From: Dictyostelium discoideum
Taxonomy: Eukaryota
Assembly (NCBI GenBank): GCA_000004695.1
Contig: CM000154.2
Span: 2,880,001 to 2,944,000 of the forward strand
Reading direction: 5' to 3'
DNA length: 64,000 nucleotides
In this document: piece by piece, positions 1-64,000 of the stretch
Position numbering within the stretch: the stretch's first letter is position 1
Layout of the letters: each line of letters begins with the position of its first letter
Translations under genes and position numbers: made by a program
Notes under the pieces: generated by a model
The model's database searches: none
Told to the model about the DNA's origin: nothing
The model's input: the letters and a program-made list of their open reading frames with translations, nothing else

Positions 1-200
1 AAGTATGTTTCGTTGAAAAAAAAAAATTTTGAGCAGATGATCATGATCTTTTTTTTTTTGATGACCATTTTTTAAAAATAAATAAAAAAAAAAATAGAGA
101 AAAAAAGTATGGTTTTTATTTAATCACATAAATAGTTGTTGCATCATTGTTTTTTGTTTTTCTATTTTTATTTTTTTTTTTTTTTATTTTTTTTTTTTAT

Positions 201-220
201 TCCCACACAGAATAACGTCT
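201..220 (+). promoter_or_regulatory. Conserved upstream element TCCCACA(CA)GAATAA(C/T)GTCT. Copies at 201..220, 2934..2953 and 6111..6130, each upstream of an actin gene.
   Basis: Near-identical G/C-containing 20-mer sitting in otherwise A/T-only upstream sequence, before three different actin genes. Confidence 0.4.
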
Positions 221-319
221 ATTCGTGTTTTTCTATTTTTATTTTTATTTTTTTTTTAATCAAAATTAAAATTATTTTTAAATCAATTTTAATTCGTAAT
301 TTCAAGATATAAGGAATAT

Positions 320-329
320 CCATATAAGG
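320..329 (+). promoter_or_regulatory. CArG box CCATATAAGG (SRF/MADS-box consensus CC(A/T)6GG) 19 bp upstream of the divergent-actin ATG. Identical copies occur at 3063..3072 and 1962..1971.
   Basis: Exact CC(A/T)6GG match seen three times, each time in the duplicated actin upstream regions. Confidence 0.5.
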
Positions 330-347
330 AAATATTGTAAAAATAAA

Positions 348-1466
348 ATGGAAATTAATGTTCAAGCTATAGTTATTGATAATGGTTCTGATACGTGTAA
401 AGCTGGTTTTGTTGGTGAAGAAGCTCCACATTCAGAGTTCCCATCGATTGTTGGTATTGATCAAAATGATTCATATGTTGGTAATGAAGCTCAATCAAAA
501 AGAGGTATTCTAACTCTTAAATATCCAATTGAACGTGGTATTATTACCAATTGGGATGATATGGAAAAAATCTGGCATCATGCTTTTTATAATGAACTTG
601 GTGTTGCTCCAGAGGAAAATATAGTAGTTTTATCTGAATCACCATTAAATCCAGAAGAAAATAGAGAGAAAATGGCTCAAATCATGTTTGAAACTTTCAA
701 AACTCCTGCAATATATGTTGAAAACCAAGCTGTATTTTCGATTTATAATTCTGGTCGTATGACTGGTATCGTTCTGGATTCAGGTGATAGTGCTTCTCAT
801 GTTGTACCAGTTTATGAAGGTCTTGCATTGCCACATGCGACTTCAAGTTTAGGTTTTGCTGGTTGTGATCTTACTGATCAAATGAGTTTATTATTAAATG
901 ATCTTGGTTACAACCTTGAAAGAGAAATAGTTAGAGATATTAAAGAGAAACTATCATATGTTTCATCAGATTTTTCATGGGAAATTAACGATCCATCAAC
1001 ATTAGGGAAATCATATGAACTACCAGACGGTCAAGTTATTACAATTGATAAAGAACTTTTTGCTTGCCCAGAGGTACTTTTCCTCCCATATGCATTTTTT
1101 GGTACGAACCTTGATGGTATTGACAAAGCAATCTATAATTCAATCATGAAGTGTAATGATGATATTCATAATGATTTATATGGTAATGTTGTATTATCAG
1201 GTGGTTCAACTATGTTCCCAGGTATTGAATATCGTATGTATAAAGGATTAACACAACTTGCACCATCAACAACGGAAATTGTAATTAATGCAGAACCAGA
1301 TCGTAAGAACTCTGTATGGATTGGTGGTTCAATTTTAGGCTTAGTTCCAAATTTCCAAGAATTGTGTATTGACAAAGAAGATTATGATGAATATGGTCCA
1401 TCGTTTGTGAACTTAGTAAAAAGTTTTAGAGAACAAAATCACCAAAATTATTATGGTGAAAATTAA
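348..1466 (+). CDS. Divergent actin (372 aa). It lacks the DNase-I-binding-loop segment [14 protein letters not shown] and carries a G->D change in the first phosphate-binding loop.
   Basis: Full-length ORF alignable to actin throughout (DNGSxxCKAGF, [36 protein letters not shown]). Residues 38-51 of canonical actin are replaced by IDQND. Confidence 0.85.
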
Positions 1467-1467
1467 C

Positions 1468-1509
<42 letters not shown>

Positions 1510-1628
1510 CAATTCCAGTTTTCTTCAAATTTTATTCTTAAAAATTATTTTTAAAATTATATTATTAATAAAAATGTTATAAATTTATGGGAAAATATTA
1601 TATTAATTTTTTTTGTTTTGGTAATAAT

Positions 1629-1680
<52 letters not shown>

Positions 1681-1810
1681 TTTTTTTTTTTTTTTTTTTT
1701 TTTTGTATAAATAATTATTTTTTAAATGAAAAAAAAAAATAAAAAAACTTTAAAAAATAAACAATAATTTATATATTCAAATAATAATCAAAATAATAAA
1801 AAAAAAAAAA

Positions 1811-2459
1811 ATGGAAAGTGAAGATGTTCAAGCTTTATTTTTTTTTTTTTTTCTTAGTTTATCAATTATCTACTATTTTTAAATATATAAACTGAGATGT
1901 ATATTAATAAAATAATTTATTTTGCCAGAATGTAATAATTATATCTCACTAATAAAAATATCCATATAAGGAGAATGTAATTATATAAAATTTTGTTTTT
2001 AAGTTTTTTTTTTTTTTTAAGCAAAATATTAATTTTTCAAATTACAACATTATGACAACCAAAAGTGATTTCTATGGGGCTGACCCCTTAGATTTTTCAA
2101 ATCTAGAAGCACTTTTCCGACCATCATTATTGGCTATGGGCTGTGGTGGTATTCATGAAACAATCTATAATTCAATCATGAAATGTGATTATGATATTCG
2201 TAAATATTTATTTGGTAGTGTGGTATTATCAGGTGGTTCAACTATGTTTCCAGGTATTGCAGATCGTATGAATAAAGAATTAACTGCACTTGCACCATCA
2301 ACAATGAAAATTAAAATTATTGCACCACCAGAACGTAAATACTCTGTATGGATTGGTGGTTCAATTTTAGCCTCACTTTCAAATTGTCAAGAAATGTGGA
2401 TTTCAAAAGAAGAATATGACGAATCTGGTCCATCAATTATTCACAGAAAATGTTTCTAA
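1811..2459 (+). pseudogene. Actin pseudogene with internal deletion. First 10 codons (MESEDVQAL) sit at 1811..1840, about 250 bp of unrelated sequence follows, then the C-terminal ~120 codons at ~2096..2459.
   Basis: 1801..1843 is identical to the start of the intact actin at 4652. ORF 2052..2459 matches the actin C-terminus ([14 protein letters not shown]...HRKCF*). The 3' flank matches the flank of the 4652 actin. About 240 codons are missing. Confidence 0.75.
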
Positions 2460-3080
2460 AAAAAATAGTTAAATTAATATAATAAAATAAAAATTATAAA
2501 AACAAAAAAAAAAAAACAAAAAAAAAAATTAAAAAAAAAAAAAAAATCATTTTTGAAACAAAAAATAGAATTAGTTTCTTGTCGATAAAAGAAATAACCA
2601 CTCATATAAATTTTTTTCACCAATGACATAATTTTGGCTCTATTTACGTAATATACCATTAAAGCATTCGCTGAAAAAAAAAAAGGTTAAAAAATAAAAC
2701 AAAAAAAAAAAAAAAAACAAAAAAACTAAAAGTCTAAAAGTATGGTTGGTTGAAAAAAAAAAATTTTGAGCAGATGATCATGATCTTTTTTTTTTGGTGG
2801 TCATTTTTTAAAAATAAATAAAAAAAAAAAATAGAGAAAAAAAGTATGGTTTTTATTTAATCACATAAATAGTTGTTGCATCATTGTTTTTTGTTTTTCT
2901 ATTTTTATTTTTATATTTTTTTTTTTTTTTTATTCCCACACAGAATAACGTCTATTCGTGTTTTTCTATTTCTATTTTTATTTTTTTTAAAATCAAAATT
3001 AAAATTATTTTTAAATCAATTTTAATTCGTAATTTCAAGATATAAGGAATATCCATATAAGGAAATATTGTAAAAATAAA

Positions 3081-4142
3081 ATGGAAATTAATGTTCAAGC
3101 TATAGTTATTGATAATGGTTCTGATACGTGTAAAGCTGGTTTTGTTGGTGAAGAAGCTCCACGTTCAGAGTTCCCATCGATTGTTGGTATTGATCAAAAT
3201 GATAAAGATTCATATGTTGGTAATGAAGCTCAATCAAAAAGAGGTATTCTAACTCTTAAATATCCAATTGAACGTGGTATTATTACCAATTGGGATGATA
3301 TGGAAAAAATCTGGCATCATGCTTTTTATAATGAACTTGGTGTTGCTCCAGAGGAAAATATAGTAGTTTTATCTGAATCACCATTAAATCCAGAAGAAAA
3401 TAGAGAGAAAATGGCTCAAATCATGTTTGAAACTTTCAAAACTCCTGCAATATATGTTGAAAACCAAGCTGTATTTTCGATTTATAATTCTGGTCGTATG
3501 ACTGGTATCGTTCTGGATTCAGGTGATAGTGCTTCTCATGTTGTACCAGTTTATGAAGGTCTTGCATTGCCACTTGCGACTTCAAGTTTAGGTTTTGCTG
3601 GTTGTGATCTTACTGATCAAATGAGTTTATTATTAAATGATCTTGGTTACAACCTTGAAAGAGAAATAGTTAGAGATATTAAAGAGAAACTATCATATGT
3701 TTCATCAGATTTTTTATGGGAAATTGACGATCCATCATTAGAGAAATCATATGAACTACCAGACGGTCAAGTTATTACAATTGGTAAAGAACTTTTAGCT
3801 TGCTCAGAGGGACTTTTCCTCCCATATGTATTTTTTGGTACGAACCTTGATGGTATTGACAAAGCAATCTATAATTCAATCATGAAATGTGATGTTGATA
3901 TTCATAATGATTTATATGGTAATGTTGTATTATCAGGTGGTTCAACTATGTTCCCAGGTATTGAATATCGTATGTATAAAGAATTAACACAACTTGCACC
4001 ATCAACAACGGAAATTGTAATTAATGCACCACCAGAACGTAAGAACTCTGTATGGATTGGTGGTTCAATTTTAGGCTTAGTTCCAAATTTCCCAGAATTG
4101 TGTTTTGACAAAGAAGATTATGATGAATATGGTCGGTTGTGA
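3081..4142 (+). CDS. Divergent actin, copy 2 (353 aa). The C-terminus is truncated by an indel/frameshift near 4130 relative to copy 1. Possibly a decaying paralog.
   Basis: About 97% identical to 348..1466. It retains KD ([12 protein letters not shown]) and ends ...DEYGRL* where copy 1 continues [11 protein letters not shown]... Confidence 0.8.
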
Positions 4143-4498
4143 ACTTAGTAAAAAGTATAAGAGAAGAAATTCAGATAACAAACACAAATTCACAGTTAAA
4201 AAAATAAAATAAAAAAATAAAAAAATAAAAAAATAAATAATAAAATTTAATAAAATAAATTAAATAAACTATTTTTTAGGTTCTTTTGATTTATTTTTTG
4301 TAATTTTATTTTATTTTTATTTTATAATTTTATACAAATTTTAAATAATTTCAAAAAAAAAAAAATAAAAAAAAAAATTCAATTCCAGTTTTCTTCAAAT
4401 TTTATTCTTAGAAATTATTTTTAAAATTATATTATTAATAAAAATGTTATAAATTTATGTGAAAATATTATATTTATTTTTATTTGTTTTGTTATTAT

Positions 4499-4546
<48 letters not shown>

Positions 4547-4639
4547 TATAAATAATTATTTTTTAAATGAAAAAAAAAAATAAAAAACTTTAAAAAATAA
4601 ACAATAATTTATATATTCAAATAATAATCAAAATAATAA

Positions 4640-5782
<1,143 letters not shown>

Positions 5783-6517
5783 TTTTAAAAGAAAAAAAAA
5801 AAACAACGTTGTTGGAAATTCCTTTACCAACATAGTTAAATAAAATAAAATTAAATAAAAATTATAAAATAAAAAACAAAAAACAAAAAACTAAAAACCA
5901 AAGTATGATATGTTTTAAAAAAAAAAAAAAAAAGTCTAAACTTTACAACTAAAGTAAAAAAAAAAAAAAAAAAAAAAACCCATGGTGTTGGAAATTCCAA
6001 GACCAAATCATAATAAACATATTGTGTGAGATTAAAAAAAAAAAAAAAAAAGGTATACTTTTTGGTTAATTGAATAAATAGTAGTATTTTTTTTTTTTTT
6101 TTTTTTTTAATCCCACAGAATAATGTCTGAATCAAACCAATAAAAAATTTTTATCGTATATTTTTGAGTTCTATTTTTAAAAACTAAATTGATTTTAAAA
6201 ATAAATTAAATCATTGTTAATATTAAAAAAAAAAAAAAAAAAATGAAAAATAAAATTATAATATTTTTTTTTAAAGAAAATAATAAATATTAGATTTAAT
6301 TAAAAGTAAATAATAGTTAGTTTTTTGGGTAATAACTAAGTTGGATTTTCAAGTAATTTAAAAAAAAAAAAAAAAATTAAAAAAATATAATAAAATAATA
6401 AAGAAAACTTTTTTAAAAAACTTTTAATGATTTAAATAATAAACTTATTATTTTTTGTAATTTAATTTTATTTTTTTTTTTATTTTTATAATTTTAAACA
6501 AATTTTACATTTAATTT

Positions 6518-6584
<67 letters not shown>

Positions 6585-6805
6585 ATTTCCTTTTTTTTCA
6601 AATTTTATTTTTGGAAATTATTTTATATTATATTTTTAAAAAGAGGTTATAAATTTATGTAAAAATATTATTTTTTATTTTTATTTGGTTTTTTTTTTTT
6701 TTTTTTTTTTTTTTGAATAAATAATTTTTATTAAACTAAAAAAAAAAATAAAACATTAAAAAAATAAACAATAATTTATGTATCTAAATAATATTAAAAA
6801 AAAAA

Positions 6806-7948
6806 ATGGAAAGAGAAGAAGTTCAAGCTATAGTTATTGATAATGGTTCTGATATGTGTAAAGCTGGTTTTGCTGGTGATGATGCTCCACGTGCAGTTTT
6901 CCAATCAATTGTTGGTCGCCCAAGATATACCGGTGTTATGGATGTTATGGGTCAAAAGGATTCATATATTGGTGATGAGGCTCATTCGAGAAAAGGTTTT
7001 TTAACTCTTAAATATCCAATTGAACGTGGTATTGTTACCAATTGGGATGATATGGAAGAAATCTGGCATCATACTTTTTATAATGAACTTGGTGTTGCTC
7101 CAGAGGAACATCCAGTTCTCTTAACTGAACAACCATTAAATCCAAAAAAAAATAGAGAGAAAATGACTCAAATCATGTTTGAAACTTTCAATACTCCTGC
7201 AATGTATGTTGCCATTCAAGCTGTATTATCACTTTATTCATCTGGTCGTACAACTGGTATCGTTATGGATTCAGGTGATGGTGTTTCTCATGCCGTATCG
7301 ATTTATGAAGGTCATGCATTACCACATGCAATTTTACGTTTGGATTTAGCAGGTCGTGATCTTTCTGATTACATGATGAAAATCTTAACTAAACGTGGTT
7401 ACTCATTTACAACAACTGCTGAAAAAGAAATAATTAAAGATATTAAAGAGAAATTATCATATGTAGCATTGGATTTTGATGCTGAGATGCTAACTGCAGC
7501 CTCGTCAACAACATTAGAGAAATCATATGAATTACCAGACGGTAAAGTTATTACAATTGGTAATGAACGTTTCCGTTGTCCAGAGGCACTTTTTCAACCA
7601 TCATTATTGGCTATGGAATCTGCTGGTATTCATGAAACAATCTATAATTCAATCATGAAATGTGATGTTGATATTCGTAGATATTTATTTGGTAATGTTA
7701 TATTATCAGGTGGTTCGACAATGTTCCCAGGTATTGCAGATCGTATGAATAAAGAATTAACTGCACTTGCACCATCAACAATGAAAATTAAAATTATTGC
7801 ACCACCAGAACGTAAATACTCTGTATGGGTTGGTGGTTCAATTTTAGCCTCACTTTCGAGTTTCCAAGAAATGTGGATTTCAAAAGAAGAATATAATGAA
7901 TCTGGTCCATCAATTGTTCACAGAAAATGTTCTAATTATTTAAAATAA
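6806..7948 (+). CDS. Actin variant (380 aa, starts MEREEVQ, C-terminal extension HRKCSNYLK)
   Basis: Full-length actin ORF, about 90% identical to major actin. Preceded at 6040..6135 by the same upstream module as the divergent actins. Confidence 0.9.
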
Positions 7949-8167
7949 AAAAAAAATTATTTATATCAAATCTCTAAAATTATTATTATAAAATTATAAT
8001 TAGTTTTAGTCATGTTAAGAAAATTAAAAAATAAAAAAAATAAAAAAATAAAAAAAATAAAAAAAATAAAAAAATAAAAAAAAAGTACTAAATTAAATAA
8101 ATAATATAATATTGGTTTGTAAATTAAAAAGATAAATAAAATTTTTATATCTCTTTTATTTGTTTGA

Positions 8168-8285
8168 AAAAAAAAAAAAACGGTTTGGTGGTTATTTTTT
8201 TTACAGAAATGAAAAAAAAAAAAAATAGAAAAAAAAGGAATGATTTTCAACTAATTACATAAATAGTTGTATAATTATTTATTTT
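8168..8285 (+). repeat. Orphan copy of the actin upstream module (ggtggttatttttt...aatagaaaaaaaaggaatgatttt...cataaatagttgt) with no actin gene following
   Basis: Aligns to 40..150, 2780..2890 and 6040..6110. Confidence 0.6.
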
Positions 8286-8714
8286 TTACAAATTTACCAA
8301 AAAAAAAAAAAAAAAAAAAAAAAGAATCAAAAAGCCAATTTCTTACTTCAAAGAAAATAATACCCTAAACAAATATTTTCGAGCATCATTGGCGACAATA
8401 GCATCATTATTGATTTTCTAAAATATCCAAAAAAAAAAAAAAAAATTAAAAAATAAATAAAAAAAATAAAAATTAAAAAATTAATTTCTCAGATATTTTT
8501 TAAAATTTCATAAACGTTTCATTCCATTTATGTCGCCTCGCACAGAACAGTGTAATGTACGTTTTTGTTCAAAACCTCAAGGTTGACTTTGATTAATTAT
8601 TATTGATTTTTTTAATTTCTGGTAATTGTCGAAAAGTCTTTGAATCGATAACTTATTAATAAAAAAAAAAAAAAAAAAAAATAAATAAAAAAAAAAGTTA
8701 AAAATAAATTTTTT

Positions 8715-8748
<34 letters not shown>

Positions 8749-8907
8749 AATCACATTTTTTAACCTCCATACTTTCACACACATAAAATTCAAATAAATA
8801 TAAATATATCTATAATTTTTATATATATATATTTTTAAACTTTATTTTTTTTATATAATAACAAAATTTTTATTTATTTATTTAATTTTAATAATAACAA
8901 TTAAAAA

Positions 8908-10870
8908 ATGATTGAAGGTAGTGGTAGTAAAACTCCAAAGAGAAACTCTGATGAAATTTCAGTCAAGAGTTTAAGTATTCATGAAGCCAATACATTATCA
9001 TCTGAACATGAACATGAAAGTGGAAATGAAGAATTAACCCTCAGTCAAATTGTTATTAGATCAGACTTTGCCAATGAATCCTCTGAAAGACAATCAAAGA
9101 TCATTTTGGATAGATTCAATCAAGGTATTGGTAAAAACTCTGCATTTACAGATTCACCAGCACTTGGTCGTGGTCTTTCACGTGTTGATGTTAGTTATTT
9201 TGTTATGGGTCATCGTAATCAAGTTGCAGAGTTATATGATCCACGTGGTCAACGTTTCAGTACTGTATTAACACCAGATCCAACTGTTAACATTAAATAC
9301 GTTGGTCCAGTTTCAAAGACTGCACACTACTTTGGTGCCTATGGTAAACATGTCTTAAACGTTCCAGCTGGTCATTATGCTAAAGCATTCTCAAAGAATA
9401 GACCAGTTCTCTATGGTGAAGGTCCACATGTTATCATTGATCCAACTTTCCAATTTGATGAAAATAATGGTTTTGTTAATCAACAAGAACCATTCATTGA
9501 ACATTCAACTATTAATATTCTTAGAATTCCAGCTGGTAAAGTAAGTAAAAATTTTAAAAATAAATTAAAATAATAATAATAATAATAATAATAATTAATA
9601 ATATTTTAATTATTTAATTTTTTCAGATTGCAAAAGTTTGGATTGGTACTCAACCACATATTTTAGAATCACGTCGTGATCCATATGTTTTTGTTGATGC
9701 TCAATTTAAATTAGTTTCACCTGATGGTGCAAAAAAAGCACAACTTTTTGAAAGTTCATCTTGTACCTTTGTTGAACATGGTTCAATTAAACGTATTATT
9801 CCACATGTATGTATAATAATTTTTTAAAAAAAAAAAAAGTTTAAATTAAAAAAATATGTTAATTTTATTTATTTTATTTTAATTAGACTGGTGAAGTTGC
9901 AATTACATATAATAATGGTATTTTAACAATTATTCCAACACCAAAAGATGGTAAACCAGTTATTATTGATTCACCAACTCATAACTTTGAAGGTTTTATT
10001 AGTACAAGTTTACAAACTTGTTTATTCCCATCAAAGGAAACTAAACAACAAGCATTGGCAGATAACAAATCAGCATTGGCAGATGAAATTAATTTAAAGA
10101 TTTTCCAAACCAGAGATTCACTTCGTGTTGGTGTTGTATTGGTAGTTGCATTTAAAATTGTTGACCCAGAACTAGCAATTACTAAACTTGGTAAAGAGGG
10201 TATTATCAATCATATTGAGAATGTTTCATTCGCTGATATGGGTAAAGCAATTCAATTGAGTACTTTACAAGAGATTATGTATTTCAATAGTATTAAACCA
10301 GGTCAAGCCACCAATGATGATAGTGTTCAAACCATTCAAGATCGTGTAAAGAGTCATTTGGCTAGAGATTTATTCGATTATGGTGTTGAGTTATCACGTT
10401 TACAAATTGAAACTATGAAAGTTTTAGATACTGAAATCGCAAAGAAACTCGCTGGCCAATCTGTCACCTCTGCAGAGTTTACCACTAAACAAGCAACCCT
10501 TGTCAAAGAGTATGATATTAAAACCACTGAAGCTCGTCTCAAGGCTGAAACTGATAATATCGCTTTGGAACAAAGAAATAAAGCTATCATCTCTGAATCT
10601 CAAGCTAAATTATCCTCTGCTCAAAGAGAAGCTGAATCTTTACTCATCACTGCTGAGGCTCAAAAGAAAGCTTCTGAATTACAAGGTGAACTCTACACTA
10701 AATATCCAATTCTTGCTGAAATCGAATTGGCTAGAATTAAAGCTGAAGCCCTCAAAAATGCCACCCTTTACATCACTCCTCAAGATGCTGGTGCTTTCAT
10801 GAATTCTCCATTGGTTTATTTCGATAAAATGATGAATGCTAATAATACTATTCAACAAAAAAAGAATTAA
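8908..10870 (+). CDS. SPFH/band-7 flotillin-like protein, vacuolin-like (599 aa). Exons: 8908..9540, 9627..9806, 9887..10870.
   Basis: GTAAGT/GTATGT donors and TTTCAG/AATTAG acceptors, with reading frame preserved across both introns. The central SPFH-like region is followed by an A/E/K-rich coiled-coil tail, like flotillin. Dictyostelium vacuolins are flotillin homologs of about this size. Confidence 0.6.
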
Positions 10871-11659
10871 AATATTTTAATTTAAAACATTAAGAATTAA
10901 AAAAAAAAAAACAAAAAAAAAAAAAAAAACAATACTTTTATTGTTTCATAATTTTCCAAACATTTGTATTTTAAAAAAAAATAAAAAAAAAAAAAAAATT
11001 TCAATCTTTTTTTTTAAAACTATTTCTGGTTTCCTTTTTTAAGCTTGGTTTTTTGTTTTTATTCTTTTTTTTTTTTTTTTTTTTGTTTTTAACAATGATT
11101 TAATTTAATTTATTTTAATATGAATTTAGATAAGAGCGCAAAATGATATAAAAAATGAATGCAAATCATTCTATTTTTTTTTTTTTAAGAATTTAGTTAT
11201 TTATCATTCATTTTTTAAAAAAAAAAAAAATTAATATTAATTGTGAAAAATATAAAAAATAAGATGGAGTGGATTTCCAAAAAAAAACACTTTTTTCTGA
11301 AAATGGACAAAGGTAAAACGACATTTTTATTTAATTTTTTAATTATATAAAGGGAATTTAAATTAAAAAAAAAAAATATATTAAACGGTTGTTAGAATTT
11401 GGAATTTTAAAATTTCTAGGAATCCATTAATTTTGCGCCTTTTTTATTTTTTTTTTGAATTTTTATTTTTTTTCAATTTTTTTTATTTATTTATTTTTTT
11501 TTTTTATTTTTTTTATTTTTATTTTTTTTTCTCATTTTTAATCCATACACATACATTCATTTTATTTAAATAAAAAAATATAAAATAAAAAAAAAAAACC
11601 GAATTTTAAATTTGTATATATATAAAAAATAAATAAAAAATAAAAAAAAAATAAAAAAA

Positions 11660-12033
11660 ATGTCAATTAATCGTGGATGTTTAACAAATATTATTAACGT
11701 TGACCAAACTAAACGTTTTCAAAATATTGATTGTAGAGTTCAAGTTATAAAAACAAAACAATCTTCAAGTAATAATTTAGAAATTCATTTATCAGATCAA
11801 GATCATATTTTTGTTGGTATTTCAAAGACTGATCCATCAAATATTCCAATCAATTCAATTGTTAACCTAAGTGATTTCTCTATAAACTTTCCAAAAAGAT
11901 TCCTTAATATCGTTCAATTCAATGTTATCTCTCAAGAAAAAGAAATTAAAACCGCACAAGGTAAAGCTTTAACATATCACTCAGTATATAAAAAAACAGA
12001 TGGCAATAGTCAAAACAGTAATCAACCACAACC

Positions 12034-12068
<35 letters not shown>

Positions 12069-13699
12069 CAAGAGCAAATACAACAATGGGCTCAAATAGT
12101 GGAATTGCATCAAGAGGTAATCCTTTAGCAAATCAAAGAAATCAAGCAGGTGCAATTAGATCAAATAATAATTTTGGTGGTAATAGTAATAATAATAATA
12201 ATAACAATTATAATAACAACAATAATAATAATAATAATAATAGTGGTGGTGGTTCAAATAATTTTTATGCAGATTTATCAACACAACCAATTACAGATAT
12301 TGAAAGTATAGCACCTGGTATGAATGTTCAATTTACAATCAGAGCAATGGTTAGAAATAAACAACCATTAAAAAGTTGGAATAAGGGAGCCAATGGTGAA
12401 GGTAAACTTTTTAGTATGGAATTGGTAGATAGTACTGGTGAAATTAAATGTGCTTGTTTCTCTGATAGTTCAAATCCAAACAACTTTATCAATGCACTCT
12501 ATGATTGCTTTGAAAATGGTAAAGTCTATTTCATTCAAAGATTCTTTGTTAAAAGTGCAAACAAATTATACAATACACTCTCACATCAATCTGAACTCAG
12601 TATCAACTCTGAATCAAGAGTAATGATTAGTCCAGATCAAACCCAATTCACTCCACATTATAATTTCAAAAAGATTGCTGATATTGAAAACTTGGAAAAG
12701 AACGACACTGTCGATGTTATTGGTGCCATTACAAACATTGATCCAATCGCCAATCTCACTAGCAAACAAGGTAAAGAATTCACCAAATTTGGTATCACCA
12801 TCGCCGATGACACCAATGCCAGTATCAATGTCGTTTTTTGGAATGAAAAAGCCACTGAAGTTGCACCTCAAGTAAAGGTTGGTGATATCATTGCAATGAA
12901 GGGTGTAAAAGTTTCCGATTTCTCTGGTAGAACACTCTCTTATAGTTTTGGTTCATCCTTTGGATTGAATGATGAACAACTTCAAGAAACCAGTAATCTT
13001 CGTGCACATTTACAAAACTTTGATGTCAATTCTCTTCAATCACTTACCATTGCAAGTTCCTACACCCAAAGTTCCTATGAACAAGTTAATCTTCCAATCT
13101 TTTTAATCAGAACCATCTCTGAAGGTTCACCACTCTTCATTTCAGATCCAAAAACAAATAAAAAACTCTATCGTACAATCGGTCAATTCCAACGTGTCGT
13201 TCCTTTAAGTCAAGCTGGAGAGATGGACAAAGGTGATGAAATCTCTTCCAAAATGGAATGGAAATATAAAGCATGCAAAAAATGTAAAAAATCTTGTCCA
13301 GAAGGTAGTTGCCCACAATGTGGTTCAGATGATTGGGAATATGCTTATCGTATGAGTTTGAAATTATCCGATGGTGATGATGCAATCAGTGTTGAGGTAA
13401 TGGGTAAAACTGGTGATAGATTATTTGGTAAAAGCGCTGCAGAATTATATCAAATGAATCAAGAACAAATCAATGAAATCTTTAACACTGTACTTAGTAA
13501 CAATTATGTTGTTTCACTTGCCCCAAGCTCTTATATGGGTAGCAATGGTCAAACTTACAACAGATTCAATGTCTATGATTTTGCAAATCTCTATGATACA
13601 CCAAACAAACTAGTTTCTGGTCCAAATCCAAATGCTCCAAATCAATTCCAAAATTATATTGAAAGTAGTTTTAATGATTGTAGATTATTTAATGAATAA
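11660..13699 (+). CDS. rfa1: Replication protein A 70 kDa subunit (RPA70), 679 aa, single exon
   Basis: OB-fold DBD-A/B similarity (GEGKLFSMELVDSTGEIKCACFSD, VKVSDFSGRTLS). C4 zinc ribbon CKKCKKS...CPQCG. RPA70-like C-terminal domain. N/Q-rich linker. Confidence 0.85.
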
Positions 13700-13953
13700 A
13701 TAAATAAATAAATAAATTATATAAAAATAAAAAATAATAAAAAATATAATATTTTTTTTTTTTTTTAATTAAATTATTTTATATAAATCAACTTTCAAAT
13801 TATTCTAATTTCTAATTAATTTTAGTTTATTTTTTAATTTGATAAATATATATATTTTTTTATTTTTTTTTTTTTTTATTTATATATTTTTTTTTTTTTT
13901 TTTTTTTTTTTTGAAAGAAATCATTTAACTCATTCGCCCATTAAAGTATTAAT

Positions 13954-46892: not shown

Positions 46893-47791
46893 CTAAACAA
46901 TTAAAAGATTTAATTTATTTAAACATGTATTTAATTTATCATAAATTTGAGAACTATTATTTTCTACTATCTTTAAACAATAAAGTAAAATTGATTTTGA
47001 TTTTAATAATAATTTTGAATCTTTTGAATCTTTTAAATCATTTAAATTTGAAATTAAATCTAAATATTTTAAATAGAAAAAAAGTTAGTTTAATTTATTT
47101 TTTTTCTACATAAATTAAAAAAAAAAAAAAAAAAAAAAAAGTTATAATTTTAATTTAATTTACATACTTATGGAAATAATAAAAAATAACTCTACTTTAT
47201 CAGAATGATTATAATTTAAAAGTATATTAATTGATTGTAAACAAATTTCAATACCAAAAATAATTTCTTCATTTTTTAAACCATCTTGAAAAAGTAATTT
47301 TTGGAAAATATTTGAAATTTGTTTAAAATAATAAATTGAATTATCCACAACATAATTGTTATTATTATCACTATTCCCAATACAAAATAGTTTAATTATT
47401 TTTAATAAAAATAATAATTTATTTTTAATGATTGATTCTTTATCATCACTTTCAATTATATTATTATTTATTAATGATGGTAGGATTTGGTTTATTAAAA
47501 TTGAATAATAATTACTTGGTGAAAATGGTAATAGGTTTGAACAAGAAATTAAAAATAATTTTTTAAATTTCTTTTTATTTGAAAATAATTCAATTTTATT
47601 ATGATCATCGTTATCTGTTAAATTTATTAAATTTATAATATCCAAACAAAATTTACTTGAAATACAAGATAATTCAATTAAATTTGATATTTCATGAGTT
47701 TCTTTAAAATTATAATTTAGGTTTGATTTTTCAAGTGATAACCAATTTGATTCTAAAGATAATAACTCTTGTAATTTATTTCCATTAAATA

Positions 47792-47849
<58 letters not shown>

Positions 47850-49653
47850 GTTATTAACATAATTTAAAATTCTAAATTGTAATTTCCAATTTAAATTTTT
47901 AAATATTTCTTGATTGTAATTAAAATGATTAAAAGTGAATAATAATTCTAAAACTTCATAAAACGATTGAATAAAATCTGGTGTAATGACTTCAAAATTA
48001 ATTAATGTAAATTGATAATTTATGTATTCCAATAAAGGCCAAACTATCTTTTCTTTAAGTTGATCTGAAATTTTAAATTTCTTTGTCGTTGTTAATTTTA
48101 AAACTTGAAAAATAATATCAATTTGATAAATATCAATTATTTGTGGTTGTTGTTTTAGGTATTCTAAAAATGAATATATAAAATCTAATAATATTGAATT
48201 TAAGAAAAGTGTTTCAATAATATCACCATTACCATCACCATTTTTTTGAATATGATTTTCTAAAATTAAATCAAAAAATTTAATAAAATTATAAACTTGT
48301 GATTCATTCATTAACCCATATTGAGTTTGTAAAAATCTTGAAAATGATTTCATTACTAACCAACCATTATTATCAGCATCGCAATAAAATAATAATACAT
48401 TTGATAACTTTTGATAAATTAAATCAATAAAGAAATCTGCTTGACCTTTATTCTTTATAATTGATTTCAAGAATGTATCCATTAATAAATTTGGGTCTAG
48501 AAATCCAATTAATTTCAAATCTTGAATAATTGATAGTTCATTCTCTTGATTAATACTATGGTGTTCAAAGAATGAATTGAATTTATCATCTTGATTAATA
48601 TAATAATCATCTTGTATTATTTCATCATTTTTATTATTATTATTATTATTATTATTTACATATTCGTCTTGATTTGAATTTTTTGATTGATGTTGATGTT
48701 GAACTACTGATGTTAACTTATTTAATGATCTAACTAAAATATTTGAAATTGGTGAATTTTTATTTTGAATAATTAAAATTCTTTTTATAATATTTGAATG
48801 TTTTGAAATAATTCTTAAATCATTTAAAAAGGTATCACTATCTGATATTTTACTAAATATTGATAAAAACCATTTAATTAAATAATTTATAATTTCATTA
48901 TCATTGTCAATTATTGATAAACTTGATAAAAAGTATAAAACAAGTGATAAATTTTCAATTTCACTAATTTCAAATTTAAATCCATTTAAAATTGGTATTA
49001 AAAAATCATTATACCAAATTGATAATTTATTTTTAAATTCTTTTTCATTATAATTATTATTATTATTTGGATTATTATAACTCTCTTTAAATTGATGATA
49101 CGGTATCCATATTATAATATTAACTAATTGTTTAAGTTGATTTATATATTTTTGATTTTCATTTATTTGTGATGATGATGATGTTATTAATAATAATCTA
49201 TCGATAATGATTTTAATCCTCTTCAAATTACCACCATTATATTCATTATAATTAAATAATTCAGCAATTTTAAAAAGATTATTGATATTGTTTTCAATTT
49301 CTTTAATTTTATTTCCTTTTTTTATTAAATAATTATTGTTATTATTATTATAATTATTATTATTATTATTATTATTAATATTGTTATAAATTTTATTATC
49401 ATTCATTTCATCTAAATGATTATTCTTTGATATTGAATATAAATGAAAATTTAAAATACCGATTGTACCATTTTGAAATTTCCTTTTATTTAAAAGATTA
49501 TGAAGTGTTGAAACCCTTGAAATTGTAATAAAAGATGTTAAAGTTTGTTTATCCCATTTAACTATAACAATATTATAAAACGATTCTAAAAATTCAATGA
49601 TTTCATCAATTGTTAAAAATGAATAATTTGTAGAATTAATTGTTTGTAGTATT

Positions 49654-49690
<37 letters not shown>

Positions 49691-49882
49691 TTGTTTTTGT
49701 TACTGTTTCGGATGGTTGTGATTCTGGTATATCTTTTAAAATATCATTTAAAAAATCTAGTAAACAAATTGTAAATCTATATTGAAATGTTGGTTCATTT
49801 ATTAATTTAATTGATTGTTCTTTAATTAACATTTCAAAAACCAATGATTTACTTTTACGATAAATACTATCTTTATTATTAC

Positions 49883-49949
<67 letters not shown>

Positions 49950-50675
49950 TTTAAAAAATACTAATTTAAATAAACTTTGAAGTAATATTAAATTTAATTC
50001 ATCACTATTATTATTTAAATTAATTGTATTAATTAATTTAGAGATATTTTCAATTAATATTGATTTAATGAAATTATTTATAAAAATACTATTGTTATGG
50101 TTATTATTATTTATAATTGGTGAATGAAATAAATCTAATTTTTCAATGAAATAAAGGTAACAATTTAAAGGTAATTTAAAATAATAATCACTATTTAACC
50201 TATTCTCAACAGTCCAATCATTTGGGAATAAAATATTTAAATTTTTATTTTTATTTTTATTTTCAAATAATTGATATTGATTACTTCTATCAAATAAAAT
50301 CGTCCTTTTAAATAAAACCTTATTTATTATTGAATTACAAAAATTATTATTACTATTATTATTATTATTATTTATAACAATTTTAAAATAATCAATTATT
50401 TTATTTATACTATTATTTTCATTATATAAAAAATTTATTTCATTATTATTATTATTATTATATTTTTTAATTAAATTTGATAATGATAATAAAATTGGTT
50501 TTATTTCATTTTTAATTTGATAGTGATATTGTTTTTCATTATTATTTATAAATTTATTTAATAATTCATCTGAATATTGATTCCTTTCGTGTCTATATTT
50601 ATTTGCTGTATCAATTTGATATTGTCTTTGTACTGATGATTTAATAGTTATATTTGATGAAATTCGAGAAAACAT
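46893..50675 (-). CDS. Large N-rich protein of unknown function, about 1224 aa. Exons (minus strand): 47168..50675, 46893..47059.
   Basis: Long ORF. Its apparent stop (AGTATGTAA) is actually a GTATGT donor, which splices in phase to a 55-codon terminal exon ending TAG at 46893. Confidence 0.55.
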
Positions 50676-50822
50676 ATTTTTTTTGTTGAATTTTACAAAA
50701 TAAAAAAAAAAAAAAAAAAAAAAAAAATCTTTTTATTCTAAAATTATTGTGAATTTTTTTTTTTTTTTTTTTTATTTTTATTTTTAGTGTTATTCAAGTT
50801 AACTTCACACACGCCCTTTACC

Positions 50823-50857
<35 letters not shown>

Positions 50858-50858
50858 A

Positions 50859-51005
50859 ATGAATGAAAATAAACAAAAAACTACAAATACAATAGAAACA
50901 AAAGAAATAAATCCAATAGTACCTCCTCCTCCACCACCAATTACAGCAGAAACAACAGCACCAGCAAAAATACAACCACCTCCAACATCAACTACAAAAG
51001 CAAAT

Positions 51006-51039
<34 letters not shown>

Positions 51040-52103
51040 AAGAAGCAGCATCATCATTATCAATTTTAGCACCATTAAATTTAAATGAAATAGATGAAAA
51101 TAAAATAAAATTTAATAAAGATGGTGATAAAACATATTTTTCAGAGAAAGATAATACTCATTATATTTATAATACACATAGTAAACAATGGTTAGCAGAG
51201 ATAACTAAAGATATGATGAATTCACAACAATCGGTATACCAGAAAAAGGTAGAGAAAAGAGATTTAACACAAGAACAAATTGATAATATCTCTGATTTAC
51301 ATATTTCTGGTATACCTATGGATGGTTCAATAAGAGAGTTACAAATATCAAATTATCTAAAGAAATGTGGTTACATTAAAAAGAATGAATATGGTAGACC
51401 AATCATTAGTCTTTTAGTTGATAATGAAAATCAATTCACTGGTTGTGCTTTAGTTTCATTTGAACGTAAAGAATCTGTTCCAATTGCAATTTTACAATAT
51501 GATGAAACTGAAATCTCTCCAAATAATATAATTAGAATAAGAAAAGTAAGTAAAATTAAACTAACATTATTAAATAATATATATATTAATATATTAATAT
51601 ATATATATTTATATTTATATTTATAGGCAACACTTGAAGAATCAAAACTACATTTAGTAAATGAAAAAAGTAATAAAAAACAAAAGAAATCACATAAAGA
51701 TAGAAGGAGTGAATATGAGAATGAAGCAAAATATGGTTGGGCAGATTCAGAGAGTAAAACAGTGATTATAAAGAATTTATTCTCACCAGAGGAAGCAATG
51801 GTGGATCCAAACTTTTTTAATGATCTTCAAGCAGATTTAGAGGATGAAACCCATGGTTGTGGAAAATGTGGTCCAATCTCTTCGATTCACATCTTTGAGT
51901 ATAATCCAGATGGTGTTGTATCTGTAAAATTTTCTGAATTTGAATCTGCTAAGAAATGTGTAGCCTTAATGAATGATCGATTCTTTGGTGGAAGGAAATT
52001 ATCTGCTGATTTCTATGATGGTTATTCAAATTATTATGTTGAAGAAACTGATGAAAATAAAGAAAAACGTCTCAAGAAATGGGAATCTTATATAAATAAA
52101 TAA
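50859..52103 (+). CDS. HIV Tat-specific factor 1 / CUS2 homolog (two RRM/UHM domains), about 387 aa. Exons: 50859..51545, 51627..52103.
   Basis: C-terminal UHM matches Tat-SF1 (VIIKNLFSPEE..DLQADLEDE..G.I..IHIFEYNPDGVVSVKF..A..C...N.RFFGGRKL.A...DG...Y.VEETDENKEKRLKKWE). Donor GTAAGT at 51546, acceptor ttatag at 51626. Confidence 0.8.
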
Positions 52104-52118
52104 TCTACCCAGCACACA

Positions 52119-52174
<56 letters not shown>

Positions 52175-52426
52175 ATTTTAAACTTTTGGGGGAGGGGTGA
52201 GTGAGTATATAACCACACTGGAATAATTATCTATTACCAAATTAAATTGTATATAAAAAAAAAAAATAAAAAAAATAAAAAAAAAAACGGTTGGGTGTTT
52301 TCATCTTGGGTTTAATTATATCGCCCCACTTAACTTTTTAAGTGGTTTTGTTTTTTTTTTTTTTTAAAAAACAATGTTTTTTTTTTTTTTTTTTTTTTTT
52401 TTCTTAATTTCTTTTAAAATATAAAA

Positions 52427-52696
52427 ATGGTTTCGCATGATATAATTGATATGATTACACTAACAGGAAAGGGACACTATAGACAAAGAATTGAAGTTTT
52501 TTTAATAGCCGACCCTACCTTCACAAAGGAAGAAAAACAAAAAATTATGAAAATAATTGATGCATTCAGTTCAGCCCTCCCAGATGAAAAAATTGAAAAA
52601 GCAATAATAAATGAATGTGAAAAATATTTAAATTCTACATTAGTATTTAAAAGAATTTTAGGTTCCATCCGACCATCATTTATAGGTAAACTTTAA
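52427..52696 (+). CDS. Hypothetical small protein (89 aa)
   Basis: Non-repetitive ORF with balanced composition, sitting in an otherwise A/T-only region. No recognisable family. Confidence 0.3.
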   Translation: MVSHDIIDMITLTGKGHYRQRIEVFLIADPTFTKEEKQKIMKIIDAFSSALPDEKIEKAIINECEKYLNSTLVFKRILGSIRPSFIGKL

Positions 52697-52698
52697 TT

Positions 52699-52741
<43 letters not shown>

Positions 52742-52885
52742 AATATTTATTTTTATTATTGTCATTAATATAACAAAAAAAGAAAAAGTCTGTGGAAAAT
52801 TAAAATATGGCTGTGTCATTATATCATTATTAATTTGGACAATAATTACTATTTTTCTCCATATTGATTTATTAAAGGCACTACT

Positions 52886-52889
52886 AAAA

Positions 52890-52980
<91 letters not shown>

Positions 52981-52982
52981 AT
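52886..52982. repeat. (AAAT)n microsatellite, about 24 units
   Basis: Perfect aaat tandem repeat. Confidence 0.95.
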
Positions 52983-53096
52983 TTTATTTTTTTATTTTTT
53001 TATTTTACAAATCAATTTTATTTTTATTTTTAACTTTGATTAAACCATTTTATTATTATTATTACTATTATTTTTATTTTTATTTTTATTTTTTTT

Positions 53097-55349
53097 TTAA
53101 CTTTGATTAAACCATTTACCTTCACCTAATAAAATGACACGAGAAGTTGAATAAGACATACCTAAAAAGAAAGTATAAAGTAACATAAAATAAAAATATT
53201 TTGGAGGATTTTTCCAATGGAGTGCTTCAATTTTATAAATTCTAGTTTCAATGTACATGGAAATGATATCGGTTACCCATTCAAAAGAGAATTGAATTGC
53301 CATACTTGAAAATAAAGTTGTATAATCTAATTGACTCTTATCGAAAACATTATAAAATGCTATATAAACAAAACATGATGTTAAAATAGAGGTATTTTCA
53401 TACAATTGTTCGTGACGTAGAAAATCTCTATAAATTTTATCAAAATTTTGAGAATGTGTTAATCTCTTTTTAAAACAAAATCCACAAATTGCATTCATAA
53501 TCTTTTTATCTCTTGGTCTTAATGTAGTTCTCCATAATAATTCTGTTAAACTAACAATTGCCATTGTACCAGACATAAATAATAATGACACTAGTTTAAA
53601 ATAAAATAAAATAAATTAGTATAAAAAGAAATTTAAATATTATTTAAAAAAATAAAAAATAAAAAAAGAAAATACATTACTATTACTATTAAAAAATCTA
53701 CCATAATAAGTTGAAAACCACATAAAGATTAAAACTGGGAAAACATTTGTACCTGGAGTTTTTGGTTTAATACGAGAAGAACAAGCACGAGCAACAAATA
53801 AACCCATAGCACATAAACCAGGATGAATTAAAATACGTACAACCGATTTATTAATTGATGAGGTTTTAACATACCATGGAAGGATAGCAAAATCATAAAG
53901 TACAAGTACGATGGCAGCAAGAGCAAATTGACCCATAAAAAGATGTCTAAAAGTTGGATTATTGATTTTTCTACCCATATAATGTGAAGAGAGTACTAAG
54001 GCAACACAGAAAAAGAAATAACTTGGTAAAAGCGCTAATGTTTGATCAAGTAATTCATGTACAGTGTTATAGATTGCCCATGCCGATGCACCCGAAGATG
54101 AAATTAAACCAATTATCAATGGGACTATTGTATCACGGAATCCAAAGAAAGTTAATAATAAAAAGTATGGAAACATACATAATGAAAAATTTAAAATGGT
54201 ACGACTAATTGAGTGGGTAACGATTGCCCAATATGGCCAAGTAGTTGATGAACTATCAATATAACGACAACCAAGAAATATTTCAAAACAACCATAACCA
54301 ATAGCCATAATTGAAATTACAAGTGTTAGACCTAGAATTTTAAGGAAATAAGTACCAAATACTCTTATGAATTCTTTATGACTAAATGGTGGTACTGGTT
54401 CTTTTTTCTCTTCAAGTGCTTCAATTGGTTGTTCAATATCTTCTTTATTTTGTTGATCATCATCTCTGTCTGCATCGTCATATTCATCATATTGATCTTC
54501 ATCACCATATTCATCTTGGTCATCACCGTCACCACCATAACCCTTCATTTCAATACCATCTTTTGAAGAATTCATTGGATCATTTGGTGTAAATAATGGT
54601 GGTGTAATTAAAACAGTTCCTGCTGCATATGATGTATTTAATAAATTACTTGGTGTATTAAAGTTTGGAATTGGTGATGGTCCAATTTTCTCTTTTTCTA
54701 AATTAATTTCTTCTTGTATTGGTGTTTGTAATTCAACAATTGTTGGAACTTGTAATGTTATTGATTTTGGTTGTTCATTTTCATTATTATTATTATTATC
54801 AATTGGAATTGTTGGTACCTCTAAAGTTTCAGTTTTTGTAGTAGCGCTTGTTGTAGTTGGTGTAGTGGTTGTGGTGGTAGTATTATTAATTGGTTGTAAA
54901 GTTGTTGATACCGGTCTTCTTGGTAAATTTGTTGAATTTCTTCTTGATGGATCTCTATTGATATTATTTGGACGTAATTGAGAACCTGATCTTTGTTGCC
55001 TAGTTTGTGCAGATAAAAGATTTGGATCAACACCTACACCAGGTGGTAATCCATTTGGATCTAATGCTGTTGTATGTGATCTTTGTTGTCTTGTTTGAAT
55101 TGGTGATCTATTAGGTCTAACAACTCTATTAGGATTATTATTATGATTATTATTATTAGTTGGTAAATTTGGAGGTCTTGAAACTTCTGTATGTGATCTT
55201 GAACGTGGTTGAGATTGTGGTTCTGATTCAGAAACTTGAATTGAAAGTGCGCTTGTATTCTCTCCCTCTTGTGAATCTTGTCCTTCTTGTGAATCTGATC
55301 TAAATCTTGAAGCCAATAAATCCAATAATGAAAATAATGTTGTTGCCAT
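53097..55349 (-). CDS. Polytopic membrane protein of unknown family with a disordered Q/N/P/T-rich, acidic N-terminal region, about 719 aa. Exons (minus strand): about 53687..55349 (alternative donor at 53681) and 53097..53590.
   Basis: Two ORFs joined by a ~90-96 bp intron (GTAATA or GTAATG donor, phase 1, acceptor ctag). The carried nt completes an ATG codon (so ...FFNSNM|SLLFMSG reads across the junction). Multiple TM helices in both exons. Confidence 0.55.
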
Positions 55350-56345
55350 TTTTTTTTTCTTTTCTTTTTTTTTAGACTATTATTATTACAGGTTTTTATT
55401 TATATATTCTTTTTTTTTTTAATTACAAGTTTTAAGAAAAAAAAAAGTGGAAAAAAAAGTGGAAAAAAAAAATGGAAAATCTTTTTTTATTAAAAAATTA
55501 ATTTTAATGTTTATTATTATTATTATTTATCAATTATTAAAATACAATTCAAAAAAGAAAAAAAAAAGTAATGATACAATATTTAATGGTACACATAAAT
55601 TTATATAAAAAAAAAAATTTTAAATTTTTTTTTTAATTTTATTTATTTTATTTTATTTTACTTTCAATCACTTTGGAATGTTGAAAAAGTGATCAAATTT
55701 TTTTTTATTATTTTATTATTAATTTTTTTTTCAAAAAAAAAAATTAATTTTTATTATTATTATTACCAACGGTAATGTTATTTATATACACGTTAAAAGA
55801 AAAAATATAAATACAACAAAGAAGTTAATGTGTGATACAAAAATAAAAATTGTGGTTTCGAGGTATTTTTTTATTTTTTTTTTTTTTTATTTTTTTTGAT
55901 TGAGGTTTTTGAGATTGAGTGGGTGAAATGGTAATATTATATTTTCATGCAATGCAAAAATTTTGATGAGTTGATTTATTTTAATTTAATTTTTATTTTT
56001 GTTTTTATTTTTTTATTTATATTTTTTTTTTTTTTTTTTTTTTATGATTGATTATAATGTGGGATCATGTGAATTAATCTTTTTAAAATGTGATTAAAAA
56101 ATAACTCTTCGCAAATAAATAAATTATTATTTTTAGACAATGAATTGAAAGGTGATTGAATGGTTGAAAAATGATATATGGTGGTAAAACTATTTTTAAA
56201 ACAAAGTTATTTAAATAAAATAAATAAAGAAAAAAAAAATACAAAAATAAATAATTATTTTAATTAATAAAACATACCCAATATATTTTTACCTTCCCCC
56301 CCCCAAAAAAAATAAAAATTTTTTGGGGGGTTGGGAAGGGGGGGG

Positions 56346-56394
<49 letters not shown>

Positions 56395-56682
56395 TAAAAT
56401 AAAATTGTAAATAAAAAAGTGATTGGATGCAATGTACAAAAATAACTCTTTTTTTTTTTTTTCTAAACAATCAGAAAAAAAAAGTAAAAAAAAAAATGAA
56501 AATAATTTATTTTTATTTTTATTTTTATTTTTTTTTTTTTTTTTGTGAGAAAAAAAAAAAAAATGAACATTGATAAGTCAAATTCAAATAATTTTTTTGA
56601 TATTTTACGACTATTCAAATTAAAAAAAATAATCAGACCTTTTTTGCGAGTTATTATTATAAATAAGATCCGATAAACGATG

Positions 56683-56722
<40 letters not shown>

Positions 56723-57131
56723 AAACAAAGAAAGAAAGAAAAAAAAAAATAAAATAAAACATAAGAGAACAAGCGAATATAATCCCCTAAAAAGAAAAAA
56801 AAAAAAAAATGAAAATAAAAAAGATAAAAATAAAAAAAGATAAAAATAAAATTTTTTAAAAATGTATTATTTTGAATACAATAAAATTTAACCTACATTT
56901 TATTACAAGTTATTTTAAATTTTTGTTTTCTTTTTCTTTTTTTTTTATTTCCTATTTATTATTTTTATTATTTTTTTTTTTTTTACAAATGTACAATGAT
57001 TATTATTTATTTACAAAGATTTTAATGCGCTTGAGGAGAAGAGAAAAAAAAAAAAAAAAAAAAAAATAGTTATACGCGATATATTTAAAAATACATATAT
57101 TATTATAGTTATTTATTGTTGGTATGCAAAT

Positions 57132-57162
<31 letters not shown>

Positions 57163-57473
57163 TTTTCACTATGGAAAATAAAATAAAAAAAAAAAAAATA
57201 AAATAAAAAAAAAATTTTAAAAAATAATTATAACAATAGGGGCTCTATTGACCAAAAAAGCTTTTTGTGCAATATCTTTCACAAGATATTTATCTCAAAC
57301 CAAATTTTTTATTGATTACTCAGCTTATTTTGAGTAAAAGTTTTTAAAAATATCTAATTTTTTTTTTTTTTTCAATTATTTTAAAAAAAAAATATTCTTT
57401 TTTTCCATTTTTTTTTTTTTTAATTTCATTTTTTTTTTTTTTGAACATATCTAAAATTATAAATTCCAAAATA

Positions 57474-57504
<31 letters not shown>

Positions 57505-57738
57505 CTTTATTTATTTTAAATCAAAAAAAAATAAAAAAAGAAAAAAAAAGAATTAACGGATAATTTTTTAAAAGGTGTGAAGTTAATTTTTTTTTTTTTT
57601 TTTTTTGATTTAAAATTTTGTATACGAAGGATATTTATGGAATATTATTCAAAATAAAAAATTAAAATAAAAAATTTATAAAATTTTGACCAACAACATA
57701 AAATCGCATCATGATGCAGCTCCTCTTTTTCTTTTTTT

Positions 57739-57793
<55 letters not shown>

Positions 57794-57850
57794 ATCCCAA
57801 CAAACCTTATATATATTTTTTTTTTATTTTTTTTTTGATTGTTGGTTATG

Positions 57851-57895
<45 letters not shown>

Positions 57896-58325
57896 ATATT
57901 CTTTATTGATTTTATGATTTAAAAAAAAATACAGCAAGGAAGAAAATTAAAATAAAAAAATTTTATTTATCATTTTTAAAATCAATCTCCACACCCAAGA
58001 AAATATCACAAGTGAATACTATTAAAATGGAAATAAATTAAAATATTTTGACTTGTTCCTGTAAATATGAAAATAAATTTAATGGTAAATGTAATTTTAA
58101 TTATAATTATTTTCTATAAAATGGAAAGAAAAAAAAAAAAAAAATAAAATTTTTTTTAAAAATTTCTTATTATTTTATAGTTGGATAAAGATCAACAACT
58201 ATTAAATAATATTTGAAATTATTTTATTATATCTTTGGTTATTATACATATATAAATTATTATGAGAAACACTTTCATCAACGATTTTTTTTTTTTTTTT
58301 TTTTTTTTACTTTTTTCTAAATTAT

Positions 58326-59459
<1,134 letters not shown>

Positions 59460-60048
59460 TTATTTTTTTTTTTATTTGTTTATTTATTTAATATTAAAAT
59501 ATAATTAAAATCTTTTGAGTTGTTTAATAATGAAATAAAAAAAAAAAAAAAAAATTCTATTTATACACCAACCCAAAAAAAAAAAATTTTTTAAAAAAAT
59601 AAAAATCCATTTTTAATGGGTTTTAAAAAAAATAAATCTATTTTTTATGGCTTTCATAATTAACCCCCAAATTTCCAATAAAAATTTTCGAATTAACCTA
59701 GAACTTCCTATTTTTTATTAATTTTAATAGTTTTTTAATTTTTATTAAATAATAATTTTAAATTTCATATAAATTTATTATAATTATTTTTTTTATTATT
59801 TACATTATATGTATTACTATATTAAATTAATTTATTTAATTTAATTTATTTTGGAATGAAATAAAACAAAAAAAAAAAAAAAAAAAATAAAAAAATAAAA
59901 AACCCAAACACGATTACAATAATTATTTTAATTAATTTTTTTTATTTTTTTAAATTACTTACCAAAAAAAAAAAAATTTATTATGATAAGTAATTTTAAT
60001 ATTTCTTTAAAATAAAATTTGAACCTCTTATTATTTTTTATTTTCTAA

Positions 60049-60102
<54 letters not shown>

Positions 60103-60781
60103 CTTTATTCCAAAGACTGCTTTTATTTTTTTTTACTTCTTGAGCTATGGATTATTGTAAAAAATACCTATTATCTTTAAAATAAAATAAAAATAATAAT
60201 AGTATAAAAAAAAATAATTATAATAAAATAAAAATTATGATAGTATTATTAATAAAAATAATAATAATAATATTTATATGAAGAAACATTACCAAATCAA
60301 TGTTTCTTCATATCAATAAAAATAATAATAATAAAAATTAAAAATAAAACAAAAATAATAATGATAAAAATTAACAACACACAAATAGTTATAACGTTTC
60401 TATGACCAAAATGGAAATTTTGTTTGTGATTTCTTAATTTTCAAGGTTATTAATTTAAAAATAGAAAAAAAAAAAAAAAAAATAAAATAAAATAAAAATA
60501 AAAAAAAAAAAAATTATTCACACTTCAATTAAATACAAAACATCATTTGCACAATTCTTATGTTTTTTTAACTTTGTCTTTAATACGGCGACAAAATATA
60601 CACTAGTTACTGGAGTCTCTATGTCAGGCACAAAAAAACACAAAAAAAAAAAAAAAAAAAAAATAATATTAATTTTTTTAAAAATAAATAAATAAAAAAT
60701 AGAAAGAAAAAAAAAATAGTACTGTAAATAGAATTCAATGTACACACCACCTCCAACTTTTATATTTGGTGTGATGAAACA

Positions 60782-60830
<49 letters not shown>

Positions 60831-60840
60831 GGGAGTGGGT

Positions 60841-60895
60841 TTGTGTGTGAGTGTGAGTGTGAGTGGGGTTGGTGTTTGTGTTTTTCATTATACAT
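60841..60895 (+). promoter_or_regulatory. GT-rich G-box-like tract (gtgtgtgagtgtgagtgtgagtggggttggtgtttgtg). Candidate GBF-type site.
   Basis: Exceptional (GTG)n-like sequence in an A/T-only intergenic region. Dictyostelium G-box binding factor recognises G/T-rich (C/A-rich) elements. Confidence 0.3.
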
Positions 60896-60978
60896 TATAA
60901 AATAATAATAATAATAATAAAAAAATAAAAATTTAAAAAAAAAAAATTAAAAAATTAAAAAAATTAATTTTTTTATTT

Positions 60979-61078
60979 NNNNNNNNNNNNNNNNNNNNNN
61001 NNNNNNNNNNNNNNNNNNNNNNNNNNNNNNNNNNNNNNNNNNNNNNNNNNNNNNNNNNNNNNNNNNNNNNNNNNNNNN
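60979..61078. other. Assembly gap (100 N)
   Basis: Run of n characters. Confidence 1.
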
Positions 61079-61700
61079 TTTTTTTTTTTTTTTTTTTTTA
61101 ATATTGTGTGTGTTTTTTTTTTCTTTCATTTTCAATCAGTCAGCAGTCCCATTCACTCAATAAAAACTAATAATACATATATAAAATAAAAAGAAAAAAA
61201 TAACTATAATCAACTTTTATTTAATTAACCTAATTTATTAAATTAACAAATCATAACATAGCAACAATCAAATAATTTTTCAAAAAAAATATTTTAAAAA
61301 TAAAATCTCATACACAGGTAATAATTTTCTTTTTAATTTATTTATTTTTAATTTGTTTATTATTATTAGTCATCATTTATTTCATACGCATATACAATCA
61401 ATTTGCAATAGAGATTAAAATAAAAAAAAAAAAAAAAAAAAAAAAAAATAATTATACTAGAAAAAAAAAAAAAAATTAATATATTAACATATTTCTTCCT
61501 TATTTTATATAGAATAATAATATTATCAAAAATAATTAATAAAGTTATATAGTTTTAATATTTTATTTTTTTTATTAAAAAAACATTAGTGTAATATAAA
61601 AAGTTTAATAATAGTAATAATAATAGTTATAATAATAATAATAAAAAATAATTATAATAATAATAATAAAAATATTTTTTTATATAAACTATTATAATTT

Positions 61701-61734
<34 letters not shown>

Positions 61735-61849
61735 AAAAAAAAAAAATTATTTATTTTAATTATTAAATTTTTTCAATTTTAATATATATTATATAAATTA
61801 ATATTATTAAACATAAAAAAAAAAAACACATTAAAAAAAAAAAAAAATT

Positions 61850-62531
61850 ATGTCAATAAAATTACCACTATCAAATATTAATAGTGGTGGTAATAGTAAT
61901 AATAGTAGTAGTAGTAATAGTACTAGTAATAATAATATAAATATTAATATAGGTAATGGTATACCTACAAATATTGAGAAAATGACATTTGAAGATTCAG
62001 AAACTCAAAAATTAAATATCAAGCAACAATCAAATAATAATACATCAACTTCAGTATGTGTATCATCGATTCATTCCTCGTCACCAATTTCATCACCAAC
62101 ATCACATCAAGTTAATAAATCATCAGGATCATTACCACCAGTAATAAAAAGATCACCAACAACAACTCATCATCATAATAGTAGTGGTAGTAATAGCAGT
62201 AGTAGTAGCAGTGGTAGTAATAATAATAATAATCAAATTAAAACAAGTAATGGAATGAATAAACCAAATCCAACAGGATTTTTATTTGGGAGTAAACCAA
62301 GAGAAAATTCACAAAATAAAATCGATGATAATAAAGGTGTAAATCTAGCAGTTAGTACAAGTAATTCTTCAAATAATTTTCATAAATCGCATTCTGAAAG
62401 TAATATTATAAATATAAATGCACCACCTGTAGAAACTGTAAATATGGAAGAAATTTATAATAATATACCTTCTTCAATTTCAATGGAAAATATTAGAGAG
62501 AATGAAAATAATAATAATAGTAGTAATAACA

Positions 62532-62573
<42 letters not shown>

Positions 62574-64000
62574 GTAATAATATTAATAATGTAAATGGTA
62601 ATAAAAGTAGTTTAGCATCATCCACTTCATCAATATCATCTCTATCATCAGTTTCGACATTATCAACTTCTAATGCTGCTACAAATACAAATACAAATGC
62701 AAATACAACATCAACTACTAAAACTACATCAACAGTAAGATCAACATCACCAACCCAATTTAAACCAAGAGTTGAATTTGATGAAAATAATCCAAATGCA
62801 ATTATTTTATCAAGACAAAGATGTAAATCCATTTCAAGTCCAAGTGATTTTAGGTTGAACCCACCATCAAATGTACATATGCCAACTAGTTCCTTATCGA
62901 CTTCAACTTCAACTACTAATGTTAATGGATTATTATTACCAAATGGTGTTGGTGGGGTTTCAATGTCTTTCACCCCATCAGGTTTACCAATGACTCCACC
63001 AACAAATTCTTCACAGGTTGATACATTACAAATGTCAACTGAAAGTATAACAATTCAACCTTCCTCTTTAGACTCTTCCTCTGAATCAGTTTCTGATGGT
63101 TTACAATCTGTTTCTGGTTCGCCTGTTACTGCTTCACCTTCACCAACTATTTCAAATAACACAAATGCTACTACTACTAATAATAATAATAATACTAATA
63201 CTAATAATAATAATAATAATAATAATAATCAGCATAATCATCACCATCATCAACATAGTCATAGTCAACAACATGATGTTTATCAAATTAAAAAAGAAAA
63301 TTTTCCATCGTCACCAACTTCACCAACTTTATTACCATCAGAAACTCATGATTTCTCTTCTGAATATTCTAGTAATCCAGGTGGTAAATGTGCAATTTGT
63401 AGAAAACCATTGTGGAGTTTCCCAATTAGTGATAAGAGTAGACGTTGTAGAGATTGTTCTTTAGTTGTACATAGAGCATGTGTTCCTTTAGCAACTGAAT
63501 GTCCATCGGCAAAGAAAAGTCCTTCAAAATTATCGGTACCAAATGGTAATCAATCGAATTCATCATCATCATCCTCCTCTTCATCATCATCCTCATCATC
63601 ATCAAACTCATCATCATCTAATACAAAAGGCCATTCGCGTACACCATCATCACCATCAGTTAGTAGTATACCAGGATTTCAATTAACTTCAAATGCGTCA
63701 CAAAATTTACATGTAAATTCTCATACATTATCATTATTAGTAAATGGTGCGACAATTGATTCAAATCATTATAAGAGAAATAAAAAATCATTAGAAGCTG
63801 GAGCAAGAGATTTTCATTTTATATTTCGTGGTTGTGGTATACCTTTAGATGAATTCCCATTGGATTCATATGTATGTGGTCTTTATTCATACTTTGCACA
63901 TGGTAGATTATATTTAACAGAGAGTTATGTTTGTTTTTATGATGGTTTCGTATTCGATAGAACTAAAGAACGTACAAAGATAATTAAAGTATCAAATATT
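61850..64000 (+). CDS. C1 (DAG/phorbol-ester-type zinc finger) plus GRAM domain protein. 3'-partial: 717 codons and still open at the window end.
   Basis: ATG at 61850, open to the end of the window. C1 motif H-x12-CAICRKPLWSF...RRCRDCSLVVHRACVPLATEC. GRAM-like FHFIFRGCGIPLDEFPLDSYVCGLYSYFAHGRLYLTESYVCFYDGFVFDRTKE..IIKVSNI. Long S/N/T-rich linkers. Confidence 0.7.

What the first reader, a model, noticed from the sequence alone, without database searches (positions are those of the whole stretch)
320..3072. Perfect CArG boxes (CCATATAAGG) in the duplicated actin promoters
CC(A/T)6GG is the SRF (MADS-box) recognition consensus, and Dictyostelium has SRF homologs. The motif occurs 19 bp upstream of both divergent-actin ATGs (320..329 and 3063..3072) and once more at 1962..1971 ahead of the pseudogene fragment. 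That pattern suggests SRF-type regulation of this particular actin sub-family.
Basis: partly seen in the sequence, partly recalled or inferred. Interest (0 to 1): 0.5.

Follow-up and report, generated by a model that had tools for sequence, protein, structure and literature searches.

The report
Duplicated CArG-like box near divergent actins
A perfect SRF-type "CArG" sequence really sits just before two odd Dictyostelium actin genes. Its three copies come from recent DNA duplication, not independent recurrence, so SRF control is a plausible but untested idea.

Summary
CCATATAAGG is real, at 320-329, 1962-1971 and 3053-3062. The window is D. discoideum AX4 chr5:2,880,001-2,944,000, and the genes are act27, act36_ps and act28.

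The three copies are not independent. The act27 and act28 upstream regions are 97% identical because of a recent AX4-only tandem duplication (dS 0.009). The third copy lies in a piece of the act24-act25 spacer that was pasted into a broken actin gene.

Only two old sites exist. Both carry the same 15-mer, ATATCCATATAAGGA, with no other flank similarity. Both are unchanged in two sibling genomes, although the bases next to them changed. The estimated chance of that under neutrality is about 0.002-0.04.

CC(A/T)6GG in general occurs at exactly the frequency base composition predicts: 8 in 233 kb against 7.99 expected. It is absent upstream of ten other actin genes.

The literature is mixed. A CArG-type motif is enriched in open chromatin of multicellular stages. 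However, known SrfA- and SrfB-dependent promoters lack the consensus, act27 has no ESTs, and act28 is listed as open in the unicellular stage.

Verdict: a probably constrained short element. A MADS-box site is the best candidate (about 0.4), and it remains unproven. Interest is modest.

The parts
316..330 (+). 15-mer ATATCCATATAAGGA holding CArG box 1 (CCATATAAGG, 320-329), 18 nt before the act27 ATG
   Evidence: unchanged in the orthologous promoters L003:9969-9983 and L004:9972-9986
306..336 (+). Imperfect 15/16-bp tandem repeat GATATAAGGAATATC | CATATAAGGAAATATT. The two C's of the CArG box straddle the repeat junction. These two TATAAG sequences are the only TATA-like sequences in the 150 nt read before the ATG.
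   Evidence: read; the first unit decays in L003 (…TAAGAA…) and L004 (…TAGGGT…), while the second stays intact
348..1466 (+). act27 (putative actin-27, 372 aa)
   Evidence: translation; it matches the Act27 peptide strings in Joseph 2008
1811..1837 (+). First 9 codons (MESEDVQAL) of a destroyed act22-type actin gene, identical to 4652-4678
1855..2099 (+). Piece of the act24-act25 intergenic spacer pasted into the destroyed actin gene, with an internal deletion of about 115 bp. It carries CArG box 2.
   Evidence: alignment with L001:7500-8170 and L004:7383-8057
1958..1972 (+). 15-mer with CArG box 2 (1962-1971)
   Evidence: its 5' flank is identical to the spacer copy at L001:7702
2052..2459 (+). 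act36_ps ORF (135 aa). Actin homology starts only near 2100, and the ATG lies in the pasted spacer.
2738..3080 (+). Second copy of the act27-type upstream region (97% identical to 1-347)
3049..3063 (+). 15-mer with CArG box 3 (3053-3062), 18 nt before the act28 ATG
3081..4142 (+). act28 (putative actin-28, DDB_G0289511, 353 aa, C-terminally shortened)

Best explanation
Shown: the three boxes descend from two old sites that share one 15-nt element, ATATCCATATAAGGA.

Site A lies 18 nt before the start codon of the act27-type gene. Site B lies just outside the window, 188 nt after the act24 stop codon and 462 nt before the act25 ATG. Both sites predate the split of three D. discoideum-complex genomes.

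In the AX4 lineage a 2.7-kb tandem duplication turned site A into the act27 and act28 copies. A fragment of the site-B spacer was pasted into a broken actin gene, act36_ps, and gave the third copy.

Inferred: the 15-mer is identical in two contexts that share nothing else, and it stayed unchanged while neighbouring bases mutated. It is therefore most likely a short protein-binding site. Its sequence is a perfect, quasi-palindromic CC(A/T)6GG, so the best candidate is a dimer of an SRF-type MADS-box factor (SrfA or SrfB). Such a dimer would modulate transcription of act27/act28 and possibly act25.

The descent part is near certain. The MADS-binding part is a hypothesis.
For: Descent:
- 97% identity over 350 bp between the two promoters.
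- dS between act27 and act28 is 0.009, against 0.10-0.17 to the orthologues.
- L003 and L004 each hold a single act27-type gene.
- The act36_ps insert aligns to the act24-act25 spacer.

Constraint:
- The 21-mer ATATCCATATAAGGAAATATT is shared by the AX4 promoter and spacer copies, while the flanks align no better than shuffled sequence.
- The 15-mer is invariant in all 7 instances, with changes directly beside it.
- Only 8% (L004) and 28% (L003) of comparable G/C-containing 15-mers are perfectly conserved in orthologous spacers. That gives a joint chance of about 0.002, or 0.0045-0.04 from a branch-length model.
- The act27 family keeps open reading frames against a neutral expectation of P<=2.5e-4, so it is probably a live gene that needs a promoter.

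MADS candidate:
- The match to CC(A/T)6GG is exact.
- SrfB is 72.8% identical to human SRF over the MADS+SAM region.
- A CArG-type motif is enriched in ATAC-accessible regions of multicellular stages and in genes up-regulated there (PMC8094536).
Against: - No binding data exist.
- Promoters of 24 SrfA-dependent genes and of SrfB-dependent genes contain no consensus CArG. Microarrays of srfB- cells showed no change in actin expression (PMC3819988).
- act27 has zero ESTs.
- act28 is listed among genes 'open' in the unicellular stage, not the multicellular one.
- The box is only 18 nt from the ATG. By the Dictyostelium poly-T/TSS rule it probably lies inside the 5' UTR, which is unusual for a CArG box.
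- CC(A/T)6GG occurs at exactly the composition-expected rate, so most instances in this genome must be chance.
- The sibling genomes are close (dS 0.10-0.17). Neighbouring non-repetitive blocks are also conserved, so the footprint is suggestive rather than decisive.
Confidence: 0.4

Rival explanations
1. Neutral passenger. The 15-mer has no function. It arose once by chance in AT-rich spacer DNA, was copied to a second place by a short-patch repair or rearrangement event in this recombination-prone cluster, and was then multiplied by segmental duplication. Its conservation reflects only the short divergence time.
For: - CC(A/T)6GG occurs at exactly the composition-expected frequency (8 against 7.99 in 233 kb).
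- At that rate about 1 in 60 genes would carry one within 500 bp upstream by chance.
- The cluster is visibly rearranged, with the act36_ps chimera and in-cluster gains and losses between genomes.
- dS to the sibling genomes is only 0.10-0.17.
- act27 has no ESTs.
- dN/dS is about 1 in the act27 family.
Against: - The joint chance that all orthologous copies stay perfect is about 0.002-0.04.
- The substitutions and indels sit immediately beside the 15-mer in both contexts.
- An identical 21-mer with no flank homology needs a special copying event.
- ORF retention argues that the genes are in use.
Confidence: 0.3
2. Core-promoter or transcript-end signal rather than an activator site. In the act27/28 copies the TATAAGG acts as a weak TATA box, or the block is part of the 5' leader. 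In the spacer copy the block belongs to the act24 3'-end formation region, between AATAAA and the poly-A tract that marks transcript ends in this genome.
For: - The two TATAAG sequences of the tandem repeat are the only TATA-like sequences in the 150 nt read before the ATG.
- The whole 85-bp proximal block, not only the box, is conserved.
- In the spacer the box lies between AATAAA (L001:7690-7695) and an 18-nt poly-A run starting at 7719. That is the geometry Chang et al. describe for transcript ends.
Against: - The Dictyostelium TATA consensus is TATAAA(A/T)(A/T), centred about 29 bp before the TSS and followed by poly-T.
- Here the invariant copy is TATAAGGA, is not followed by poly-T, and lies 25 nt before the ATG, so the predicted TSS falls at or after the start codon.
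- The upstream TATA-like copy is the one that decays in L003 and L004.
- Two different roles, promoter and 3' end, for one identical 15-mer is not parsimonious.
Confidence: 0.2
3. Binding site for a different, unidentified Dictyostelium DNA-binding protein that happens to overlap the CArG consensus.
For: The conserved block is 15-16 nt (ATATCCATATAAGGA[A]), longer than the 10-nt CArG core. The published SrfA and SrfB target promoters lack CArG, and the authors themselves raise the possibility that the Dictyostelium SRF site has changed.
Against: I know of no described Dictyostelium element that resembles it (from memory, not tested). A MADS dimer also contacts bases flanking the 10-nt core, so a 15-16 nt footprint is compatible with SRF.
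Confidence: 0.1

Closest known systems
Animal CArG box / serum response element (CC(A/T)6GG), bound by SRF in actin and immediate-early gene promoters
   Same: Exact match to the consensus, a quasi-palindromic A/T core, and a location next to actin-family genes. From memory, the same 10-mer (as CCTTATATGG on the other strand) is among the Egr-1 SREs. SRF-type MADS proteins exist in the organism.
   Different: There is a single box only 18 nt from the ATG, probably inside the 5' UTR. No binding or SRF-dependence data exist. The genes are barely expressed, fast-evolving actin paralogues, not the bulk actin genes, and the bulk actin genes lack the box.
CArG-type MADS motif (CCATATATGG) enriched in ATAC-seq peaks of multicellular stages in D. 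discoideum (Wang et al. 2021, PMC8094536)
   Same: Same organism and the same motif class, with one A/T difference in the core. This is the only genome-scale hint that such boxes are used in Dictyostelium.
   Different: That is a statistical enrichment of a library motif, not a list of validated sites. act28 appears in that paper's 'open in unicellular' list. The differential-peak table held here (Table S1) is truncated and returned no chr5 entry for the coordinates searched.
Candidate SRF sites noted in the act15, myoA and mlcR promoters (Galardi-Castilla et al. 2008, PMC3819988)
   Same: The same kind of claim: a sequence-only CArG-like site near cytoskeletal genes of D. discoideum.
   Different: Those sites were said to be under investigation, and I found no follow-up. 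The same paper reports no consensus CArG in any SrfA- or SrfB-dependent promoter.
Dictyostelium TATA box TATAAA(A/T)(A/T) with downstream poly-T (Kimmel & Firtel 1983; Chang et al. 2012, PMC3371697)
   Same: The box contains TATAAG and lies in the promoter-proximal region.
   Different: It does not fit the consensus, has no poly-T after it, and its distance to the ATG is too short for a TSS about 29 bp downstream.
Yeast MCM1 P-box (TTTCCTAATTAGGAAA; recalled from memory)
   Same: A CC-W6-GG core with a GGAAA right flank, as in ...TAAGGAAAT here. SrfB is 71.6% identical to MCM1 in the MADS+SAM region.
   Different: The left half does not match, and no cofactor sites are evident. This is a resemblance only.

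Membership tests
CArG box / SRF-type MADS binding site | Sequence CC(A/T)6GG | tested here: met
   CCATATAAGG at 320, 1962 and 3053
CArG box / SRF-type MADS binding site | Recurs independently near co-regulated genes, or is enriched over background | tested here: not met
   The window copies reduce to two old sites. There is none within 600 bp upstream of 6 Act8-type actins. There is none upstream of act30_ps, act24, act22 or act18. Background frequency equals the composition expectation.
CArG box / SRF-type MADS binding site | Organism encodes an SRF-type MADS factor with a conserved DNA-binding domain | tested here: met
   Literature check only. SrfA and SrfB exist. SrfB MADS+SAM is 86.4% identical to SrfA and 72.8% identical to human SRF. 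The DNA-contact residues were not inspected.
CArG box / SRF-type MADS binding site | Conserved across species beyond the neutral expectation | tested here: inconclusive
   The 15-mer is perfect in all orthologous copies, with an estimated P of about 0.002-0.04. Only three close genomes are available (dS 0.10-0.17), and neighbouring blocks are also conserved. No orthologues were found outside the D. discoideum complex.
CArG box / SRF-type MADS binding site | Physically bound by the SRF-type factor (EMSA, ChIP) | not testable with these tools
   No binding data were found in the papers searched.
CArG box / SRF-type MADS binding site | Expression of the adjacent gene depends on the factor | not testable with these tools
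   The only indirect evidence is negative: no actin expression changes on srfB- microarrays. act27 and act28 were not mentioned in any paper searched except Joseph 2008.
CArG box / SRF-type MADS binding site | Lies in a promoter or enhancer, upstream of or near the TSS | tested here: inconclusive
   It lies 18 nt from the ATG. The TSS is unknown. The poly-T rule predicts a TSS near window position 259, which would put the box at about +60 in the leader. That prediction is an inference.
Dictyostelium TATA box | TATAAA(A/T)(A/T) on the sense strand | tested here: not met
   The sequence is TATAAGGA. No TATAAA(A/T)(A/T) occurs in the 150 nt before the ATG.
Dictyostelium TATA box | About 29 bp upstream of the TSS and embedded in or followed by a poly-T tract | tested here: not met
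   No poly-T follows the box, and the invariant copy is 25 nt before the ATG. The TSS itself is unmeasured.
Segmental-duplication copies (repeat by descent) | Extended flanking homology between copies | tested here: met
   Copies 320 and 3053: 97% identity over 350 bp. Copy 1962 and L001:7702: they align over more than 200 bp. Between the two classes there is no flank homology, so they are two separate old sites.

The most novel reading that the evidence does not exclude
The 15-16-nt element ATATCCATATAAGGA(A) is a genuine SrfA/SrfB response element. It would be the first defined direct target site of a Dictyostelium SRF-type factor. It would drive stage-specific expression of a lineage-restricted, positively selected actin sub-family (act27/28, perhaps act25). 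That would extend the SRF-actin regulatory link from animals to Amoebozoa.
Probability: 0.3. Interest if true: 0.55.

Novelty: new member of a known kind. Interest (0 to 1): 0.3.

Why it matters
In animals SRF is regarded as the master regulator of actin and contractile genes. Whether that link predates animals is open. Dictyostelium has SRF homologues whose mutants show cytoskeletal defects, but no direct binding site has been defined, and known dependent promoters lack the consensus. A validated CArG box beside actin genes would supply the missing direct target and an easy assay. As it stands, this is one candidate site that duplication made look like three.

Tried and rejected
- I looked for hidden homology between the promoter and spacer contexts by local alignment of 150-nt flanks against dinucleotide shuffles. 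Nothing exceeded chance.
- I looked for more orthologues for phylogenetic footprinting, with a single-sequence search and a profile search. Only act28 and two D. discoideum-complex proteins were found.
- I tried to read chromatin accessibility at the boxes from the ATAC tables of Wang et al. 2021. The stored differential-peak table is truncated and returned no chr5 entry for the coordinates searched. Only a gene-list mention of act28 was found.
- I searched the literature for act27/act28 expression. Only Joseph 2008 mentions them.
- The paper on SrfA-dependent genes, PMC387645, is not held.
- Rfam and tRNA scans of the window were empty, so the conserved blocks are not known RNAs.
- I considered a TATA-box reading and rejected it as the main explanation on consensus and spacing.
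- I considered a MEF2-type site, CTA(A/T)4TAG (consensus). The sequence does not fit it.
- I did not scan the metagenome or prokaryote collections for the 15-mer. They do not hold Dictyostelium genomes, and chance hits to an AT-rich 15-mer would dominate.

Full report
**1. What is in the sequence**

CCATATAAGG occurs three times in the window, all on the + strand: 320-329, 1962-1971 and 3053-3062. The first and third copies each lie 18 nt before an ATG, at 348 and 3081.

The act1 gene sits at 58326-59456 (-) in the window and at chr5:2,938,326-2,939,456 in Joseph et al. 2008. That places the window at D. discoideum AX4 chr5:2,880,001-2,944,000. Peptide strings in the same paper identify the following genes:
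- 348-1466 is act27.
- 3081-4142 is act28.
- 2052-2459 is the 135-aa pseudogene act36_ps.
- 4652-5782 and 6806-7948 are act22-like and act18-like genes.

**2. The copies are not independent**

The 350 bp upstream of act27 and of act28 are 97% identical. The coding regions differ at dS 0.009.

Two sibling genomes each have a single act27-type gene. These are GCA_054859385.1 (locus L003) and GCA_054859205.1, 'D. cf. discoideum' (locus L004). The act27/act28 pair is therefore a very recent AX4-lineage tandem duplication of about 2.7 kb, and boxes 1 and 3 are one event.

Ten kb of sequence upstream of the window (L001) shows a fourth copy at L001:7702. It lies 188 nt after the act24 stop codon and 462 nt before the act25 ATG.

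Box 2 at 1962 lies in a stretch of about 245 nt (1855-2099). This stretch is a copy of the act24-act25 spacer with an internal deletion of about 115 bp. It sits between the first nine codons of a destroyed actin gene (1811-1837) and the C-terminal actin fragment. Box 2 is thus a pasted spacer fragment, not a promoter of the pseudogene.

**3. Two old sites share one element**

The promoter site and the spacer site share the 15-mer ATATCCATATAAGGA in all seven instances. The AX4 promoter and AX4 spacer copies share a 21-mer. Beyond that, 150-nt flanks align no better than shuffled sequence.

Both sites are present and unchanged in L004, and the promoter site is also unchanged in L003. In each context the substitutions and indels begin right beside the 15-mer.

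In the promoter the box straddles the junction of an imperfect 15/16-bp tandem repeat, GATATAAGGAATATC | CATATAAGGAAATATT. The first unit decays in the sibling genomes, while the second stays intact.

**4. Is it more than chance?**

As a motif class, no. CC(A/T)6GG occurs 7 times in the window against 5.0 expected. In 233 kb of non-redundant background from the three genomes it occurs 8 times against 7.99 expected from base composition.

No such box lies within 600 bp upstream of six Act8-type actin genes. None lies upstream of act30_ps, act24, act22-like or act18-like.

As a conserved element, possibly yes. Neutral divergence is small: dS is about 0.10 to L003 and 0.12-0.18 to L004. Even so, only 8% (L004) and 28% (L003) of G/C-containing 15-mers are perfectly conserved in orthologous spacers. 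That gives a joint chance of about 0.002. A branch-length model gives 0.0045-0.04.

Two caveats apply. Neighbouring non-repetitive blocks are conserved too. And no orthologues exist outside the D. discoideum complex to extend the test.

**5. What it might do**

*MADS/SRF site.* Evidence for:
- The sequence fits the consensus exactly.
- SrfA and SrfB exist and are close to SRF and MCM1 in the MADS+SAM region.
- A CArG-type motif is reported enriched in accessible chromatin of multicellular stages and in genes induced there.

Evidence against:
- The laboratory that made the srfA- and srfB- strains found no consensus CArG in 24 SrfA-dependent promoters or in SrfB-dependent promoters. It found no change in actin expression, and it suggested that the Dictyostelium site may have diverged.
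- act27 has no ESTs.
- act28 is listed as 'open' in the unicellular stage.

*Position relative to the transcript.* In Dictyostelium the TSS lies about 2 bp after a sense-strand poly-T tract. That rule points to a TSS near position 259 in AX4, and after a 29-T run in L004. The box would then sit about 60 nt into the 5' leader. This is an inference.

*TATA reading.* This is weak. The invariant copy is TATAAGGA, which differs from the TATAAA(A/T)(A/T) consensus. It lacks a following poly-T and is only 25 nt from the ATG.

*Spacer copy.* It lies between AATAAA and an 18-nt poly-A run, which is the geometry of a transcript end. A 3'-end role for that copy cannot be excluded.

**6. Verdict**

The 'pattern' is an artefact of duplication.

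What remains is one short element in two unrelated contexts that appears constrained. An SRF-type MADS site is the best single candidate (about 0.4). The alternatives are a neutral passenger (about 0.3), a core-promoter, leader or 3'-end signal (about 0.2), and another factor (about 0.1).

It is a new candidate member of a known kind of element, of modest interest until binding or expression data exist.

**7. Side finding**

The act27 family evolves with dN/dS of 1.1-1.4, and 3.2 between the paralogues. By comparison dN/dS is 0.25-0.31 for act18 and 0 for act1. Yet all four ORFs are intact, and the simulated neutral chance of that is no more than 2.5e-4. This looks like a functional actin paralogue under diversifying selection, restricted to the D. 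discoideum complex.

Noticed in passing
window 348-1466 and 3081-4142; L003:10001-11092; L004:10001-11116: The act27/act28 family evolves very fast at the protein level. Amino-acid identity to the orthologues is 71-76% while dS is only 0.10-0.17. dN/dS is 1.1-1.4, and 3.2 between act27 and act28. Yet all ORFs stay open, with a neutral chance of no more than 2.5e-4. This suggests positive or diversifying selection on a lineage-restricted actin. No orthologue was found outside the D. discoideum complex.
   Followed up: partly
window 1811-2459: act36_ps is a chimera. It consists of nine intact codons of an act22-type gene, a T-run, about 245 nt copied from the act24-act25 spacer (with an internal deletion), and then the last ~120 codons of an actin. 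The annotated ATG at 2052 lies in the spacer-derived part.
   Followed up: yes
window 201-208 and 2934-2941; L003 near 9853; L004 near 9860: TCCCACAC lies about 145 nt before the act27/act28 ATG and is conserved as (T)CCCACA in both sibling genomes. From memory, it resembles the Dictyostelium upstream sequence element of small-RNA genes, (A/T)CCCA(C/T)AA, but does not match it exactly. The Rfam scan found no RNA nearby.
   Followed up: partly
L001:7885-7960 (act24-act25 spacer) and window 2035-2099; L003 upstream of 15445: A strongly conserved block, AAATTACAACATTATGACAACCAAAAGTGATTTCTATGGGGCTGACCCCTTAGATTTTTCAG, recurs in several spacers of the cluster. In L003 the related copy reads TTCTACTAACACCTTAGATTTTTCAG, which looks like a branch point plus 3' splice site. 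This may be a remnant or sign of a 5'-UTR intron in act25-type genes. No convincing 5' splice site was seen.
   Followed up: no
L005, L006, L008, L010 at about 10001 minus 150-100 (upstream of Act8-type actin genes): Conventional Act8-type actin promoters carry (A/T)TGGGA(T/A) elements and a canonical TATAAATA plus poly-T, but no CArG box. The divergent and conventional actins therefore have unrelated upstream regions.
   Followed up: no
L001:4259-9321, L003:8126-16487, L004:3003-17429: The gene content of the chr5 actin cluster differs among the three genomes. L003 lacks the act24/act25 pair. L003 and L004 have an extra actin after act18. AX4 alone has act28 and act36_ps. act24 and act25 also show relaxed constraint, with dN/dS of 0.85 and 0.65.
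   Followed up: partly

Follow-up and report, generated by a model that had tools for sequence, protein, structure and literature searches.

The actin-related proteins Arp1-Arp11 are ancient and conserved. They have the actin fold with modified loops, and they do not behave as filament subunits. Non-polymerisable actins have also been engineered, for example AP-actin (A204E/P243K) and DVD-actin (D286A/V287A/D288A), and actins with a cleaved D-loop are a further case. In the engineered mutants one face and nucleotide binding are left intact. Two paralogues of Dictyostelium discoideum AX4, act27 and act28, are affected on the same surfaces: residues 201-204 and the D-loop are missing, and positions 286/287 differ from conventional actin (N/D in act27). 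A monomeric actin is therefore predicted for both. In contrast to the engineered proteins, these two are natural and carry dozens more substitutions, on both faces. They are probably similar to the Arps in being actin folds with modified loops that do not act as filament subunits, but they are not orthologous to any recognised Arp class (Arp1-11). Their nearest relatives are conventional actins and paralogues of the same array, and the best matches outside their own clade are conventional actins at ~61-68% identity. Unlike the Arps, they are very young, weakly constrained, and branch inside the Dictyostelium actin array. A literature search for natural actins lacking the D-loop returned nothing relevant.

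Neither gene is new. Exact-sequence comparison identified positions 348..1466 (+) of the window (the whole stretch of 64,000 nucleotides that was analysed) as act27 (DDB_G0289533, UniProt Q54HE9; 372 aa), and positions 3081..4142 (+) as act28 (DDB_G0289511, UniProt Q54HE7; 353 aa). Both are annotated, published genes already listed in the 2008 "actinome" paper. Each is an open reading frame that matches the Pfam Actin family (PF00022) over its full length, with 371.4 bits for act27 and 370.3 bits for act28 (cut-off 27), and phmmer gives E ~1e-146 for solved Dictyostelium actin structures of the 1NLV, 3CHW type.

Both genes belong to a chromosome 5 array of tandemly arranged, divergent actins, where a tandem duplication of the AX4 lineage is evident as 95.0% identity between 1..1513 and 2738..4251. 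The left part of unit 1, which extends past the window edge, holds the act27 upstream region and promoter (1..347, +); alignment with unit 1 places the corresponding act28 region of unit 2, the second AX4 copy, at 2738..3080 (+). A conventional-type actin once followed act27 in unit 1, and what remains of it is annotated as act36_ps. A 5' stub (1811..1837, +) is recognisable since 1483..1837 aligns to 4353..4678, reaching the act3 start. An open reading frame at 2052..2459 (+) encodes a 135-aa C-terminal fragment that covers Pfam Actin profile positions 277-410 only, and it matches act3 and act18 in their 3' parts at 92-93% identity. On these alignments act36_ps is what an internal deletion has left of the conventional actin in unit 1, and over its two parts (1811-1837 and 2052-2459) it has the disabling lesions of a pseudogene.

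A conventional actin of the Act8 group in the same window (58326..59456, - strand) served as the alignment reference. With it, act27 and act28 share PF00022 and are collinear over residues 4-355; they are 66-68% identical to it in a gap-free count and keep most of the nucleotide-pocket residues (D11, S14, K18, Q137, G156, D157, G301, G302, K336). The intact DNase-I-binding loop (residues ~38-52) is absent from both. In act27, R37-K50 is replaced by IDQN (456..467, +), a net loss of 10 residues and a pattern unique within the window. In act28 the replacement is IDQNDK (3189..3206, +), the D-loop deletion being combined with a derived 6-nt (DK) insertion, and the net loss is 8 residues. The first-pass annotation had described a replacement of the type IDQND(KD) as well as a P1 loop reading GSDTCKAGF in place of GSGMCKAGF, and the alignment agrees with it on both points in both copies. 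Codons 15-16 of the P1 loop are at 390-395 in act27 and 3123-3128 in act28; in act27, the DNGSDTCK segment spans 378..401 (+), with G15D at 390-392 and M16T at 393-395. The canonical P2 loop (DSGDGV) is not kept any more than P1 (GSGMCK), with G158S and V159A in both genes. G15D is also present in neighbouring act18, and is not unique to the pair.

The same annotation took the genes to be otherwise full-length actins, which is wrong. Subdomain 4 has an in-frame loss of four residues, 201-204 (the YNL/ERE junction of act27, 909..926, +), and a second deletion of three to four residues near 229-235, which in act27 removes three residues in frame at the INDPS segment (984..998, +). The hydrophobic plug is altered by S265Y and a one-residue insertion, starting in act27 at LPYA (1083..1094, +). 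Inter-subunit contacts in F-actin structures involve residues 199-205, the plug (262-274), K113, R177, D179, E270, Y143/T148/Y169/L349/M355 and the terminal HRKCF. At filament contacts, K113E, R177S, D179G, S265Y and E270N are found in act27 and act28. In the barbed-face groove the clade as a whole shows T148M/V, Y169L/H/F, L349V/I/L and W356C; act27 and act28 carry T148M and Y169L, and positions 169 and 349 have three states each among the orthologues. The canonical ...HRKCF end is missing from both copies: act27 has another tail in its place, and act28 stops short of it. The C-terminal tails, which arise by read-through into the 3' UTR, are not conserved. Structure prediction was of little use: AlphaFold2 with a 28-sequence alignment gave a mean pLDDT of 42 for Act27 and 36.9 for an Act8 control with the same alignment, both uninformative. 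PDB 1C0F was considered as a "D-loop-deleted actin" and rejected; its place at the head of the structure matches is due only to seven D-loop residues missing from the deposited sequence.

The two AX4 copies differ most visibly at their 3' ends. As the first reading of the sequence had noted, act28 has a C-terminal frameshift: it reads GG----TCGG where act27 reads GGTCCATCGT, a 4-bp deletion at ~4133/4134 that neither act27 nor the two orthologues have. The frame then runs GGT CGG TTG TGA (4131..4142, +), and the protein finishes as ...DEYGRL-stop after canonical residue ~366, the frameshift falling 9 codons ahead of the canonical end. The further suggestion that one copy is decaying is not supported: polarisation with outgroups assigns derived changes to act27 and act28 alike. 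For act27 these are ~10 replacements, some of them (G251D, E316G, P332E, E334D) at positions that are invariant elsewhere; for act28 they are ~6 replacements together with the KD insertion and the frameshift near its end. The idea that one copy is better preserved was likewise rejected once the differences were polarised, as both drift. Between the two genes there are 20 non-synonymous and 2 synonymous differences, a dN/dS of 2.8 that is not significantly different from neutrality. N286D/D287V in act28 resembles a micro-conversion to the conventional sequence.

Two related Dictyostelium assemblies each have a single-copy orthologue, syntenic and with the D-loop deletion. The proteins P0058 (76% identical by BLASTP, 74.5% gap-free) and P0087 (70% by BLASTP, 70.6% gap-free) both have an IDQN/IDQK junction, and their genes are located in syntenic actin arrays, upstream of a Band_7 gene. 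The clade is monophyletic with the topology (FIY,(FIR,(act27,act28))), and is nested among the divergent actins of the array. The orthologues further alter P2 and catalytic residues (S155L/I, D154E, H161Y), and position 15 is D or F across the clade. Profile and metagenome-contig searches found no relatives beyond the D. discoideum complex. A profile built from the four D-loop-less proteins gave no further single-domain protein outscoring conventional actins, a 41-residue query spanning the junction returned just two irrelevant fragments, and two junction DNA patterns were absent from metagenome contigs in which positive controls worked. The paralogue thus appears to be young and, as far as found, restricted to the D. 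discoideum species complex; a protein database can show intact open reading frames only, so lineages with a broken copy would be missed.

Other members of the array have diverged in different ways. Act18 shares the array, G15D and H73R with act27 and act28, but its D-loop is complete and it evolves under purifying selection. The D-loop has not been lost in act18, act24 or act25. Act25 is marked by G15S, an insertion in the D-loop and the loss of 6 residues from the hydrophobic plug. The act24/25-like genes are fast-evolving too, with dN/dS of 0.72-0.79. In the Act25-like gene of FIY, the D-loop insertion has 23/24 nt of the D-loop-less junction sequence.

The strong purifying selection typical of conventional actin (dN/dS is 0.07 for act3 versus Act8) is not seen in the act27/act28 clade. 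Between orthologues dN/dS is 1.13-1.32, compared with 0.23-0.31 for act18 at the same dS; it is ~1 in nearly all 40-codon windows, and the orthologue values are not significantly different from neutrality. At columns invariant in seven conventional paralogues the ratio is 0.79-0.95, and at sites variable among actins it is 1.6-2.1. These ratios show that amino-acid replacements build up roughly as fast as under neutrality or faster, and this holds even for positions invariant in conventional actins. A neutral pattern of substitution is a mark of pseudogenes. Internal lesions, another such mark, are missing: there is no internal stop or frameshift in act27, FIR or FIY, and act28 has only the near-terminal frameshift. 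The 135-184 nucleotide differences between orthologues include 0 stops, where ~7-10 would be expected per orthologue pair, and all four open reading frames are free of them. When an equal number of random substitutions was simulated, the frame stayed open in <=0.08% of runs, and in 0% with AT-biased mutation (P<=0.0008). Gap runs in the body of the coding sequence are multiples of 3 in 12/12 cases; the aligned upstream DNA has indels of arbitrary length. Sites with three different residues number 33, as against 19.5 +/- 3.6 in neutral simulation (0/1000 simulations reach 33). By these comparisons the open reading frame has been maintained by selection.

At least act27 appears to be transcribed, going by one RNA-seq table. 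It is listed beside act3 and act26 among differentially expressed genes in Table S1 of PMC8204557 (fold change -2.55, p=0.000), where reads may cross-map, act27 and act28 being 95% identical and other actins similar as well. The "actinome" paper gives zero ESTs for act27, and in the supplements of other transcriptome and proteome papers that were searched neither act27 nor act28 was found. The first-pass annotation had proposed that two genes with no transcripts would be pseudogenes. The RNA-seq entry and a frame open in three lineages speak against that outcome for act27, and the lack of ESTs and the possible cross-mapping leave the answer partial. A CArG motif in each gene's own promoter had also been proposed, and CCATATAAGG is indeed present 19-28 nt before each ATG (320-329 and 3053-3062). 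The act27 copy (320..329, +) is a candidate CArG-like motif, of the kind bound by SRF-type (SRF/MADS) factors, or TATA-like motif that is conserved in both orthologous upstream regions, and the proximal ~90 bp that include it are nearly invariant in three lineages (AX4 and the orthologous loci L001 and L002). It overlaps tandem ATATAAGGAA sequence and could equally be a TATA element. A general enrichment of CArG boxes was rejected, with CC(A/T)6GG counted 7 times in the window versus 5.0 +/- 2.2 by chance.

The suggestion of a non-polymerising actin remains the most reasonable one, nearly all other filament contacts being altered along with the D-loop. Stated in full, act27 and act28 would encode an expressed, weakly constrained, non-polymerising actin-fold protein of a young paralogue, and we put the chances of this reading at about even. 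The ancestor of the paralogue lost ~10 D-loop residues and gained K113E, R177S, D179G, S265Y, E270N, R290H, W356C and a read-through C-terminus. The two subdomain-4 deletions came later, in the AX4+FIR lineage. A unit of D-loop-less actin plus conventional actin was duplicated in the AX4 lineage, after which the first conventional copy collapsed to give act36_ps. The product is predicted to be a low-abundance protein that probably does not polymerise; filament entry would be excluded because the pointed face (D-loop, 201-204), the barbed-face groove and the C-terminus are dismantled. The ATPase site is probably impaired or irrelevant, because of G15D/F and G158S and, in the orthologues, S155L/I, D154E and H161Y. 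Any role would be that of a monomeric or complex-bound actin-like protein, and not of a filament subunit, capper or poison.

A serious rival, possible though rather unlikely, is that these are functionless relics heading to pseudogenisation and transcribed from an inherited promoter. Their frames would be open only through the youth of the lineage, through occasional conversion by nearby conventional actins, or through the purging of harmful truncated actin fragments. A dN/dS of ~1 over the whole gene, nucleotide-binding residues included, is the pattern of a gene without protein-level function, and neither the orthologue ratios (1.1-1.3) nor that of act27 versus act28 is significantly off neutrality. 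Residues invariant in conventional actin change freely (S155, D154 and H161 in the orthologues are examples), the tails are unconserved, act28 is frameshifted, ESTs for act27 were not found in 2008, and clear pseudogenes occur in the array itself (act36_ps in the window, act30_ps upstream). The N286D/D287V change of act28 would also fit conversion. Extensive gene conversion is disfavoured, however, because all four genes keep the D-loop deletion and the derived residues they share, and such conversion would have erased both. Weighing further against relics are the stop-free frames, the exclusively in-frame internal gaps, the excess of multiply substituted sites, the conserved proximal promoter and the RNA-seq signal of act27. 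The proposal that the protein caps or poisons filaments, by binding their ends or by co-polymerising, is improbable. The motifs of the actin fold are largely kept, as the Pfam scores and the matches to Dictyostelium structures indicate, and an actin that lacked the D-loop but kept its barbed face might in theory stop elongation at pointed ends. Capping or poisoning requires one intact face and both are degraded: lateral-contact residues are changed (K113E, R177S, D179G, E270N), and the barbed-face groove and C-terminus are altered and vary between orthologues (T148M/V, Y169L/H/F, L349V/I/L, W356C). An interface selected for end binding should be conserved, yet dN/dS is ~1.

The polyphosphate kinase DdPPK2 reportedly forms an actin-like filament during inorganic polyphosphate synthesis, as Gomez-Garcia & Kornberg are said to have described in 2004. 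It is very improbable that act27 or act28 encodes the "ArpX" subunit of this enzyme (Arp1/Arp2/ArpX). In reviews, DdPPK2 consists of Arp1, Arp2 and an unreported Arpx, and the secondary literature assigns the third subunit inconsistently: Q54HE9 is given as a subunit of DdPPK2 ("PPK3") in Table 1 of PMC4400040, but Q54HE7 as arpX in PMC13318637. Should such a mapping go back to peptides from the purified enzyme, expression at the protein level would be shown as well. DdPPK2 activity is itself disputed, with PMC7054745 stating that no genetic data confirm it and that cells without Ppk1 have no detectable polyP. An enzyme subunit should also show purifying selection, notably in the phosphate loops, and these loops vary between the orthologues. 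More speculative, and the least probable of these readings, is that selection is diversifying and not relaxed, and that the protein, an actin unable to polymerise, serves as a decoy or sensor for actin-targeting bacterial effectors or toxins. Such a protein might keep its frame open while its surface changes as fast as neutral sequence or faster, as the ratios at variable sites would allow. T148, R177, E270 and K50 are what we take to be classical toxin and effector target sites of actin; T148M/V, R177S and E270N are altered in all copies, and K50 is lost in AX4 and FIR and retained in FIY.

A core cellular role for the non-polymerising protein is argued against, because sequence constraint is weak. 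The practical weight of the locus is limited, as the genes are already annotated and seemingly confined to one species complex. It does bear on the contested claim of an actin-like polyphosphate kinase (DdPPK2/"ArpX") in Dictyostelium, and it illustrates the birth and discard of paralogues in tandem actin arrays. The act27/act28 protein, a natural actin that may have lost its polymerisation surfaces, would provide a test case for the actin fold outside filaments.

The two D-loop-less actins of the window are known and annotated genes. The first (348..1466, +) matches exactly the AX4 "Putative actin-27" (act27, DDB_G0289533, Q54HE9, 372 aa) and the second (3081..4142, +) "Putative actin-28" (act28, DDB_G0289511, Q54HE7, 353 aa); both are catalogued in the actinome paper (PMC2441452). 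Membership of the actin family is unambiguous (Pfam scores of 371 bits for act27 and 370 bits for act28), and solved Dictyostelium actins are matched by the D-loop-less protein at E about 1e-146. In a second AX4-type assembly the order of the chromosome-5 array is act30_ps, act24, act25, act27, act36_ps, act28, act3, act18 and a Band_7 gene. In the window, AT-rich D. discoideum DNA (13-30% G+C), act3 (4652..5782) and act18 (6806..7948) are the first and second ORFs after act28, and a major Act8-type actin gene is found at 58326..59456 (-). At the array head, actin ORFs of 106 and 258 aa (4259-5390 of L003, a newer AX4-type locus) fit the published description of a frameshifted actin, act30_ps. 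The start codons of act27 and act28 are 2733 bp apart in the window (348 to 3081) versus 2689 bp in L003 (10001 to 12690), a gap presumably caused by long intergenic A/T homopolymer tracts.

Positions 1..1513 and 2738..4251 are 95.0% identical, and the alignment continues at 89% between 1483..1837 and 4353..4678. The duplicated unit therefore comprises a D-loop-less actin and a conventional-type actin. The leftover of the second gene in unit 1 is act36_ps, catalogued as a 135-aa pseudogene (PMC2441452) and matched by the ORF at 2052..2459. Its first 27 nt (9 codons) lie at 1811-1837 and its last 135 codons at 2052-2459; the filler between the pieces is unrelated and holds, at 1962-1971, a third copy of the upstream element CCATATAAGG.

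The Band_7/SPFH gene (598 aa in other assemblies), of which ORFs 8908-9573 and 10055-10870 are apparently exons, is the conserved right-hand border of the array in three lineages. Further along are a 679-aa protein whose OB folds are of the replication-protein-A type (11660-13699), a VASP-type actin regulator some 6 kb away from the array, which has WH1, WH2 and VASP-tetramerisation domains (13954-14994, -), and a 2120-aa protein containing long Asn/Gln tracts and, at its C-terminus, a protein kinase domain (40446-46808). The large + strand ORF overlapping the VASP-type gene (14264-14845) is probably spurious.

The first-pass annotation reported loss of the D-loop, a mutated P1 loop and a frameshift in the second copy, and all three are present. 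In place of R37-K50 of conventional actin, act27 has IDQN (nt 456-467) and act28 IDQNDK (nt 3189-3206); both genes encode GSDTCKAGF, and act28 ends in ...DEYGRL because it has lost 4 bp at about nt 4133/4134. The description of otherwise full-length actins does not hold. Identity to Act8 is only 66-68%; residues 201-204 and a further 3-4 near 229-235 are absent, the hydrophobic plug has S265Y and a one-residue insertion, and K113E, R177S, D179G, E270N, R290H, T148M, Y169L and W356C also occur. Neither copy retains the canonical HRKCF end, that of act27 being read-through into the former 3' UTR. Since G15D is shared with act18 and Act25 has G15S, the P1 change is a trait of the array rather than of act27 and act28 in particular. 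The top PDB sequence hit is 1C0F chain A, a Dictyostelium actin that outranks full-length entries solely because its deposited sequence omits seven D-loop residues (...GRPRHTGKDSYVG...). AlphaFold2 pLDDT was 42 for Act27 and 37 for an authentic Act8 control with the same shallow alignment, and no structural inference is drawn.

Only two further proteins with the D-loop deletion were detected in a whole-database search: P0058 (363 aa, 76% identical; "D. discoideum" GCA_054859385.1, here FIR) and P0087 (371 aa, 70% identical; "D. cf. discoideum" GCA_054859205.1, here FIY). Both have the junction FPSIVG-IDQ(N/K)-DSYVG, and each is encoded by a single, syntenic gene that lies within an actin array and upstream of Band_7. 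Act27, Act28 and these two relatives group together as (FIY,(FIR,(act27,act28))), and the group falls inside the array's divergent actins. Loss of the D-loop thus predates the split of the three lineages. Only AX4 and FIR have the subdomain-4 deletions in common, and the act27/act28 duplication is restricted to the AX4 lineage. A profile search with the four proteins gave no additional single-domain hit above conventional-actin level, and two degenerate junction patterns had 0 matches in 241 million metagenome records, with positive controls recovering all known copies.

The element CCATATAAGG does lie 19-28 nt upstream of the ATG in both genes, whose promoters had been described as CArG-containing. 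The proximal ~90 bp, including the tandem ATATAAGGAA / CCATATAAGG, is nearly invariant across AX4, FIR and FIY. CCATATAAGG is a candidate CArG box or a candidate TATA element; motifs of this type occur across the window at chance level. Expression data, the check proposed earlier, are mixed: act27 is among four genes without ESTs, a group that excludes act28 (PMC2441452), but it has an RNA-seq row in Table S1 of PMC8204557 (fold change -2.55, p=0.000), adjoining act3 (-2.49) and act26 (-2.44). Judging by list position and the presence of atg9, the list compares ATG9-/16- with AX2. Transcripts of this paralogue are therefore detectable in growing cells, although reads may cross-map between 95%-identical copies.

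Selection was estimated by the Nei-Gojobori method. Pairs of D-loop-less orthologues have dN/dS of 1.13-1.32 at dS 0.11-0.18; for act18 in the same genomes, at the same dS, the ratio is 0.23-0.31, and for act3 versus Act8 it is 0.07 (dS 0.185). Between act27 and act28 it is 2.8 (dS 0.009; 2 synonymous and 20 non-synonymous differences). In the D-loop-less genes the ratio is about 1 across nearly all 40-codon windows, 0.79-0.95 at columns that seven conventional paralogues share unchanged and 1.6-2.1 at the remainder; no value for these genes departs significantly from 1. By itself this pattern resembles a pseudogene, as expected if the genes were relics undergoing pseudogenisation. Yet not one stop codon is found among the 135-184 nucleotide differences that separate orthologues. 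A stop would result from about 5.3% of possible point changes, and with equal numbers of random substitutions the ORF stays open in <=0.08% of simulations (0 with AT-biased mutation); for the young act27/act28 pair this test is powerless (P = 0.2-0.3). All gap runs in the coding-sequence body (12/12) are multiples of three, and indels in the aligned upstream DNA are of arbitrary length. There are 33 sites, scattered along the protein, that have been hit in every one of the three lineages, against 19.5 +/- 3.6 in neutral simulations with stops already forbidden (0/1000 reach 33). These features argue that the reading frame is under selection despite dN/dS about 1; pseudogenisation in progress is a less likely but serious rival reading. 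Polarised differences place both copies in drift, not one in decay as had been suggested: about 10 replacements are derived in act27 (G251D, E316G, P332E and E334D among them) and about 6 in act28, which also carries the DK insertion and the frameshift at its end.

Rapid evolution extends to the array's other divergent actins (dN/dS 0.72-0.79). Act18 has G15D and H73R and no longer ends at the canonical stop (...RKCSNYLK, 380 aa), and despite this is under purifying selection relative to its FIR and FIY orthologues. Act25, encoded in AX4 just upstream of the window (L003 8164-9321), has a 9-12-residue D-loop insertion (DKKDSYFCKKNSCF) and a hydrophobic plug shortened by 6 residues (FRPYTGIHE). 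In the FIY Act25-like gene (L002, 8051-9217) the insertion holds ATTGATCAAAATAATTCATATGTT, identical at 23/24 nt to the D-loop-less junction, which suggests that adjacent paralogues have exchanged sequence. Taken together, these findings mark the array as a place where actin genes arise, disappear and exchange sequence with their paralogues.

In F-actin, monomers add at the barbed end through the D-loop and subdomain-4 face; the groove receiving the next subunit's D-loop involves Y143, T148, Y169, L349, M355 and the C-terminus, and contacts between strands are made by the hydrophobic plug, K113, R177/D179 and E270. In the D-loop-less genes all of these elements are either missing or changed, several of them varying between orthologues, and the best-supported reading is therefore a non-polymerising actin-fold protein. 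The product would be expressed, weakly constrained and unable to polymerise, a reading given about an even chance. The losses in sequence, the orthology, the open frame and the transcript are established, whereas the inability to form filaments and whatever role the protein has in the cell are inferred. This part of the earlier interpretation stays plausible. Its other part, capping or poisoning of filaments, is unsupported and very doubtful, neither filament face being conserved. Diversifying selection or a decoy function is speculative and the most improbable of all.

About as doubtful as capping is a role as ArpX, the third subunit of DdPPK2 ("PPK3"), an Arp1/Arp2/ArpX complex that reportedly assembles into an actin-like filament as it makes polyphosphate. 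Q54HE9 (PMC4400040) and Q54HE7 (PMC13318637) have each been assigned to it, but the two papers conflict on the paralogue, and PMC7054745 notes that DdPPK2 activity lacks genetic support and that polyP is undetectable in ppk1-null cells. The assignment is an unverified lead; if peptide-based, it would be evidence of expression at the protein level. New here are the connection of act27 and act28 to the ArpX literature, a D-loop-less actin lineage conserved across three genomes, and its unusual pairing of a kept-open ORF with a dN/dS near or above 1.

Follow-up and report, generated by a model that had tools for sequence, protein, structure and literature searches.

The window, a 64,000-nucleotide stretch of Dictyostelium discoideum chromosome 5 with a G+C content of about 22%, ends in an open reading frame (ORF) on the plus strand that runs from an ATG at 61850 to the window end at 64000, 717 codons without a stop. 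The closest in-frame stop on the 5′ side lies at 61832, and the ATG stands in an A-rich context. It comprises codons 1-717 of arkA (ARCK-1, DDB_G0289555): 61850..64000 on the plus strand, 2151 nt of a single exon that is cut by the window end.

The agreement with the known ArkA/ARCK-1 extends to residues, start coordinate, gene length and domain list. The supplement of the Dictyostelium kinome paper (PMC1420674), where DDB0229363 is ARCK-1, or ArkA, prints the first 399 residues of the protein, and the window translation is identical to them throughout (399/399). In dictyBase, arkA occupies chr5 2941850-2946232, 4383 nt in all, and 2941850 - 45 × 64000 gives 61850, exactly the start of the ORF. 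Because 4383 nt correspond to 1460 codons and a stop, arkA is intronless, which agrees with the unbroken frame observed here. The same database describes arkA in terms of ankyrin repeats, PE/DAG binding, a GRAM domain, a TKL kinase and the ARK family. The sequence match covers aa 1-399, and aa 400-717, where both domains discussed below are found, are assigned by coordinates, gene length and annotation.

With the window stopping at codon 717 of 1460, the sequence at hand is the regulatory N-terminal 49% of a 1460-aa kinase, and 2232 nt of the gene remain past 64000, in keeping with the preliminary description of this DNA, which had the gene running beyond the window end. By annotation and by comparison with orthologues, the part past 64000 is predicted to hold the rest of the GRAM domain, the ankyrin repeats and the TKL kinase domain. 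The kinome paper supplement has the kinase domain of ArkA begin at about residue 1112, beyond the window, and the table of the same paper lists its motifs as VAIK, HRDIKTLN and DFG and classes the kinase as active (PMC1420674).

Elsewhere in the window, four tandem actin ORFs (372, 353, 376 and 380 aa) lie at 348-7948 on the plus strand; the first two are shorter, with a Pfam Actin match split in two stretches, and may be divergent copies or pseudogenes. A fifth actin is found at 58326-59456 on the minus strand, 2.4 kb upstream of arkA and opposite to it in orientation. With its low G+C and several actin genes, the window has a Dictyostelium character, and the genus assumed in the preliminary description was correct. 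The neighbours at 10055-20399 are ordinary housekeeping genes: a Band 7/SPFH protein (10055-10870), an RPA70-like OB-fold protein (11660-13699), VASP (13954-14994, minus strand), the C terminus of PIG-S (16095-16874, minus strand) and COG5, whose split over two ORFs (17974-18648 and 18798-20399) implies an intron. A second large kinase gene is represented by a 2120-aa ORF at 40446-46808 on the plus strand, in which the one Pfam match is a protein kinase domain around residues 1564-1724; next to it comes a 1171-aa ORF at 47160-50675 on the minus strand, which could not be annotated. Assembly gaps, each a run of exactly 100 N, are present at 39127-39226 and 60979-61078, the latter some 770 bp 5′ of the start codon of arkA and inside the presumed promoter region.

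Domains of the N-terminal half of ArkA

The first 499 residues (61850..63346, plus strand) form a low-complexity region rich in Ser, Asn and Thr (52% S+N+T), which bears out the earlier characterization of the product as an S/N-rich protein, and are probably disordered. Their coding sequence contains tandem repeat arrays of AAT, TAA, AGT and TCA codons, and a Pfam scan of aa 1-499 returned no family match. At the very start, the peptide MSIKLPLS resembles the MSIKSPLS or MSLKSPIT of the orthologues. Residue 327 of the window ORF is a serine (codon 62828..62830, plus strand), and we checked its surroundings: it lies within RQRCKS, an RxRxxS motif, overlapping KSISSP. Ser327 of DDB_G0289555 is phosphorylated in vivo, with a localisation probability of 0.99999 and a mean log2 H/L of 0.57 in a cAMP stimulation experiment (PMC6397043 Table S3).

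A C1 zinc finger follows at aa 500-551 (63347..63502, plus strand). Pfam C1_1 (PF00130) matches aa 500-550 with 28.6 bits in the full ORF and 30.6 bits in a scan restricted to the last 247 aa (cut-off 26.5 bits), and all eight zinc ligands are in place (H500, C514, C517, C533, C536, H541, C544 and C551), aligned with the ligands of PKC C1 domains and invariant in the alignment. In a phmmer search of PDB chains, the C1A domain of PKC-gamma was the best match (E 2.4e-5), with further PKC C1 domains ranking after it. The AlphaFold model of aa 471-717 reaches pLDDT 62-85 over the C1 only and is informative for this domain alone. Searched against the PDB with Foldseek, it gave C1 domains as all of its first 29 matches (PKC, Munc13, STAC3, chimaerin, Raf CRD and MgcRacGAP), with TM-scores up to 0.76-0.78 and an rmsd of 1.6-2.6 Å over about 50 residues; no E-value was ≤0.001, a consequence of the largely disordered query.

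Two other zinc-finger assignments were rejected. The Rubicon homology domain (PF13901) scored 27.4 and 26.2 bits against a cut-off of 28.1, covers only its C1-like zinc-finger end and overlaps the C1, and a FYVE domain, which also overlaps the C1, scored 13.9 bits in Pfam against a cut-off of 27.8.

The FYVE score bears on the identity of the gene as well, as Yamashita 2006 (PMC2063888) and dictyBase give Ugt52, an Atg26-type sterol glucosyltransferase, a zinc finger (annotated as FYVE) together with PH, GRAM and glycosyltransferase domains, a combination that could make the ORF part of ugt52. However, ugt52 (DDB_G0288655) has its locus elsewhere, at chr5 1802347-1808194, the Ugt52 peptide at residue 142, LIELNKSTDLSNI, occurs in none of the six frames of the window, and the closest homologues of the ORF bear kinase rather than glycosyltransferase domains. 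We therefore ruled out ugt52, the chance of which we regard as negligible, and retain arkA.

The C1 is joined to the GRAM domain by a Ser-rich linker at aa 552-653 (63503..63808, plus strand; 51% S+N+T), which contains a TCA repeat array at 63560-63618 and is modelled with pLDDT <50. The GRAM domain itself is represented by its first ~64 residues, aa 654-717 (63809..64000, plus strand), before the window end cuts it. Pfam GRAM (PF02893) matches aa 654-700 with 25.6 and 28.4 bits against a cut-off of 23.6 bits, placing profile positions 2-46/47 of 112 inside the window; the truncated fragment has pLDDT <50 in the AlphaFold model. Both domains claimed in the preliminary description are thus present above their Pfam cut-offs, in the very kind of profile scan that it had named as the one that could refute it, and the motifs that it quoted occur unchanged: HDFS...CAICRKPLWSF...CRDCSLVVHRACVPLATEC spans aa 500-551 (nt 63347-63502), and GRLYLTESYVCFYDGFVFDRTKE starts at aa 685. 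Counted from the C1 end, the GRLYL motif comes after 134 residues and the Pfam GRAM start after 103.

ArkA shares this Pfam family with Atg26/Ugt51-52, GRAMD1/Aster/Lam, TBC1D8/9 and the myotubularins, and the GRLYLT..CFY core of its GRAM domain is typical of the GRAMD1/Atg26-like subgroup; VASt-containing GRAM proteins were among the weaker phmmer library matches. In these proteins the GRAM domain is coupled to lipid transfer, glycosyltransferase, RabGAP or phosphatase modules, whereas in ArkA it is coupled to a protein kinase. In the literature that we looked at, we found no functional study of the GRAM domain of any protein kinase.

Dictyostelid orthologues and the complete architecture

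A phmmer search with aa 471-717 against 1.84 billion representative proteins yielded 15 matches, of which the best four come from Synstelium polycarpum (EP01133_P005691), Acytostelium subglobosum (XP_012748067), Cavenderia fasciculata (DFA_11248) and Heterostelium album (PPL_01525). A separate homologous-protein search with the same residues gave nothing at E ≤ 0.001, and the D. discoideum protein itself was absent from the matches in either search. According to Pfam, each of the four orthologues has a GRAM domain, ankyrin repeats and a Pkinase domain (the latter with E-values down to 1e-50), and each has a C1, if not in the gene model then in the genomic ORF. It was this order, C1 - GRAM - ankyrin repeats - kinase, that pointed to arkA. 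Annotation and orthologues together establish the full architecture as a disordered S/N-rich N terminus, a C1, a Ser-rich linker, a GRAM domain, ankyrin repeats and a kinase domain with VAIK/HRD/DFG motifs.

This leaves very little room for the suggestion, made when the ORF was first described, that it encodes a lipid-signalling adaptor. A stand-alone, non-enzymatic protein with C1 and GRAM would fit the window itself, where only targeting domains and low-complexity sequence are seen, but the ORF starts a 1460-aa gene whose product is classed as an active TKL/ARK kinase, and 4/4 orthologues run on into ankyrin repeats and a kinase domain. We consider such an adaptor extremely improbable; the ORF encodes the N-terminal regulatory half of the active kinase ArkA/ARCK-1.

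The orthologues resemble ArkA in the N-terminal peptide, in the succession of C1, linker, GRAM, ankyrin repeats and kinase, and in a near-invariant GRAM block. The GRAM domain is the best conserved block of the comparison, with 23 of the 27 invariant columns falling within its 64 residues, including GxxYLTE..CFYD..VFD, and the other four upstream. The orthologues have full GRAM domains, matching for example profile positions 2-109 with E 1.4e-21. Unlike the intronless arkA, two of them, those of Heterostelium (locus L001, ~4700-4730) and Cavenderia (locus L002, ~4230-4300), have an intron within the GRAM domain, after ...DE(T/K)L(I/V)T.

In the same two species, the C1 seemed to be absent, which turned out to be a gene-model artefact. 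The deposited models PPL_01525 (EFA84536) and DFA_11248 (EGG13487) splice or frameshift the C1 out, but the genomic loci carry a canonical one: at 4114-4266 of the Heterostelium album locus GL290984.1 (L001) the DNA encodes HFFKLKYFTQPTRCRLCEQFIWGVIGKQGLMCSDCGFPTHKHCANKISTNC from nt 4114, and at 3420-3572 of the Cavenderia fasciculata locus GL883029.1 (L002) it encodes HHFKSKYFTQPTRCTLCEQFITGVMGKQGLLCKDCGFAAHKNCSTKISHSC from nt 3420, in both cases as part of one long ORF that also covers the N terminus and the start of the GRAM domain. The DFA_11248 model is, in addition, chimeric, being fused to an Amidohydro_2 gene.

Within the library of 1.84 billion representative proteins, only the dictyostelid ArkA orthologues matched both C1 and GRAM, and the pairing looks rare by this measure. 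Of the earlier suggestion that the architecture is uncommon, rarity therefore holds and newness does not, as dictyBase lists both domains for arkA. The kinome paper also gives ARCK-1 an RGS domain (PMC1420674); contrary to this, neither the 717 aa encoded here (E ≤ 10) nor the full-length Acytostelium orthologue (E ≤ 1) gave an RGS match.

A probably atypical C1 and its putative ligands

The zinc scaffold (H, 3×C, ..., H, C, C) and the fold of the ArkA C1 are those of typical C1 domains, such as PKC C1A/C1B, chimaerin, Munc13 and RasGRP, but its loop lengths differ and key Gly and Gln positions are changed. Its spacing is H-x13-C-x2-C-x15-C-x2-C-x4-H-x2-C-x6-C, as compared with the canonical H-x12-C-x2-C-x13/14-C-x2-C-x4-H-x2-C-x7-C, and the adjective canonical, applied to it in the preliminary description, was too strong: the three variable intervals are 13/15/6 rather than 12/13-14/7. 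Relative to the consensus, the D. discoideum domain has NPGGK for QPT-x, one residue longer; a Ser at the conserved Gly after the Trp (W-S versus W-G); and PISDKSRR, with DKSRR where the consensus has GKQG, a gain of one or two residues in which the Gln-Gly is lost and KSR stands for KQG. Pro11 and the Leu-Trp of the β3-4 loop are kept. The orthologues have instead a canonical 12/14/7 C1 with QPT and KQG, both missing from D. discoideum: the spacing is 12/14/7 in Synstelium and Acytostelium, and all four retain QPT, [W/T]-[G/V] and KQG. The C1A domains of PKC conform to the consensus as well.

Work on the C1B domain of PKC-delta has defined the typical DAG/phorbol ester-binding C1 by Pro11, Gly23 and Gln27, together with loop geometry. 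Mutagenesis of that domain by Kazanietz in 1995 reportedly found Gly23 and Gln27 to be needed for phorbol ester binding. In this numbering, the D. discoideum C1 retains the Pro, has Ser at the Gly position and carries KSR for KQG. Because the loop geometry and the Gly and Gln needed for DAG or phorbol ester are lost, we class the C1 of D. discoideum ArkA as most likely atypical and, judging from its sequence, probably not DAG-binding, and the DAG-binding module of the earlier account becomes doubtful on the same grounds, loop lengths and replaced Gly/Gln residues. Such sequence rules are not decisive, and membrane binding or weak DAG binding is retained by some C1 domains of non-consensus sequence.

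The opposite possibility is that the C1 of ArkA works as a DAG/phorbol-ester sensor, which would make ArkA a DAG-regulated kinase replacing the PKC that is missing from Dictyostelium, with the GRAM domain as a second lipid input. The Pfam family that the domain matches above cut-off is that of 'phorbol esters/DAG binding', PKC C1A domains are its best PDB matches, and both Pro11 and the β3-4 loop Leu-Trp persist. The C1 of the orthologues is fully consensus, so that the ancestral protein may well have bound DAG. The label 'PE/DAG binding' in dictyBase is in line with this possibility, as is the proposal in the kinome paper of DAG-regulated kinase signalling through these C1 domains (PMC1420674). 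Against it, the D. discoideum domain has gained residues in both ligand-binding loops (+1 and +1/+2), and the Gly after the Trp and the KQG motif have given way to Ser and KSR. The two replacements fall on the positions corresponding to Gly23 and Gln27, reportedly required in PKC-delta C1B, and the C1 of ARCK-1 is said to have been required for two-hybrid binding to RasB-GTP in the study by Aubry et al. in Dev Biol in 2003, which assigns to the domain a different partner. We accordingly regard a working DAG sensor in D. discoideum as unlikely. The atypical reading agrees with the reported two-hybrid result.

We infer a different mode of action, in which the part of ArkA encoded in the window would be the regulatory and targeting half of the kinase. 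The GRAM domain has a PH-like fold and binds membrane lipids in Atg26, myotubularins and GRAMD1; in ArkA its most likely role would be to dock the enzyme on a membrane. Like other atypical C1 domains, the cysteine-rich domain of Raf-1 binds to Ras or membrane, and the C1 of ArkA is most likely a comparable module for contact with Ras, another protein or a membrane, as opposed to a DAG sensor. The disordered N terminus, phosphorylated in vivo at Ser327, may be a phospho-regulated region, and together the N terminus, C1 and GRAM would govern the site and timing of action of the C-terminal TKL kinase. ARCK-1 reportedly opposes the PP2C phosphatase Spalten in development and cell-type differentiation, again according to Aubry et al. 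Taken jointly, the identity with arkA, the architecture and a regulatory and targeting role with an atypical C1 form the explanation that we hold to be highly probable.

By this account, the closest functional analogy of ArkA would be Raf or KSR. The Raf family combines a Ras-binding domain (RBD), a C1 or cysteine-rich domain and a TKL kinase, and its C1 contacts Ras or membrane, not DAG. ArkA would likewise be a TKL-group kinase regulated by an N-terminal atypical C1, and the Raf CRD is among its fold matches. ArkA differs in having no RBD but a GRAM domain and ankyrin repeats, and its family is not Raf but ARK, which is specific to Dictyostelium.

Since the full consensus is found in the four orthologues from other dictyostelids, the C1 of ArkA may have been DAG-competent in the dictyostelid ancestor and remodelled in the D. 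discoideum lineage to bind Ras or another protein, leaving the GRAM domain to supply the lipid input. We put this history forward tentatively, as a possibility that is less probable than not. If true, it would provide a GRAM-regulated protein kinase and a natural change of C1 ligand within one orthologous group.

ARCK-1 is said to have been characterized genetically in 2003. As a discovery, the locus carries little weight, for dictyBase and the 2006 kinome paper (PMC1420674) already record the gene, the protein and its C1 and GRAM domains. What is modestly new is that the C1 is degenerate in D. discoideum but follows the consensus in four other dictyostelids, and that the gene models of two orthologues are faulty, wrongly lacking it. 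The departure of the D. discoideum C1 from the DAG-binding consensus is relevant to a long-standing proposal, that TKL kinases with a C1 take the place of PKC in Dictyostelium.

One further phmmer match, a 1022-aa protein from a Muranothrix gubernata transcript, carries four GRAM domains ahead of diacylglycerol-kinase catalytic and accessory domains and lacks a C1; in this unrelated protist, GRAM is again connected with DAG metabolism.
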